Positions 1 to 64,000 of a stretch of DNA of 64,000 bases are shown here, piece after piece. The notes beneath the pieces were generated by a model. The model was given only the letters and a program-made list of their open reading frames with translations, was not told where the DNA came from and did not search any database. How positions within the stretch are numbered: position 1 is the first letter of the stretch; each line of letters opens with the position of its first letter. Origin of the DNA: Patescibacteria group bacterium. Lineage in GTDB: Bacteria; Patescibacteriota; Patescibacteriia; UM-FILTER-42-10. Where the stretch lies: the NCBI GenBank assembly GCA_041666485.1, contig JBAYGW010000004.1, forward strand, positions 10,341 to 74,340. The letters run 5' to 3'. A program made the translations under genes and the position numbers.

Positions 1-1
1 A

Positions 2-190
2 ATTTCTTTCGCCACCCCTGACCAGCAAAGAGATATCCGCGATATTGAAAAGTTAATCCGGACTCAACTGACTTTGGGAGAGGGCAGTGCCTTCCCGAAA
101 GCACCGGCTAAAAGCCCATACCGCCAGCGACGCAATTTTTCCCGCAGTCGTCCGCGTTCTTCAAACAGAGGACAGGGTAGAAGAAGGTAA
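2..190 (+). CDS. 3' fragment (C-terminal 62 aa) of a DEAD-box ATP-dependent RNA helicase; gene starts upstream of the window
   Basis: Frame 2 runs open from the window edge to TAA at 188-190 and reads ...DQQRDIRDIEKLIRTQLTLGEGSAFPKAPAKSPYRQRRNFSRSRPRSSNRGQGRRR*. The RDIEKLI motif and the basic RG/RS-rich tail are typical of RhlE/DeaD-type helicase C-termini. It displaces the antisense ORF 64-369. Confidence 0.55.
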   Translation: MSFATPDQQRDIRDIEKLIRTQLTLGEGSAFPKAPAKSPYRQRRNFSRSRPRSSNRGQGRRR

Positions 191-335
191 TTAGGATGTA
201 GGGGCGAGGGTTTGGGGTGTAGGATAAAAAATTGATTACAAAAATAAAGATCCGTCCGCAGTTGCAGAGGGGTCTTTTTTGTTAGGATCAGGATATGGGA
301 GTTAGGGATTAGTAAATGTAGGTGGCGAGCTTGCT
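190..335. repeat. Intergenic tract of degenerate G-rich TTAGGG/TAGGAT-like words (copy 1)
   Basis: Contains ttaggatgtaggggcgagggtttggggtgtaggat ... gttaggatcaggatatgggagttagggattagtaaat. The words taggat and agggattag recur, and the segment caggatatgggagttagggattagtaaat is nearly identical to 1872-1902. Confidence 0.5.
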
Positions 336-527
336 CGCCTTGGTAAAAGAAAGTGTACAAGAATGACAATTTATACTTCCCCGGAAAATTATTTTTTATT
401 TAATAATCAGACTTATAGCAAGCCCTATTCCAGAGGGGGGTGGGGGTGCCGATTGACAACGAATAGAAAAAGGAATAAATTTACCGACCTGGTTCGTCGC
501 ACCTTTTACTAATCATCCCGGAAGGGG

Positions 528-1202
528 GTGAGAATCATGTCTACCTTAGAACTAGCCGCCTTGGTTTTGTTTGGTATGTTGATTCTGGTTGTTGGAGGGC
601 TGCTCTATCTCCAGAATTGGGTTCAGACAAAACACACCGAGGCAAAAGCTAGGTTTGAAGAAAGGCAGCGGCCCCATAGGCTGGCTAACGAAGCATGGCT
701 GGCTGAAGAAAAAAAGACGGCGCGCTACATCCTCACCCACAATCCTACCAAAGGTCAAATACGAGAAATTCTGCAGAATCCGGCTAGCCCGCATGACAAG
801 GATCTTGCGATTGAGACCGCATTGTCAAGTGGCAACATATGGACTATCGGTCTGATCCATGATTTTGCACCAGAAGCGTCCCCACGAGCTAGAATGGCTA
901 CTCTTGATATTTTTTTCCTGTCAATGACGGGCGAAGAAGCTTTGGCCACGCTGAAAAAGTGGGAGGATCTGCACTCACTAGATACGCCATATCGGGAATG
1001 GTGGCGTGCCTGGAAACCCAAACTGGAAGCAAAAGCTCAGCGCGTCATTGACCGGCAACAGGCCGAGGCGGAGGCAGAACGCCGGGCCGCTTCGCAAGCT
1101 TCTTCGGACGAAGAAGATGATGACAAAGCAGAACCATCTGTCTGGGACGATGATGACAGTGATTACTGGGAGCCCGAGCCTACGGATTGGTCTTCCGGTT
1201 AG
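528..1202 (+). CDS. Hypothetical protein with an N-terminal TM anchor and an acidic Asp/Glu-rich C-terminal tail
   Basis: RBS ggaagggggtgag lies upstream of ATG 528. Hydrophobic N-terminus LAALVLFGMLILVVGGLLYL. C-terminus DEEDDDKAEPSVWDDDDSDYWEPEP. All overlapping ORFs on other frames are shorter antisense artefacts. Confidence 0.5.
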   Translation: MRIMSTLELAALVLFGMLILVVGGLLYLQNWVQTKHTEAKARFEERQRPHRLANEAWLAEEKKTARYILTHNPTKGQIREILQNPASPHDKDLAIETALSSGNIWTIGLIHDFAPEASPRARMATLDIFFLSMTGEEALATLKKWEDLHSLDTPYREWWRAWKPKLEAKAQRVIDRQQAEAEAERRAASQASSDEEDDDKAEPSVWDDDDSDYWEPEPTDWSSG

Positions 1203-1245
1203 ACCCTGTGTCGTGTGCATGGGGTTATTTTTTTTAAAAGAGTTT
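1203..1245 (+). terminator. Putative intrinsic terminator after the 528-1202 gene
   Basis: ccctgtg-tcgtgtg-catgggg forms an imperfect hairpin followed by ttattttttttaaaag. Confidence 0.35.
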
Positions 1246-1304
1246 ATATATTAGTGATTCTCTGTTATGATAGAGAAGGATTATTATTTTAAACAAATAT
1301 TTAT

Positions 1305-1496
1305 ATGAACGGACAAACACGGGAAAGCATATCCAAAGGTCTGCGCGTAGCGGTAGTAAAAAAAGAGGATCAGAAAACAGGGCAGCTGACAGAAGGAATA
1401 GTACAGGACATCCTGACCAGTTCTTCCAGTCACCCGCACGGGATTAAAGTACGCCTGGAATCCGGCGAGGTGGGGAGAGTGAAGGAGATATTATAA
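1305..1496 (+). CDS. ywbE: YwbE-family small protein (DUF2196)
   Basis: 63 aa: MNGQTRESISKGLRVAVVKKEDQKTGQLTEGIVQDILTSSSSHPHGIKVRLESGEVGRVKEIL. The layout matches the conserved YwbE/DUF2196 family (KGL.V..V.K.DQ.TG.LT.G.V.DILT.S..HPHGIKVRLE.G.VGRV). Confidence 0.75.
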   Translation: MNGQTRESISKGLRVAVVKKEDQKTGQLTEGIVQDILTSSSSHPHGIKVRLESGEVGRVKEIL

Positions 1497-1854
1497 TTAC
1501 TGTCATCTTCGGACTCGATCCGGAGATCCACAAGAATAATGGATTCCTGGATCGTCTACAGTGTAGACGTCCGAGAATGACAACGCTATTGACACCATTA
1601 ACATGTCATGCTATCATACAATCTCAAGTATTTAATGGTTTTATAGTAGCACTTCAGAAAGTAATACAGACACACAATTAATGCGTGTTGTTGCGAAGAT
1701 CAGGCAAACAGAAACCAAAACAGTATCAGTTTTTCTAAGAATGAGTTAATAACGTTATTGAATCCAACCCAAGTAATACAGCGGTTATCAGGATAAAAAA
1801 CGTCACTCGTCGGAAGTTAATTGGGACCCTTTAAATGAGGGTTTTTTGATTTGG

Positions 1855-1900
1855 TATTAATAGGGGTTAGGGTTTAGGATATAGGGATTAGGGTATTGGT
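1855..1900. repeat. G-rich TTAGGG/TAGGAT-like degenerate repeat tract (copy 2)
   Basis: ggtattaataggggttagggtttaggatatagggattagggtattggtaaat shares aggatat(a)ggga..ttagggatt..gtaaat with 293-322. Confidence 0.5.
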
Positions 1901-1911
1901 AAATAACAGCA

Positions 1912-2040
1912 CCCATTGCGAGGAATTCTGTTTTAGCAGAATGACGAAGCAATCCCGATGCTTAATGCATTGGTAATTAAACTTCGTATCGCGTGGGGTT
2001 TATAGAGTTAATCGGGAACCGCCTAAAAAGGCGGTTTTCT
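1912..2040 (+). repeat. Structured intergenic element X, copy 1 (candidate small RNA or repeat), ending in a hairpin/T-run
   Basis: The core is cCATTGCgagg-[ttctg ttttag cagaa]-tgacgaaGCAATcccgatgcttaa, then ggggtttatagag, then aaccgcctaaaaaggcggttttctt. The core is shared with 7490-7545. The outer stem ATTGC/GCAAT is conserved, and the inner hairpin differs between copies but keeps complementarity. Confidence 0.5.
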
Positions 2041-2050
2041 TGATTATATT

Positions 2051-2641
2051 TTGTTTAAGAGCTATTGTGAATGTATAATAAGTAATTTTAATAATGTGCC
2101 TACAAAAAATATTTGGTCGTTGAATATTGATGAATTACTTGTAGCGGATAGACTGAAAAGTCTTTTCAATAAATCAAAATATGAGGTCCTGTTTCCACTA
2201 AATTCTCAAATGAAGGATATTGATTTAGTGCTATTAAAATTGAAAAATAATTCTGTCGCAACAATCCAGGTAAAAGGAAGTAGAACATATGATCCAAAAC
2301 GTGCGGAAGTAGAAAAATATGGAGAAGGATCGGTAGCTTGGTTTAGATTAACAAAGGAATCAATTAATATTCCAACTAATAAGATTGATTACTATATTTT
2401 TGTTTTACATTGCTTTAATGATAATGAACATAAAAAAGAAATAGTCATTAATTATTTAATAGTTCCAAGTAACCAATTTATATCTTTATGTAAGAAAAAG
2501 ACCTTAAGAAAGGGCGGAATTTATCACTTTTTTGTTTGGGTTGATTCTAATCACAATCGTGCGTTTGATTATAATAATAAAGGTAATAAGATTATTAATT
2601 TATCAAAGTATTTAAATAATTGGGAATTAATAAAATATTAA
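2051..2641 (+). CDS. Hypothetical protein, possible PD-(D/E)xK nuclease fold (AT-rich cassette gene 1)
   Basis: 196-aa ORF in ~28% GC DNA. The start is uncertain (TTG 2051, GTG 2093 or ATG 2209). The motif order NIDELLVADRL (helix with Glu) ... KYEVLFP ... KDIDLVLLK ... VATIQVKGS resembles the E...D...(E/Q)xK core of Hjc/restriction-endonuclease-like folds. No other recognisable family. Confidence 0.4.
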   Translation: MFKSYCECIISNFNNVPTKNIWSLNIDELLVADRLKSLFNKSKYEVLFPLNSQMKDIDLVLLKLKNNSVATIQVKGSRTYDPKRAEVEKYGEGSVAWFRLTKESINIPTNKIDYYIFVLHCFNDNEHKKEIVINYLIVPSNQFISLCKKKTLRKGGIYHFFVWVDSNHNRAFDYNNKGNKIINLSKYLNNWELIKY

Positions 2642-2655
2642 TTACTAATATTATT

Positions 2656-3462
2656 ATGCCCAAAATTCTTCATTTTGAAGACGACAAAGTTCTGTCTGAT
2701 ATGTTTGCGATTAAATTTAAGCAAGTTGGATTTGAATATGTAAATTATGAAAGTCCAACTGATAATCCTGTTGATTTAATTAAGAAAGAAAATCCAGATT
2801 TGATTATCATGGATATAATTATGCCGATAATGAATGGTTTTACGGCAACAAAATTAATAATGGCAGATAGATCAATAAACACTATTCCGATTATTGGTCT
2901 TACTAATATGAATCAGGATACTGATGTAAATAAGGGGCTAGGTCTGGGCATGAAAGATTATATGATTAAAGCATCTTTTACTCCGTCACAGATGATTCAG
3001 AAAATTGGGAAGATACTGAATATCGAAGTAAAGATCGAAGAAGTGCATTTTCCTCCGATTAAACCAAATTATTCTATACCGTCTATCCAAGATGATTCGC
3101 CGCATGAGAAAAAAGAGCCGGATCATAAAAAACTATACATTACGCTCAGTATCATAGCAGTAATAATATTAGCAGCTATTCTACCACCTTTTATGATGCC
3201 AAAAGTAAAAAGCGGCATTGTGATTTCTGATAAAGTCAGAAATGAGATATTACTGGCGGTTGATACACATTTTGATCATCCCGCGGAACGGTTGCTGGTG
3301 CTACGTTACCAAATTACAGAAAAATCAGAATGGCGGGGAGCAGATCGGTATTTTGTCTCAGGAATAACAATATTTGGTATAAAGTTTAACATGGCAGATG
3401 TTTATGTAGATGGTGGGATTATTAATATCCCAAGCCTGGAGAACGACATAATTACTAATTAA
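2656..3462 (+). CDS. Response-regulator receiver (REC) domain protein with an internal TM helix and a C-terminal ~85-aa domain (AT-rich cassette gene 2)
   Basis: N-terminus MPKILHFEDDKVLSDMF...NPDLIIMDIIMPIMNGF...IPIIGLT...K is a CheY-like receiver: acidic pair, acceptor Asp in IIMD, conserved Thr and Lys. Followed by the TM helix LYITLSIIAVIILAAILPPFMM and a non-REC C-terminal domain. ATG 2656 is preferred over in-frame TTG 2620, which overlaps the upstream gene. Confidence 0.6.
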   Translation: MPKILHFEDDKVLSDMFAIKFKQVGFEYVNYESPTDNPVDLIKKENPDLIIMDIIMPIMNGFTATKLIMADRSINTIPIIGLTNMNQDTDVNKGLGLGMKDYMIKASFTPSQMIQKIGKILNIEVKIEEVHFPPIKPNYSIPSIQDDSPHEKKEPDHKKLYITLSIIAVIILAAILPPFMMPKVKSGIVISDKVRNEILLAVDTHFDHPAERLLVLRYQITEKSEWRGADRYFVSGITIFGIKFNMADVYVDGGIINIPSLENDIITN

Positions 3463-3469
3463 ATATACA

Positions 3470-3772
3470 ATGGCTGCAGACCCGGAAATAGTTAATGCTA
3501 CAAAAATTTTAACATCTACTGTCGCACGTATACTTATACCATTTATAATCATTATTGGTATTATTGTAGCCGGTATTACTTACTTTAAGATAAAACTATT
3601 TAAGAAGGTTGATGAAATAAAGAAGCGAAAGAAGGATAGCAAAAATAATCATTCTTCTGAATTAAATTGCCCCCTTTGTGGAAATGCACTGGTAGAACGT
3701 TCGGGCAAATTTGGCAGTTTTTATGGTTGTTCAATTTATCCGAAATGTAAATATACAAAGAATATTGGATAA
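3470..3772 (+). CDS. Membrane-anchored topoisomerase-type C4 zinc-finger protein (AT-rich cassette gene 3)
   Basis: 100 aa. TM helix ILIPFIIIIGIIVAGITYF followed by a K/R-rich stretch (positive-inside). C-terminus CPLCGNALVERSGKFGSFYGCSIYPKCKYT is the CxxC...CxxC zf-C4_Topoisom pattern. Confidence 0.6.
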   Translation: MAADPEIVNATKILTSTVARILIPFIIIIGIIVAGITYFKIKLFKKVDEIKKRKKDSKNNHSSELNCPLCGNALVERSGKFGSFYGCSIYPKCKYTKNIG

Positions 3773-3792
3773 ATACACTTTAATATGGAGTA

Positions 3793-3870
3793 ACGGGATT
3801 ACTTCGTCGTCCCACCAAATAGTACTCCTCATAATGGGCACTGTTTTTTTATTCACTCAATGCTATAATG
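3793..3870 (+). promoter_or_regulatory. Repeat element Y, copy 1: ACGGGATT box plus conserved promoter-like module ending in TATAAT
   Basis: acgggattacttcgtcgtcccacc...cataATGGGcaCTGTTTTTTTATtCaCTCAATGcTATAAT (TATAAT at 3864-3869) is ~36/41 identical to 7783-7825. It lies 32 nt upstream of the PIF1 helicase ATG. Confidence 0.5.
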
Positions 3871-3901
3871 CCTCCACAGAGAATTAGCATTAAAAACAGT
3901 A

Positions 3902-5227
3902 ATGAAGCAATCGGAAGCGCTGGATATATTGAAAATGGGACACAATGTGTTTCTGACAGGATTTGCCGGCAGCGGCAAAACTTTTTTGTTAAACAAATAT
4001 ATTGAATACCTGAAAGGTAACAATGTAGAAGTAGGCGTAACCGCGTCTACCGGCATTGCGGCCACCCATATGGAAGGCCGGACGATTCATTCGTGGGCGG
4101 GAATGGGGATTAATGACAAAATGACGAAGACGGAGATTAAGAAGATTTTGAAGAAACCGCATCTGCGGAAGCGGATTGCCAATGCGAGGGTTTTGATTAT
4201 AGATGAAATATCCATGCTTGGCCACCGGCAACTGGATCTGGCGGATCAAATCTGCCGGATCGGAAAAGAGCAGGATCTGCCGTTCGGCGGGATGCAGGTG
4301 ATCCTTTCGGGCGATTTCTTTCAACTGCCTCCGATTAACAGAGCTTCCAATGAGGAGCAGAATAAATTTGCTACCGAGTCTGCTGTTTGGCAGGAAATGG
4401 AACTGAAAATTTGTTATCTGGACGAGCAGTTTCGTCAGTCGGATCAGTTATTTACAAAAATTTTAAATGAGATCCGGGATGACCGCGTGACCGCGGATAC
4501 GATCAGCACTCTGATGACCCGCCTGAATATTGAGGTCGCACCGGATGTGATCCCTACCAAGTTGAATACCCACAATGCTGATGTGGACAGCATTAATGAG
4601 CGGGAACTTGCTAAGATTCAGAGCAAAGAAGTTCTGTTTGAGATGAATGCGACCGGTTCTCCCGAGATTGTAAAAATTTTAAAGAAGGGGTGTCTCGCAC
4701 CGGAGGAGATAATATTAAAACAAGGCGCGGTAGTGATGTTTGTAAAAAATAATTTCAACAAAGGATACGTAAACGGGACACTTGGGACTGTAGTAGGTTT
4801 TGATCCGGAAAAGGGGTGGCCGGTGGTGGAGATCCGCTCGGGAAAAAGAATCCTCGCCGAGCCGGAAAGTTGGGGGATTGAAGAAGAGGGAAAAGTAATC
4901 GCGGAAGTGGACCAGGTACCCCTGCGTTTAGCGTGGGCGATCAGCGTGCATAAAAGCCAGGGGATGAGTTTGGAAACCGCGGAGATTGACCTGAGCCGGG
5001 CTTTTGAACGCGGGATGGGTTATGTTGCTTTGTCCCGCGTGCGGACTCTGGACGGCATAAAGCTGACCGGTTTGAATAATATGGCGCTTTCTGTGAACAA
5101 AGATGTGGTGGGGCTGAATAGGGAATTTATCATCCGTTCGCAAATGGATTCGGACCAACTGAAGGGGTTCGGTAAAAAGCGGGTACACAAAATGCAGAAG
5201 GATTTTATAAACGAGGCGCGGGGATAA
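3902..5227 (+). CDS. PIF1-family 5'-3' DNA helicase (RecD/Pif1 superfamily 1)
   Basis: Walker A GFAGSGKT and Walker B LIIDEISML. Pif1 signature GDFFQLPPI. C-terminal motif AISVHKSQGMSLETAEIDL. Confidence 0.85.
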   Translation: MKQSEALDILKMGHNVFLTGFAGSGKTFLLNKYIEYLKGNNVEVGVTASTGIAATHMEGRTIHSWAGMGINDKMTKTEIKKILKKPHLRKRIANARVLIIDEISMLGHRQLDLADQICRIGKEQDLPFGGMQVILSGDFFQLPPINRASNEEQNKFATESAVWQEMELKICYLDEQFRQSDQLFTKILNEIRDDRVTADTISTLMTRLNIEVAPDVIPTKLNTHNADVDSINERELAKIQSKEVLFEMNATGSPEIVKILKKGCLAPEEIILKQGAVVMFVKNNFNKGYVNGTLGTVVGFDPEKGWPVVEIRSGKRILAEPESWGIEEEGKVIAEVDQVPLRLAWAISVHKSQGMSLETAEIDLSRAFERGMGYVALSRVRTLDGIKLTGLNNMALSVNKDVVGLNREFIIRSQMDSDQLKGFGKKRVHKMQKDFINEARG

Positions 5228-5420
5228 ACAACGGTGGATCTCCGGACCAAGTCCGAAGATGACAATTGCTTATTAATTTGTCATTCCCGCGCAGGCGGAA
5301 ATCCAGAAAGGTGACACGGCGGCGTGCCACCCCCTTCTTATTTATGGGTAGGGTTTTTTATTTCTTATTCAAATGGTATAATAACAATTACCAATTTATT
5401 CAATTATTAATCTCAAAAAC

Positions 5421-5987
5421 ATGAAAAAAAATGAAGCTGCCAGAATATATGATGTCAGCAAAAATGAAAGACGACAAGGAGAAATACAGCCTATTCTTCC
5501 GGTAGAAGAACCGGAAGATCCTGATATACTGCCGTCCGCCAAGATGACGTCTATGAATGAATTTGAGCTAGCAGAACAACAGCTCAAAGCTGAAGAAAAG
5601 CGCCAAAAAGAATTGGCGGTTCTGCGCGCTAATATGGCTAATTTTATCAATGAAGCTGGAACGACTGTGATTAATTTTGATAAACCGGGAACTGTACCCG
5701 ATGAAAATTTTGAAGATACTGAAGAGATGGGCCGGATTAATGAAATATTCGGGGTTATTGAACAAAGCGGTTTGGATCAGAGAACAATTGATCTACTGTA
5801 CGAAACTATGGAGAATCTGATTATTGCCATTACACCGGAGCAAATTGACCAGGAAAGAATAGATCAGATAATTGAAGTGATTGAAGCTAGCGAATTAGAG
5901 TCCACTCGTAAGCAAGATTTAATCCTGGAGCTGAAAAACATGATCGCGACAGCAATAATGGATATGGACGATGATGCGGTGGCATAA
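5421..5987 (+). CDS. Hypothetical acidic protein
   Basis: 188-aa ORF, Glu/Asp-rich, with no recognisable motif. Clean start following a T-rich hairpin region after the helicase gene. Confidence 0.5.
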   Translation: MKKNEAARIYDVSKNERRQGEIQPILPVEEPEDPDILPSAKMTSMNEFELAEQQLKAEEKRQKELAVLRANMANFINEAGTTVINFDKPGTVPDENFEDTEEMGRINEIFGVIEQSGLDQRTIDLLYETMENLIIAITPEQIDQERIDQIIEVIEASELESTRKQDLILELKNMIATAIMDMDDDAVA

Positions 5988-6007
5988 ATAATCCACTATA
6001 TAAAATT

Positions 6008-6649
6008 ATGCGTAAAATTCTATTGGCCTCGCGGGGTACTTATGTAACGGACGGAAAGTACGATCTTTTTGATAAACCCCGCAAAGAAATAAAATGGGCT
6101 TACATTACGACAGCCGGAAAAAGCGTGCCGAGAGTTGAATATATTAAAAAACATGAACAGCGGATGCGCGAGCTCGGCTGGGATTTTGAGGAAATTGATA
6201 TTGACGGAAAAACCCCGGATCAGTTAAGGAAAATTTTAGCGGATAAGGATGCAATTAATATGCTGGGCGGCAATTCCTTTTTTCTGATCAAATGCATCAG
6301 AGAAAGCGGATTCAAAGCAGTACTGGAAGAATTTCTAGACAGAGGAGGGGTATATTGCGGTTCCAGCGCCGGGTCATATGTTGCGTGCCCCAGTATGGAA
6401 ATGGCAACCTGGAAAAAACCCGCCAAATTTGACCGCCACGGCGTTACTGATTTTACCGGGATGAATCTGGTGCCGTTTCTGATTGTTGCGCACTGCACGC
6501 CGGAAATTGTTGCAATGGTTAAACCATATGTTGAACAGTCAAAATACGAAGTAAAATTATTAAATGATCAGCAGGCGATTCAGATAAATGGGGATCAGAT
6601 AGAATTTTTGGAAGATCTGGAAATACGATCTAAAGATTTCGGAGGATAA
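6008..6649 (+). CDS. Peptidase S51 family (dipeptidase E-like)
   Basis: GGNSFFL and the nucleophile motif GSSAGS, plus a downstream His (VAHC), match the PepE/cyanophycinase-like S51 layout. Confidence 0.7.
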   Translation: MRKILLASRGTYVTDGKYDLFDKPRKEIKWAYITTAGKSVPRVEYIKKHEQRMRELGWDFEEIDIDGKTPDQLRKILADKDAINMLGGNSFFLIKCIRESGFKAVLEEFLDRGGVYCGSSAGSYVACPSMEMATWKKPAKFDRHGVTDFTGMNLVPFLIVAHCTPEIVAMVKPYVEQSKYEVKLLNDQQAIQINGDQIEFLEDLEIRSKDFGG

Positions 6650-6652
6650 ATT

Positions 6653-7057
6653 ATGACAGACAATAAAGAACCGGAATTAAATCCCTATGACAATGAAGCC
6701 CGCGAGCGGTGGGGTAATACGCAGTTTTATCAGCAGTCCCAAAAGCGTGTAAAAGCGCTGGGAGAGGACGGGTTGGGGGAGGTTATCAGGAAAAGTCAGG
6801 AGCTAATTCAGAAAATTGCCGGTGCGATGAAAAAGGGAAAAACGGCTCAAAGTGAGGCCGTGCAAAAATTAATTGACCGTCATTATAACGCGCTCAATGC
6901 CTTCTATGATCCGACTTTGGGACTATATCGCGGACTGGCTGAAACATATATCAGCGACGAGAGATTTAAGGAAAATTATGAAAAAGTGGCGGTTGGACTG
7001 GCCCAATTTATGCATGATGCCATGATTTATTATGTTGATACAAAGGAAACTGAATGA
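6653..7057 (+). CDS. TipAS antibiotic-recognition domain protein (stand-alone, no MerR HTH)
   Basis: RBS ggagga. [20 protein letters not shown]...[34 protein letters not shown] matches the TipAS-domain signature (ERWG.T..Y..S). Confidence 0.7.
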
Positions 7058-7470
7058 AAGAACTGCAACATATTGAAATAGTATTGAGAGCAATTATTGT
7101 TTTTAATGATAAACTTTTAATGTGCGTTTTACATGATCAACCACCGATTCATTTTTTGCCCGGCGGGCATTTGGAATTCGGTGAAACCTTGGAAGATTGC
7201 CTAAGAAGGGAGATTAAAGAAGAAATGGGTGTTGAAATAAAATCAATGGAATTTTTGAAACAATTTGAAAATATTTATGATGTGCATGGAATAAAACATC
7301 ACGAAATAAATTTGGTACATAAAGTTTCATTAAGCATAGAAAACACGGAAGAAGTAAAAGCACAAGAGGATCATATTTCATTTACTTGGGTTGAAATTGA
7401 AAAGATGAAGGACGTTAAAATGCTGCCGCCAGTGATACATCAATACTTGGTAGAATATTTTTCCAAGTAA
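7054..7470 (+). CDS. NUDIX hydrolase
   Basis: Nudix box [24 protein letters not shown] (Gx5Ex7REUxEExGU). ATGA start overlaps the upstream stop. Confidence 0.8.
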
Positions 7471-7489
7471 TCACAGAACAATTACAGTA

Positions 7490-7606
7490 ACCATTGCGAG
7501 CCCATAAATATGGGCGAAGCAATCCCGATACTTACACCATGAGGGTTTTATAGACGGGATTACCACGCCCCCTGTTTAGAGTCAAAGCGAGCCAGTGTTT
7601 TTTTAA
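7490..7606 (+). repeat. Structured element X, copy 2, followed by an ACGGGATT box
   Basis: aCCATTGCGAG-[cccat aaat atggg]-CGAAGCAATCCCGATaCTTAca...gggttttatagACGGGATTaccacgcc...gagccagtgttttttt. The inner hairpin differs from copy 1 (ttctg/cagaa versus cccat/atggg) but still pairs. Confidence 0.5.
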
Positions 7607-7699
7607 GAGAAGCCTTCGATTCCGCTCCGCTGCACTCAGGCAATATCCCATGAGAATATTTGGTGAGCCTGTCGAATCATACTTGAAAAGAGGTATGGA

Positions 7700-7716
7700 A
7701 CGGGATTGCCACGTCT
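7700..7716 (+). repeat. ACGGGATTRYCACGYC box (third occurrence)
   Basis: acgggattgccacgtct. The consensus occurrences are 3793, 7554, 7700 and 7756 (cgggattgtcacgtc). Confidence 0.45.
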
Positions 7717-7755
7717 TGCGTTCGCAAGTCTCGCAATGGTTACTATCATTCTGTC

Positions 7756-7826
7756 CGGGATTGTCACGTCCCGCTTTGCGTGATTCACAATGGGTGCTGT
7801 TTTTTTATCCTCTCAATGATATAATT
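7756..7826 (+). promoter_or_regulatory. Repeat element Y, copy 2: ACGGGATT box plus conserved promoter-like module. Its TATAAT sits 6 nt before the YgjP ATG, so the transcript is possibly leaderless
   Basis: cgggattgtcacgtcccgctttgcgtgattcacAATGGGtgCTGTTTTTTTATcCtCTCAATGaTATAAT with TATAAT at 7820-7825. ATG at 7832. Confidence 0.5.
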
Positions 7827-7831
7827 CGTGC

Positions 7832-8401
7832 ATGCAAAAGATAATTACTATTGATAATCAGGCACTGACCTACACCGTGCGGAAAAGCCTGCGGGCCAGA
7901 AGTATGCGCCTCGCGGTGCACAGCGACGGCACAGTGGTGGTGACCATGCCTTTCCGGTTTCCCGGCAGTCTGGCGGATAAATTTGTACATGAGAAATATG
8001 ACTGGATTATTCGGAAGATTGCATATTTCAAACAAAGCAAAAAACCCGCATCACGGGTATATACCAAAAAAGATTATTTGAAATACCGGGAAGCCGCAAA
8101 GAAATTTGCACTGGAGCGAGTGGAGCATTTTAATGCAACATATAATTTTACGTATAATCGGATAAGTATCCGCAACCAAAAAACAAGATGGGGGAGTTGT
8201 TCCGGGAAAGGCAATCTGAATTTCAATTATAAAATAATCCATTTACCTTTGCGGATTGCCGACTATATTATTGTCCACGAGTTGTGCCATTTGAAGCAAA
8301 TGAATCATTCTAAAAATTTCTGGGATTTAGTGGGAGTATTCTTTTCGGACCACAAGGCAATCAGAAAAGAATTAAAGCGGTTGAGTATTGATCTGGGCTA
8401 G
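7832..8401 (+). CDS. YgjP-like metal-dependent hydrolase (DUF45 / M48-like, HExxH)
   Basis: WGSCSGKGNLNFNYKIIHLP...IIVHELCHLKQMNHSKNFWDLV is the DUF45/YgjP signature. Confidence 0.8.
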   Translation: MQKIITIDNQALTYTVRKSLRARSMRLAVHSDGTVVVTMPFRFPGSLADKFVHEKYDWIIRKIAYFKQSKKPASRVYTKKDYLKYREAAKKFALERVEHFNATYNFTYNRISIRNQKTRWGSCSGKGNLNFNYKIIHLPLRIADYIIVHELCHLKQMNHSKNFWDLVGVFFSDHKAIRKELKRLSIDLG

Positions 8402-8455
8402 AGGCTTTTATTTAAATTTGGTATAATAGAACTATAATTAATAATCATTATATTT

Positions 8456-9019
8456 ATGAATGAAAGTATAAAATATCCGCATGCAGCGGAAGAAGGAGTA
8501 ACCCCGGAAATGGATCAGGCCCGAAAACTGGGGTTATTAGAACCTATGGAGGATACGCTGGAATGGTTGGATATTAAGGCAGATATTCATCTCAAATACA
8601 ATGACAAAAAAGCCAGACAGCTAGAAGAGCAAACGCAATCTGATTATTTAATTGCAAAAGAAAAGGATGATGTGGGTAATTTGCAGGATCCGCATGAGAG
8701 ACCAAATCTTGAATCAAAATTTGCTATTGATACAGGACTGGTGGAAGCAAGAAGGTTGCGTGAAGCAAATAACACAATGGAAAAAGAAATCGCCGACATG
8801 CTTCTAGGTCATGATTTTGAACAGTTTCGCACACCAAACCAAGCACAATTACAGGCTATTCGTGAAGCACTTCACGTCGCCTATCAGCAAGATCCAGAGA
8901 TCAATGATCGGATAAAGGCGAAAGAACGCATCAGAGAAATTATTGCATTAGAAAAACAGTTAGCTGAATTGCTTGTAATTTTTGGACAAGAGGTGCAGGA
9001 TGTTGTCAGTAGACAATAA
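8456..9019 (+). CDS. Hypothetical protein
   Basis: 187-aa ORF with host-like composition and no recognisable motif. Confidence 0.45.
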   Translation: MNESIKYPHAAEEGVTPEMDQARKLGLLEPMEDTLEWLDIKADIHLKYNDKKARQLEEQTQSDYLIAKEKDDVGNLQDPHERPNLESKFAIDTGLVEARRLREANNTMEKEIADMLLGHDFEQFRTPNQAQLQAIREALHVAYQQDPEINDRIKAKERIREIIALEKQLAELLVIFGQEVQDVVSRQ

Positions 9020-9153
9020 TAATTTAGTGATATGAATTACGTCCAACCCCCCCCTAACCCCCCTCCTTAGGAAGGAGAGGGGGTGCGGTTCGCAAGGAAT
9101 AGGGAAGTGTTTAGTTCCTCTCCTTTTTAAGGGGAGGATTTAGGAGGCGTAAT

Positions 9154-9195
9154 AAAAAAATACCGCCGGGCTCTCAGAGGAGAGGGGCGGTTTTC
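9154..9195 (-). terminator. Intrinsic terminator for the minus-strand gene 9223-10125 (possibly bidirectional)
   Basis: The sequence aaaaaaataCCGCCgggctctcagaggagagGGGCGGttttcgg reads on the minus strand as a GC-rich hairpin followed by a T7 run. Confidence 0.55.
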
Positions 9196-9222
9196 GGATT
9201 GCCTACAGAGTAGGCGAAGGTG

Positions 9223-10125
9223 CTATTCCAAACGCTCTTGGAGCGGGTCAAAGTCCGAGTAGAGCGCGAGCAGGAAATCAATCATGTCGGCTCCGAAATC
9301 CTCGTCGGATACGGCGTACTGCTCAATCGTGAGCATGTTGGCGCTCACAACCAAGTCGGTTCCGTAGAAGCCGACATCAAGCGGAGATTCAATCGGAACG
9401 CATTTGCGTATCCGATCTTCGTCATCGGTCAACGGACCCATCGTGTAGGCGTAGGGTTCATGACCTTCCGCAACGGTGATCTGCTGGCGCTGCAAAGCGC
9501 TTTCGCGAGTGGCGGCGAGCCACTTCCCTTCGGTCATCTCGTTGATGATCATGAACACCGCATGGTGTGCCTCGTACTCCTCAAGGAGCCACGGGTCGGA
9601 AAGCGGTTCCGTAACCGTTCCCTCTTCGTCGTAGTCGTTCTCCGTGCAGTCCCGGGCGTGGACGATTTCATGTGCGAGGCAGAGCCCGCGCACGAGCTGT
9701 CCGAAACCGCAGGTTGTGAGCTTCACCGAACGCGATTCGCAGAAGAATTCCGCGAAAATCGCATCTTCCTCCCGAAGGAGCGGAATCGGATTCGGATCCG
9801 CCACGATGAAGAAGTCTAGCGGACTGTCCAGTGTTTCCACCACCTCAAAGAGCTGGGAATCAACGAACTTCGCACGCACGGCATGCGCGTCGTAGAACTC
9901 CAGGAGCTCCTTGGCGGTTGCCGACTGCTCGGCGAGTGCCGCGAGGTCTTCCCGCGCCGTGTCAAGAATCCGGTTCTCGGGCTCGGTCAGCACAGGTAGA
10001 GCCAGTGCGGAGGAGACGGGCTCCTCCTGAGACTGAGCAGGGACACAGTAGGCGAAGGCGCACAGGGTGGGAATGAGGGACAGGTACAAAGCGACCTTAT
10101 GCCACGTACGCATGAGCGGTTCCAT
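9223..10125 (-). CDS. Secreted protein with HExxH...E zinc-binding-like motif (putative metalloprotein/peptidase), high-GC island
   Basis: Signal peptide MRTWHKVALYLSLIPTLCAFAYCVPAQSQ. Motifs CLAHEIVHARDC and, ~30 aa downstream, LLEEYEAHH. Codon usage is ~60% GC, unlike the flanks. The overlapping plus-strand ORFs are antisense artefacts. Confidence 0.55.
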   Translation of the reverse strand: MEPLMRTWHKVALYLSLIPTLCAFAYCVPAQSQEEPVSSALALPVLTEPENRILDTAREDLAALAEQSATAKELLEFYDAHAVRAKFVDSQLFEVVETLDSPLDFFIVADPNPIPLLREEDAIFAEFFCESRSVKLTTCGFGQLVRGLCLAHEIVHARDCTENDYDEEGTVTEPLSDPWLLEEYEAHHAVFMIINEMTEGKWLAATRESALQRQQITVAEGHEPYAYTMGPLTDDEDRIRKCVPIESPLDVGFYGTDLVVSANMLTIEQYAVSDEDFGADMIDFLLALYSDFDPLQERLE

Positions 10126-10390
10126 CCTTTCGGGTCTTCCTAGTCTTTTCTTTGGTTGCTGTGTGAAAATTGTGCCTGTACTACGATCCTCGGTCAGAAA
10201 CCTGCAAATCTCCTTTCAACAGGAATTCTGACTACACTGTATAACATGATATTATATTTTTGTCCAGAGTGGTTAAAGATAATTAATCATTCGCGAATTA
10301 AAAATGTATATAAATCTTGCAAAAAACTGCTGTTATGCTAGGGTTGCGATAGTCGTGAGTTATTTGATGCCTGCAGAAAGGACGGATGCT

Positions 10391-10612
10391 ATGAGTCATC
10401 GGTTCACTCCAGCCCGCCTCAACGAGGTATTGGTTGCTGCCAATGCTTCGCGCCAGCCGGAAGCGGTTGAAGCGACAACTCTGCTGCGGGACTTCATGGA
10501 GCGCGAAGATCTGATCGGCTCCGATGAAACCGACCGGCATGTGCATGTGCCGGAAGACCTGGTCGGCATCATTGAATACCCCTGGAACGGGCATTCCCAG
10601 TCGGCTCTCTAG
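10391..10612 (+). CDS. Small hypothetical protein (start uncertain)
   Basis: gaaaggacggatgctATG gives an RBS-like sequence. Followed by two hairpins and a T-run (10619-10668). It competes with antisense ORF 10298-10642, which has no such signals. Confidence 0.3.
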   Translation: MSHRFTPARLNEVLVAANASRQPEAVEATTLLRDFMEREDLIGSDETDRHVHVPEDLVGIIEYPWNGHSQSAL

Positions 10613-10641
10613 TACATCTGCGGTTCCCAGAAACCGCGCCA

Positions 10642-10668
10642 CTCTTTCCTGACTGAAAGAGTTTTTTA
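10642..10668 (+). terminator. Intrinsic terminator
   Basis: ctctttc-ctgactg-aaagag followed by ttttttattt. Preceded by a second hairpin, gcggtt-cccagaa-accgc. Confidence 0.5.
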
Positions 10669-10688
10669 TTTAAAACATTATGACAATT

Positions 10689-10726
10689 AAAAAAATCGAG
10701 GGTGAGTCCGGATGGGCTCACTCTCG
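10689..10726 (-). terminator. Intrinsic terminator for minus-strand gene 10802-11344
   Basis: aaaaaaaTCGAGGGTGAGTCCggaTGGGCTCACTCTCG forms a 12-bp stem with a T-run on the minus strand. It shares the AAAAAAATCGAGGG.GAG head with the terminator at 13003. Confidence 0.55.
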
Positions 10727-10801
10727 GGTTAAAGGAATGATCAGATGATGAAAAGCAGAAGGTGTGGTGCAACAGTGGACGCGCGGGATCGCGGGTCAGG
10801 A

Positions 10802-11344
10802 TCAGAGGTCGATGCGCTCAGTCGGAGCGTCACCGCCCTGATCGTCCGCAGCGGGAGCAGTCGCCTCCATGGCCTGCCCGGTCTCGGCACCAGCGGCAGC
10901 CTGGTCGCCGGCCGCGACAACGGCCGGGTCCACCTCGGGAGCGGCGTTGACATCCGCAGCGGCGGCCACGACGGGAGCCTCCACGCTGGCGGCAGCGAGC
11001 GGGGTCGCATCCGTCCCATCCTCGTCACCGAGCTGGGGATTGCCGACGGTTGCGGCGGCCTGATGCTCGGCGTGAGCCTCGTCCTCGTCCTCGGGCACGT
11101 CCTCCCAGGGCACGTCCTCGGGGATCAGCAGGGTGCCGATCATGAGGTCGCCTTCGGCGATGAGGTCGTAGAGACCGACTTTGGCCACCGTCGGCTCCCC
11201 CTCGTCGGACAGGCCGAGGATCACGATCAGGTGCTGGTTCTCGTCGTACTGGATCCCTCTCGCCTTGAGGGTCTCCAGGACGGGGGTGCCTTCCTCCCCC
11301 TCGAACAGCGGATGGAGACGGAGGCAGGGTTTTGTTCTTGACAT
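10802..11344 (-). CDS. Hypothetical acidic protein with an Ala/Asp/Glu-rich low-complexity C-terminus
   Basis: RBS AAGGAG lies 8 nt before ATG (MSRTKPCLRLHPLFEGEEG...). The ordered N-domain (...HLIVILGLSDEGEPTVAKVGLYDLIAEGDLMIGTLLIPEDVPWEDV) is weakly reminiscent of DUF1292-type small acidic proteins. The overlapping 198-aa plus-strand ORF is rejected. Confidence 0.5.
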   Translation of the reverse strand: MSRTKPCLRLHPLFEGEEGTPVLETLKARGIQYDENQHLIVILGLSDEGEPTVAKVGLYDLIAEGDLMIGTLLIPEDVPWEDVPEDEDEAHAEHQAAATVGNPQLGDEDGTDATPLAAASVEAPVVAAAADVNAAPEVDPAVVAAGDQAAAGAETGQAMEATAPAADDQGGDAPTERIDL

Positions 11345-11490
11345 CGCACACACTCCTTCTTGGGAACGGGACCATAATTTGCCGACGGCTTATCCGCCAG
11401 CAGCGAACATGTCAGATGTTATCACGCCTTTTTGTCTATGTCAAAATGCCTTTCAAACTGTGGATTTACAGACGGCTGCTAATCCTTTAT

Positions 11491-11508
11491 GCGGTTTTTG
11501 AAAACCGC
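11491..11508. promoter_or_regulatory. Perfect inverted repeat GCGGTTTT-tg-AAAACCGC in a divergent intergenic region (candidate operator)
   Basis: gcggtttttgaaaaccgc has 8-bp arms and a 2-nt spacer. It lies between the start of the minus gene at 11344 and the promoter of the plus gene at 11578. Confidence 0.4.
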
Positions 11509-11577
11509 AATTAATTTATTCTCACTGAGGAGAGTTTATTTATTGCAAAAAAATAAAATAATGCTTTGTATTTATAG

Positions 11578-11606
11578 TTGACATTCTATAATCATGGGTG
11601 TTAAAT
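11578..11606 (+). promoter_or_regulatory. Sigma70-like promoter for gene 11660
   Basis: TTGACA (11578-11583), then a 17-nt spacer, then tgTTAAAT with an extended-10 TG. RBS aaaggggg lies 8 nt before ATG 11660. Confidence 0.45.
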
Positions 11607-11659
11607 GGGCATGAAAACCAAAACACGAAACCGTTGCTCTTTGAAAGGGGGTGACCACC

Positions 11660-12085
11660 ATGCTAGCAGTCTTTCAAATTGAACCGGGCGCATTGTTCGG
11701 GATAATACTAGTGGCTGTAATAGCAGCAATCGGAATTTGGGTACAAGTTGATGCTGCTACTGCAAAAACCCGGCAAGAAGAGGAATTCAAAGAACAAAGG
11801 AGATTAGCAAAAGAGAAAAAAAATCAGGAATACAGAGAGGGGTCGGCTCGCGAGGAACAATCAGATGAGGAAAGGTACAGGCAAAAACAAGTAAGCGATG
11901 AAGAACGTGATCGGGAAATGCGACCAATACTGGAAGCTGCTATAGCAAGAGGGGAAAAGGTTTGTTGGACACATTATATTGTTGGTGTCCAATATTGCAA
12001 TAGGGGGTGTGGTCGTTGTCTTTGTCTCGAAGGTGGCCCAATGTGTGATCAGTGTTGGTTTGATGATCATGACGACGATGACTAG
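11660..12085 (+). CDS. Small membrane-anchored protein with a charged linker and a Cys-rich, poly-Asp C-terminus
   Basis: TM helix FGIILVAVIAAIGIW. Linker QEEEFKEQRRLAKEKK...DEERDRE. Tail CWTHYIVGVQYCNRGCGRCLCLEGGPMCDQCWFDDHDDDD with 8 Cys in 31 aa. Confidence 0.5.
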   Translation: MLAVFQIEPGALFGIILVAVIAAIGIWVQVDAATAKTRQEEEFKEQRRLAKEKKNQEYREGSAREEQSDEERYRQKQVSDEERDREMRPILEAAIARGEKVCWTHYIVGVQYCNRGCGRCLCLEGGPMCDQCWFDDHDDDD

Positions 12086-12173
12086 TTCGTTCAAGACTCT
12101 TTAGTTTAGAGTCTTTTTTATCGAATTGTTAATTATATTTCACCTGAATAATAAATTGTGCTACGATTAAGCT

Positions 12174-12905
12174 ATGAATTTAGCAGAGAAATTGGAGTTG
12201 TACTTCTTTGACCCAATGAGAGGGGAGGAGGACTATTTTAAACGGTTCAAAGAGTGCACCGATATTCAGATTTCCTACGCGCCGCTGTATTTATTACGCC
12301 GGCAGATATTATTGTTGACCGGCAAACTGATTACATTTCCCAACCCGCCCATTCATCAGATTCCGTATTTTTCCGCCATTCTCCTGGCACACATTGCGGT
12401 AAAAAAAATGACTATGCTGTCCAGCGGTCAGGACTACGTTAAGTACGGCGATTATATTTTGTTTTATGATAAATACATGGGCATGAAGCCGCTGGATTAT
12501 GTGGCGGCCAGACTTCTGCGTAATGGAATAGAACACAATAATTTCCAGTTGTATATGCGTCTGAAAGCGGACAGCGCACCAATGTTCCGCGAGTTCGCCC
12601 GATATTTTATTAATAATAAAATTATGACCCGTGAGCAGCTGAGGTCTATGCGCAATTTTAACGTAACGTTTGCGATGGTGGAAACAGGTCACACTGGCGC
12701 GATTGTTTCTCCACCGGAACTGTTAAAATTTGATCCGGAGCTGGGTATCGCACGGATCCAGTTCTATATTCAGCCATATCTATTTTTGGAAGCATTTGAA
12801 AAGGGGGTGCAGAAAGTGGAACAAGATATCCGTGATTCAAAAGAATTGAAAGAGAATTTTGACCGTGCTGTGATTGAAGCAAACTGGATGGATGTGCATC
12901 CGTAA
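12174..12905 (+). CDS. Hypothetical protein
   Basis: 243-aa ORF, ~42% GC, with no recognisable motif. Confidence 0.45.
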   Translation: MNLAEKLELYFFDPMRGEEDYFKRFKECTDIQISYAPLYLLRRQILLLTGKLITFPNPPIHQIPYFSAILLAHIAVKKMTMLSSGQDYVKYGDYILFYDKYMGMKPLDYVAARLLRNGIEHNNFQLYMRLKADSAPMFREFARYFINNKIMTREQLRSMRNFNVTFAMVETGHTGAIVSPPELLKFDPELGIARIQFYIQPYLFLEAFEKGVQKVEQDIRDSKELKENFDRAVIEANWMDVHP

Positions 12906-13002
12906 TCGGTACTTAAAAAGTGTAATTAGTAATTGGTAACTGGTAATTCGTAATCTCTAATATTCATCTGAATTGATGTGTGTTTTTGTTTTAGGAAAAT
13001 AA

Positions 13003-13054
13003 AAAAAATCGAGGGGGAGAGAACAATGCTTGCGCAATGTTTCTCCCGCCTCGG
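13003..13054 (-). terminator. Intrinsic terminator for the OMP/lipoprotein operon (minus strand)
   Basis: aaaaaaaaTCGAGGGGGAGagaacaatgcttgcgcaatgtttCTCCCGCCTCG is a long imperfect hairpin with a T8 run on the minus strand, immediately downstream of the stop at 13092. Confidence 0.5.
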
Positions 13055-13091
13055 GGTGACCCCGCTAAGCGGGATCTAGGAACGACTAGTG

Positions 13092-15197
13092 CTATTCGGC
13101 CGGATTGTACGTGGTACTTTCCAGACGAACGACGGGGATTTCATCGTAGGCTGAGGGGACTTCGTAGCATCCCATCAGCTTCTGCATGTACACCCAGCCG
13201 GTGCACTTGTTGGCGTCGCCGGTCCAGACGATACGAATCTCCTGGATATTCTCAAGATCGGCTTCACCGAAGTCCACCAGCAGGTAGGCCGGACGCTGCG
13301 GGTACAGATCCGGGATCGTCCAGTAACGAACGGAGCCGTTAGTGTACCGGAACTCCATGATCGTGTCCTCGTGCTGGAGGACATCAAACTTGAACAGTCC
13401 CCACATCCGCTGCCAGTAGGGGTGACCGGTCGTCACGAACGCGCAGTCCGTGAGATCGCCCGGTCCCACCTTGAAGTCGTTGATGTCAACTTCCCAGCAG
13501 ATGGTCTCCGGATCCGAAGCGGACCGGACGCGGATGTTGATTTCGCGTTGCTGAACTTCGCCGGTGACGTTGTCCGTCACCTCAACGTAGAACAGGTGAT
13601 TACCCGCGTTCAGCTCAGGATACTCGCAGACCGGGGTGGTCGCGAACGGAAACTGCTCCAGGTAACCCCACTTCACCGAGTTATCGCCGGAGCCACCCTG
13701 GATGATCACCTGGAGGCTCGCGGTCACAGGTTCCACTTCGTCCTGCGGACTGCCGAAGATCTGGGTGGTCATCGGCGGGTACTGCAGTGCTTTCACGCGG
13801 ATGGCGACGTCCTCGTTCAGAACGAGACCGGTGACGTTGTCCGTCACCTGCACGTGGAACACGTGTACGCCGGCCATCAGACCCATCACTTCAACTGCCG
13901 GAGTGGTGCCGACGACGACGTTACTGTCGTTGGTCCACTCGTAGCTGAAGTCGCCCGAACCGTTATTCACGGTCACCAGCATATTGCCGTTCACCGGCTC
14001 GGTCTCGTCCTGCGGGGTAACGAAGGTTGTGATACCCATCGGGATGATGGGATCGTCCTCGCGGGGCAGAGCGGTGACGGTAACGGTTTGCTGTCTCACC
14101 TGGCCGGTTGCGTCGGTGACGGTGGCCTGGAAACAGCGGGTGCCGGGCTGGGTGATACTGAGACGCACACTGCGTGTGGTTGCGAAGACGTTGCCGTTCT
14201 CGCTCCACACGTGCACGAAGGGGTAGATCCCTCCGAACTCGTGCATGGTCAGCGTGGTCTCAAACGAAACCGGGATCCCACTCGTGGAAGCAGTCGCATC
14301 CATGTCGAGCGGAGTCGGATCGTCCGTGTCCACATACACCGTCAAGTCCTGGAAGGTGGAGCCGTTGCCGGTGCCATCGTCCAAGAAAACGGTAAAGGTA
14401 TGTGTGCCGTCGGGGAGATTCGGGTATGCGGCGAACAGACTCTGCGAGAACATAACGCCCTCGTAGAACCACCGGTAATGGTAGTTTCCGTCACCGCCGG
14501 ACCCGTGCGCTTCCAGATAGGCTTTGTCGCCGATCGCGAAGCCGAAGGCATCCAGCGTCAGAGCGTGGAGTTCCCCAGGAGCGCCGGCACAGATGGTACG
14601 GTTGAAGGTGACTTCGTTGCCGTCGGCATCGGTGATCGTGCCGACCACTGCGTAGTTTCCCGGCTGTTCGGCCCGGAACCGGATGGACGGTTCGGTGTAC
14701 ACCGCACCGTTCACGATGATGTCAAACGAGTAGGGCAGTTTCCCACCCCAGCCGATGAGCGAGATTGACGCTTCGTAAGGCGCCATCAGGTCGTTCGGTG
14801 TGACGATCATCATACCCTGAAGCGGGCTGTCGGTTTCCACTTCCTGCTCGCTGGCCGTGACGGTCAGCTCGCGGGAGATGGTGGTGTCCGGGTAGACGAC
14901 CTTGAGCTCGAAGCTCCAGGAGCCGGGTTCGGGCGCCGTGAACACAGTGTCCGTTCCGGTAGCGTAGAACTGCCCATCCTTGTAGATTGCGACGTGTTCC
15001 GGATCGCCAAGCACGGTTCCCCAGAGGGTAGCCGTATCGACGTAGGGCCGAAACAGGTTGAGCGGTGAGGCGTTGAACGTCGCGCCGAATTCCGGAAGCA
15101 CAGGTGCCTGCGGCGCCACCAGATCAGCCTCGCTCTCGCAACCAGCGAGTACGAGGCCGAAGGCGCAGATCGCAAGCAAAGCGATGATTCTCTTCAT
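13092..15197 (-). CDS. Large lipoprotein with repeated Ig-like/PKD-like beta-sandwich domains (high-GC island)
   Basis: RBS AGGAGG lies 6 nt before ATG. Lipoprotein signal MKRIIALLAICAFGLVLAGC (lipobox LAGC). Internal repeats are visible, e.g. FVTPQDETEPVNGNMLVTVNNGSGDFSYEW and FGSPQDEVEPVTASLQVIIQGGSGDNSVKW. The 465-aa antisense ORF 13371-14768 is rejected. Confidence 0.7.
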   Translation of the reverse strand: MKRIIALLAICAFGLVLAGCESEADLVAPQAPVLPEFGATFNASPLNLFRPYVDTATLWGTVLGDPEHVAIYKDGQFYATGTDTVFTAPEPGSWSFELKVVYPDTTISRELTVTASEQEVETDSPLQGMMIVTPNDLMAPYEASISLIGWGGKLPYSFDIIVNGAVYTEPSIRFRAEQPGNYAVVGTITDADGNEVTFNRTICAGAPGELHALTLDAFGFAIGDKAYLEAHGSGGDGNYHYRWFYEGVMFSQSLFAAYPNLPDGTHTFTVFLDDGTGNGSTFQDLTVYVDTDDPTPLDMDATASTSGIPVSFETTLTMHEFGGIYPFVHVWSENGNVFATTRSVRLSITQPGTRCFQATVTDATGQVRQQTVTVTALPREDDPIIPMGITTFVTPQDETEPVNGNMLVTVNNGSGDFSYEWTNDSNVVVGTTPAVEVMGLMAGVHVFHVQVTDNVTGLVLNEDVAIRVKALQYPPMTTQIFGSPQDEVEPVTASLQVIIQGGSGDNSVKWGYLEQFPFATTPVCEYPELNAGNHLFYVEVTDNVTGEVQQREINIRVRSASDPETICWEVDINDFKVGPGDLTDCAFVTTGHPYWQRMWGLFKFDVLQHEDTIMEFRYTNGSVRYWTIPDLYPQRPAYLLVDFGEADLENIQEIRIVWTGDANKCTGWVYMQKLMGCYEVPSAYDEIPVVRLESTTYNPAE

Positions 15198-15206
15198 CTT
15201 GACCTC

Positions 15207-16274
15207 CTACATACCGAAGTTGTAGTTGACGCCGGCGGCGATGGAAGGCTCGACCGAGCGATCCGTGCCGAGGCGATCGAAGAACATGAGACCGGGCGTG
15301 ATGTAGCCCAGGACGTGTCCCTTGGTGATCGCGAACCCTCCGTAAAGGCCGTAGCCGTTTTGGAGGTATTCGCCGAACGTCTCCACGCATTCGGAAGCGT
15401 AGAGGATCCGTGCCGTCAGACCGAACCACGGCTTATTCCCGTAGAAATGCGCCATGTTCAGGCTGAACAGCTTCTGCTCGACCGACTGCTCGACTGAGCC
15501 GAGATGCTCAGAGCCGAAACTGCCGTAGCCGAGAGTGCCCGAGATGAAGTTGCGTCCGCTCCGAATCCCGAAGGAAACGGATGGGACCAACGTGGGCTGG
15601 CCGCTTGATACGGTAACCCATTCCGCTCCGAACCCGAGCATGTAGCTCTTGTCGGAATTGGTCGGGTGAACCGGGTGAACACAGGGCGCCGGCCGCTCAA
15701 CGATGCGTTCGGTGACGATGCGTTCAACGACGACTCGTTCGGTCGACTTCGTCGGCAGCTTGTCCACGTAGATGTGGATGTAGCGGTCGCCGATGCGCTG
15801 GGAGCGGATGTGGAAGTAGTCAATCGGGACCTTGAACGGGTCCACACCGACGTACTCTAGCACCTGGTTGGCCGAAGCCTCCCGGGCGCCGTTCGTTCCT
15901 CCATCCCAGTCCAGATTCTGGGCATCAAAGTCAATGTCCTTGAACCTGGGGTCGTCCTTGAAGATCTCCAGGATTCCGTACTTCGTGGGGTCCGTGCAAC
16001 AGACCACCACGAGACGCTTGTTCCCGGCGCGGACGCTGTCCAGTTCGGTCCGGAACTCCGGCGTGACCAGCGGAAGAACCTCTTCCTTGGTCACCAGATG
16101 CCCGGGCTTTCCCTTCCCGAGCTGGATGAAGATGCCGCGATCCCGAGGGATCACGGTGTGGTCGGGCTGGTCCGCCTGCGCGATGCTCGATTCTGCGACC
16201 AGCATCAGCACGGCGATGAGAAACACGGTGATTTTCCTCACTACTCTCTCCTTCAGTTGTGCTGTCATATCCAT
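15207..16274 (-). CDS. Secreted protein with a C-terminal outer-membrane beta-barrel-like domain (co-transcribed with the lipoprotein)
   Basis: Signal peptide ...RKITVFLIAVLMLVAESSIAQA. The start could be ATG 16274, ATG 16268 or GTG after AAGGAG. The C-terminal ~150 aa shows an alternating hydrophobic pattern with Gly/aromatic-rich strands (GFGAEWVTVS...LGYGSFGS...YGLYGGFAIT...VNYNFGM), typical of OMP beta-barrels. The stop overlaps the RBS of the downstream lipoprotein gene. Confidence 0.55.
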   Translation of the reverse strand: MDMTAQLKERVVRKITVFLIAVLMLVAESSIAQADQPDHTVIPRDRGIFIQLGKGKPGHLVTKEEVLPLVTPEFRTELDSVRAGNKRLVVVCCTDPTKYGILEIFKDDPRFKDIDFDAQNLDWDGGTNGAREASANQVLEYVGVDPFKVPIDYFHIRSQRIGDRYIHIYVDKLPTKSTERVVVERIVTERIVERPAPCVHPVHPTNSDKSYMLGFGAEWVTVSSGQPTLVPSVSFGIRSGRNFISGTLGYGSFGSEHLGSVEQSVEQKLFSLNMAHFYGNKPWFGLTARILYASECVETFGEYLQNGYGLYGGFAITKGHVLGYITPGLMFFDRLGTDRSVEPSIAAGVNYNFGM

Positions 16275-16556
16275 TATGACAGCGGGTGAAACCTCGAACG
16301 GGAACCAAACAAAACCAAAAACCACGTGAAACGACAGATTTTCAAATAGCACCTCTCCTAAAGATGAAACATCTCAGTAGAGGGGAATAAGGACATTTAC
16401 AAACATCCTGATTCCTCCCTTCTAACATGCAAAAAGCGTGGATTTATAGGTGAAATTATCCACTAAATATTATTTGAATTTATAAAGTATTTTTTCTGAT
16501 ATTACCACCTGATAGTAAATAATTACGACTGACTACTATATGCTTATTTAATCGTT

Positions 16557-16586
16557 TTGTCAAGAGCGAGTGTTTACTGCTACAAT
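16557..16586 (+). promoter_or_regulatory. Sigma70-like promoter upstream of the ECF sigma gene
   Basis: TTGTCA (16557-16562), then an 18-nt spacer, then TACAAT (16581-16586), about 36 nt before ATG 16622. Confidence 0.45.
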
Positions 16587-16621
16587 GAAATAATACTAAT
16601 TAATAATGCGTAGTAATCACA

Positions 16622-17206
16622 ATGGCTGTCATCAGAGACTGTAGTCAAAAATCAGATGAGGAGTTGGTTGCCTTAACACTTTCTGATCAAGGGTGGTATT
16701 TGTGTTTGATGCAAAGGTATGAGGCAAAATTGACCCGGTTTATCCGGCGCATCTCAGGGGTTAATGATCAGGATTTGGAAGACATTTTACAGGATGTATT
16801 CATTAAAGTGTATCGTAACCTGAACAGTTTTGATCTGGATCTGAAATTTTCTTCCTGGATTTACCGTATATGCAGAAACCATGTCATCAGTCATTACCGC
16901 AAAGTACAAAGCCGTCCGGAACTAATCGGCGGTGATGACGGAGAATTGATTTTGAATCAAATAAAAGATGACAGTGATCCGCACGCTTTGATTGACGAAG
17001 TATTGTCTAACGAAAAAATTCAGTCGGTGCTTTCCAAAATGGATAAAAAATATCAGGAAGTAATTATTCTGAAATATTTGGAAGACAAGGATTATCAGGA
17101 AATAGCGGATATTTTAAAAAAACCGGTCGGCACGGTCGGTACGCTTTTAAGCAGAGCAAAAGAACAATTTAAAACAATTACTCAAAAACAAGGAACCGAA
17201 TTTTAA
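16622..17206 (+). CDS. ECF-type RNA polymerase sigma-70 family factor
   Basis: Region 2: DILQDVFIKVYRNLNSFDLDLKFSSWIYRICRNHVISHYRK. Region 4 HTH: YQEIADILKKPVGTVGTLLSRAKEQFK. Confidence 0.85.
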   Translation: MAVIRDCSQKSDEELVALTLSDQGWYLCLMQRYEAKLTRFIRRISGVNDQDLEDILQDVFIKVYRNLNSFDLDLKFSSWIYRICRNHVISHYRKVQSRPELIGGDDGELILNQIKDDSDPHALIDEVLSNEKIQSVLSKMDKKYQEVIILKYLEDKDYQEIADILKKPVGTVGTLLSRAKEQFKTITQKQGTEF

Positions 17207-17207
17207 T

Positions 17208-17963
17208 ATGGAAGACACATCAAAACAAGTATTGGCAAAAATTGAAAAGGAAAAAATCACCCCGAAGCCGAAATGGCAATTCAGGCTAGAGCAGATTGGT
17301 ATTTGGTTTCTGGCTATTATTTCTGTATTAATCGGCAGTAATGCCTTTTCGCTGATTATCTTCGCTATGGTGAATAATGACTGGGAAGTGCTGGAACTGC
17401 TGGATAGAAATCCTGTTAGTCACACACTGGCAACTATCCCGTACCTTTGGCTGGTTGTTTTGGCTCTGTTTGTTCTGCTGGCATATTATAATACCCGCCA
17501 TACCAACAAAGGTTACCGTTACAGTACGTACGGCATTGTAATCGGCAGTATTGCCGCAAGCATGTTGGTCGGCACAGTATTATACTCAGTTGGTTTTGCG
17601 CCGGGCGTGGATCGTCTGATCAGGGGGGTACCGGGTATAAATATGCTGATGCATGATCGCGAGGAGATTTGGAGCCATCCAGAAAATGGATTTATGGCCG
17701 GTGAAATAATTAATGTAAAAAATAACACCAGTGAGTTTGAAATAATAGATTTGAACGATGAGGAATGGATAGTGAATGCCAACAATGCAGTCATTTTCCC
17801 CTCCGTTATAATAGAAAATGGTGAATTAGTAAGAATTATCGGACAGGTGCAGGATGATAAATATATATTTGAGGCTCAGCGTATTCTGCCTTGGCAGGTT
17901 GGTCCATCGTCTGGCGGGGTTTTCGGTGGCGGCATGCATCAGGGCTTTATCCAAGTGAAATAA
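17208..17963 (+). CDS. Polytopic membrane protein, candidate anti-sigma factor (translationally coupled to the ECF sigma gene)
   Basis: Starts 1 nt after the sigma stop (taatATG). Cytoplasmic N-terminus of ~25 aa, then at least 4 TM helices and a C-terminal extracytoplasmic domain. The call is positional. Confidence 0.45.
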   Translation: MEDTSKQVLAKIEKEKITPKPKWQFRLEQIGIWFLAIISVLIGSNAFSLIIFAMVNNDWEVLELLDRNPVSHTLATIPYLWLVVLALFVLLAYYNTRHTNKGYRYSTYGIVIGSIAASMLVGTVLYSVGFAPGVDRLIRGVPGINMLMHDREEIWSHPENGFMAGEIINVKNNTSEFEIIDLNDEEWIVNANNAVIFPSVIIENGELVRIIGQVQDDKYIFEAQRILPWQVGPSSGGVFGGGMHQGFIQVK

Positions 17964-18034
17964 ATTATTATACTGATACGTAGTAACAGTTGAAAGGTCG
18001 AACATTACAAATTAAAGAAAGGGACAAGTTAGGC

Positions 18035-18535
18035 ATGAAAAAAATGCTTTTAACAGCCATTGTATCTGCAGTTGCGTTAGCGACTGTAGGCATTGGTTTT
18101 ACAATGGCTCAAGGTGTCGCAATATCGGATACGCAAGTTGCGACATCTGAGGCAGTGAGTGCCGCAGATACTCCATCCGACGTTACAACTGATTGTGGCA
18201 TGGGAAGACATCTTGGTTCTGGTCCAGGCTTTGAGAAAATGCTCGACCAGAAAGCTGAGATTCTGAACCTGACTACGGATGAACTCCAAGCGAAGCTAGA
18301 TGAAGGCAAGACCTTTATTGAAATAGCTGAAGAGCAAGGAGTCACTTATACTGACATTCAAAACTATATGAATGCACAGTTTGAGGAAAATCTGCAGGCA
18401 CGCGTTGACTCAGGTTTTCTGACACAGGAACAGGCAGATCAATTCCGCACACAACACAATGAAAACAGCGGGACGATGCTGGGTCTGGGACTGGGTGATG
18501 GTATGGGGATGCATAGAGGCGGTATGCATTTCTAA
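18035..18535 (+). CDS. Secreted hypothetical protein (third gene of the sigma operon)
   Basis: MKKMLLTAIVSAVALATVGIGFTMAQG signal peptide. Gly/Met-rich C-terminus. ATG 18035 preferred over the upstream ATG 17990. Confidence 0.5.
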   Translation: MKKMLLTAIVSAVALATVGIGFTMAQGVAISDTQVATSEAVSAADTPSDVTTDCGMGRHLGSGPGFEKMLDQKAEILNLTTDELQAKLDEGKTFIEIAEEQGVTYTDIQNYMNAQFEENLQARVDSGFLTQEQADQFRTQHNENSGTMLGLGLGDGMGMHRGGMHF

Positions 18536-18564
18536 AGATTGAAATTAATTGATCGTCAAAACGC

Positions 18565-18598
18565 AAAAAGGCCGGTTGACCTACGCCGGTCTTTTTGT
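18565..18598. terminator. Bidirectional intrinsic terminator
   Basis: AAAAAGGCCGG-ttgacctacg-CCGGTCTTTTT forms an 11-bp stem flanked by an A-run and a T-run. Confidence 0.55.
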
Positions 18599-18693
18599 AT
18601 TATGGAGTATTAAATTTTCTGTTTACTGCCACTTTATTTTTTTTGGCTTTTGTGTTAAAATAGCACAAGCAAAATAGACTAATAATAAGTGAT

Positions 18694-19611
18694 ATGCCGC
18701 GAACAACGATCGAGCACAATGGTTTGGAGTGGACAAATATCATTCAGCCCACGGAAGAAGATACAAACCATTTAAAGACCAAATATGGTTTCCATTATTT
18801 TGATTTACGTGACTGTCTTTCCGTAACTGAATCACCAAAACTGGATATTTATGAGAAATATCTGTTTATTGTTTTTCACTTTCCGGACTATAATCGGAAA
18901 GAAAAAAGAATGATTTATCGGAGGTTAAATGTATTCATTGGAGACGGATTCTTAGTAACTTTGTATAAAGGCGAGTTTGATGCGGTGGAAGGGATGATGA
19001 ATTATGTGCAAGAAAATAACGATCCGCGTGACCAGTTTATGGGTAAAGGTTCTGGCTACTTGCTATACAATTTAATCAACCCGATTTTCAAAAAAGCATT
19101 TCCGATGGTAGATAAAATCGGAGAAAATTTGAGGGGAATTGAGGAGGATATTTACAGCGATAAGACAATTGATGTAGTAAAGGAATTGGCAATGGAACGC
19201 CGGAATATCCTTAATTTCCGGAGAATAATTGAACCGCAGAGGTTCTTGATTGACACCATGGTGCACCTTAAAAGGGGATTTTTAGGTACGGATTCTGATA
19301 TATATTTTGATGATATTCATGATCATATAGAGCGGATTTGGATGTTGCTAGAAAATTACCGGGAAATTGTAAGGGGGCTTAGCGACACCAACGATGCGCT
19401 TATTTCCCACAAGATGAATGAAACAATGAAAATGCTGACTTTGATTTCAGTGTGTTTGTTGCCATTGACTCTAATCGCAAGTATTTATGGTATGAATGTC
19501 ACAAGTCTGCCGTACGCAGAGAGCCCCGTGGCGATATGGGGATTTTTTGTAATAATGGTTTCATTAATTGCCGGAACGGTTATTTACTTCAGGAAAAGAG
19601 GCTTAATTTAA
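18694..19611 (+). CDS. corA: CorA-family Mg2+/Co2+ transporter
   Basis: Two C-terminal TM helices with the YGMN signature (ASIYGMNVTSLPY). A 305-aa length is typical. Confidence 0.85.
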   Translation: MPRTTIEHNGLEWTNIIQPTEEDTNHLKTKYGFHYFDLRDCLSVTESPKLDIYEKYLFIVFHFPDYNRKEKRMIYRRLNVFIGDGFLVTLYKGEFDAVEGMMNYVQENNDPRDQFMGKGSGYLLYNLINPIFKKAFPMVDKIGENLRGIEEDIYSDKTIDVVKELAMERRNILNFRRIIEPQRFLIDTMVHLKRGFLGTDSDIYFDDIHDHIERIWMLLENYREIVRGLSDTNDALISHKMNETMKMLTLISVCLLPLTLIASIYGMNVTSLPYAESPVAIWGFFVIMVSLIAGTVIYFRKRGLI

Positions 19612-19628
19612 ATTTAAATTTATCTATC

Positions 19629-20096
19629 GTGCTTAAGTCTTTGAAACAGTTTGGTTATCCGTTTGCCGTGTTTTTTTTGGTGGTCGGTTTACTGATGGGC
19701 TATCAGGAATTAATCACAGATCCGGTCACAAAGGAAAATATCACGGTGCTTTCCGCGACTGTGTCAGTAGATGATGAGCCTGTTGTTTTAGTTTCACCGG
19801 CAGAGCTGATAAACACTTATCAGGAAGATATCGCATTAATGGTATCAGAATTGGAATCAATTTTGGATCAGCAAAAGACATATTTGGTTGATTCGGAGCG
19901 TATAAAAGAAATCACAGAAATTGAACAAAAATTAATGAATACAAAAGTTCCTGAAATATATCGGGATTTGCATTTAAAAATATTCGGTATTATGCATTCA
20001 GTCAAACAGTTTGCTACACAAGAATCTGATCAACAGAATATTTCAGATATTCAGTCTAAAATTTTAACTATAAAAAATCAGTATGCTTGGTTTTAG
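19629..20096 (+). CDS. Hypothetical N-terminally membrane-anchored protein (start uncertain)
   Basis: The ORF-track start at 19452 overlaps corA. In-frame GTG 19629 (or ATG 19693) lies just after the corA stop and gives a TM helix AVFFLVVGLLMGY. Confidence 0.35.
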   Translation: MLKSLKQFGYPFAVFFLVVGLLMGYQELITDPVTKENITVLSATVSVDDEPVVLVSPAELINTYQEDIALMVSELESILDQQKTYLVDSERIKEITEIEQKLMNTKVPEIYRDLHLKIFGIMHSVKQFATQESDQQNISDIQSKILTIKNQYAWF

Positions 20097-20112
20097 CAAA
20101 AACACTGTCCGA

Positions 20113-21168
20113 ATGAAATATCTTTATATTATTTTCATTTTACTAGTGATTACCCTGGTGGGCGGGGGAGTATTAGTTTTGATTAACGGACAAGATAGAG
20201 CGCAGGTGCTTTCCTCGCAAGCAAACAATGTGAATAATATCCGGCCTTCAAAAAATGCAGTTACTTATATATCGGATCGTGACGGCAACGCGGAAATATA
20301 TCTTCAAAATACCGATGATCAAAAAACTCAGCGGGTGACAGAGACAAAAGTGACTGAGTATAGTCCCATCCTGTCTTCAGATGGAAGAAAACTGGCATTT
20401 TTTTCTGAAGAAGAAGGTTTCTACGGAATCTGGACATATTCTTTGGAAAATTATGAAAAAAAATTATTATCAATTACAAAAGCTGTTCCCAAAAGATTAT
20501 TATTTTCTCCGGACGGACTACTGCTGGCGTATTTTGAGCGGGATAATAGCCAAAATAATTTATATATTATTAATACGGTTAGCGGTCGTAAGGAGCGGGT
20601 CACTACATCGGCATATGATTTTTCCTGGTCGGATGACAGCTCGTCAATTGTTTATACGGAAAATTCTTTACCGAGCATCTTAAAGACTGAAATAATCATT
20701 CGGACAATCGCAGAAGATGGAAAATTGGAAGATCCGAATACCATGTTTGTCGGCGGGGTCGCGCCGGTGTTTGTGTCGGGAAGTGAGAGGCTGTATTTTA
20801 TTGATACGGGTGGTGAATATATCAGCCTGGCATCCACCAGTTTGCGCGGAGAAGGATATGCGGAAGAGTTTCAGATTAAAATTCAGCCCAAAGATGGAAT
20901 GCTGTACCGGCTGGCAAAAAACCCGGTGCGGAACGAATTACTGTTGTCAATATTTTCGGAAGAAAAACTTGTCGGGACTCTTTTCATTTCGCTGGATGAT
21001 AAAGTTGCGCTTCCGATAAATAACAAAGTCTTGGCAATTAACTGGGACAACAACGGAAAAATTATGTTTGTGGAGAAAGACGAGGCTGATAATAATCAGG
21101 TCTGGTTAAAAAATGATTATGACACTCAACCGGTTAAGTTAACAGACAAATATAATAATTGGTTTTAA
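20113..21168 (+). CDS. TolB-like beta-propeller protein with N-terminal TM anchor
   Basis: Anchor MKYLYIIFILLVITLVGGGVLVLI. YISDRDGNAEIY matches the TolB/PD40 hallmark (DRDGN.EIY). Further PD40-like repeats follow (SPDGLLLAY, SWSDDSSSIVY). An alternative ATG at 20083 overlaps the upstream gene. Confidence 0.6.
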   Translation: MKYLYIIFILLVITLVGGGVLVLINGQDRAQVLSSQANNVNNIRPSKNAVTYISDRDGNAEIYLQNTDDQKTQRVTETKVTEYSPILSSDGRKLAFFSEEEGFYGIWTYSLENYEKKLLSITKAVPKRLLFSPDGLLLAYFERDNSQNNLYIINTVSGRKERVTTSAYDFSWSDDSSSIVYTENSLPSILKTEIIIRTIAEDGKLEDPNTMFVGGVAPVFVSGSERLYFIDTGGEYISLASTSLRGEGYAEEFQIKIQPKDGMLYRLAKNPVRNELLLSIFSEEKLVGTLFISLDDKVALPINNKVLAINWDNNGKIMFVEKDEADNNQVWLKNDYDTQPVKLTDKYNNWF

Positions 21169-21172
21169 CGGA

Positions 21173-21937
21173 ATGATAATCCTACGAAGAATCAGCTCCA
21201 TTTTCTCTGTATTATCCGTTTTAGTTTTGTTTGAAATTTTGGTTTATAATCCGAACTGGTTTTTATACATCATATTAATTTTGGAAGCGATAGTAGTAAT
21301 TTCAATAATCGGTTTAGCCTGGAAAAAAATAGAATTGAAGGAAATCTGGCAGTTTTTAATACCGCCGGTATTTTTAGTTGCCTCAGCTTATGTCTTTATT
21401 TTTTTTGTTGAAGGAGTACTTTCAACGCAGCTATTTATTTTTTTTGTAGTATTCCTGTATGGTGTCTTTATTGAGAATACTTTTTTATATTTGTATCAGC
21501 CGGTCAAATACCAGCCTTACGCTTTAGAAAATATTTCAGCGTACGTTAACCTGGTGGCAGTATTTTTTATGGGGGCTTCTTTTCACAGCAATATGGTATT
21601 TTTTGGAACATCCGGTGCGATATCGTCAGTCTTCGTATTCATCTTTACGTTTGTTTTAGTAATTCAGATGATTTGGATAAATAAGATTGTGCTGAAGGGT
21701 AATTACGCCGTAGCCGGTATGCTGGCTCTGCTTGTCACGGAAATATTCTGGGCAACAGTATTCCTGCCGTCCAGTTATTTGGTAAACGGGTTGATAATCG
21801 CGCTCAGCTATTATTTCCTGGTCGGTGTATTCCGTTACTGGTTGCTTAAGAGTCTTGATCGTAAGGTGTTTAAACGATATATTATAATTACCGTTTCGGT
21901 TTTTATCGTTGTCGCCTTGTCCGCACGTTGGACTTAG
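21173..21937 (+). CDS. Polytopic integral membrane protein, hypothetical
   Basis: 254 aa with about 7 hydrophobic helices and no motif. Confidence 0.5.
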   Translation: MIILRRISSIFSVLSVLVLFEILVYNPNWFLYIILILEAIVVISIIGLAWKKIELKEIWQFLIPPVFLVASAYVFIFFVEGVLSTQLFIFFVVFLYGVFIENTFLYLYQPVKYQPYALENISAYVNLVAVFFMGASFHSNMVFFGTSGAISSVFVFIFTFVLVIQMIWINKIVLKGNYAVAGMLALLVTEIFWATVFLPSSYLVNGLIIALSYYFLVGVFRYWLLKSLDRKVFKRYIIITVSVFIVVALSARWT

Positions 21938-21965
21938 ATTTATAAAAATAATCATTAATAAATAT

Positions 21966-23249
21966 ATGAAAACAAAACCAGTACCAACATCACCAAAAGT
22001 CAGAAATAAAAAGGATATTGTAGAAGATATCTATAATTCAGGCGGCCAGAAGTCATTTGACAAACCGCGGATAAAACAGCGCAACGGAGTATTGATTCTG
22101 GTGCTGGCGATTTTGTCCGGTTTTTTTGCGGGTATTTTCGGAGAAACCATTGTGAATGCCTTGGCGGTAGCATATCCTAACTTGCCGGTAATCAGCTCGT
22201 TATACGTCAGGACATATCCGAACGAAGGTAATGTCCTGATTGTAAAAAATGAAAAAACAATTGAAGCTCAGGAACTGCAGGTGCTCAATACATTGAGCCA
22301 AATACAGCCCGCGGTAGTTACAGTATTTGAAAAGAAAAGTGTAAATCCGGGTGGCGCGGATTTATTGGATGATAATTACCAATTCGGTAATGCGTTGGGC
22401 AACGCGTTAATTTTAACTAATGACGGATTGTTAGTGACGACCAATCAAATAGTAACTGATGCGGAGAAAGAATATGTGGCAGTGACGTCTGACCGGAAAA
22501 TATATTTAGCTGAAAAAGTAATACGGGATTCCGCGACAAATCTGGTGTTTTTCAGAATAAGTGCCACGAACTTATCTATAGTAGAATTCATTAATCCCCA
22601 GGATTTGCATATTGGTCAGCAGGTATTGGCTCTGTCCAATAAAGTAAACGGTAATTATGAAAGTGAGGCATCCACAATCAGAGACCTGCTTTATTATCCG
22701 GATAACGAACTTATTGATATTATTTATTCATCGGAAAAACTTAATGATCAGATAAAAATAACAGATTCTCTGCCGGAGGTTTTTCTGGGCGGTCCGCTAG
22801 TTACCAATGACGGAAAGGTGGTCGGGATTGCAACGGCTGATAGAAATAATGTAATAAATCAAATTTTGCCGGGCGAATATATTCAAAAAATAATCCCAGG
22901 CATTCTGACAGATGGTACACCAGGCAGAGTATATTTTGGCACAAATTATATTGATTTAAGCCGCACAACCCAGTTGGATGTCAGTACTGTTGGTGAAAAC
23001 AAAGTCGGAGCGCTGTTATATGGAAATGATTCATTATCAATCACAGCTGTTGAGAGCGGCAGTCCCGCGGAAAAGGCCGGGTTAATGAAAGACGATATTA
23101 TTACAGCGGTTGACGGTAGGGAAATATCAAATAACGACAGCTTGTCGGAAATTATACAAAATTATAAAGCAGGTGATAAAGTTGATATTCAATACATCCG
23201 CTCGGGCGAGAAATTAACATTACCGGATGTGACGCTGACTGAAGAATAA
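21966..23249 (+). CDS. HtrA/DegP-like trypsin-fold protein with C-terminal PDZ domain. The catalytic triad is substituted, so it is a predicted pseudoprotease
   Basis: N-terminal TM anchor. The protease-domain landmarks align, but the catalytic residues are replaced: His box GLLVTTNQIV (H->Q), Asp box TNLVFFRI (D->N), Ser box EVFLGGPLVTNDGKVVGIATA (GNSGGP -> VFLGGP, S->L). The PDZ is intact (SPAEKAGLMKDDIITAVDGREI). Confidence 0.7.
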   Translation: MKTKPVPTSPKVRNKKDIVEDIYNSGGQKSFDKPRIKQRNGVLILVLAILSGFFAGIFGETIVNALAVAYPNLPVISSLYVRTYPNEGNVLIVKNEKTIEAQELQVLNTLSQIQPAVVTVFEKKSVNPGGADLLDDNYQFGNALGNALILTNDGLLVTTNQIVTDAEKEYVAVTSDRKIYLAEKVIRDSATNLVFFRISATNLSIVEFINPQDLHIGQQVLALSNKVNGNYESEASTIRDLLYYPDNELIDIIYSSEKLNDQIKITDSLPEVFLGGPLVTNDGKVVGIATADRNNVINQILPGEYIQKIIPGILTDGTPGRVYFGTNYIDLSRTTQLDVSTVGENKVGALLYGNDSLSITAVESGSPAEKAGLMKDDIITAVDGREISNNDSLSEIIQNYKAGDKVDIQYIRSGEKLTLPDVTLTEE

Positions 23250-23251
23250 AT

Positions 23252-23716
23252 ATGAAGAAAATATTTCACGCAATAAAAAATCACGAACAGATCAAAAGCC
23301 GCCCGTACATTGCGCAATTTGTTAAATTTGCGATTATCGGTACCGCCAACACCTTTGTTGACTTTGGTATATATTTTGGTTTGACCCGTTCCTCACAATT
23401 CTGGGAAACGCATTACTTGTGGGCAAATTTTATCGCTTTTGTTGTTGCTGCTTCTTCAAGTTATATATTTAACAAAAACTGGACCTTTAAAGACAAAAAT
23501 AGAAAAATACGGATTCAATATTCAAAATTCATACTGGTAAGCGCGATCGGACTTTCACTAAATGAGACGATTCTTTACTTTTTAGTCACGCATGCTGGGC
23601 TGCACGACTTAATATCAAAAGCAATGGCAATTAGCGTGGTGTTGTTCTGGAATTTTACGATTAACAAAATATGGACTTTCAGACCCGAAACAACAAACCA
23701 AGATGCAGAGTTGTAA
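23252..23716 (+). CDS. gtrA: GtrA-family membrane protein (lipid-linked sugar translocation)
   Basis: 154 aa with 4 TM helices. FVKFAIIGTANTFVDFGIYF...NKNWTF...NKIWTF are GtrA hallmarks. Confidence 0.75.
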   Translation: MKKIFHAIKNHEQIKSRPYIAQFVKFAIIGTANTFVDFGIYFGLTRSSQFWETHYLWANFIAFVVAASSSYIFNKNWTFKDKNRKIRIQYSKFILVSAIGLSLNETILYFLVTHAGLHDLISKAMAISVVLFWNFTINKIWTFRPETTNQDAEL

Positions 23717-23753
23717 AATATTGAAGTTTAAGTTATAATCACGATGATCAGAA

Positions 23754-24494
23754 ATGAATAAAGCACCCATATTTGAAGCACTTTCCCTTGTAATCCCGGT
23801 ATATAACGAGGAAAAAAGGATTGCGAAATCACTGGCAATTATCATTAAATATCTTGATCAGGTATGTCAGGAATACGAGATTATCATTGTTGATGACGGA
23901 AGTCAGGATCGGACTTTAGATGTGATAAATGAACTGAGTACGGATCGTTTTCGGATAATCAGATTGGAACGGAACAGGGGAAAAGGATACGCGGTAAAAC
24001 AGGGAATGTTAGCAGCCAAAAATGAACATATTCTTTTTTCTGATGCAGATCTTTCAACGCCGATTGAAGAACTGGAAAAATTTGTAGAATACACGAAAGA
24101 TTATGATGTGATTATCGGTTCGCGGGCAATGCAGGGTTCAAATATTGAAATTCATCAGCCGAAGTTCAAGGAGTTTCTAGGCAGGGTGGGAAACAAGTTT
24201 GTTCAGCTGGTATTGCTTCCCGGAATTCAGGATACGCAGTGCGGATTTAAACTTTTCAACAAAAGAACTATCGCAGTATTTGAGAATCAAACTATTGACC
24301 GATGGGGGTTTGATTTTGAAGTTTTGTGGCTAGCCAAGCAAATGGGTTTTAAAATCAAAGAGGTGCCGGTGCATTGGATTAATGATTTTGCAACGAAAGT
24401 TTCCGGATTTTCAAATTACGTCAGTACCTTCATGGAACTCATGAAGATAAGATGGAACGCCATGACTAATAAATATAATATTCAAAAAAAATGA
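23754..24494 (+). CDS. GT2 glycosyltransferase, polyprenyl/dolichyl-phosphate sugar synthase-like (GtrB/DPM1-like, soluble form)
   Basis: LSLVIPVYNEEKRI...EIIIVDDGSQDRT...GKGYAV...SDADLS (DxD). Confidence 0.8.
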   Translation: MNKAPIFEALSLVIPVYNEEKRIAKSLAIIIKYLDQVCQEYEIIIVDDGSQDRTLDVINELSTDRFRIIRLERNRGKGYAVKQGMLAAKNEHILFSDADLSTPIEELEKFVEYTKDYDVIIGSRAMQGSNIEIHQPKFKEFLGRVGNKFVQLVLLPGIQDTQCGFKLFNKRTIAVFENQTIDRWGFDFEVLWLAKQMGFKIKEVPVHWINDFATKVSGFSNYVSTFMELMKIRWNAMTNKYNIQKK

Positions 24495-25513
24495 CTGAGA
24501 CACCAATTTTTGACCAAGAAAATGTCCTAGTCTCCGGCGGAGCCGGGTTTATTGGATCTCATTTGTGTGATGAATTGGTGAAAAAATACAAAGTCATTTG
24601 TATTGATAATTTTATTACCGGACAGGAACGCAATATTGACCATTTATTGGATCATCCGAATTTTGAATTTGTCCGGCACGATATTAATGAACCGGTTGAT
24701 CTTGCCAAATACCCGGGTCTGAAAAAATTCAAAGTGGAATTTCAGGGTGTGCAGCAGATATTTAACCTGGCCTGTCCTACTTCACCAAAAGAATATAACA
24801 GAATCCCGATTGAAACGCTTTTGACCAATTCACACGGAACCCGCAATATGCTGGAGTTGGCGGTTAAATATAAAGCTAAATTCCTGCATGTTTCCAGTTC
24901 GTCAGTTTACGGCGAGCCGCTAGAAAATGCCCCTTTTCAGGAAGACTACTGGGGTTTTATCAATCCCGTAGGACCCCGAAGCTGTTATAACGAGGGGAAA
25001 AGATTCGCTGAAAGCATGGTTACAAATTACAAACGGGCATATGAACTAGAAACTAAAATTTTAAGAGTGTTTAATACTTTCGGCCCCCGGATGCGCATGG
25101 ATGACGGCAGAATGATTCCTGATTTTGTGGTATCGGCGATTGAAAACAGGGATATTGAAATATACGGTGATGAGAACGCGAACAGCACTTTTTGTTATAT
25201 CAATGATTTAATTGAAGCAATCACCCGGGCAATGAAAGCAAGCTTTACCGGAATACTGAATATCGGAAACCCGGAGGAACATCGGATTGTTGATATCGCG
25301 AGCGAAATTATTAAAATAACCGGGTCAAGTTCAAAAGTCGTATATAAAGAAGCATTACCGTTTACTTCCAAGCAGGGGGTACCCGATATAACATTAGCAA
25401 AAGCAAAACTAGGCTGGTTTCCGGTTGTACCATTATCTAGTGGACTGAAGGAAACTATTGAATATATGCGTGGGAGCAGTCATATTTTAAATTTTAATCC
25501 TAATAAACTTTAA
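24491..25513 (+). CDS. NAD-dependent epimerase/dehydratase, divergent UDP-glucuronate decarboxylase (UXS)-like paralogue
   Basis: [16 protein letters not shown]...[14 protein letters not shown]...SSSSVYGEP...YNEGKRFAE (YxxxK). Confidence 0.7.
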
Positions 25514-25524
25514 CAAAACAAATA

Positions 25525-26706
25525 ATGTCAAAAACAGCAAAAAATAATAGGAATTATATTTTCACATCAGAATCAGTAACCGAAGGTCATCCGGACAAGG
25601 TCTGTGATCAAATCTCCGACGCTATTCTGGATGAACTATTAAAAAAGGATAAATTTTCACATGCGGGAATTGAAACCTTTGCCACGACCGGACTAGTGAT
25701 CGTGGGCGGTGAAATTCGAACCAAAGGATATGTAGATGTGGCGGGGGTTGTAAGAAAAACCATCAAAGAAATAGGCTACGATGATCACGAAATCGGGTTT
25801 CACTGGGAAGATTGCGGAGTCATGGTGACAATTAACGAACAAAGTCCGGATATTGCCCAGGGCGTAGATGCCGGCAAGGGAAAGTTTAAAGAACAGGGTG
25901 CGGGTGACCAGGGGTTAATGTTTGGTTTCGCGACCAATGAAACTAAGGACTTTATGCCGCTGCCAATTGCACTGGCGCATAAGATAACTCATCGTCTGGC
26001 GCAGGTTAGGAAAAACAAGACACTGCCATACCTGAGACCCGACGGTAAATCAGCGGTGGCTGTGGAATATCAGAACGGCAAACCGAAAAGAATTGATACG
26101 GTGATCGTGGCAACAAGTCACAATGAAAATGTTTCATCAGCCAAAATTGAAAGAGATGTAATTAATAAAGTTATCAAGCCGGTTTGTGGTAAATATATTG
26201 ATGCTAAAACCAGATTTTTTGTAAATGCCACCGGTCGTTTTGTAAAATGCGGACCTACGGCGGACGCAGGACTTACGGGAAGAAAAATTATTGTTGATAC
26301 CTACGGCGGGCACGGCAGTCACGGCGGTGGAGCATTCTCCGGCAAAGATCCTTCAAAAGTTGACCGTTCAGCTTCTTACATGGCACGCTACATTGCAAAA
26401 AACATTGTCGCGTCCGGACTGGCGGAGAAATGTGAAGTACAGCTCGCTTATGTCATCGGCTACGCAAAACCGATCAGTGTTTTAGTGGATACTATGGGCA
26501 CTGGAAAAATATCGGAAGAAAAAATTGTGGAGCTGGTAAAGAAGAACTTCCCAATGACCCCGGCCGGTATTATCAATCATCTGAAACTTCTCAGGCCGAT
26601 CTATAAAAAGACCGCAGCCTACGGCCATTTTGGCAGAAGTGACAAGGACTTTACCTGGGAAAAAACGGATAAAGTTGCCGTACTAAAAAAAGCATTAAAA
26701 AAATAA
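25525..26706 (+). CDS. metK: S-adenosylmethionine synthetase
   Basis: [24 protein letters not shown]...[12 protein letters not shown]...[19 protein letters not shown]. Canonical MetK motifs throughout. Confidence 0.95.
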
Positions 26707-26712
26707 AGTAAA

Positions 26713-27657
26713 ATGGCAAAAATTCTGGTTACAGGTGGTGCCGGATTTATTGGCTCACATCTATGTGAATACTTGTTGGATAAAGGTGATGAGGTTATTT
26801 GTATTGATAACTTTTTTACCGGCCAGAAGAAGAATATTCAGCCTCTGCTTAGTAACAAGAATTTTGAACTGATCAGGCACGATATTACCTTTCCGATTTT
26901 TTTGGAAGTGGACCAAATTTATAACCTGGCCTGTCCCGCTTCCCCGATTCACTATCAGAAGAACCCGGTCAAAACCATCAAACTTTCTACAGTAGGAATG
27001 GTGAATATGCTGGGGATGGCCAGAAGATGCAATGCGCGTATTCTGCAAGCTTCTACTTCTGAAGTATATGGTGACCCCAAAGAACATCCGCAAAAAGAGG
27101 AATACTGGGGCAATGTCAATCCGATCGGCCCGAGGAGCTGTTACGACGAGGGTAAGAGGGTATCAGAATCACTCATGTACGCCTATAAACTGCAAAATAA
27201 AGCGGATATCCGCATTGTGAGGATTTTTAACACATACGGACCGAAGATGGCTTTCAACGACGGTAGGGTTGTATCAAACTTTATTTTGCAGGCTTTGCGC
27301 GGGGAGGATATTACAATCTACGGTAAGGGGGATCAGACTAGGAGTTTCTGTTTCGTGTCAGACATGGTGAAGGGGATTGTCACTATGATGAATACGGAGA
27401 ATTTTGACGGTCCGGTAAATCTTGGCAATCCGGTGGAAAACACAATTCTGGAACTGGCGGAAAAAATTATCAAGCTAACCGGATCCAAATCTAAAATTGT
27501 GTTCAAAGATTTACCGCAGGATGATCCTGTGCGCCGGAAACCGGATATTTCATTAGCCAAACGTAGATTGAAATGGAATCCGGAAATTGGGATTGATGAG
27601 GGTTTAAATACAACGATAGATTGGTTTAAAAAAGAATTAATAAATAGTGAGAAATAA
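26713..27657 (+). CDS. uxs: UDP-glucuronate decarboxylase (UDP-xylose synthase)
   Basis: [39 protein letters not shown]...[11 protein letters not shown]...[10 protein letters not shown] is the canonical UXS1 pattern. Confidence 0.85.
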
Positions 27658-27673
27658 TTAATACGAAGAGAAT

Positions 27674-28963
27674 ATGAAAATATCAGTCATTGGGATAGGA
27701 TACGTCGGTCTGGTTACCGCCACCTGTTTTGCGGAGTTAGGTAATACCGTAACCTGCGTGGATATTGATAAAAAGAGAATTGAAAACCTTAAAAAGGGAA
27801 TTATCCCTATTTATGAGCCGGGTCTTTCCGAGCTGGTAAAGAAAAATATCAAGCAGAAAAGGATTATCTTTACCACCAGCACTAAACTGGCGGTACAAAA
27901 CGGAAAAGTGATCTTTATTGCTGTGGGAACCCCTTCAGATAAAGACGGCCAGGCAGATTTAAAATACGTAAAGCAGGTCGCCAAAGAAATCGCTTTGAAT
28001 ATGGATGGTTATCGGATTATTGTGAATAAAAGTACTGTACCGGTGGGAACAGGTGATATTGTAAGAGGAATAGTTCAGAAAAAGTATAAAGGAAACTTTA
28101 CAGTTGTTTCCAATCCGGAGTTTTTAAGAGAAGGATCAGCAATTTATGATACGATGAATCCGGACAGGGTAGTAATTGGCAATGGTGATGATAAAGCCAG
28201 AAAAATTATGGAGGAATTGTACCGCCCGTTCAAAGCTCCGATTGTGTTTACGGATGTAAAAAGCGCGGAACTGATCAAATATGCCTCCAATTCCATGTTG
28301 GCAACCCAGATTTCTTTTATCAACAGTCTGGCGAATATCTGCGAAAAAGTGGGGGCGGATGTTGATTTTGTAGCGGAAGGTATGAAACTTGATAAGCGAA
28401 TTGGTAAACATTCCTTTTTATCTGCGGGTGGCGGGTATGGAGGCAGCTGTTTCCCGAAGGACGTAAAAGCCTTGATCAAGGCTTCGGATAAATACGGTTA
28501 TGATTTTTCAATTCTGAAAGCCGTTGAAGATGTAAATGATGCTCAGAAAAGACATGTTGTTACGAAAACAAAAGCATTGATTGGAAATTTGAAAGGAAAA
28601 AAGATCGGTATTTGGGGTTTGGCCTTTAAACCACATACGGATGATATGCGGGAGTCAATTTCTATTGTAGTAATTGACAAATTATTACAGGAAGGCGTGA
28701 AAGTAAAAGCTTTTGATCCGGTGGCACAGGAAGAAGCACAAAAAATATTCAAGAATAAAATTACTTATTGTGAAGATGTCTGGGATGCAGTGAAAAATGT
28801 GGATGCGCTGATTATTCTGACCGAATGGCCGGAATTTAAAGAAATAGATTTATTCAAACTGAAGAAAATAATGGATAAGCCATATATTATGGACGCCAGA
28901 AATATCTTCACGCTGGAAGAAATGGAAGAAAAAGGATTTCACTATCTAAGCATTGGCAGATAA
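27674..28963 (+). CDS. ugd: UDP-glucose 6-dehydrogenase
   Basis: MKISVIGIGYVGLVTATCFAELG...GGSCFPKDVKAL. The Rossmann fold and catalytic Cys motif are typical of Ugd. Confidence 0.9.
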   Translation: MKISVIGIGYVGLVTATCFAELGNTVTCVDIDKKRIENLKKGIIPIYEPGLSELVKKNIKQKRIIFTTSTKLAVQNGKVIFIAVGTPSDKDGQADLKYVKQVAKEIALNMDGYRIIVNKSTVPVGTGDIVRGIVQKKYKGNFTVVSNPEFLREGSAIYDTMNPDRVVIGNGDDKARKIMEELYRPFKAPIVFTDVKSAELIKYASNSMLATQISFINSLANICEKVGADVDFVAEGMKLDKRIGKHSFLSAGGGYGGSCFPKDVKALIKASDKYGYDFSILKAVEDVNDAQKRHVVTKTKALIGNLKGKKIGIWGLAFKPHTDDMRESISIVVIDKLLQEGVKVKAFDPVAQEEAQKIFKNKITYCEDVWDAVKNVDALIILTEWPEFKEIDLFKLKKIMDKPYIMDARNIFTLEEMEEKGFHYLSIGR

Positions 28964-28967
28964 AAAA

Positions 28968-29918
28968 ATGCGGTTAATAGTTACAATTCCGGCTTATAAC
29001 GAGGAGGAAAACATTGAAGCGGTCATCAAGGAAATACCACGCGTGATTAATGGGATAACTGACGTGAAGGTTTTAGTTTTAGATGATGGTTCAAAGGACC
29101 GGACGGTTGAACTGGCAAAAACAGCCGGTGCGGACTATGTCATATCGCATAAACAGAATAAGGGGCTGGCCGCAACCTTTCAGGATGCTATGGCGGCTGC
29201 TTTGGAAAGAGGTGCGGATGTGGTTGTAAACACTGACGGTGACAATCACTATAATCAGTCCCGCATACCGGATTTAATCCGTCCGATTCTTGAACAAAAG
29301 GCGGATATTGTGATTGGTGACCGGGAAATAAGAAAACTGGAATACATGCCGTCCGCTAATAAATATCTGAACCTAATCGGCAGTTACTGCGTTTCCCGTC
29401 TGATTGGCGTGAAAAAAACGCTGGATGTCTCATCCGGATTCCGTGCGTACACCAAAGAGGCGGTAATGAGAATTTCCATTCTTTCCAGACACACCTATAC
29501 CCATGAAACACTAATCCAGGCATTGGATCACAATTTAATTGTAACATCCGTTCCGATAAAAGCCCGCAAGGTAACAAGAAAGTCCAGGTTAATCACAAGC
29601 ATACCAAAACACCTGGCCCGATCCATTCTTGTAATATTACGGGTATTCACAGTATATAAACCATTGAGGGTGTTATCATTTATCGGGTCATTGATTATAA
29701 TTCCTGGGTTAGTCCTTGTAATCCGGTTTTTGTATTATTATATTCTTGATATTAGAGGTGGAGACGGCCACATTCAATCATTAATAATAGCCGCAATATT
29801 TATACTGGTAGGATTTCAGGTATTTGTATTAGGCTTGATAGCATCAGCGATCGGCTGGAACAGAAAAACGCTGGAAGAGATTTTATACCGCAGTAAAAAA
29901 GATAACCTGCAAAAATGA
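28968..29918 (+). CDS. GT2 polyprenyl-phosphate glycosyltransferase with C-terminal TM helices (GtrB/DPM1/ArnC-like)
   Basis: VTIPAYNEEENI...VLVLDDGSKDRT...NTDGDNHY (DxD), plus two C-terminal TM helices. ATG 28968 preferred over TTG 28953 inside the ugd 3' end. Confidence 0.75.
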   Translation: MRLIVTIPAYNEEENIEAVIKEIPRVINGITDVKVLVLDDGSKDRTVELAKTAGADYVISHKQNKGLAATFQDAMAAALERGADVVVNTDGDNHYNQSRIPDLIRPILEQKADIVIGDREIRKLEYMPSANKYLNLIGSYCVSRLIGVKKTLDVSSGFRAYTKEAVMRISILSRHTYTHETLIQALDHNLIVTSVPIKARKVTRKSRLITSIPKHLARSILVILRVFTVYKPLRVLSFIGSLIIIPGLVLVIRFLYYYILDIRGGDGHIQSLIIAAIFILVGFQVFVLGLIASAIGWNRKTLEEILYRSKKDNLQK

Positions 29919-30982
29919 AAGTACTGTTTATAACCAGAAAGTATCCTCCGCAAGTCGGCGGGATGGAGAATTACAGCTACGGCCTGATTAATAATATTAA
30001 TTGTCAGAAATACATAATTGCACTGAAACACAAACAGGCGCACCTGGTTTGGTTCTTGCCCTATGCGTTTTTAAAAAGTTTGGTGCTTTTTTGGCGCGTG
30101 GATGTGATTTATCTGTGTGATGCATTACTTGTACCTTTGGGGTATCTCTTGAAGCTAATAACAAGAAAGCCGGTTTTTGTCACAGCACACGGGCTTGATG
30201 TGACATATAGCAGATTCAGATATCAAAAATTAGTGGCACCATTTCTGAAAAAAATGGACCGGGTATTTGCGGTCAGTCAGAATACGGTAGAGGAATGTGT
30301 GAAACGCGGAGTAAAAAGAAAGAAATGCAAATTTGTGCCGAATGGAGTAGCTGTCCCGGCCAATGAAAATGAATTTCAAAGAAATGATTTGGAAAAATTC
30401 ATTGACCTGTCGCTGGATAACAGAAAAGTATTATTATCACTGGGCAGGTTGATTCCGAGAAAAGGCGTGGAATGGTTTATTAGTGAAGTTTTTGAAAAAC
30501 TGCCTTCGGAAGTTATTTACATTGTAGTCGGTGAAGGGGCAAACAGGGAGGAGATAGAACATTCCGTCCATGAACGGGGTTTGGGCAACCGCGTGTTTAT
30601 CGTCGGCAGGGTTGGCGACAGGGAACGTGAAATGTTATTTCAAACAGCGGATATATTTGTCATGCCTAATATTCGGGTAGAGGGCGATGTTGAGGGATTC
30701 GGGATTGTGGCGATAGAGGCTGCAATCCAGGGCCTGCCGGTTGTAGCATCCAATATTGAAGGGATTAATGACGCGATTATTGAAGGTCATAACGGTTTTC
30801 TTGTGGAATCGGGTAATGCCCAGGCGTTTGAAGATAAAATAAGGGATATTCTAGATAACGTAAATCTTAATGAACTTTCTGAACAGGTTTCAGAATATAC
30901 CAAGCAGAATTACAGTTGGGAACATGTCAGTGATCTGTATTTGAAGGAATTTATGCGGATTCAGAAGGATCCCAACGCGTAG
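29915..30982 (+). CDS. GT4 (group 1) glycosyltransferase
   Basis: EGFGIVAIEAAIQGLPVVASNIEGINDAIIEGHNGFLVE is the GT4 EX7E region. Confidence 0.8.
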   Translation: MKVLFITRKYPPQVGGMENYSYGLINNINCQKYIIALKHKQAHLVWFLPYAFLKSLVLFWRVDVIYLCDALLVPLGYLLKLITRKPVFVTAHGLDVTYSRFRYQKLVAPFLKKMDRVFAVSQNTVEECVKRGVKRKKCKFVPNGVAVPANENEFQRNDLEKFIDLSLDNRKVLLSLGRLIPRKGVEWFISEVFEKLPSEVIYIVVGEGANREEIEHSVHERGLGNRVFIVGRVGDREREMLFQTADIFVMPNIRVEGDVEGFGIVAIEAAIQGLPVVASNIEGINDAIIEGHNGFLVESGNAQAFEDKIRDILDNVNLNELSEQVSEYTKQNYSWEHVSDLYLKEFMRIQKDPNA

Positions 30983-31029
30983 CAGTAATTATTTGTATCT
31001 GTGTAAATATTTAATATTGAAAATAGTTA

Positions 31030-31890
31030 ATGCATCATAAACTGTATATTATAATTGTCACCTGGAATGGAGAGCAATACATTTATGATTGCTTGAATTC
31101 AGTTTACAATCAATCTGAAGCTGATTTTGGCGTGATTGTGGTGGATAACGGCTCAAATGACCGGACCAGGGAGATTATTAAAGAACAGTTTAAAGATGTT
31201 ATATTGATTGAAAACGGAACGAATCTCGGTTTTGCAGGCGGAAATAACATCGGGATCAGAAAAGCGCTTTCTCTTGGTGCTGAATATGTAGCTTTATTGA
31301 ATCAGGATACTGAAGTACCCAATATTTTTGTAAGCAATTGCGTTGCATATTTACAAGCGAATAGCAATATTGGTCTGGCGTCACCAATAGTTTTATATCC
31401 AAAAGATAATAGAATATGGTTTGCCGGATCCAGAATTTTCAGAGGCAGGGAAATATTGACTCATCCGACAACTAAAATAGGCGAGCATATTAATAAGAAA
31501 ATGTTACTGGATGGAAAAACAGATAAGTACACTGCTGATTGGCTTTCCGGCTGCGCGCTTTTTATCAAAAAAGAAGTATTCAGTAAAATAGGTTTCATTG
31601 ATGAAAAATTTTTTATGTATGGTGAAGATGTAGACTTTAGTCTTCGTGCTGTCAGGGCGGGCTATGATCTAGGTATTGTAAGTAATACCAAAATCATCCA
31701 TAAAGAAGAATTGAATAAGAAATTAATAATAAATTCCCGTTTAGTCAAAAAAGCAATCTATATGATCAAAGCCAGATGGACGATTGTTTATCGCTATTAT
31801 GGTTTTAAAGAAAAGTGCTATTATATAATTAAGCTTGTGTATACGCCTTTTTTTCAATTAATATATGCGGTTAGAAAAATTATTTCTTAA
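31030..31890 (+). CDS. GT2 glycosyltransferase
   Basis: YIIIVTWNGEQYIYDCLNSVYNQ...VIVVDNGSNDRT...NLGFAGGNN...DED region. Confidence 0.75.
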   Translation: MHHKLYIIIVTWNGEQYIYDCLNSVYNQSEADFGVIVVDNGSNDRTREIIKEQFKDVILIENGTNLGFAGGNNIGIRKALSLGAEYVALLNQDTEVPNIFVSNCVAYLQANSNIGLASPIVLYPKDNRIWFAGSRIFRGREILTHPTTKIGEHINKKMLLDGKTDKYTADWLSGCALFIKKEVFSKIGFIDEKFFMYGEDVDFSLRAVRAGYDLGIVSNTKIIHKEELNKKLIINSRLVKKAIYMIKARWTIVYRYYGFKEKCYYIIKLVYTPFFQLIYAVRKIIS

Positions 31891-34045
31891 AGTCAGTATC
31901 CTATTTACTGTATATTTATCCTCCATCTTATTTCTGGCTGTTTTTGGCTATTTTGCCAAACTTCCCGTAGTCGTGTTAACAGTACTCTTTTTAGTTGTTT
32001 GCCTTTATTTTGCGATTGATATTATTAAGCGAGCTGAGAAGGGAAGAATTAATTCAATCGCCATTGTTTCATTTGTCATTATTGCCGTATTTTGTTTTGT
32101 TATCGGATATTTTCACCATGATTTGCCGACAGGGAGGGATGATTTTAGTTATATATATGCGGCTGATCGATTATCGGTATCAGGTTCACTGGAATGGAAT
32201 GATTATTTCACGCGCCCGGTTCATGGGGTAAGAAATTTGGGAGGGGATACATTCACTTCACAATTTTTACCGTCTTATACAACTTACCTTGCAGTGTACA
32301 ATTTGTTCGGCGGATTGGAAGCATTAATGTGGGCAAACGTTTTATTGTTTCTGCTAACGTTGGGAGTATTTTATTTTTTGATAAAAAATCTGGCGGGCAG
32401 AAAAGCATCTTTAATCGGAATAATACTGATGTTATCGTCCTATGTATTTTTCTGGTTTCCCAAACGGACTAACTCCGAAAACATTTCTATGTTTCTAATC
32501 TGGCTTGGTATATGGCTAATGATCTTGGCATTAAAGAACAAAAAAACCGGATACCTTTTGCTTGGCCTGATTCCATATTCTCTACTGCTTTTAACCAGAC
32601 CGGAGGGGGTGATATTTTTTGCAGTTTACTGCACTGTTACCTTATTCCTGATATTTAGCAAGTATAACAATATGATATTTAGGGATAGGTTAACAAACAT
32701 TGCTGGATTATTCAGCACTATTTTTAATCTGATAATCTTCTATTTTTATATTTCCAGATATGAAGCTAACTACATACTAACTCAGGCCATTGATGTTTTT
32801 GAGGGATTTGATTTTGTATATAAAAACATTAGTATCCTATTATTGTTTATACTGATGTTAGTAGTATTGATAGCATCGGCAATTAAGCTCAGAAAGAAAA
32901 TTGATTTTCAGCGGTTGATATTTTGGACTACAATCGTCCTGATTGTAATTTTTGAAGCAGTCTTTTTATATTCGGTCAGCGTCGGGGATTTGAAGTGGAT
33001 AGTTTATCGTACGCAATACGTCCTAGAAAATTTTGTGTTTTATTTTTATTTTCTTTATATTTTTATAATATTACTTGGACTAAAAAAGAAAGTATTTACA
33101 CAAAATGAGTTTTTAATGACCGTGATTTTGCTTCCCGCCTTTTTCTTCATAATTGAACCGAATATCGCACTGGACCAGCCGTGGTTTATGAGAAGATTTT
33201 TTCCGACATTAATACCTCTTTTTATCATACTGTCAGCAGTTGCATTATCACGATTAAGTCTCACTGGCAGAAAATTGAAATACGTTGTTTTTTCTTTGGT
33301 GCTTATCGGTATAGTTACGACCAGATCAATTTTCTTCTTTGTGGAAAATGACGGAATTTTAAGTCAGGTAGAATCTTTTAATAAAATATTTCCAAAAGAA
33401 TCACTGGTGGTAATGAATCCCGGATGGGATTGGCAAAAAATAGCAGTGATCCAGCACTATTTTTATGATATTGATGCTTTGCCGAATATTGATTTATATC
33501 GGGTTGAAGAATTCAAAAAGGATTTACCTGAATTGCTATCACAATACCCGAATTGGGAGCAGAGTGATGCAGATTTGATTTCAATAATGAACTGGGACGA
33601 TGACCGGGCGGAGCAGGAATTTATCCAGCTACTTGGTAATTATAAAGAGGTGTATATTGTAACAGATGAACCAAATTCAAACTTTTTTAAAGGGTTCAGG
33701 GATGATAATCTGGAATATGTGGATACATATACATTCAAATATGATGAACTAAATATGGAATCAAATTTGACCGGGTATATTCAGCAGACAGAAATAATTG
33801 ATATAAAAAAAGTGCGCAGCATGCAAAACAATATTCCTCCAAATACAATAAATTCCATAGAAACTGAGTTATACGTATACAAGGTTAAGGATATTAAGTC
33901 ATACATCCCACTACAATACGTTTTTGAGATAACTGATGGTTTAGATAAAGGATATAATTATATTGTATTAAAACCAGCAGATCTCGCGGCATACAAAAAA
34001 GAACTACAAAGCGTTGTAAGAAATATAGGACTTGGACTGGATTAA
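31865..34045 (+). CDS. Large polytopic membrane protein, putative GT-C-fold glycosyltransferase
   Basis: 726 aa with at least 12 N-terminal TM helices. The first extracytoplasmic loop carries GRDDFSYIYAADR (an acidic DD motif as in ArnT/PMT-type GT-C enzymes). Soluble C-terminal domain. Confidence 0.45.
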   Translation: MRLEKLFLKVSILFTVYLSSILFLAVFGYFAKLPVVVLTVLFLVVCLYFAIDIIKRAEKGRINSIAIVSFVIIAVFCFVIGYFHHDLPTGRDDFSYIYAADRLSVSGSLEWNDYFTRPVHGVRNLGGDTFTSQFLPSYTTYLAVYNLFGGLEALMWANVLLFLLTLGVFYFLIKNLAGRKASLIGIILMLSSYVFFWFPKRTNSENISMFLIWLGIWLMILALKNKKTGYLLLGLIPYSLLLLTRPEGVIFFAVYCTVTLFLIFSKYNNMIFRDRLTNIAGLFSTIFNLIIFYFYISRYEANYILTQAIDVFEGFDFVYKNISILLLFILMLVVLIASAIKLRKKIDFQRLIFWTTIVLIVIFEAVFLYSVSVGDLKWIVYRTQYVLENFVFYFYFLYIFIILLGLKKKVFTQNEFLMTVILLPAFFFIIEPNIALDQPWFMRRFFPTLIPLFIILSAVALSRLSLTGRKLKYVVFSLVLIGIVTTRSIFFFVENDGILSQVESFNKIFPKESLVVMNPGWDWQKIAVIQHYFYDIDALPNIDLYRVEEFKKDLPELLSQYPNWEQSDADLISIMNWDDDRAEQEFIQLLGNYKEVYIVTDEPNSNFFKGFRDDNLEYVDTYTFKYDELNMESNLTGYIQQTEIIDIKKVRSMQNNIPPNTINSIETELYVYKVKDIKSYIPLQYVFEITDGLDKGYNYIVLKPADLAAYKKELQSVVRNIGLGLD

Positions 34046-34056
34046 TTTAGGACTGG

Positions 34057-34923
34057 CTAACGGATAAATCGGATATATTTTTTTTCAATATCACGGTTTT
34101 TATATACTTTTCCGAAAAAGTACATTTCTTTTAGTATAAGAAATATTGTATAAAAAATTACCAGCAATATTGATAGGGGATACATTTCCCATGTTGTGTA
34201 GCTAAAAATCAGCAAATCGGCAATTACCGTCAGCGTAATGATATTCATTGATGTCGGATACTCTGAGATATCCTTTGCTATTGCTTCAATAATATTTGAA
34301 AGTGATTTTTTCCTAGCCGGCATGTCCGGTAATGATTGGGTATTCTGTTCTCCAATATGCAATTCCTCATCCTGTGCCATGTTCTCAAATTGATATTTAG
34401 GATTGTCCCGTCTTTCCAACATATAAAATAATGTGGAAAGCATTCCTTTTTTTACCGGATCACCTGAGACAATTACCAAAACAAGTCCGACGTAAAGTAT
34501 CCAAATTTCATTCACTAGATTATATGAGAATATTACCAAACCGAGAAAAATAAATGGTATGACAATTGAGTGGTTAAGAGAGTCCAGGAATATACCGTTT
34601 ACCGATGATTTCTTCCGGTACCGCGCGATTTCCCCATCCACACAATCAAATACATAACCCAATTGAATCAAAAGCAGTGCCAAAAGTGACCATTGATATC
34701 CGCCAAAAGCAAGCAGTACCGCGCCGGCAATTCCCAGCACCATCTGGATCAATGTTGCCTGATTAGCGGTCAGGGGAGTGTGTAATAATATCCAGGTAAA
34801 ATAAATAGAAATCTTTCTGATGATGTATTTTGCATACCAAACTGTTTCTTTTTTGGGATCGGGTTGTATAGTTGCCTTTAATTCCTTAATTGATGGTAGT
34901 TTCTCCATGCTAAATTTCTCCAT
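34057..34923 (-). CDS. CDP-alcohol phosphatidyltransferase family protein
   Basis: DCVDGEIARYRKKSSVNGIFLDSLNH is the D-x2-D-G-x2-A-R...G-x3-D-x3-D signature, in a multi-TM protein. The start is ATG 34923 or 34908, both near the upstream stop. Confidence 0.75.
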   Translation of the reverse strand: MEKFSMEKLPSIKELKATIQPDPKKETVWYAKYIIRKISIYFTWILLHTPLTANQATLIQMVLGIAGAVLLAFGGYQWSLLALLLIQLGYVFDCVDGEIARYRKKSSVNGIFLDSLNHSIVIPFIFLGLVIFSYNLVNEIWILYVGLVLVIVSGDPVKKGMLSTLFYMLERRDNPKYQFENMAQDEELHIGEQNTQSLPDMPARKKSLSNIIEAIAKDISEYPTSMNIITLTVIADLLIFSYTTWEMYPLSILLVIFYTIFLILKEMYFFGKVYKNRDIEKKYIRFIR

Positions 34924-35611
34924 TATTAGTATTGGATTCATTAATATATTTCTGGACTTCAAGTAGATCCTGTTCAAAATCAATTTCTTTGCAGTAATAA
35001 TTGCCGATATTGACAGCCTTAAGGTCTAATTTTCCAGATAAGGTAAGATTCTCCAAAGCCTTTTCAAAATAATCCTTTTGTCCGACGTTGCGCAGTTCAC
35101 TGACAAAATTATGCAGATCTTTTTGTTTGATTAAATTTATTCCAACTGCTTCACCAATTCCATCCGTTACTTCCTTTGACAGCTCTTTAATAAATCCTTG
35201 ATCATTTTGTTTATATTTAATTTCTTCATCACCACATTTCTTAGTATCCACTAAGCAGGCAGATGTATCTGAATTTACCAGCAGATCTAAAATTGCCGAA
35301 TCAAAATACACATCACCGTTCAACCAGATGACGTCATCATTTATTTTTTCAAGGGCGGTCAGCAAACTTTTAGCGGTGTTGGTATGGGCATATGCATCAT
35401 TATAAACAAATATCCCTTCTGGATGCGCTTCCATGATTATTTCTTTTTTGTATCCCACCACGATAAAAATATTATCCAACCCTTCAACTTTAGACAGTTT
35501 GGCTATCTGGGAATCTAAAATCGTTTTTTCGTTTTTTAAACTCGTCAGTGGCTTCGGTATTAACGTGCCAAATCTGGTTCCCATTCCTGCCGCCAAAATT
35601 ACCGCTTTCAT
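34910..35611 (-). CDS. Sugar/alcohol-phosphate cytidylyltransferase (LicC-like NTP-transferase)
   Basis: MKAVILAAGMGTRFGTLIPKPLTSL is the nucleotidyltransferase N-terminal signature. ~230 aa, as for LicC/CTP:phosphoalcohol cytidylyltransferases. Confidence 0.7.
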   Translation of the reverse strand: MKAVILAAGMGTRFGTLIPKPLTSLKNEKTILDSQIAKLSKVEGLDNIFIVVGYKKEIIMEAHPEGIFVYNDAYAHTNTAKSLLTALEKINDDVIWLNGDVYFDSAILDLLVNSDTSACLVDTKKCGDEEIKYKQNDQGFIKELSKEVTDGIGEAVGINLIKQKDLHNFVSELRNVGQKDYFEKALENLTLSGKLDLKAVNIGNYYCKEIDFEQDLLEVQKYINESNTNNGEI

Positions 35612-35624
35612 TATTTTATATTTA

Positions 35625-36638
35625 TTATTTAAATATTATATCCCTTATTGCTTCAACTTTGATATTCTTTTTCACAATCAATGCGTGAAGAAATTTCAGC
35701 AGTGGGTAGTCATTTAGGGGAACAATCTTATTCAGAATTGAAATTGTGTTAATTCCTTCAACAGTTTTCCCCATTTTTTTCATGCGTAGGATTGCTTTGT
35801 CGGGCGTTATCCCTTTGCCTAATAGTATACCAAATTCCCTGTTTCTAGTAGACCCCGTACAACTCATCCAAAGATCGTTGCTCCAAGCCTGACTTTTCAT
35901 GCTAAATGTGGCTTTTTTGCCCCCTAAATGGCCCGTAACGATGTTTTCCAGCTCATCTGCGATAACTGTAATAATATGCGTTTCCGAACCGTAAGAGAAG
36001 CCCATTCCTTTGATTATTCCGGCTAGGATTGAAACTACATTTTTAAAGGCCGAAGCATATTCAACGCCTGAAAGATCGGTACTGGGGTATACGCGGAGGT
36101 TTGTTGATTCAAATATTTTTACCAGCTTGTTTAATGTCTTTTGATCACTGGAGGCCATCGTGGCGCCAAGCGGTTCGTGGCGGAATAAATCCGCCGCAAT
36201 GGTTCCGCCGGCAAACAGGGCGTATTTATAATTTTTACCCTTTAATTCTTGCTTAATGATTTCCGAGAGCCTGCTGCCTGTTTGATAATCAAGTGCTTTT
36301 GATGTGTTTACAATAATGATATTGTCTGGCAGAAATAGCCTAATTTTTTTAATTACTTCTCTGGTGGCATAAGACGGGGCGGCAAGAATAAGTATGTCAC
36401 AATCGCTCAATAATTCTTTGATGCTGTTTGCAAAAATTACATCCTTTGAAACTTTATATTCCTGATATAGCGTAAGATGCGTGCGCTCTCTTTTTAAATT
36501 TTCAATTAATTTTTTGTTTCGGTCAAACCCATAAATTAATAAGTCAGTTCTCTTTCTGTCAAAATGTTTTAAAAACGCATAGCCGAAGTTTCCCAAGCCG
36601 TAAATCGCAATCTTTATTTTTTTAGTGTCATTACTCAT
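35625..36638 (-). CDS. gpsA: NAD(P)H-dependent glycerol-3-phosphate dehydrogenase (GpsA-like)
   Basis: KIAIYGLGNFGYAFL (Rossmann fold) and NVVSILAGIIKGMGFSYGSETHIITV resemble the GpsA central and C-terminal motifs. 337-aa length. Confidence 0.65.
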   Translation of the reverse strand: MSNDTKKIKIAIYGLGNFGYAFLKHFDRKRTDLLIYGFDRNKKLIENLKRERTHLTLYQEYKVSKDVIFANSIKELLSDCDILILAAPSYATREVIKKIRLFLPDNIIIVNTSKALDYQTGSRLSEIIKQELKGKNYKYALFAGGTIAADLFRHEPLGATMASSDQKTLNKLVKIFESTNLRVYPSTDLSGVEYASAFKNVVSILAGIIKGMGFSYGSETHIITVIADELENIVTGHLGGKKATFSMKSQAWSNDLWMSCTGSTRNREFGILLGKGITPDKAILRMKKMGKTVEGINTISILNKIVPLNDYPLLKFLHALIVKKNIKVEAIRDIIFK

Positions 36639-38091
36639 TAGAGGTAGTTTGTTTATTTGAAGATTTATCCAGAAACGGAAGTATTTCTTTAATTAGTTTA
36701 ATATCATAAGGCTCTAAAAATCGGATAAAATATAGTGCCAATAAATATGCTGATGTACTAATAATTGAATTAAAGACCACGTTCACTTTATCGGAAAGCT
36801 CAAAAAATATTATTGCCATTAATGATCCGCAAATAAGGGTCGGTAGCAGGTATTTTAAACTCTTGAGGATACCATGCTGAAAATATCTTTCAATATAAAC
36901 ATAAAACAGTATCCCGAGCACTAATTCGGATATTAGCGTGGCGATAGCGGATCCCGTGTAACTGTATAACGGAATTAGAAACAGGTTAAGCACAATATTC
37001 AGCCCGGCTGTAATTCCTTCTATTCCGGCTCGCACCTTTTGTTTATTGATTGCTGTAATTGATTCTGATGAACCGTAGGTAAAGAAACGGATAATAATGA
37101 TGACGCCCATTATTTGCATCACGATTGTGGCCGGAAGATATTCCGCGCCATAAACAATTTTAATAATTTGTTCTGCACCCAGCCACAGTATAACAGTAAT
37201 AGGAACAGCGATTGCCAGCAGAAATTTTTGTATCGTGTGGGTGATTCTGATCAGTTTTTCTTTATTGTTCAAACTGAACTTATATATTTGCGGTAGGGCA
37301 ACTTGGAATATAATCTGCGGTATCATGTAAAATGCCACGACTAGTCTATACGCGGCGGAATATAGTCCGACCTCAACTTCAGATTTCATAATTGAAAGCA
37401 TTACGGCATCAATCTGAAAATATACAATAAAAAAAACAGAAGAAATACAAAAGATCCATGAGCGTTTTAATAGGGAAGGAATCTCGCGTAACCTAACAAT
37501 TGGACGCACATATTTAAACACAAATATCAGATAGAATAAAAATAACAGCGCGGAAACAAAGAGCTGAATGTACGCAACTAATTTAACTTCGGGCTTATAG
37601 AATATGGCCGCCAGTACAAGCAGAAAAAATAATATGGAATAAATAATCTGTTGCCAGCTGATCAGGCTGAATTTTGTTAACGCCTGCAAAGTTGACTGAT
37701 AAATTTTTCTGCTTTCAAACAGCAGTTCTGCGATAGCTAATATGATAAAAAGCTCAACAATTACTCCCGAGTAACCGATTAATTTCACAATTATGGTCAT
37801 CAGGCCGAATAAGACCAACGAAAGCACGAGCTCAATGATTAATCCGTTCCCCAATAAAGTTCCTAATTTTTCCTTATCCCTTGATCCTTCCAGTAGGCTT
37901 AATCTGGAAACACCAAGGTCGTTGAATACCATAAATAAATTAACAAAAGCGATTACGGTAGCGTATTGACCGAATTGTTCTAGACCTAGGTATCTTGCCA
38001 GGAGTATTCCGATCAGGGCACTCATTACCCGGAAGAAAATACGCGAAAAAAGCATAAATAAAGTTGATGAAAATGCCTTTCTAATTGTCAT
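36631..38091 (-). CDS. wzx: Wzx-like polysaccharide biosynthesis/flippase protein (MOP superfamily)
   Basis: 486 aa with ~14 TM helices. N-terminus FSRIFFRVMSALIGILLARYLGLEQFGQYATVIAFVNLF is typical of Polysacc_synt. Confidence 0.7.
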   Translation of the reverse strand: MTIRKAFSSTLFMLFSRIFFRVMSALIGILLARYLGLEQFGQYATVIAFVNLFMVFNDLGVSRLSLLEGSRDKEKLGTLLGNGLIIELVLSLVLFGLMTIIVKLIGYSGVIVELFIILAIAELLFESRKIYQSTLQALTKFSLISWQQIIYSILFFLLVLAAIFYKPEVKLVAYIQLFVSALLFLFYLIFVFKYVRPIVRLREIPSLLKRSWIFCISSVFFIVYFQIDAVMLSIMKSEVEVGLYSAAYRLVVAFYMIPQIIFQVALPQIYKFSLNNKEKLIRITHTIQKFLLAIAVPITVILWLGAEQIIKIVYGAEYLPATIVMQIMGVIIIIRFFTYGSSESITAINKQKVRAGIEGITAGLNIVLNLFLIPLYSYTGSAIATLISELVLGILFYVYIERYFQHGILKSLKYLLPTLICGSLMAIIFFELSDKVNVVFNSIISTSAYLLALYFIRFLEPYDIKLIKEILPFLDKSSNKQTTSNE

Positions 38092-38274
38092 GATTTCAGA
38101 CTATGTTGGTAAAATGACAGTTTAATTCAGATGCAAGTATATCAGAAAATTGACCTCATGAAAAGATATAATTAATTGGTAATAAACCCAAAATAGGCAT
38201 ATATAATTATTTAGTAAAATATAAAAAATTATGTTTGACCAATGAGTAAATTGCTCATATAATTAGAGTAATTT

Positions 38275-39783
38275 ATGATCTATAAGAAATGTCTAACTAT
38301 TTTGCTTTGGGTGATTAAAATAGCTGCTTTAGGTGCATCCGTGATGCTTTTTGTAATGGTTTTTAACCGATATTTTGTACCACTTGGTAAGTTGGAAGTT
38401 GCTTATGATTTTACAGAAGGTTCGGATTACATTTCCAAATTGGAACCTTGGCAGAGACTATTACCCCCCGAAGAATCAAATGGGGATTGGTCACAGGCCA
38501 TGAAAGATGATCTGGTGTATTTTGATGTTAAAATTCCCCGGTGGTTTCAGTCTGTTTCGGCTGAGATAACATTTCAAAACAATGCCGTACCGATTTTGGA
38601 AATCGGGGCGCGAGCCGATTTGGCGGGTAATTATCTTTCAGCGCCGTTGCAGAATAAATTGATTGATTCATTGGAATGGAGTAAGAGTTTGCTTAGTGAG
38701 ACAACTCTCTATCAAAGAAACAATAAATACTCGGATGTAACAAGCTTCGTGCAGCAACCACCGAATAAGGAGATTATCGGAGAATATTTTTATGACCTTA
38801 AGTTAGACAAAATAATTTCCGGTTATAAAAAATCCCAGAAGGAAACAATTATAGACAGAAGCCTTCGGGGAAAGCATACGCTGTATACGTATCTGAAAGA
38901 TGAGGAATTGAATTTTAGTTTTGATAAGTTTGATTTGAATTGGTATGCCGGACCGGATGATCTTAAAATTGAAGTGTACAGGCAAAATAACGGGGAAAAA
39001 ATTTATAGCGCAAGCTTGGAGGATGACGGGGATGTCGGGATTACCGGTATTTATCAGCCTGTTCAGAATCTGTCTGTCAAAATTCCGAATTTAGAAGAGG
39101 GTGTTTATCGTATTGAAATAGGTGCAAACGAAGATACAGTTGTTAACAAAATATCTACAAGACAAAGTTTGATCGTTTTTGCCAGATCAATTTTCCTGAT
39201 TGATAATGAAGAATATTATAAAAACATAACTCCGGGCAGTAGACCCACTAAACTTTTTACAGCTTCTTCCACTGTAGCCTTTAAGACTTCTCATCCTGCC
39301 GGATTGCAGAAGGTTATAGCCGACAATCAGTCTGTTAATATTGATGTGGTGAATAGGGATTTTAAATTTCAAAATAATTCCGGATTAATGCAAATCAGCA
39401 TACCCAGTAACGATTTAACTTTAAACTTCAGCGGATTCGTGGCATTTGCGTCAAGTCAGTATTTTAACCCTTTCCCTGAAAACATTGTAGGTATTAATAG
39501 TAATACGGATGTTGAATCTTTGGATTATGTAATTACGAAATATCTGACGCCCAGGAGTGCGGGGGATTGGCTTGTCAATTCAGCAACGTTTGATTTAAAT
39601 AAATTGTATAAGGACAAAAACGATAATATCAGGTTAAGGATCAGCGCGCCTTTGTTAAGCGGTACGGGCGGAGTAGTAAAAATAAGCGAGATAAGAATCA
39701 GCTATGAGAAACCTCCCTTAACCTTACAGAATCTACCAAATAAAATTAAATCATATTTAAATGAATTATTCACCAGGAATTAG
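38275..39783 (+). CDS. Hypothetical membrane-anchored extracytoplasmic protein
   Basis: N-terminal TM helix ILLWVIKIAALGASVMLFVMVF followed by a 470-aa soluble domain with no motif. Confidence 0.5.
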   Translation: MIYKKCLTILLWVIKIAALGASVMLFVMVFNRYFVPLGKLEVAYDFTEGSDYISKLEPWQRLLPPEESNGDWSQAMKDDLVYFDVKIPRWFQSVSAEITFQNNAVPILEIGARADLAGNYLSAPLQNKLIDSLEWSKSLLSETTLYQRNNKYSDVTSFVQQPPNKEIIGEYFYDLKLDKIISGYKKSQKETIIDRSLRGKHTLYTYLKDEELNFSFDKFDLNWYAGPDDLKIEVYRQNNGEKIYSASLEDDGDVGITGIYQPVQNLSVKIPNLEEGVYRIEIGANEDTVVNKISTRQSLIVFARSIFLIDNEEYYKNITPGSRPTKLFTASSTVAFKTSHPAGLQKVIADNQSVNIDVVNRDFKFQNNSGLMQISIPSNDLTLNFSGFVAFASSQYFNPFPENIVGINSNTDVESLDYVITKYLTPRSAGDWLVNSATFDLNKLYKDKNDNIRLRISAPLLSGTGGVVKISEIRISYEKPPLTLQNLPNKIKSYLNELFTRN

Positions 39784-39987
39784 ATGAATCTGCAATGGAT
39801 TAAAGAAACCAAAATATTCATCGGTAAAGCAAGCTGGTTTGTGTTTGTAGTATCCTTGATTGATTATATTATTTTGTTTACTTTTAATTCTATAGCCAAC
39901 AACTTCCTTAACGCATTTTTTGACATCAAAAGTATAATGGTAGTTGTTGTTGTCTCAGGGTTACTTTGTGTTTTGTCCAGGGAATAA
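39784..39987 (+). CDS. Small hydrophobic protein (translationally coupled to the upstream gene)
   Basis: The ATG directly abuts the TAG of the upstream gene. Two predicted TM helices. Confidence 0.35.
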   Translation: MNLQWIKETKIFIGKASWFVFVVSLIDYIILFTFNSIANNFLNAFFDIKSIMVVVVVSGLLCVLSRE

Positions 39988-40004
39988 CTGATTTTGTAAT
40001 CATA

Positions 40005-40026
40005 AAACACCATTTAAGGTGTTTTT
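40005..40026. terminator. Bidirectional terminator between convergent genes
   Basis: aaAACACC-attta-GGTGTTtttgtgttttt. Confidence 0.45.
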
Positions 40027-40052
40027 GTGTTTTTGAATATTAACAACATCTA

Positions 40053-43049
40053 TTATTGGTTTGCATATATTTTCATATTGCTTATCCAGATAGGGCAATT
40101 TTGTTCATTGTTTTCTGTGTGCAAGATTCCGATTGTCAGTTGGTTAATACCTTTTTGTAGCAGATCTTTGGATGTTGTGGTAATTTGTTTAAAATCCGAA
40201 CCTCCAATAGTGAATGAGTTATTTAACTCGCCGTTTATCATTATCGTGCCCGAATTGCCTTCTTCCGTGCATGTTCTGGCGTCAAAAGACAGATCAATAT
40301 ACATCTCTTCAGAAGCATAAAGATATATATTCGCTTCATCATTAATTTTCCTTCTTTTATTTGTGCCAAGTTTATTTTCCAGAATATCCCAACCACTGCT
40401 GATGACAAATGGCACGCTGTCATTACTGCCAATTTCATTTATTTTATAAATAATGTAATCATGTCCATCTATTTTTTGTACTGATGGAATTATTTCTTCA
40501 AGATAATTTGACAGCTCTTCCCCCACATCGGTATTAATGATGTTCTTATCAAGATAGATGTATCCGATCTCTTTGTCTTTTAGTATTTTGGCAACATTGT
40601 CTTTATAGTAATTGATTTCACGAATGTCGCGGAAGGACAATAATTTTTTATCACCGTAGGGTAAATGAAACAGCTCATTGATCAGTGGTAGGGTATCAAG
40701 CAATTTCTGATTGCCACTACGATCTAGCTCAATGAAGTCCCGCAGTGAAATTACTGGATGGTTATTTATTTTTTGTATATTACTGCCATCTTCATTTATG
40801 GAGTCTGACTGGATAGGGGGATTCAGCATTAAAACAGCTTGAGTGTCACTATTGTCAAGATAGTTGAAATCAGAATGCATTTCTACCTTTTCAGTGATGG
40901 TTTTGTAATGTATATTTTTGAAATACACCCGTGGATCTTTACCTGGTTTGTTGATATTTAATACTTTGATGTATATAGTACTTTCGCCTGAAGGAATGTT
41001 TTGTAGTTTAATATTGGTTGTGGTGCTATTTTCATAAGCAAAATGCTTCCCGATTATTTGGTTGTTATAATAAAATTCCACTACGTTGTACTCGTCATTA
41101 TAGGAATTAATTTCCAGATCAATCAGTAGATTTGCATCATAAGCATTTAAATTAAATATCTTTAACTCAGCTTCATTAGTAATTTTTCTGTTGCGATCTT
41201 TAGTGTTAAAATCTTCCCATCCGTTACCAATGGCAATATATGCGGAATCTGGCTTTATTTCCTGTTTTATTTTGTATGCGTAAATATAACTATCTTGATA
41301 TCTTTCTTCAATTAAAAAGTTGTTTTCAATAAATGCCTGAAGACTGTTAAAATTTTCCGGCTCAATATAATCCAAGCCTGTTCCGATAAATTCTTTTTGA
41401 ATTACTAAATAGGGGATATGGTAATAAGTAAATATGCTATTGGCCAGCTGTTTATAATCATGGTTGATAATATCCCTTGGAATTTCATTGCCACTTGGAA
41501 GGTTATATAGTATTTCCGATAGCACGGGTGTATTGGCTTGAAAATCCCAGTTTCCTTCTATTTTTCTTGCAGGATCCAGGCCTGATATACGTTCTTTCTG
41601 ATATATTGATGAATAGTATCGTGTTTTAGCGTCCGCCAGATAATTCGTAGAAGCGGGTAAGTCTACAACGCCAAAATCGCCGTTTTCAGCCTTAAGTTGG
41701 TCATAGAAAGGAGAATAGTTAAGAGAGGAGGTTGGTATCGGGATAGCCAAAAATTCTACCGAAAGCATCAAGATTACAAGGGTGGCAAGCGCAAACTGTA
41801 GTTTATACTTTTGGACTATTTTATTGCTGAATAAATATTGCATCCCGAACGCTATGGCAATTGAAAAGCAAAGCAGGGCGATTACCCAAAACCTTCCGAC
41901 GGACCGGATGTTTTCAAAGAATGGAACGTACTTATAAATCAGCAAATAGGGGAGGGGAATTTTTGGTTCAATAGTTCCCGCAAAATGAAGAAATGGTCCA
42001 AGGGAAAGGATAAAAAAACCAATAGCAGACACTGACCAAAAAAGAATTTCTTTAACCTTATTTCTTTTATAAAGGATTAAAGCAAAGATAAATAGAGCTA
42101 TAGCCGTGAAGCCTATGTAGTTTGAATTTTCCGCCGGATTTCCGGTAAACAGATCTCTTAAGGGTTTAAAAAAATCGGAAAAAACAGTGCTAAATATAGG
42201 TGGAGTAATAATTGAAAGCGCGTCTGATGAGTATCTGATTGTCTGTTCAATGCCGGGATTCAAATAGTTTTCGTTTGAGGTTGAAATATTGATCAGCGGA
42301 ATATAATACCAAAGTAGAACAGATATTCCGATAATTATTCCAAGCATAGTATATCTTCGGAATAACATATTTTTTACCACTTTGCGGTTGGCATTAAGAT
42401 AAAAAATCAGAAAGGGTGTTAAGAATATGAAAAAGAATACAGCAAAATGTGGTTCTCCCTTAATCAGCAAAATAAAAAACAATCCTGATAGCAGAAGATA
42501 TTTCAAAGAAGGTTTTTTTATAAACTTCATGATATATAAAACGGTGAAGGGGATCCATTCAATATGTATCGCTCCTCTGAAACCGCTCCAAGCAAAATGA
42601 GCCGGGCTGAAAGTATAAATAAAACCTGCGATGAATGCGGAAATTTGTGACTGTACTCCAGTGAGCTTCAGTTGAGATAAAATATACTTTGTCAGCAAAT
42701 ATACCCCGAATCCTGATGCAACAAAAGAAAAAAACCAAAATAGATTATATCCTAAAGGTTCGCCAAATAAAAACATGAAGTATGTGTGAATCGTTACAGG
42801 ATCCAAATTGATATTGCTAATTGTGTCCCAAATTCCATTTAAATACCCCAGTTCTTTTAACCTGCCAAAATTTTTTATTATTTCAGCTAAACTCTGGAAT
42901 ACGTCACCGCCATCACCGATAATTCTATTCTTGAAATTCAGTATAAGAGGGAATGTCAGAAGTAAAGAAAATATGGAATACAAAAAAACAATAAAGATAT
43001 TTTGTATATATATTGATTTATTTCTCTCGGGTTTTCGGTCTTTGTTCAC
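40053..43049 (-). CDS. Very large polytopic membrane protein (998 aa), putative GT-C-like glycosyltransferase with a ~550-aa extracytoplasmic C-terminal domain
   Basis: About 13 TM helices in the N-terminal 450 aa. The first loop carries IGDGGDVFQSL. The large soluble C-terminal domain has no recognisable motif. Confidence 0.4.
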   Translation of the reverse strand: MNKDRKPERNKSIYIQNIFIVFLYSIFSLLLTFPLILNFKNRIIGDGGDVFQSLAEIIKNFGRLKELGYLNGIWDTISNINLDPVTIHTYFMFLFGEPLGYNLFWFFSFVASGFGVYLLTKYILSQLKLTGVQSQISAFIAGFIYTFSPAHFAWSGFRGAIHIEWIPFTVLYIMKFIKKPSLKYLLLSGLFFILLIKGEPHFAVFFFIFLTPFLIFYLNANRKVVKNMLFRRYTMLGIIIGISVLLWYYIPLINISTSNENYLNPGIEQTIRYSSDALSIITPPIFSTVFSDFFKPLRDLFTGNPAENSNYIGFTAIALFIFALILYKRNKVKEILFWSVSAIGFFILSLGPFLHFAGTIEPKIPLPYLLIYKYVPFFENIRSVGRFWVIALLCFSIAIAFGMQYLFSNKIVQKYKLQFALATLVILMLSVEFLAIPIPTSSLNYSPFYDQLKAENGDFGVVDLPASTNYLADAKTRYYSSIYQKERISGLDPARKIEGNWDFQANTPVLSEILYNLPSGNEIPRDIINHDYKQLANSIFTYYHIPYLVIQKEFIGTGLDYIEPENFNSLQAFIENNFLIEERYQDSYIYAYKIKQEIKPDSAYIAIGNGWEDFNTKDRNRKITNEAELKIFNLNAYDANLLIDLEINSYNDEYNVVEFYYNNQIIGKHFAYENSTTTNIKLQNIPSGESTIYIKVLNINKPGKDPRVYFKNIHYKTITEKVEMHSDFNYLDNSDTQAVLMLNPPIQSDSINEDGSNIQKINNHPVISLRDFIELDRSGNQKLLDTLPLINELFHLPYGDKKLLSFRDIREINYYKDNVAKILKDKEIGYIYLDKNIINTDVGEELSNYLEEIIPSVQKIDGHDYIIYKINEIGSNDSVPFVISSGWDILENKLGTNKRRKINDEANIYLYASEEMYIDLSFDARTCTEEGNSGTIMINGELNNSFTIGGSDFKQITTTSKDLLQKGINQLTIGILHTENNEQNCPIWISNMKIYANQ

Positions 43050-43180
43050 AATATAATATGCTAATTAAACGTAACTGAATATTAGCAGTAAAACATCAGT
43101 AATTCAAGTTTTGTACATACGTTCGTAATATGATATATTTGGGTGGAAAGTAGGCTGTCTTAATCAGTGAAAATGCATTT

Positions 43181-45559
43181 GTGAACGTAAATTTTCTTAA
43201 ACTACAAAATAAAGTTTTGATTCGGCGCAAATATCACAGGTTGCATAGATTTGCATATCTCATGTCTTTTTTAGGAATTGTTGGTACTGCCATAATTCTT
43301 TTTTTACAGCTTCCTATAATGCAGAAGTTTGCATGGTCGCTAAATGCGGATGTATTTATGTTTTTGTTTATTTTGCTGGATTTTATAATTGTGTTTGGTA
43401 CATTATCAAATAGAAAGTTCGTTCGGAACAATTCCTGGATTTGTTTGTTTCTTTTTCTTATATTGTTAAATTCAATTTGGGAAATTGCAGGGCGGACATA
43501 TGAAGGTGTTTATCAGTTTAATATTTGGCAGAATTATTTGATTTTGTTTGCTGGATTGCTTTTTTTGGAGCCGGTGAAGAATTATATTAGGAATGTATAT
43601 AATGAGCCAATCAGTATTGGTATTGATTTTAATAAAGCAAAGGAAGATGAAGAAAAGTCAGAGGGGAAAAGAATTGAACAATTCAGTAAAAAACATAAAG
43701 TACTAAATTCGGTTCCATTAGTGAATAAATTAGTAAAATGGTTTTATAAGCAGGGCAAAGTTTACAGTATTGGATTGATATCTATTTTCATTTTAGGATT
43801 ATTGATTCGGCTAATACTTGCAGTAAAGGGAGGAATTGATTTTGATGAGGGGATTCATATTTATGATGCAAAAATGGTTTTTGATGGACTGTTACCGTTC
43901 CGGGATTATTTTACCAGGGAACCATATTATATATATTTACTAGCGATTTTTGTTAAAATATTTGGTGCAAATTTACTGACATCTCGTTTATTATCTGTTA
44001 TTTTTTCCAGTCTCACGATTTTTGTTATTTATACCATCGGGAAAAGTATTTCCTCCAGAAAGGTTGGGTTGCTTTCTGCTAGTTTTTTTGCAGTTTCACC
44101 TTTTGTAATCTATAACACTTATTTGGGGAATCTATATGGAGTGTATCCGTTTGTGTTATCCATACTAGTTTTATCTACACTAAATATTCTGAAAAATAAA
44201 GGCAATTCAAATATAGTGTTGGCCGGAATTATTGCCGGTCTGGCCGCGCATTTTTATCGGATAACTATTTTCTATTTTCCGATTGTTGGATTTATGTTTG
44301 GACTAAGATATGCAAGTGATTTTGGTTTAAAAAAATTGCTTAAATACTATATTTTTCTATCAATTCCATTTTTCTTTCCAATAATATTTTTTTCCTACTA
44401 TGCCGGGTACAAAAACTTTGAAATTATATATGGAACAAACGAGCTTCTGATAGGTTATGTATTTATATTTATTGGATACTTGGTAGGAGTAATAAAGGTT
44501 AAATGGTTTTCAAGCAAAAAATCCAACATATTCTTGGCCGCTATTACACCTCTAGCTATAGTTGGATTATATATTGTTTCTATGTATAAATTTGGAGCAG
44601 GATTTGAGAATAAGATTAAAATTTTATTTGATTCACTTATAAAAAATTATCATTACATATTTTTAATTCTGTTTGCCATAATGGTATACATTAAGAATAT
44701 GTTTTCAAATAAGTTATATTTGTATAAAATCCTAATAGCTCTGTCTGTCTTTATTATGGTTTTGATTGCATATCTTGGGTATGTTTCTCCGGAGGGGCTT
44801 CAACTTTGGGGTGTCAGTATATTGACATTTGATTTCAAATATTTATTTTTTATATTGATAATATGTTCTCTTTCAGCGCTGCTATTCTTACTATCAAAAT
44901 TCAATTTCAATAAAATAAAATTCCCCAACGAAATGGGAACTTTGTTACTAATTTTCTTTGCGCCGATACCTTTCTTTATTGTCAGTGCCCAGTGGTTTGC
45001 CGGCTACTTTTTACCATTTACTGTTGTAGGCAGCATTATCGCAATTATTGGCATAATTATTTTATCCAGAATTTATAAATTTCTGAATTTAATTGCAAAA
45101 TTATTTCTTATTATTATCATATTAGGCACGTGGTATTTCTCCGTATCAATTTATGTAAATAGTCCAATCCGCCAGCGATCACTTTGGAGTCAAAAATCGT
45201 ACATTGAAATAGGAGAATATATTCGGGAGAACACAAGTGAAAACGAAGAGGTATTTACGAATGCACTGGTATATGTTGTTCCCAACAATCGCAGGTCAGT
45301 AATGGATCTATCACGAATTTCACTATACGCAATCAGTCCGGTTGATATGCCGGATTATATCGGTACGGCAAAGAATCTGGTTCCTTCCGGTGAATTGGCT
45401 ACCTATGTGAAGAATAACGTAAATATTATTCTCATGGACAGTCGGACAAAGGTAATATTCAAAACTAATTCTGATTTCGCAGATATTTTGGACGGATATC
45501 ACATAGATAAAAGCTGGCCGGAATATGAAATTTCCGCCTGGAAAAAAAATATCAAATGA
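43181..45559 (+). CDS. PMT/ArnT-like GT-C glycosyltransferase (GT39/GT83-type)
   Basis: The first periplasmic loop has FDEGIHIYDAKMVFDG, a DE-motif as in dolichyl-phosphate-mannose protein mannosyltransferases and ArnT. 792 aa with many TM helices. The start is GTG 43181 or a downstream Met (43259). Confidence 0.6.
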   Translation: MNVNFLKLQNKVLIRRKYHRLHRFAYLMSFLGIVGTAIILFLQLPIMQKFAWSLNADVFMFLFILLDFIIVFGTLSNRKFVRNNSWICLFLFLILLNSIWEIAGRTYEGVYQFNIWQNYLILFAGLLFLEPVKNYIRNVYNEPISIGIDFNKAKEDEEKSEGKRIEQFSKKHKVLNSVPLVNKLVKWFYKQGKVYSIGLISIFILGLLIRLILAVKGGIDFDEGIHIYDAKMVFDGLLPFRDYFTREPYYIYLLAIFVKIFGANLLTSRLLSVIFSSLTIFVIYTIGKSISSRKVGLLSASFFAVSPFVIYNTYLGNLYGVYPFVLSILVLSTLNILKNKGNSNIVLAGIIAGLAAHFYRITIFYFPIVGFMFGLRYASDFGLKKLLKYYIFLSIPFFFPIIFFSYYAGYKNFEIIYGTNELLIGYVFIFIGYLVGVIKVKWFSSKKSNIFLAAITPLAIVGLYIVSMYKFGAGFENKIKILFDSLIKNYHYIFLILFAIMVYIKNMFSNKLYLYKILIALSVFIMVLIAYLGYVSPEGLQLWGVSILTFDFKYLFFILIICSLSALLFLLSKFNFNKIKFPNEMGTLLLIFFAPIPFFIVSAQWFAGYFLPFTVVGSIIAIIGIIILSRIYKFLNLIAKLFLIIIILGTWYFSVSIYVNSPIRQRSLWSQKSYIEIGEYIRENTSENEEVFTNALVYVVPNNRRSVMDLSRISLYAISPVDMPDYIGTAKNLVPSGELATYVKNNVNIILMDSRTKVIFKTNSDFADILDGYHIDKSWPEYEISAWKKNIK

Positions 45560-45568
45560 TATGACAAA

Positions 45569-46459
45569 TTATGTTTTCTTGTTTTTTAAAAAAGATATGA
45601 TTTGAGCTTTCTCAAATGTAGCGTTCAGATAAATGTTGTTCAGCCTGAACAGTTTTCCGAAAAACATGGCAATAATGTCTTTTAGAATAATCAGTTTGAG
45701 GAAGTCTGGGTTGCTCCACAGATTATTCAGTTCTGGATGGAGATTAAGTAATATATTTTTGTTTCTTCCCGCCGACTCCTGCCTTTTAATATAGCTATCA
45801 ATATCAGCATAAAAATGGTCATGGTATACTACTGCTTTTTGATTGTAGTGTATTTTGTAGCCTAATTTTTCCAGCCGGTAACCAAGCTCAATATCCTCCA
45901 GATTACAGCCGGGAAAGCCCTCGTGAAATTTCTCCTGCTTTAAAATATCCGCTGGAACAGAGATGTTTGATGTGTAAAATCTCCGATATCCGACATCTGT
46001 GATATTTTTTATTCTGAAATCAAACTGGGGTCCGGTCGGAGAAATAAATCTCATCAGGCTGTTCAGTTTTAAATTCTTGTACCAGTCAACAAAGCCCAGG
46101 ACACTTATCTCTGCGCCGGCATTTTTATGACTTCGCAGATGTTCGGACAGCAAATCAGCATCTGCATATGTATCATCGCCCAGGAATATTATATACTGAC
46201 CAATGGCATTATCTATCCCCATATTACGTGCGGCTGCGGCACCTTTGTTGTTTTGGATCAAATATAATAATTCAAATGAGTAATTATTTTTCAATGAAGC
46301 GATGTTTTTATATTCTGGTTGAGTGGATCCGTCATTGATTATAATTACTTCAAATTCTTGTTTGGAGAATGACTGATTTTCCAACGACTTCAAAACTTTT
46401 ACAAGTTTTTCAAAACGGTTAAATGTGGGGATTATTATGGAAAAAGTATATTTGGACAT
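45569..46459 (-). CDS. GT2 glycosyltransferase
   Basis: FSIIIPTFNRFEKLVKVLKSLENQ...EVIIINDGSTQPEY...GDDT (DxD-like). ATG 46459 follows the upstream TAA, so there is no overlap. The longer ORF start at 46534 is rejected. Confidence 0.75.
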   Translation of the reverse strand: MSKYTFSIIIPTFNRFEKLVKVLKSLENQSFSKQEFEVIIINDGSTQPEYKNIASLKNNYSFELLYLIQNNKGAAAARNMGIDNAIGQYIIFLGDDTYADADLLSEHLRSHKNAGAEISVLGFVDWYKNLKLNSLMRFISPTGPQFDFRIKNITDVGYRRFYTSNISVPADILKQEKFHEGFPGCNLEDIELGYRLEKLGYKIHYNQKAVVYHDHFYADIDSYIKRQESAGRNKNILLNLHPELNNLWSNPDFLKLIILKDIIAMFFGKLFRLNNIYLNATFEKAQIISFLKNKKT

Positions 46460-46463
46460 TAAA

Positions 46464-47150
46464 TTATTTTTCAATAAAATATATCTTTCTGTAACATTTG
46501 CCGGAATTAACTGAAGAGGCAAGTTTTCTAACAAAATCTGATTTTGATCTAGAAATTTTGCTTGAAATTTTATTCAGCAGGGGGAGGCTCTCAAATATAA
46601 CCAGAAGAAAATGGAATATGACATTTTCGTTTTTTACTACAGAGTATTTATAGCTCCTTTGTTTCAGAATTTCATCAATAAAGTACTCGGACGGATATTC
46701 ATTGGATAAATGTTCGGTCAGCCATAACGGCGCCTTTCTGCCGAATAGCCGGTAATATTTATTGATACGCTTATCCATTTTTTTTGCCGGTTCGCCACAA
46801 GGGAAACCGATCACGGCATATTTGCCGGCGACTCTTAATATTTCATTCACTGATTGTTCCCGTGCCGACTGGCTGATATGTTCAAATGTATCAAGTGAAA
46901 ATACCAAATCAATACTAGATGATTCCAGCGGGATCCGGTCGGCGCTTGCCACTATTTGACGCATTTTGGTATTTCTGTTTTCTTTTATTTTTTTACTATA
47001 ATCATCAAAAGTTGTATCAATACCGATAAAATCAATATCCAAAAACCGTCCGATACCATAACTACCGCTGCCTATTTCACACACTGAATCCAGTTTATTG
47101 TCGGTTATATATTTGATTATAGGAATGTATCTGACTAGCTGGTTTAACAT
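46464..47150 (-). CDS. Class I SAM-dependent methyltransferase
   Basis: VCEIGSGSYGIGRFL (motif I), then a DLVFSLDTFEHI region. Confidence 0.7.
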   Translation of the reverse strand: MLNQLVRYIPIIKYITDNKLDSVCEIGSGSYGIGRFLDIDFIGIDTTFDDYSKKIKENRNTKMRQIVASADRIPLESSSIDLVFSLDTFEHISQSAREQSVNEILRVAGKYAVIGFPCGEPAKKMDKRINKYYRLFGRKAPLWLTEHLSNEYPSEYFIDEILKQRSYKYSVVKNENVIFHFLLVIFESLPLLNKISSKISRSKSDFVRKLASSVNSGKCYRKIYFIEK

Positions 47151-47164
47151 ATATAAGGAAGATA

Positions 47165-47986
47165 TTATTTTTTAATTGCTACAGCCCAAATGTTATTAGC
47201 GAATATTTCTCTCAAAAAGGGAAATAACGATGGGGTAAGAAGTAAATATCGAAATATCCCAATGGGGCTTTTGAGTAAGAAAAGGTCACTGAGATATGCT
47301 TTTTTAATGACAAAATTAGCACGAACTAAGTTAGATTTTACTGATGCTAACGTTTGCTCGTTTACATGCATGATTTTGTCATAAGGTATGCGCGGATCAT
47401 CATCATACCTAATTTTTCTTTTTAAGAATGGTTCAAATAATACTTTACTCAAAATATGATAAATGTGTTTTGTGTAATACTTGTAGCCGATTTCAAAATA
47501 TTTTTTATTAGGATATGTGTGTACAACTATTCTGCCACCCGGCTTTAATACGCGGAAGATTTCGTTCAAAGCCTGATCAACTTCTTCCTGGTACAAATGT
47601 TCAATAACATCAAGGAAATATACCATATCAAAGGTGTTATCAGAGAAGGGGAGTATTTTAGACGTTTGATGTGCAATTTTGATCCTATTTTGGATTTCTA
47701 TATTGCACGCTGAGCGTGCTTCTTCGGCTAGTGAAATTGCATCTGAAGCATAGTCGATCCCCCAAATATATGCTCCGTGTTGAGCTGATTGAACCAGCAT
47801 TTCTCCCCGACCGCAGCCATAGTCCAATATCTTTTCTCCAGGTTTGATTTCAGCCAGTTTCACGGACTTTTGCAGACGTTTATCAACCTTTTTTCCTTTA
47901 TATGTTTCCCATATTCCCGCACTTCCGCATCCTTCATCGGTTGTAAAATATTGTTTATCGTATTCCTTCTGGTCTACTTGTTTCAT
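47165..47986 (-). CDS. Class I SAM-dependent methyltransferase
   Basis: ILDYGCGRGEMLVQSAQHGAYIWGIDYS...FDMVYFLDVIEHL...LKPGGRIVV. Confidence 0.75.
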   Translation of the reverse strand: MKQVDQKEYDKQYFTTDEGCGSAGIWETYKGKKVDKRLQKSVKLAEIKPGEKILDYGCGRGEMLVQSAQHGAYIWGIDYASDAISLAEEARSACNIEIQNRIKIAHQTSKILPFSDNTFDMVYFLDVIEHLYQEEVDQALNEIFRVLKPGGRIVVHTYPNKKYFEIGYKYYTKHIYHILSKVLFEPFLKRKIRYDDDPRIPYDKIMHVNEQTLASVKSNLVRANFVIKKAYLSDLFLLKSPIGIFRYLLLTPSLFPFLREIFANNIWAVAIKK

Positions 47987-49208
47987 AATTTGTTGGTTTT
48001 AGTTTAAATATTATTAGTAAAATTATTGCTGATAAAAACATGCTTGTGAGTGCACTATATGCAGCACCTATTGAACCATATCGCGGGATTAGCCACAAAT
48101 TGCTGCCAATGTTTATTACTACATTAAAGCATGTTACATACAAGGCGGTTCTTTGTCTATTGGTGGACGAAAGGAGCACTCCTAAGAAATTTGTTAAAAA
48201 TGCAAATGGAAGAACAAAACCAAGAACTTGCAACGATGAAGATCCCGGTAAATATTCTTTACCGTATACAATTGAAATAAGCCATTCCGCGCTAAAATAA
48301 ATCCCGATAGCCATTGCAATACCAGTAGCAAATTGAATAAGTAGCCAGATATTTATTTTCCGTTTTAGAAGATGCAATTCTTTATGTTGTCTAGATAGTA
48401 CTGGGTAAATTGAGGCATTAGCTAAACTAGGAAATAGCATTGAAATAAAGAGGAAATTATATGCTGCGCTATACCATCCGGTTTCCACATCTCCTTTTAT
48501 CCAGGAAACCATAACTGTATCAATATTAAAATATGCGGTGACAAAAATTCCGGATAGTGCAAAGGGCCATCCTTCCTTAACTAAAAACAAAAAAGTTTGC
48601 TTATCAAATTTGAAATTAAATTTAGTAAAAAATTTCTTGATCCAGCGGATTGACATTAGGAATGTTACCGCTGAAGCAAAAACAAAACCAAAAATCAACA
48701 CGGTCATATCCTTGATGTAGATACTTGCAAATATTACGTATAAAACCAGAATGATACTTTCTATCAGCTTCAGCAGTGTTTCAAACTTCATTTTTTCAAA
48801 TGCGCGGTAGATTGATTTAGAAAATGTGTTATAGGAATTAAAAACGACATATAATGACAAGACATAAACTAGCAAATTTACTTCAGCCGGTTTGTTAGTA
48901 AAGATTGTTGAAATAAAGATGAGTATGATAGTCAGAATGCTCAGAAAAATTTTTAAAATAAAGCTGTTGCCGATCAGTTTATCCGCACTGTCTTTATCTC
49001 GGGCAACTTCACGAATTATCAAGTTATTTATGCCAAAATCAGCAATCACCGAAAAAATTATTACGAATGATATCGCGTAGTTGAATTGCCCGAATAAATC
49101 TGTGCCGAATGATCTTGCAATAATTATTGTAACCAGAAAAAAGACACCTTTATTCAGCAATTCCGCGACAACCAGCCAGCTGGCATTTTTAAAAATACTT
49201 TTTAGCAT
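47955..49208 (-). CDS. wzx: Wzx-like polysaccharide flippase (MOP superfamily), second copy
   Basis: 417 aa with about 12 TM helices. N-terminus ASWLVVAELLNKGVFFLVTIIIARSFGTDLFGQFNYA. Confidence 0.7.
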   Translation of the reverse strand: MLKSIFKNASWLVVAELLNKGVFFLVTIIIARSFGTDLFGQFNYAISFVIIFSVIADFGINNLIIREVARDKDSADKLIGNSFILKIFLSILTIILIFISTIFTNKPAEVNLLVYVLSLYVVFNSYNTFSKSIYRAFEKMKFETLLKLIESIILVLYVIFASIYIKDMTVLIFGFVFASAVTFLMSIRWIKKFFTKFNFKFDKQTFLFLVKEGWPFALSGIFVTAYFNIDTVMVSWIKGDVETGWYSAAYNFLFISMLFPSLANASIYPVLSRQHKELHLLKRKINIWLLIQFATGIAMAIGIYFSAEWLISIVYGKEYLPGSSSLQVLGFVLPFAFLTNFLGVLLSSTNRQRTALYVTCFNVVINIGSNLWLIPRYGSIGAAYSALTSMFLSAIILLIIFKLKPTNYETSRPEGIR

Positions 49209-49210
49209 AT

Positions 49211-50251
49211 CTATTTATATATCATATCTTTCATCGATACTGGAAAACGCTTGAACCATGTTGCTACTGTTTTTAAATCCGTTGTTTTGTTTTTTTGAAT
49301 GAGTGATCTTTTTTTAAGCATATTGTGCATATATCTAATAACGCTGCCCCATCCTTGCAAAGTTATTTTTATTGGCAAAAGTGGGCTGGTGTTTTTTGAT
49401 AATTCATGAGAAGGACCTTTCTTGATTCTAATACTGTTAAATAGTAGTAGATATCGGTATGGTGTGAGTAGGACAGCTCTCCAAAAATATTTTGCCGGCA
49501 AATCCTTAATAATAATAAAAAATCTGTTTCTGTTTATATAGTATGATTTAAATGGAGAAAATGATTTTGACGTTGCCGAATGAATATGATGGACAATAGC
49601 ATTTGGACAAGCAAACGAAATCCAACCTTTTAGCCTTAATCGCCAGTCTAAATCAAAATCTTCATAGTAAGCAAAAAATATTTTATCAAAAACCTCGTCT
49701 TCAATCATTGCATCTTCTAACGCTTCTTTTCTAAAAAGAGCAGCACCGGCGCATACTCCAAAAATTTCTTCTTCTTCATCATATTGATGATTGTCAATTT
49801 CTTTAGAACCTCTTCCTAAACCACCGCCGTCAATTCCCACTGTAACACCAATACTATCAATTAGATTATTTTGATGATAATAAATCATCTTAGGTGCAAT
49901 TGACCCGATTTGTTTATTTGATTCTGCAAGCCGGACAAGATTGGCCAAAAATTTATTATCTGCCTTTGTGTCATTGTTTAGAGTTACTACATATTTAATT
50001 TCAGCGTCTTTAAATATTTCGCGTAATGCTATGTTATTACCTTCAGCAAAACCGACATTTTTATTCAATTGAATAATTTTTGTATCGGGAAAACTGGATT
50101 TAATGAATGCTACCGAATCATCTTCTGAACCATTATCAACAAAATACACATCAAAATTTCTAAAAGTTTGATTCTGAATAGCAGTGAAACAATCTTTCAA
50201 ATAAGAATAACCATTCCAGTTAACTATAATTATAGCAACTTTATCTATCAT
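49211..50251 (-). CDS. GT2 glycosyltransferase
   Basis: VAIIIVNWNGYSYLKDCFTAIQNQ...VYFVDNGSEDDS...GFAEGNN...YEDFD. Confidence 0.75.
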   Translation of the reverse strand: MIDKVAIIIVNWNGYSYLKDCFTAIQNQTFRNFDVYFVDNGSEDDSVAFIKSSFPDTKIIQLNKNVGFAEGNNIALREIFKDAEIKYVVTLNNDTKADNKFLANLVRLAESNKQIGSIAPKMIYYHQNNLIDSIGVTVGIDGGGLGRGSKEIDNHQYDEEEEIFGVCAGAALFRKEALEDAMIEDEVFDKIFFAYYEDFDLDWRLRLKGWISFACPNAIVHHIHSATSKSFSPFKSYYINRNRFFIIIKDLPAKYFWRAVLLTPYRYLLLFNSIRIKKGPSHELSKNTSPLLPIKITLQGWGSVIRYMHNMLKKRSLIQKNKTTDLKTVATWFKRFPVSMKDMIYK

Positions 50252-50966
50252 TTTTTCGAGCTATTACAATTATCTCACCAAAGTATGGATAGAGTTTAGC
50301 CGGTATTAAATTAACTAAAAAATCCATTATCTTCCATAATATGTTGAATTTTGAAAAGAAACCTGAAAATATAATTGAATTGTATGTTTTGATATTTTCA
50401 ATTTGAAAACCATTATCCCTTAATTTATTACTGAGATATTTTGGATCGTAGTATCTCAAATGTCCTTCATGGTATTTTTTTGTAATCAGCTCAGAAAACC
50501 AACCAGAGAAGGGGACTTCTATAATTATTTTTGTATTATCACTTGATGCTTGATGAACACTCTTAATTAACTTATCAGGATTAAAGGCATGTTCCAACAC
50601 ATCTAACATAACTATTGTATCAATTTCGCCGACATCAGGAATATTTTTTCCATCAAAGAGTAGAAAACTTAATTTATTATTATTGTTTGATTTGTTATTC
50701 TCGTCTATTACAGTCTTAGAAATATCAATACCTACGCCATTATTAATTTTGTGTATAATCTTTTTTAAAAATAATCCTTTTGAACAACCAATATCAAGGA
50801 CTTTATTTTTTGAAGAAAAATTATAAAGAGTTTCAACTCTTTTTATTTTAATGTCCATTTTTTTTTCCTGATCCGTGCTGTGTTGCCTAATAGATGAATT
50901 ATTGTAAAAATTTATCAGTTTACTTTCCACTTCAGAGTTGAATGTGTATTCAAAATATTTTTTCAT
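50241..50966 (-). CDS. Class I SAM-dependent methyltransferase
   Basis: VLDIGCSKGLFLKKI (motif I) and DTIVMLDVLEHAFNPDKLI. Confidence 0.7.
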   Translation of the reverse strand: MKKYFEYTFNSEVESKLINFYNNSSIRQHSTDQEKKMDIKIKRVETLYNFSSKNKVLDIGCSKGLFLKKIIHKINNGVGIDISKTVIDENNKSNNNNKLSFLLFDGKNIPDVGEIDTIVMLDVLEHAFNPDKLIKSVHQASSDNTKIIIEVPFSGWFSELITKKYHEGHLRYYDPKYLSNKLRDNGFQIENIKTYNSIIFSGFFSKFNILWKIMDFLVNLIPAKLYPYFGEIIVIARKNDR

Positions 50967-50970
50967 TTTT

Positions 50971-52101
50971 TTATATTAAAGCTAAATGTTCTTTTGCGAT
51001 TATCGTAGGGGAATAATTTTCCAATAATTTATTGTTATATTCAATAAATGAACTGATTAATTTTTTATTGTGAATGATTGTATTTATTGCATTTGCGAGC
51101 AAAGTCTCATTTTCCGGATCAACAAGCAAACCATTTTTCATGTTCTCAATAATGTCGGTCTGCCCACCATAATTTGTTGCAACAATGGGCAATCCTGCCT
51201 GCATCGCTTCTAAAATTACAATACCAAGACCCTCATGGATGGAGCTCAGCACGTAAACATCGGCAATGTGCAAATATTGAAATTTATTTATATCATCAAG
51301 TGCGCCAAGAAAATGAACCCGTTCCGCCACATTTTCATCATCTGATAGTGACCTTAAATTATCTGATTCAGGACCGTCTCCGATTAGTAATAATTCAATA
51401 TTATTATCAAGATATTTCAATGACTTGATTAAATAATCAAATCCCTTTCTTTTAACTAACCGACCGACTGAAATCAAATATTTTTTATCGGTATCTAATT
51501 TCAAATCATCTCTGTTAAGAGGTATATATTCAGTTATTTCATAAGCAAGCGGTATTACTTTAACTGTGCATTTTGGTTTATATAGTTTAAGTGTATTTGA
51601 ACTAGTATTATTGGACTGAGCAACCACCGCATCGGCTCGATTTAATATGAATCGTATTATGGATCTGTAGTACCAGCGTCTATGGGGGGAGTTGTTTTTT
51701 GAAGGATCGTAAATGTCTCCGCCATGAACTGATAAGATGTTTTTTATGCTAAATAATTTTGAAAGCAGATATCCAACCGGTCCGGTAGGGACTACAAAAT
51801 GGGTATTGATAAAATCGTATTTGTTTTTCCTGCAAAGTGTAAAGCCTTTTAAAAATCCAAACACAACAAAAGAAAACATTGAGATAAATGATGCGGTTGA
51901 TAAATATTTTCTGCCAAAAGTTTTAACTCTGTAAAGATTAATGTCGTCAATTTGATCATACTTTTTTAATCCAGAAAATCTAGATGTCACATAATCAACA
52001 TGATGTCCGTTAGCGATAAATCCTTTAGCAAGTTTGTGGGCGGCAACGCCACCGCCACCGCCCAATGGCGGGAATTCGTAGTTAAGTATCAGAATTCTCA
52101 T
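50971..52101 (-). CDS. GT4 (group 1) glycosyltransferase
   Basis: MRILILNYEFPPLGGGGGVAAHKLAKGF...SSIHEGLGIVILEAMQAGLPIVATNYGGQTDII (EX7E). Confidence 0.8.
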   Translation of the reverse strand: MRILILNYEFPPLGGGGGVAAHKLAKGFIANGHHVDYVTSRFSGLKKYDQIDDINLYRVKTFGRKYLSTASFISMFSFVVFGFLKGFTLCRKNKYDFINTHFVVPTGPVGYLLSKLFSIKNILSVHGGDIYDPSKNNSPHRRWYYRSIIRFILNRADAVVAQSNNTSSNTLKLYKPKCTVKVIPLAYEITEYIPLNRDDLKLDTDKKYLISVGRLVKRKGFDYLIKSLKYLDNNIELLLIGDGPESDNLRSLSDDENVAERVHFLGALDDINKFQYLHIADVYVLSSIHEGLGIVILEAMQAGLPIVATNYGGQTDIIENMKNGLLVDPENETLLANAINTIIHNKKLISSFIEYNNKLLENYSPTIIAKEHLALI

Positions 52102-53053
52102 TTCTATCCTTATTCACAATTACTTCTTTGATTGAATAGATTGTGCGCTTGCGATCGTAAAATGTTTTGACTGCAATATCGGCAAGCAGTCCCGATACGA
52201 AAAGCTGTATACCGGTTAGCATCAGAAATACGGCAATCAAGGGCCAGATACTGTTTTGGAGTGCTATCTTGCCCATAATCCTGGCTATGGCCAGATAAAT
52301 CCCGAGCAGTACACCGGCTGTACCTAAAAATGCTCCCATTGTGCCGAAAAGATGCAAAGGACGGCCGGAATACTTGCGCCAGAACCAGACGGAAATCATA
52401 TCTATCAGTCCTTTTATTACACGCTTCCAGTTGTATTTTGTTTTGCCGGTAGTTCTGGGTCGGTGGTTTACTTTTACTTCACCAATTCTGAAACCCTGCC
52501 ATTTCAACATTCCCGGGATGAATCTGTGTATCTCACCGTATAGGGTTATATTTTCAAAACACTCACTTCTGAATGCTTTAAGCGTGCAACCGGAATCATG
52601 GATCTGGTCATTGATAAAGAATTTTCTTAAGTAATCCGCTCCGCGTGAGACAAATCTTTTGGAGAAATCATCTTTACGGTCAAATCTCCATCCGGAAACA
52701 ACATCATACCCCTCAGTCATTTTGGCAAGTAGGGTGGGAATATCTTTTGGATCGTTCTGACCGTCACCATCCATGGTAATAAATATCTCGCCTTCAGCAT
52801 TTTTGAATCCGGCATCCATCGCGGCCGTCTGACCGAAATTTTTCCTGAAATGGATGATTTTGATAGGGGAAAGTGTCTTTAGTTTTTCTAAAGTATGATC
52901 AATTGAACCGTCATCAACAAATACTATTTCGTATGGTTCATTTATACTTTCCATTACTGATTTGATTTCAGTGAATAATGGTTGTACAGCGTCCTGTTCA
53001 TTATAAACAGGGACAATTATGGAATATTTATATTTTTTTTCTGCATTACTCAT
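52082..53053 (-). CDS. ArnC/GtrB-like polyprenyl-phosphate glycosyltransferase (GT2 with C-terminal TM helices)
   Basis: YSIIVPVYNEQDAV...EIVFVDDGSIDHT...FRKNFGQTAAMDAGF...MDGDGQNDP, plus two C-terminal TM helices. Confidence 0.8.
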   Translation of the reverse strand: MSNAEKKYKYSIIVPVYNEQDAVQPLFTEIKSVMESINEPYEIVFVDDGSIDHTLEKLKTLSPIKIIHFRKNFGQTAAMDAGFKNAEGEIFITMDGDGQNDPKDIPTLLAKMTEGYDVVSGWRFDRKDDFSKRFVSRGADYLRKFFINDQIHDSGCTLKAFRSECFENITLYGEIHRFIPGMLKWQGFRIGEVKVNHRPRTTGKTKYNWKRVIKGLIDMISVWFWRKYSGRPLHLFGTMGAFLGTAGVLLGIYLAIARIMGKIALQNSIWPLIAVFLMLTGIQLFVSGLLADIAVKTFYDRKRTIYSIKEVIVNKDRNENSDT

Positions 53054-53058
53054 AGTAT

Positions 53059-54012
53059 TTATTTATAATATTCTTTATACCACTGAATAAAATGATGAAT
53101 ACCTTCTTCAATATTTATTTTAGGTGTAAACCTGAGCATTTTTTTCGCCTTACTGATATCAGCATGCGTTTTTTCTACATCACCGGCTTGCATTGGAAGC
53201 ATATTTATTTTCGCTTTCAAACCAAGCTCTTTTTCCATTATTCCGATAAAATATTTTAAATCAACAGTATGAGAATTGCCTAAATTAAAAATCTCATATT
53301 TATGCGGAAGCTTCAGCGCACTTATCACGCCGTCAATTACATCATCAATATAAGTAAAATCGCGGTGATGCTTGCCGAAGTTATATACGTCAATTTTTTC
53401 TCCTGCGATGATTTTTTTTGTGAATTTAAAATATGCCATGTCCGGACGGCCGTATGGCCCATAGGCAGTGAAAAAGCGCAAGCCGGTAACATTTAAACCG
53501 TAAAGTTTGTGATATACATGCGCTAATAGCTCACAGGATTTTTTGGTTGCAGCATAAACAGAAATAGGAGAATCTACAAGATCACTTTCTGAGAATGGTA
53601 TTTTTTTATTGCCTCCATATACAGACGATGATGAAGCAAATACAAAATTACTTATTTTGTAGTCTTTTGCCAGCTCCAATAGATTTAAAGTACCTCGGAT
53701 ATTTACATCTTGGTAAATAAACGGATCTTCAATAGATGCTCTAACGCCTGCACGAGCCGCAAGATGGCAAATTCGGTCAATTTTGTGCTCCTTAAATATT
53801 TGTTTTAATCGGTCATAATCTCTGATATCTGTCCGATATATTGGAAACTCAAATTTGCCCAGGAGTTTATTTATCCGGTCTTCTTTTAGTTGTGGATCGT
53901 AATAATCGTTGAAATCATCAACACAGATAATGTTTTCACCGTTTTCAATCAACCTTTTGATTGTATGCGAACCAATAAACCCTGCACCACCGGTTACGAG
54001 TGTCGTTGTCAT
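53059..54012 (-). CDS. UDP-glucuronate 4-epimerase (UDP-GlcA to UDP-GalA), CapI/Gla-like
   Basis: [13 protein letters not shown]...DDFNDYYDPQLKEDR...HLAARAGVRASIEDP...YAATKKSCELLAHVYHKLYGLNVTGLRFFTAYGPYGRPDMAYFKFTKKI...KHHRDFTYIDD closely follows the UDP-GlcA 4-epimerase family pattern. Confidence 0.8.
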   Translation of the reverse strand: MTTTLVTGGAGFIGSHTIKRLIENGENIICVDDFNDYYDPQLKEDRINKLLGKFEFPIYRTDIRDYDRLKQIFKEHKIDRICHLAARAGVRASIEDPFIYQDVNIRGTLNLLELAKDYKISNFVFASSSSVYGGNKKIPFSESDLVDSPISVYAATKKSCELLAHVYHKLYGLNVTGLRFFTAYGPYGRPDMAYFKFTKKIIAGEKIDVYNFGKHHRDFTYIDDVIDGVISALKLPHKYEIFNLGNSHTVDLKYFIGIMEKELGLKAKINMLPMQAGDVEKTHADISKAKKMLRFTPKINIEEGIHHFIQWYKEYYK

Positions 54013-54131
54013 TCGGTATCGAAATTAGTTATTTTACTCTGAGATTATACAAATTTTATCAGTTTTTGGCAACTTATTATTGCTTAGCACAAAACAGGGA
54101 ATTAATGTCTAGCAAATACCTGATTTATCAG

Positions 54132-55316
54132 CTAAATTATTTTGTATTTTTTCCCAACTTTTTCAAACGCGGAAATTGCCTGATCAAGATCACTTTTTGA
54201 GTGCGCAGCGGATATTTGTACTCTGATTCTGGCTTTGCCCTGCGGAACAACCGGATAGTAGAATCCAATAACATAAATTCCTTCAGCCAATAAATCTTCA
54301 GCCATTTTTTGAGCTAGCTCCGCTTCATACAGCATGATAGGAACGATCGGGTGAATTCCTTCCTTGATATCAAATCCTAATTTGGTCATCTTGTCACGGA
54401 AATATTTGGCATTATCTATTACTGTTTCACGGAAAGACGAATTCTTTTGAATGATTCCCAAAATTGCAATTGATGTTGCGGTAACCAGCGGAGACAGGGA
54501 ATTGGAAAAGAGATATGTTCTGGAACGTTGCCTCAGAAGATCAATAATTTCTTTTCTGCCGGAAATAAAACCGCCGGACGAACCGCCCAGAGCTTTGCCG
54601 AGCGTGCCGGTCACTAAATCTACTTTGTCGGAGACTCCGTAATACTCCGGTGTACCCTTGCCGTTTTCGCCGATAAACCCGCTGGCATGTGAATCATCCA
54701 CAACTACCAGCGCTTCGTATTTTTCCGCCAGTTCACAGATAGATTTAATATCCGCAATATGGCCGTCCATGCTGAACACGCCGTCCGTTGCAATTACTTT
54801 TCTGCGGGAATCTTTACTTTCAATCAGTTTCGCTTCCAGATCATTCATATCCATATGCCGGAATATTTTTCGTTCTGCTTTACTGAGTCGTACGCCGTCA
54901 ATGATACTGGCATGGTTCAGTTCGTCAGAGATAATAACATCTTCTTTGCTGGTGATGGTTTCAAACAGGCCGGTGTTGGCGTCAAAACAGGAGGAATACA
55001 ATATCGTATCTTCTGTGCCGAGAAATTCTGAAAGTTTATTTTCCAACTTTTTATGAATAGTTTGTGTACCACAGATAAATCGGACGGACGATAAACCATA
55101 GCCCCACTGGTCCAAGGCATTTTTTGTGGCTGAAATAACCTCCGGATTGTTGGAAAGGCCGAGATAATTATTGGCGCAGAAATTCAAAAGTTCTTTGCCG
55201 TTGGCAATTATCTTAGCGCCCTGCGGTGTTTCCAGCACGCGTTCATTTTTATAAAGATTATTATCTTTAATTGACTGCACTTCAGCAATAAAGCCGGCTT
55301 TTGTAGTACGATCCAT
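54132..55316 (-). CDS. kbl: 2-amino-3-ketobutyrate CoA ligase (glycine C-acetyltransferase)
   Basis: Near-collinear with enterobacterial Kbl: NFCANNYLGLSNNP...SVRFICGTQ..H..LE.KL..FLGTEDTILYSSCFDAN.GLFET...DELNHASIIDGVRL...ATDGVFSMDG.IA...DDSHA.GF.GENGKG...TGTLGKALGGSSGG...YLFSNSL.P...GIYV.GF.YPVVP.G.ARIR.Q.SAAH. Confidence 0.9.
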   Translation of the reverse strand: MDRTTKAGFIAEVQSIKDNNLYKNERVLETPQGAKIIANGKELLNFCANNYLGLSNNPEVISATKNALDQWGYGLSSVRFICGTQTIHKKLENKLSEFLGTEDTILYSSCFDANTGLFETITSKEDVIISDELNHASIIDGVRLSKAERKIFRHMDMNDLEAKLIESKDSRRKVIATDGVFSMDGHIADIKSICELAEKYEALVVVDDSHASGFIGENGKGTPEYYGVSDKVDLVTGTLGKALGGSSGGFISGRKEIIDLLRQRSRTYLFSNSLSPLVTATSIAILGIIQKNSSFRETVIDNAKYFRDKMTKLGFDIKEGIHPIVPIMLYEAELAQKMAEDLLAEGIYVIGFYYPVVPQGKARIRVQISAAHSKSDLDQAISAFEKVGKKYKII

Positions 55317-55583
55317 ATATTTACTATTATTGAATTAATTAAACCAAAACTCTTTCATGGAAACTGAAAGTATAAATGCGTTGCAATGATTACCGCAAAT
55401 ATATGAAGTATTATATCAATATCCCGGATGTTTTAGTAGTGTATAACTATATACAATATTTTATAAATGGATGATTTTGACTAAGAGAACAAAAATTAGT
55501 AAAATGTAGGTTGTTGTTAGTATATATTTAAAGAAAATTGCAGGCCATTTCGAAGCATTATTAAGCAAAATAATGAAAAAACT

Positions 55584-56306
55584 ATGAAAGGAATTATATT
55601 AGCGGGCGGACAGGCGACCAGACTGCGCCCTTTGACTCTGGTGACCAATAAACATCTTTTGCCGGTGTACGACAAACCGATGATTTATTATCCTCTGTTG
55701 ACTCTGGCAAATGCCGGTATCAAGGATATCATGATTATTTCCGGTAAGGGACACGCCGGCCACTTTTTAGAACTGTTGCGCTCCGGCGAGGAATTCGGTG
55801 TTAGACTTTCCTATGGCGTGCAGGAGGAGGCCGGCGGGATTGCGCAGGCGCTGGCTTTGTGTCGGGATTTTGCGGATGAAGACAAGATAGCGGTGATTCT
55901 TGGTGATAATATATTTGAAGACAATGTGGCGAAAAAAGCCGCTCAAGATTTTGAACAGCAGGAGAAGGGCGCTAAAATATTTCTAAAAGAGGTTCCGGAC
56001 CCGGAGCGTTTTGGCGTGGCGGAAATCAGCGGCGATAAAATACTGGGCATTGAAGAAAAGCCAAAAAGTCCAAAAAGTTCCATGGCAGTAGTTGGACTGT
56101 ATATGTATGACAATCAAGTGTGGAAGGTGATTGAAAATCTGAAGCCGTCGGGCAGGGGAGAGCTGGAAATTACGGATGTGAATAATTATTATATTAATCA
56201 GGGGACAATGACTTATGAAGTGCTGAGCGGACTATGGACCGACGCGGGTACTTTTGATTCCCTTTATCGCGCTAATAAAATTGTAGCGGAAAGAAATAAA
56301 CAATAA
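55584..56306 (+). CDS. rmlA: Glucose-1-phosphate thymidylyl/nucleotidyltransferase, short RmlA-like form
   Basis: MKGIILAGGQATRLRPLT...NKHLLPVYDKPMIYYPL...GDNIFED. 240 aa. Confidence 0.7.
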   Translation: MKGIILAGGQATRLRPLTLVTNKHLLPVYDKPMIYYPLLTLANAGIKDIMIISGKGHAGHFLELLRSGEEFGVRLSYGVQEEAGGIAQALALCRDFADEDKIAVILGDNIFEDNVAKKAAQDFEQQEKGAKIFLKEVPDPERFGVAEISGDKILGIEEKPKSPKSSMAVVGLYMYDNQVWKVIENLKPSGRGELEITDVNNYYINQGTMTYEVLSGLWTDAGTFDSLYRANKIVAERNKQ

Positions 56307-56310
56307 TCAT

Positions 56311-56790
56311 ATGATTGACGGAGTAAAAATTAAAGAGTTAATTGTGCGCCAGGATATTCCTGATACGGATGAAGCCACGGAAAAACCGGGTTTTCTTATG
56401 GAAGTATTAAGGGATGACGAAAGTCTGTTGAAAAAATACGGGCAGACGACATTCACAGTCGCTTATAAAGGGACGATAAAAGCTTTTCATTATCATGAAA
56501 AACAGGATGATTTATGGTTTGTCGCGACCGGCAAAGCAATGATTGTGCTGTATGATTTGAGAGAAAGCTCGCCGACATTCGGGGAGACGCAGGTAATCAG
56601 CGCCGGGACAGATGATTATAAGCTGGTTGTTATCCCGATCGGTGTTGCGCATGGCTATAAAGTGCTGTCGGATGAGCCGGTATTGCTTTTTTACCACACG
56701 ACGGAGAGTTACAATGCTAACAATCCTGATGAGAAGCGCATGCCGTACAATGACCCGAAAGTGGGTTTTGACTGGAGTCGTAATTCATAA
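56311..56790 (+). CDS. rmlC: dTDP-4-dehydrorhamnose 3,5-epimerase family (RmlC-like cupin)
   Basis: KAFHYHEKQDDLWFVATGKAMIVLYDLRESSPTFGE...GVAHGY matches the RmlC core (RG.H.Q...Q.KLV.V..G.I.DV.VDLR..SPTFG). Confidence 0.75.
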   Translation: MIDGVKIKELIVRQDIPDTDEATEKPGFLMEVLRDDESLLKKYGQTTFTVAYKGTIKAFHYHEKQDDLWFVATGKAMIVLYDLRESSPTFGETQVISAGTDDYKLVVIPIGVAHGYKVLSDEPVLLFYHTTESYNANNPDEKRMPYNDPKVGFDWSRNS

Positions 56791-56886
56791 TTGAAAATGT
56801 ATTATGTATAATTGATTCAATTTCAATCTTACATTATGAATTATGCATTATTTATTCGCCACCTACAGTACTAATTAAAATAGATT

Positions 56887-57822
56887 ATGAAAATACACAT
56901 TTCAGGATCGCTTGCATATGACCGAATAATGGATTTCCCCGGACATTTTAAGGATCACATTTTGCCGGAAAAAGTGCATATGATTAATGTCAGTTTCGGG
57001 ATAAATGTATTAAAGGAAAATTTCGGCGGAACGGCGGGTAATATTGCATATTCCTTAAGATTGCTTGGTAGTGATCCGACGATTGTTGGCACAGCCGGTA
57101 GAGATTTCAGGCCGTATGCGGAGTGGTTGAAAAGAAATAAAATAAGCATGGCTGGGATTAAAATTATACCGTCCGAACTGACGGCCGGGGCATATATTAT
57201 TACTGACCGATCCAATAATCAGATTACGGCGTTTCATTTTGGCGCCATGTCACATTCCGTAGGGAAACTGGGCATGCCAAGTAAAGACAGTTTAGTTATT
57301 ATTTCCCCAGGCAATGCTTCAGATATGGTGAAAACGGTCAGAGCATGTAAAAAAGGTAAAATACCTTATATTTTTGACCCGGGTCAGCAAATACCGGCGT
57401 TGAACACAAAAGATCTTTTTTTCCTACTGAACGGTTCAAATATGTTTATTGTGAATGATTATGAATATGCATTGGTTACAAAAAGATTAAAGCTTAGTCA
57501 TGCAAAATTGATGAAAATGACCAACACGGCGATTGTTACCAAAGGTGAAAAAGGATCACAGGTTACCACCCAAAATAGCAATTTTTCCATAAAGGCAGTT
57601 ACACCGAGAAACGTGGTTGACCCGACCGGTGCAGGAGACGCATTTCGTTCCGGGCTGATTCATGGTATAATAAAAAAGTACCCATTAAAGAAAGCTGTTC
57701 AGCTGGCCACATTAGTGGCAACCTACCCGATTGAGCATCATGGTACCCAAGAACATCGGTTTACAAAAAAAGAGATTTCAAGCCGATTTGCGCATAATTT
57801 TAAAGCAAAATTAACTAATTAA
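56887..57822 (+). CDS. PfkB-family carbohydrate/nucleoside kinase (ribokinase-like)
   Basis: GGTAGNIAYSLRLLG (motif 1) and DPTGAGDAFRSGLIHG (motif 2). Confidence 0.75.
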   Translation: MKIHISGSLAYDRIMDFPGHFKDHILPEKVHMINVSFGINVLKENFGGTAGNIAYSLRLLGSDPTIVGTAGRDFRPYAEWLKRNKISMAGIKIIPSELTAGAYIITDRSNNQITAFHFGAMSHSVGKLGMPSKDSLVIISPGNASDMVKTVRACKKGKIPYIFDPGQQIPALNTKDLFFLLNGSNMFIVNDYEYALVTKRLKLSHAKLMKMTNTAIVTKGEKGSQVTTQNSNFSIKAVTPRNVVDPTGAGDAFRSGLIHGIIKKYPLKKAVQLATLVATYPIEHHGTQEHRFTKKEISSRFAHNFKAKLTN

Positions 57823-57829
57823 TAAATAA

Positions 57830-57955
57830 ATGAGCTCTATGAATCTCTCATTTTCCAAACAAAGCCCGACAACGAAAGTACTGGTCATAGTACTTGGTCT
57901 AGCATTGCTTGCATTCCTGGTTTTCGGAGTCATCACAGTAGTTCTGGGTAAATAA
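57830..57955 (+). CDS. Possible 41-aa single-TM micro-protein
   Basis: ATG...MSSMNLSFSKQSPTTKVLVIVLGLALLAFLVFGVITVVLGK*. It is below the ORF-track cut-off and is supported only by a clean hydrophobic helix and its position. Confidence 0.25.
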   Translation: MSSMNLSFSKQSPTTKVLVIVLGLALLAFLVFGVITVVLGK

Positions 57956-58024
57956 ATTCGCTAAATCAAATGCAAAAAGTAGGGGGCTGCTCCTCTGCTT
58001 TTGTGTCTTAAAATCATTAATTAA

Positions 58025-59314
<1,290 letters not shown>

Positions 59315-59382
59315 ATAATGCATAATGCATAATTAATAATGTATAATTTAATCAATTAATTATACATATTACATTTTAAATT

Positions 59383-60462
59383 ATGAATTTACTAATTACT
59401 GGAGGAGCGGGATTTATCGGCTCCAACTTCATCCACTACTGGCTGAAAAATCATCCGGAAGACCACATTGTGAATCTGGACAAATTAACGTACTGCGGAA
59501 ATCTGGAGAATTTAAAAAGCATTGAAACCAGCCCCAATTACAAATTTGTAAAAGGGGATGTTTGTGATTTGCGCCTTGTTACTGAAATACTGGTTGATAA
59601 TTCAATAGATACAATAATACATTTCGCCGCACAGTCTCATGTGGATAAATCAATCGCATTTATTTATGAAGAGAGTCGGAAAAGTATAAAAAGTATATCA
59701 GAGTTATTCGATAAATCTTTACCTGATGATTTTATTCTTAACAATGTCTGGGGAACGCACGTTCTTCTTGAGGCAGCCGTTAAGAATAACATTAAAAGGT
59801 TCCACCATATTTCAACCGATGAGGTTTTTGGCGCGCTGCCTTTGGAGGACAAATCAAAGTTCACCGAAAGCACTAAGTATGACCCCCGGAGTCCCTATTC
59901 CGCTTCTAAAGCCGCTTCTGATCATCTTGTAAACGCATATTACACGACCTACGGCCTTCCGGTGACAATTACCAACACTTCAAACAATTACGGTCCGTTA
60001 CAGTATCCGGAAAAGCTGTTGCCACTGGCTATTACTAACTTGATTGAAAATAAAAAAGTGCCGATCTATGGAGACGGCAAATATGTCCGTGACTGGCTCT
60101 ATGTGGAAGACCACTGCCGGGCGGTGGAACTAGTGCTGGAAAAAGCAAAAATCGGTGAAACATACCTGATCGGCGGACTGACTGAGGATGTAAACAATCT
60201 GGAGCTGATCAAAAAAGTATTATCAATCATGGGAAAATCGGATGATATGTTGGAATACGTAAAGGACAGACCGGGGCATGACCGTCGCTACGCTGTGGAT
60301 TGGACTAAAGCGAAGAATGATTTAGGCTATAAACCCTTATATGATTTAGATACTTATCTGGAAAAAACGATTGATTGGTATCAGAAAAATGAAGGTTGGT
60401 GGAAGCGCATCAAATCCGGCGATTATTTGAAATATTACAAAGCACAGTATGAGAAGCGATAA
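59383..60462 (+). CDS. rmlB: dTDP-glucose 4,6-dehydratase
   Basis: [19 protein letters not shown]...HIVNLDKLTYCGNLENL...HFAAQSHVDKSI...YSASKAASDHLV...YGDGKYVRDWLYVEDH. It carries a ~20-aa insertion (AFIYEESRKSIKSISELFDKSLPDDF) relative to typical RmlB. Confidence 0.9.
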   Translation: MNLLITGGAGFIGSNFIHYWLKNHPEDHIVNLDKLTYCGNLENLKSIETSPNYKFVKGDVCDLRLVTEILVDNSIDTIIHFAAQSHVDKSIAFIYEESRKSIKSISELFDKSLPDDFILNNVWGTHVLLEAAVKNNIKRFHHISTDEVFGALPLEDKSKFTESTKYDPRSPYSASKAASDHLVNAYYTTYGLPVTITNTSNNYGPLQYPEKLLPLAITNLIENKKVPIYGDGKYVRDWLYVEDHCRAVELVLEKAKIGETYLIGGLTEDVNNLELIKKVLSIMGKSDDMLEYVKDRPGHDRRYAVDWTKAKNDLGYKPLYDLDTYLEKTIDWYQKNEGWWKRIKSGDYLKYYKAQYEKR

Positions 60463-61282
60463 ATTAGTTTTAATTCTGGGAGCGAAGGGAATGCTCGGAT
60501 CCGAGCTTTCTCTTGTTTTTGCCGACCTGAAACCGATCTGTTGGGATATTGATGATCTGGATATTACCAAAGAGGAGATTGTGCAAAAAAGAATCAGGGA
60601 AATGTCGCCATCCGTTATTATTAATGCTTCGGCCTACACGAATGTGGATGGTGCGGAAGATAATGAAGAATTGGCCAACCGAATCAACGGAACAGCCGTC
60701 GGGCATTTGGCGAAAACCGCGGAACTGATCGGAGCGAAACTGATCCATTATTCTACCGATTATGTGTTTAATGGCAAAAATAAATACGGCTATAAAGAAT
60801 CCGACAAACCGGATCCGGTCAATGCGTACGGACGATCTAAACTTCTTGGAGAAAACGCAATTTTGAATGAGTGTAAAAGTTTTTATATAATCCGTACATC
60901 CTGGCTTTATGGTAGGGGTGGAAAGAATTTTGTTGATACAATGATCAAGCTAGGTAAAGAGCATAATGAAGTAAAGGTAGTAAATGATCAGTTCGGCAAA
61001 CCGACCTATACTTTTGATTTGGCTAAGCAGACCAGAAAACTAATTGAGGAAGAAAGGCCATATGGAATTTATCATGTTACCAACGAAAAACAGGCTAGCT
61101 GGTTTGAATTTGCGGAAAAAATATTTAAACTTTCCGGAATAAAAACGTCAGTCCTACCTGTTAATTCCGACGAATTCCTGCGACCTGCCAAAAGACCGAA
61201 TTATTCTTCTTTAATTAACACAAAAATTAAACCTCTCAGGAGCTGGGAAAGCGCGCTGGCAGAATATCTGTCCGTAAAATAA
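60449..61282 (+). CDS. rmlD: dTDP-4-dehydrorhamnose reductase
   Basis: LILGAKGMLGSEL...INASAYTNVDGAEDNEELANRINGTAVGHLAK...IHYSTDYVFNGK matches RmlD motifs. Confidence 0.85.
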   Translation: MRSDKLVLILGAKGMLGSELSLVFADLKPICWDIDDLDITKEEIVQKRIREMSPSVIINASAYTNVDGAEDNEELANRINGTAVGHLAKTAELIGAKLIHYSTDYVFNGKNKYGYKESDKPDPVNAYGRSKLLGENAILNECKSFYIIRTSWLYGRGGKNFVDTMIKLGKEHNEVKVVNDQFGKPTYTFDLAKQTRKLIEEERPYGIYHVTNEKQASWFEFAEKIFKLSGIKTSVLPVNSDEFLRPAKRPNYSSLINTKIKPLRSWESALAEYLSVK

Positions 61283-61283
61283 C

Positions 61284-62621
61284 TTATTGTAGTTGTTTTT
61301 GGAATAAGTTCTGAGAAGAGTCATAATAAAACATGACTCTTGTATTTGTATTAACGCCGAATGGTGTTGAGTCAGTCTGTGCCAAATTCAGCATATTCCG
61401 CTTGCCACGCCCGTCCAGCTCTACTGCCTTAATATATCCTTCCTGACTGTAAATTATCCATTGACCATCGGGAGACCAGACGGCATATTTTATTTTACCA
61501 CTGGATCTGATCAGCAGGTCCTGCTGTTTCAGCTCAGGATTGTATACCCAAATTTCAAAATCATTATATAGTAATAAATTATTAATATCCGGCGACCAAC
61601 TAAAACCGATTACATCCGGGTTGAGTTTGTCCAACGTAATTGAAAATTGGTTTTGGATTTTTATTAATGATAATTCCTTATTTATTAAATCATGAACGGT
61701 TATGTAGTCCTGAACCGAATGAGACAAACGGTATTGATCATTGCTTGAAAATGTTGATATTTCTTCGGCACTTTTAAAATTTACTGCGTTTGATTTATAT
61801 AGTACGGGATAATTCTCCTTATCTTGTATGTAATAAACTGATTCGTTGATTGTCAGCGCGTCCTGAATCCGACCCGCAATTAAAAGTTGGATTGAATTTT
61901 CTGTAAGATTAAGCTGGCTCAACCCATTTTCTGTGACTGCGTACAATACGGAGTCCGAACCACTCTCAATAAGGTTTAATACCGGAAAATCGGTAATATC
62001 TTTTAGTAGGATATCATACTGCCCTGATAGTGAGAGCACTCTGGTAATGTAATTTGTTTTAATGTCTTTTAAGAAAATAAACCGTTCACCTTCTGAAAAT
62101 ACCGGTTGCTGATCACGGCCTATTGTACTGATGGACAAAACGGTGCGCAAAGTATTTTGTTGTTTAACAATCAATGCTGGATTAACGCCATCCGGATTTG
62201 TGATATAGGCAAAATAAGAGTTGGCTGTTGAAAAAACGAGATCCGTAACTTTTTCTTCAGTAACCAATGTTGGACCGTCTGTTTTCAGCAAACTGACTCT
62301 TTCAGTCGTGGTTGCTTGATTGGCAAAAACTGGCAGAATTTTTTCCCATGGAAAATACCCCTGTTTTTCTATTAAAACGGAATATTCACCGGGAAACAGA
62401 TTTTTTACAACTTTGGGGGTTTTTGCCCCGGTAGCTTCGCCATTAATTTCTATTTGTGCATTGCGCGGATCGGAATCAACTGCCAAAACACCTGTCTTAA
62501 TTACTTTATATTCATTGAAATCATAACGAAATCCGGTTGCATATAATATCAGCAATGGAGCTACGATTATAAACACAAAAACCAGGCTTAATGCGTATAT
62601 TCTGCGGTATTTCTTCTTCAT
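61284..62621 (-). CDS. Membrane-anchored PEGA-domain protein with TolB-like beta-propeller repeats
   Basis: N-terminal TM helix. PEGA domain VDSDPRNAQIEINGEATGAKTPKVVKNLFPGEYSVLIEKQGYFPWEKI. C-terminal PD40-like repeats (AVWSPDGQWIIYSQEGYI). Confidence 0.6.
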   Translation of the reverse strand: MKKKYRRIYALSLVFVFIIVAPLLILYATGFRYDFNEYKVIKTGVLAVDSDPRNAQIEINGEATGAKTPKVVKNLFPGEYSVLIEKQGYFPWEKILPVFANQATTTERVSLLKTDGPTLVTEEKVTDLVFSTANSYFAYITNPDGVNPALIVKQQNTLRTVLSISTIGRDQQPVFSEGERFIFLKDIKTNYITRVLSLSGQYDILLKDITDFPVLNLIESGSDSVLYAVTENGLSQLNLTENSIQLLIAGRIQDALTINESVYYIQDKENYPVLYKSNAVNFKSAEEISTFSSNDQYRLSHSVQDYITVHDLINKELSLIKIQNQFSITLDKLNPDVIGFSWSPDINNLLLYNDFEIWVYNPELKQQDLLIRSSGKIKYAVWSPDGQWIIYSQEGYIKAVELDGRGKRNMLNLAQTDSTPFGVNTNTRVMFYYDSSQNLFQKQLQ

Positions 62622-62705
62622 TTTGACCAGAATGAAATTAGTAGGTAATATACATCATGTAGGATATCTTATTTTACCATATTTTGAAATTATAGGAATT
62701 TTTTT

Positions 62706-63968
62706 ATGGAGAAATTTATTATCAATGGTGGCAATCAACTTTCTGGTGAGATTGAAGTTGGTGGAGCAAAAAATGCCGTACTTAAAATACTGCCGGCAGC
62801 TTTACTATCCAGTGAAACTATTACAATCCGTAATTTTCCACTGATTGAAGATATTCACAGAGCCTCTGATTTACTGAAAGATCTGGGTGCTACGGTTGAT
62901 CTGAATGGCAGAAATTGCACGGTAAGCATACCGGAAATAAAGAAAAACACTCTAGAGCCTGTATTTGTCAATAAGTTCCGTGCGTCTATTATGTTTGTCG
63001 GGCCAATGCTGGCCAGAACCGGGGAAGTTCGGTTTCCGCACCCGGGCGGTTGCGTAATCGGCGCGGGTAAAAGACCGATAGATTTGTTCCTTGAGGGTTT
63101 CAGAGCATTGGGGGCTGAAGTACAGGAAAAAGATGATATGTATGTCATAAAAGCAAAAAAACTTAAAGGTTGTAATTATTTCTTTACAACGGTAAGCGTC
63201 ACTGGAACAGAGGGTATGATTTTAACCGCAGTTTTGGCGGAGGGCGTCACGACACTGAAGAATTGTGCAATGGAGCCGGAAATTGTGGCGTTAAGTGAAT
63301 ATTTGAATCAAAATGGAGCGAAGATTAAAGGGGCTGGTTCACCGACTATTACGATTGAGGGTGTCCGGGAATTATCCGCAGGAGAGTATACAATAATTCC
63401 CGACCGAATTGAGACGGGAACTTTTGCGATTCTGGCGGCGGCAGCTAAATCGGAACTGATGATCACCAAATGTAATCCGGATCATATTGAATCATTGCTG
63501 AGTGTACTTACTAAAACCGGCGTATCATTTGAAAAGGGTAATGATTGGCTCAAAATCAAAGCGGCTAAAAAAATAAATCCGTACGACATAAAAACACATG
63601 AATATCCCGGGTTTCCGACGGACTTGCAGTCACCATACACTGTGCTGATGACTCAAGCGTCCGGCAGATCAACAATCCATGAGGTGATTTATGATCGGCG
63701 CCTGTTATTTACCGATATGCTTGTGCAGATGGGGGCTGATATTATTATGTGCGATCCGCACCGCGTAGTAATCAGCGGTCCGACAAAACTGTATGGTAGG
63801 AAGCTGACCAGTCCGGATTTACGCGCCGGTATTGCGATTGTGATAGCAGCGGCGATTGCTGAGGGTAAAACTGAAATTGATAATATTTATCAGATTGACC
63901 GGGGTTACGAAAAAATTGAAGACCGGCTGAAAGATATTGGCGTAAATATTAAGAGAACAAACGAATAA
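62706..63968 (+). CDS. murA: UDP-N-acetylglucosamine 1-carboxyvinyltransferase
   Basis: FIINGGNQLSGEIEVGGAKNAVLKILPAALL...HPGGCVIGAGKRPIDL (catalytic Cys loop)...canonical MurA throughout. 420 aa. Confidence 0.95.
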   Translation: MEKFIINGGNQLSGEIEVGGAKNAVLKILPAALLSSETITIRNFPLIEDIHRASDLLKDLGATVDLNGRNCTVSIPEIKKNTLEPVFVNKFRASIMFVGPMLARTGEVRFPHPGGCVIGAGKRPIDLFLEGFRALGAEVQEKDDMYVIKAKKLKGCNYFFTTVSVTGTEGMILTAVLAEGVTTLKNCAMEPEIVALSEYLNQNGAKIKGAGSPTITIEGVRELSAGEYTIIPDRIETGTFAILAAAAKSELMITKCNPDHIESLLSVLTKTGVSFEKGNDWLKIKAAKKINPYDIKTHEYPGFPTDLQSPYTVLMTQASGRSTIHEVIYDRRLLFTDMLVQMGADIIMCDPHRVVISGPTKLYGRKLTSPDLRAGIAIVIAAAIAEGKTEIDNIYQIDRGYEKIEDRLKDIGVNIKRTNE

Positions 63969-64000
63969 TGGAAAATAAGATTCATAAACATTCACACCTG

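Follow-up and report, generated by a model that had tools for sequence, protein, structure and literature searches.

A catalytically dead HtrA-PDZ protein paired with a DUF5656 membrane protein in Patescibacteria, downstream of a separate ECF sigma operon

We analyzed a 64-kb stretch of Patescibacteria DNA (the window), in which an ORF check recovered every reading frame at the coordinates given here; all features described lie on the plus strand. The region of interest begins with an ECF sigma factor gene (16622–17206, 194 aa). As the initial annotation had recognized, its product is a genuine ECF (group 4) sigma factor: it contains regions 2 and 4 only (Sigma70_r2, E = 5e-15; Sigma70_r4_2, E = 1e-14) and passes the sigma70-ECF superfamily model TIGR02937 with 98.9 bits (cut-off 42.9). 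Its best equivalog-level likeness is SigW, at 104 bits and thus far below the SigW cut-off of 209 bits. The gene abuts that of a polytopic membrane protein of 251 aa (17208–17963), the ATG of which lies 1 nt past the sigma stop codon (TAAtATG) and which directly follows the sigma gene in 8/8 loci. A 166-aa secreted protein with a signal peptide comes next (18035–18535).

The membrane protein had been proposed as an anti-sigma factor. What stands of this proposal is its constant position next to the sigma gene and a cytoplasmic N-terminus (PKPKWQFRLEQ) that is invariant in the orthologous loci, where the outer domain is variable. No anti-sigma domain was found, nor any family match even at E = 10, relaxed Pfam searches returning noise. 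ECF anti-sigma factors have an N-terminal anti-sigma domain of ∼50–90 residues, often with an HxxxCxxC motif; the 251-aa protein has ∼30 residues before its first transmembrane helix and no cysteine, and neither an ASD nor a ZAS could be recognized. Co-location and the conserved N-terminus are what make it a putative non-canonical anti-sigma factor. The secreted protein combines a helical core with a Gly/Met/His-rich C-terminal tail (GxGMGxGxGM[HR]xGGMH[FL], conserved in 7/7 loci). A relaxed Pfam search gave noise and no family match for it, DUF2680 appearing only at E = 0.1. Both proteins are confined to the close clade.

Two promoter-like elements precede the sigma gene. A consensus scan located a housekeeping-type promoter (TTGTCA-N18-TGnTACAAT, 16557–16586), which footprint alignment recovers in 7 of 8 orthologous loci. 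The second element, 36 nt 5′ of the sigma ATG, is a SigW-like ECF-type motif (TGAAAT-N17-GCGTAGTA, 16586–16615; matrix score 30.2) and a candidate autoregulatory promoter; two conserved blocks around a variable spacer are seen in 8/8 loci. Another ECF-type motif (TGAAATAAAT-N13-ACGTAGTA, 17956–17985), 79 nt 5′ of the secreted-protein ATG, has the strongest matrix score in the window (34.2) and is conserved 71–80 nt upstream of that gene in 7/7 loci; the secreted protein is a predicted direct target of the sigma factor. In relatives the motif also precedes an ABC/FtsX pair (4/4). Real sites score at least 17.8 in the matrix scan, and elsewhere in the 64 kb nothing exceeded 9.0. We set aside a match within the sigma coding region (16842), where coding constraint accounts for the conservation. 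The consensus promoter of SigW is TGAAAC-N16-CGTATA, which the window motif (TGAAAT-N17-CGTA) resembles, and the SigW-type systems of Bacillus subtilis are the nearest family likeness of the window sigma factor. Its predicted targets, small envelope proteins and an ABC/FtsX module, are also as in those systems, whereas the zinc-binding anti-sigma domain of RsiW is absent from the sigma partner in the window.

The unit is closed by an intrinsic terminator-like hairpin (18563–18598; core 18570–18591, U-tract 18592–18596), and the strong terminator noted at this point was borne out by its folding energy of −20.7 kcal/mol (z = −4.9; 0/200 shuffles as stable). A simple terminator scanner picked up this hairpin on the minus strand only. 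We conclude that the ECF sigma operon stands apart as a unit of its own, comprising the sigma factor, a non-canonical membrane partner and a secreted Met/His-tailed protein, which in relatives also takes in the ABC/FtsX pair (MacB-type), all predicted to be under the SigW-like promoter motif.

A spacer of 158 nt separates this unit from a long string of genes headed by a CorA Mg/Co transporter (18694–19611; PF01544, E = 3e-63), the genes following corA with gaps of at most 14 nt or overlaps. A 156-aa protein (19626–20096), for which a relaxed Pfam scan gave only noise and no family match, precedes a PD40/TolB-like β-propeller protein with an N-terminal anchor (20083–21168; PF07676, E = 2e-12), its TolB propeller match being partial and far under the cut-off of that model; comparison of orthologous loci shows that both are kept only in the close clade. 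They are followed by a DUF5656 nine-helix membrane protein (21173–21937; PF18900, E = 2e-6), the HtrA-PDZ protein (21966–23249, 427 aa) and, 2 nt further 3′, a GtrA-family membrane protein (23252–23716; PF04138, E = 6e-30). The gtrA gene directly follows the HtrA gene in the close clade and lies ∼2 kb downstream in loci L019 and L021–L023. A GT2 glycosyltransferase resembling polyprenol-phosphate sugar transferases (23754–24494; PF00535, E = 1e-31) opens a run of sugar-nucleotide/glycan genes that is collinear in relatives. The ECF motif is absent before the corA, PD40, DUF5656, HtrA and gtrA genes (best matrix scores −13 to −25). A match 5′ of the HtrA gene in locus L015 was dismissed, as it is missing from the sister loci L016 and L017.

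The HtrA homologue has lost its catalytic triad and is under purifying selection. Gln-161, Asn-192 and Leu-274 occupy the His, Asp and Ser columns when the protein is aligned with solved DegP/DegQ chains (phmmer), with active CPR HtrAs (MAFFT) and by profile-profile comparison (hhalign, probability 100%, E = 6e-68), so that three independent methods uphold the reported H-to-Q, D-to-N and S-to-L substitutions and find neither the His-Asp-Ser triad nor the GNSGG motif of active HtrAs. A substitute triad at nearby positions fails because no histidine is conserved anywhere among eight full-length orthologues. The protein is predicted to be no longer able to hydrolyze peptide bonds. The trypsin-like two-barrel fold and the PDZ domain are retained (Trypsin_2, PF13365; PDZ_2, PF13180), and an AF2 model (pLDDT 88.5) matches HtrA, AlgW, MucD, DegP and DegS at probability 1.0 in Foldseek. 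None of the curated NCBIfam cut-offs is reached (TIGR02037, 97 of 416 bits; DegS, 86 of 423; HtrA, 89 of 470). Hydropathy and the positive-inside rule suggest a short cytoplasmic tail (MKTKPVPTSPKVR...), a single transmembrane helix and an extracytoplasmic HtrA-fold and PDZ module. The dN/dS ratio is 0.085 overall, 0.093 in the protease domain, 0.099 in the PDZ domain and 0.01–0.02 in the transmembrane and juxtamembrane segment.

The protein is a member of a large, old Patescibacteria family of N-terminally anchored, dead HtrA-PDZ proteins. An exhaustive profile search yielded 441 cluster representatives (50% identity) at E < 1e-30; a family size of nine members, obtained with a word-indexed homologue search, was a sensitivity artefact. 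Whether relatives also carry Q/N/L had been raised initially: His, Asp and Ser are indeed missing in 146 of the best 148 of these 441 representatives, and the residues found in the three columns are highly variable. The PDZ binding elements are 80–100% conserved in the family and match the active-HtrA consensus (R321, L/F324-G325, Y328, G348-A-L, S366-P-A and D377-x-I), and conserved HtrA scaffold residues are likewise retained. A literature search covering DUF5656, HtrA in Patescibacteria and CPR/HtrA pseudoenzymes returned nothing relevant beyond MamO, and we found no published description of the family.

In 29/29 loci having upstream DNA, the gene directly 5′ of the dead HtrA gene encodes a DUF5656 protein; as the N-terminal motif served as the seed of the metagenome scan, this sample is biased (motif-less members checked, n = 3). 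Loci were retrieved with the motif-sharing subset, the broad alignment being too diverse for pattern-based retrieval; a scan of genome contigs, with patterns that fit the close clade alone, returned no more than two species genomes and little taxonomic information. The pairing holds across 24–88% identity, also in members lacking the N-terminal motif. The DUF5656 stop codon and the HtrA ATG are ∼4–73 nt apart or overlap (∼210 nt in locus L019). In genomic terms, DUF5656 is thus an obligate partner of the dead HtrA. The window DUF5656 protein scores 27.8 bits against PF18900 (cut-off 23.3), covering profile positions 12–239 of 242, and the partner in locus L030 is likewise annotated PF18900. 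The AF2 model of the window protein, calculated from a shallow MSA, has nine helices (pTM 0.81) and returned no solved structural relative. Even-numbered loops are rich in Lys and Arg, which argues for an N-in/C-out orientation, and the conserved TA-x-W-Φ C-terminus, [ST]A-x-W-Φ in 28/29 loci with the L029 pair being without the motif, is predicted to face outward. With only 3–4 residues extending past the last helix, the tail is short for a PDZ ligand, and the conserved tryptophan at the end of that helix could be a mere membrane-interface residue. A cytoplasmic loop, YQPxKYQPYALEN, is conserved as well.

The initial annotation had envisaged a non-catalytic sensor, chaperone or decoy, and a non-catalytic role (as sensor, chaperone or scaffold) is the right category because the triad is dead, the scaffold and PDZ domain look intact and the gene is under purifying selection. 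Our preferred reading, to which we give an even chance, is that the dead HtrA and DUF5656 form a membrane complex of the cell envelope, the dead HtrA being its peptide-binding subunit without catalytic function. In such a complex the preserved PDZ groove would dock a C-terminus, the best candidate being the outward-facing TA-x-W-Φ tail of DUF5656 itself, and the conserved cytoplasmic tail of the HtrA may touch the YQPxKYQPYALEN loop. The complex would most likely serve the biogenesis of the envelope, of secreted proteins or of surface glycans, a role we propose because its neighbors are GtrA, GT2, MurJ and sugar-nucleotide genes. DegP S210A is a protease-independent chaperone, and the HtrA scaffold and PDZ domain can bind unfolded clients without catalysis; by analogy, a dead HtrA would most likely have chaperone-like client binding as its generic activity. 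DegP itself is soluble and cage-forming, has two PDZ domains and keeps its triad in nature, whereas the dead HtrA is tethered to the membrane, carries a single PDZ domain and is linked to DUF5656. A bolder version, which we hold only tentatively, is that DUF5656 and the dead HtrA-PDZ protein constitute an unrecognized two-protein envelope machine widespread in Patescibacteria, in which a protease scaffold has been permanently turned into a ligand-binding ectodomain. On the same tentative footing, the nine-helix partner would have a novel fold, the PDZ domain would hold the C-terminus of this partner and the MKxKPxPTSPK tail would signal across the membrane.

An HtrA/trypsin-2 fold whose triad is degenerate has been kept under selection for non-catalytic roles in magnetotactic bacteria too, in inactive MamE duplicates and in MamO, which promotes MamE-dependent proteolysis (PMC4794232). 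By this precedent the dead HtrA, with its degenerate triad kept under selection and its HtrA scaffold residues, could be a regulatory paralogue of an active HtrA whose gene lies elsewhere in the genome, entering into mixed oligomers with it or activating it allosterically; Patescibacteria commonly encode active HtrAs with GNSGGP motifs. We consider this unlikely, as no active HtrA is present in the window or in any of 30 loci, the invariant genomic partner is DUF5656 rather than a protease, and the size and age of the family, in which the triad columns drift freely, do not fit a recent duplicate. MamO and the dead HtrA are both membrane-associated and each has a partner, which for the dead HtrA we infer from gene pairing. 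MamO, however, carries a fused transporter domain (TauE), uses a di-His motif to bind metal and activates the protease MamE, whereas the dead HtrA has a PDZ domain, no conserved histidine, a separate 9-TM partner and no protease neighbor; searches of the orthologues, of Pfam and of the loci revealed no MamO-like di-His site, TauE domain or adjacent MamE-type protease. Its lineage, in Patescibacteria, is also different from that of MamO and far larger.

The functional link with the ECF sigma operon that had been drawn initially is not supported. It would make the dead HtrA a sensor or decoy without catalytic function in the adjoining sigma circuit, detecting envelope proteins through its PDZ domain and modulating the anti-sigma factor; we regard it as quite improbable. 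The dead HtrA shares with DegS and AlgW an N-terminal membrane anchor, one protease domain, one PDZ domain with conserved carboxylate-binding elements, and the predicted structure. As active site-1 proteases, DegS and AlgW cleave RseA or MucA, while anti-sigma cleavage by the dead HtrA is impossible because the catalytic residues are absent; Patescibacteria are not known to have the outer membrane whose porins signal to DegS. Aromatic C-termini activate DegS, and the secreted protein, which the sigma factor would control, ends in a similar, conserved GGMH[FL]-COOH. A distance of ∼3.4 kb separates the operon from the dead HtrA gene, which lies on the same strand, and this order is kept in every orthologous contig down to 41% identity, yet adjacency within the clade of the window is uninformative because the whole region is collinear there. 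The strong terminator, the 158-nt spacer and separate promoters split the sigma unit from the corA string, and the ECF motif is missing from the entire corA-to-gtrA stretch (at most −13, against at least 17.8 at real sites). In flanking DNA available for eight lineages outside the clade, an ECF sigma gene is found near the dead HtrA in one, whereas DUF5656 always adjoins; the genetic or regulatory sigma linkage of DegS/AlgW-type systems is therefore not seen in either the motif scan or the outside lineages. The exception, locus L028 from an unrelated lineage, has an ECF sigma and a DUF5667 gene 0.9 kb from the dead HtrA. Given L028, there may be a loose sigma association. An action of the dead HtrA in trans on the candidate anti-sigma factor may also occur. 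Against the link, finally, the secreted and 251-aa proteins are limited to the close clade, and the pseudoprotease belongs to a large, old dead family rather than being a one-off derivative of a stress protease. That the dead HtrA still cleaves peptides through unconventional residues, or is a decaying pseudogene, is highly improbable: Ser-255 and Ser-256 are 74–79% conserved across the family and Asp is still found in its own column in some orthologues, but the protease domain lacks any invariant set of His, Lys, Ser or Cys and has not one conserved histidine, the SSE stretch occurs in active CPR HtrAs too at a non-catalytic position, and gene decay is ruled out because full-length ORFs are intact in all relatives at a dN/dS of ∼0.09.

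Gene adjacency inside one collinear clade is thus no evidence of a functional link. For an uncultured lineage, the analysis also provides a mini-regulon and an ECF promoter motif that can be tested. The dead-HtrA family proteins are labeled “S1C family serine protease” in databases, which is functionally wrong for at least 146 sequence clusters and inflates the capacity for proteolysis and quality control that Patescibacteria genomes seem to have. Their pairing with DUF5656 provides a first functional handle on that family. If the two-protein machine exists, its possible roles would include that of a peptide-gated transporter or sensor, or of the only HtrA-type holdase of the organism. Patescibacteria have very small genomes, in which a dead enzyme is strongly selected together with a constant 9-TM partner, and this therefore points to a conserved, undescribed envelope function.

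All open reading frames named in the initial annotation are present in the window, and their domain content matches the description given there. An ECF sigma factor (16622-17206) contains Sigma70_r2 and r4_2 domains and passed the sigma70-ECF superfamily model. A polytopic 251-aa membrane protein (17208-17963) starts 1 nt past the sigma stop and is followed by a secreted 166-aa protein with a signal peptide (18035-18535). The strong terminator noted behind the latter gene is located at 18563-18598 (dG = -20.7 kcal/mol, z = -4.9, 0 of 200 shuffles as stable). Further downstream are genes for CorA, a small 156-aa protein, a PD40/TolB-like propeller, a DUF5656 membrane protein (21173-21937) and a 427-aa protein with Trypsin_2 and PDZ domains (21966-23249). 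The host is an uncultured Patescibacteria (CPR) bacterium, and the NCBI entry of the identical 427-aa protein is titled "S1C family serine protease."

A gene pair on the minus strand (13092-16352) has 59% GC, compared with ∼39% for the genome. The products are a lipoprotein-like protein of 701 aa that contains PKD/Ig-like repeats and a 381-aa protein for which a family search returned no match. The pair is equally GC-rich in relatives (56–59% versus 35–40%; locus L001 1-1683, L005 1-1578, and L006 1447-4282). An assembly chimera is therefore ruled out; the pair forms a conserved compositional island that may have been acquired horizontally long ago.

The 427-aa protein has lost its catalytic triad. 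Three independent alignments, namely phmmer against solved DegP/DegQ chains, MAFFT with active CPR HtrAs (TNxHV / DxA / GNSGGP), and an hhalign profile-profile comparison of the dead family with 14 active HtrAs (probability 100%, E = 6e-68), place Gln161, Asn192, and Leu274 in the His, Asp, and Ser columns, as originally read from the sequence. The AlphaFold2 model (mean pLDDT 88.5, both domains >95) matches HtrA, AlgW, MucD, DegP, and DegS at probability 1.0. A functional triad at nearby positions is ruled out for the family because eight full-length orthologs share no conserved histidine at any position. At the His column, Gln is invariant in nine orthologs; the Ser column holds Leu in 7/8 (Arg in the other), and the Asp column varies between N, G, D, and E. 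Judged from these alignments, we consider the protein with high confidence to be catalytically dead.

We calculated dN/dS against the closest relatives (87–88% identity, dS ∼0.8) and obtained values of 0.085 for the whole protein, 0.093 for the dead protease domain, 0.099 for the PDZ domain, and 0.01–0.02 for the TM helix and juxtamembrane segment. The whole-protein value rejects a decaying gene, and we are highly confident that the dead HtrA is under selection.

A word-indexed search returned just 9 relatives and, after a gap, ordinary HtrAs at ∼30% identity. The impression of a tiny nine-member family was dismissed once an exhaustive profile search gave 441 representatives at E < 1e-30 (clusters at 50% identity), many with end-to-end alignments. 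His, Asp, and Ser are retained in only 2 of the best 148 representatives, and the other 146 carry nearly any residue at these columns, a pattern typical of an ancient loss of catalysis with subsequent neutral drift. The fold scaffold is conserved in 145 dead representatives (D153-G154, D188, G287, P302), as are the peptide-binding elements of the PDZ domain (R321, L/F324-G325, Y328, G348-A-L, S366-P-A, D377-x-I, R412), whose consensus is that of active HtrAs. A cytoplasmic N-terminal MKxKxxPTSPK motif opens 61 of the 145. This motif (21966-22004 in the window, residues 1–13), in the form MKxKPxPTSPK, is conserved among members only 25–40% identical overall and may serve for docking or phosphorylation. 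Two CPR HtrA-like proteins from the first homolog search are also triad-degenerate (P0011 lacks the His and has D→N and S→I; P0051 lacks the His and retains the Ser) and probably belong to the same broad family. By taxon name, one distant partner sequence comes from Candidatus Kerfeldbacteria and the remaining named members from "Patescibacteria group."

The constant neighbor of the dead HtrA is DUF5656. We sampled 17 metagenome loci (24–88% identity) plus three loci of members without the N-terminal motif. Over all loci with upstream DNA included, a DUF5656 homolog is found directly upstream in 29/29. Its stop codon lies ∼4–73 nt from the dead-HtrA ATG or the two genes overlap, with one exception at ∼210 nt (L019). 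We hold this pairing with high confidence. GtrA follows the dead HtrA directly or within ∼2 kb in several lineages, and MurJ-like and LepA genes also occur in distant contexts. In Kerfeldbacteria-like lineages, a gene for a secreted protein of ∼680–710 aa is inserted between those for dead HtrA and GtrA, and stop and start codons overlap or abut (L019 8320-10356, L021 11251-13389, L022 6317-8455, L023 11275-13410); it may be an additional lineage-specific component or client.

DUF5656 is predicted to contain nine helices (AF2, pTM 0.81), and its best match among solved structures is not significant (E = 1.3). By hydropathy and the positive-inside rule, K/R-rich loops follow TM2, 4, 6, and 8, and the protein would therefore be oriented N-in, C-out. 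DUF5656 sequences only 18–27% identical share E80 and a YQPxKYQPYALEN loop, predicted to be cytoplasmic, and the extreme C terminus is [ST]A-x-W-Φ in 28/29 loci. We propose, with moderate confidence, that dead HtrA and DUF5656 form a complex. C termini are the ligands of HtrA PDZ domains and the PDZ groove is intact; we thus propose, tentatively, that the DUF5656 tail, predicted to face outward, docks into the PDZ domain, and that conserved cytoplasmic elements of the two proteins would also be in contact. Alternatively, the conserved C-terminal Trp may sit at the membrane interface, and little of the tail is exposed. The complex itself is put forward more firmly than its docking through the PDZ domain.

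The initial annotation had suggested a non-catalytic PDZ protein tied to the nearby ECF sigma circuit. The first part holds, with the triad gone, the PDZ elements kept, and low dN/dS; the link to sigma is not supported. Footprinting of eight orthologous regions upstream of the sigma gene revealed a housekeeping-type promoter (TTGTCA-N18-TGnTACAAT) and, overlapping it, a two-block motif with variable spacer (TGAAA[TG]-N17-(G)CGTA[GT]TA) that resembles the SigW consensus; SigW is also the best family resemblance of the sigma factor. The motif is found 36 nt ahead of the sigma ATG (8/8 loci), 71–80 nt ahead of the secreted-protein ATG (7/7), and upstream of an ABC/FtsX pair (4/4). A matrix made from 19 sites, the weakest real site scoring 17.8, gives 34.2 and 30.2 at the two sites in the window and at best 9.0 elsewhere in the 64 kb. 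The motif is absent ahead of corA, PD40, DUF5656, the pseudoprotease, and gtrA (best scores -13 to -25). In the clade of the window, everything from the sigma gene through the sugar-nucleotide genes is collinear, so adjacency there is uninformative on function. With rising divergence, sigma, the 251-aa protein, the secreted protein, CorA, and PD40 all drop from the neighborhood, and a profile search of the sampled loci located an ECF sigma in only one of eight outside lineages (L028). There, the DUF5656/dead-HtrA pair is followed after 0.9 kb by genes for an ECF sigma and a DUF5667 protein (5892-7485); in L029, a DUF5667 gene (4030-4695) precedes the DUF5656-like gene by 0.6 kb. These contexts are the sole hint that an association with sigma recurs, and DUF5667 may be an anti-sigma-like partner in CPR bacteria.

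The sigma unit is self-contained. In the stretch before the sigma gene (16586-16621), the ECF-type motif overlaps the housekeeping-type promoter at its -10 element, and the CGTA block of the motif stops just ∼10 nt ahead of the ATG, so that the transcript would be leaderless or almost so. The 251-aa protein, annotated as putative anti-sigma, has no anti-sigma domain recognizable by family searches, but its most conserved part is the ∼30-residue cytoplasmic N terminus (PKPKWQFRLEQ); it remains a putative, non-canonical anti-sigma. The interval behind it (17963/18035) is polymorphic for an ABC-ATPase and FtsX/MacB-type permease pair, which has its own copy of the ECF-type motif. The pair is present in several relatives (L001 3470-6056, L003 2491-5065, L005 3644-6044) and missing from the window, L006, and L007/L008. 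The secreted protein, a predicted target of the sigma factor, has a single conserved Cys past the signal peptide and a Gly/Met/His-rich tail (∼18470-18532, GxGMGxGxGM[HR]xGGMH[FL]-COOH) conserved in 7/7 orthologs. The Met/His residues suggest binding of a metal, e.g. copper, and the aromatic C terminus would suit a PDZ domain.

Among known proteins, MamO comes closest as a precedent for the dead HtrA: it is an HtrA with a degenerate triad that has been kept for non-catalytic roles (PMC4794232). MamO differs in its TauE fusion, its di-His metal site, its active protease partner MamE, and its lineage. DegS and AlgW have the same anchor-protease-PDZ layout but are active site-1 proteases, and site-1 cleavage is impossible for the dead HtrA. 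A literature search found no mention of DUF5656 or of a dead HtrA family in Patescibacteria; the size of this family, the erroneous labeling of its members as active proteases, and the obligate association with DUF5656 are features without an earlier report. DegP has protease-independent chaperone activity, and by analogy an activity of this type would be the most plausible generic one for the dead HtrA, which is best described as a pseudoprotease.
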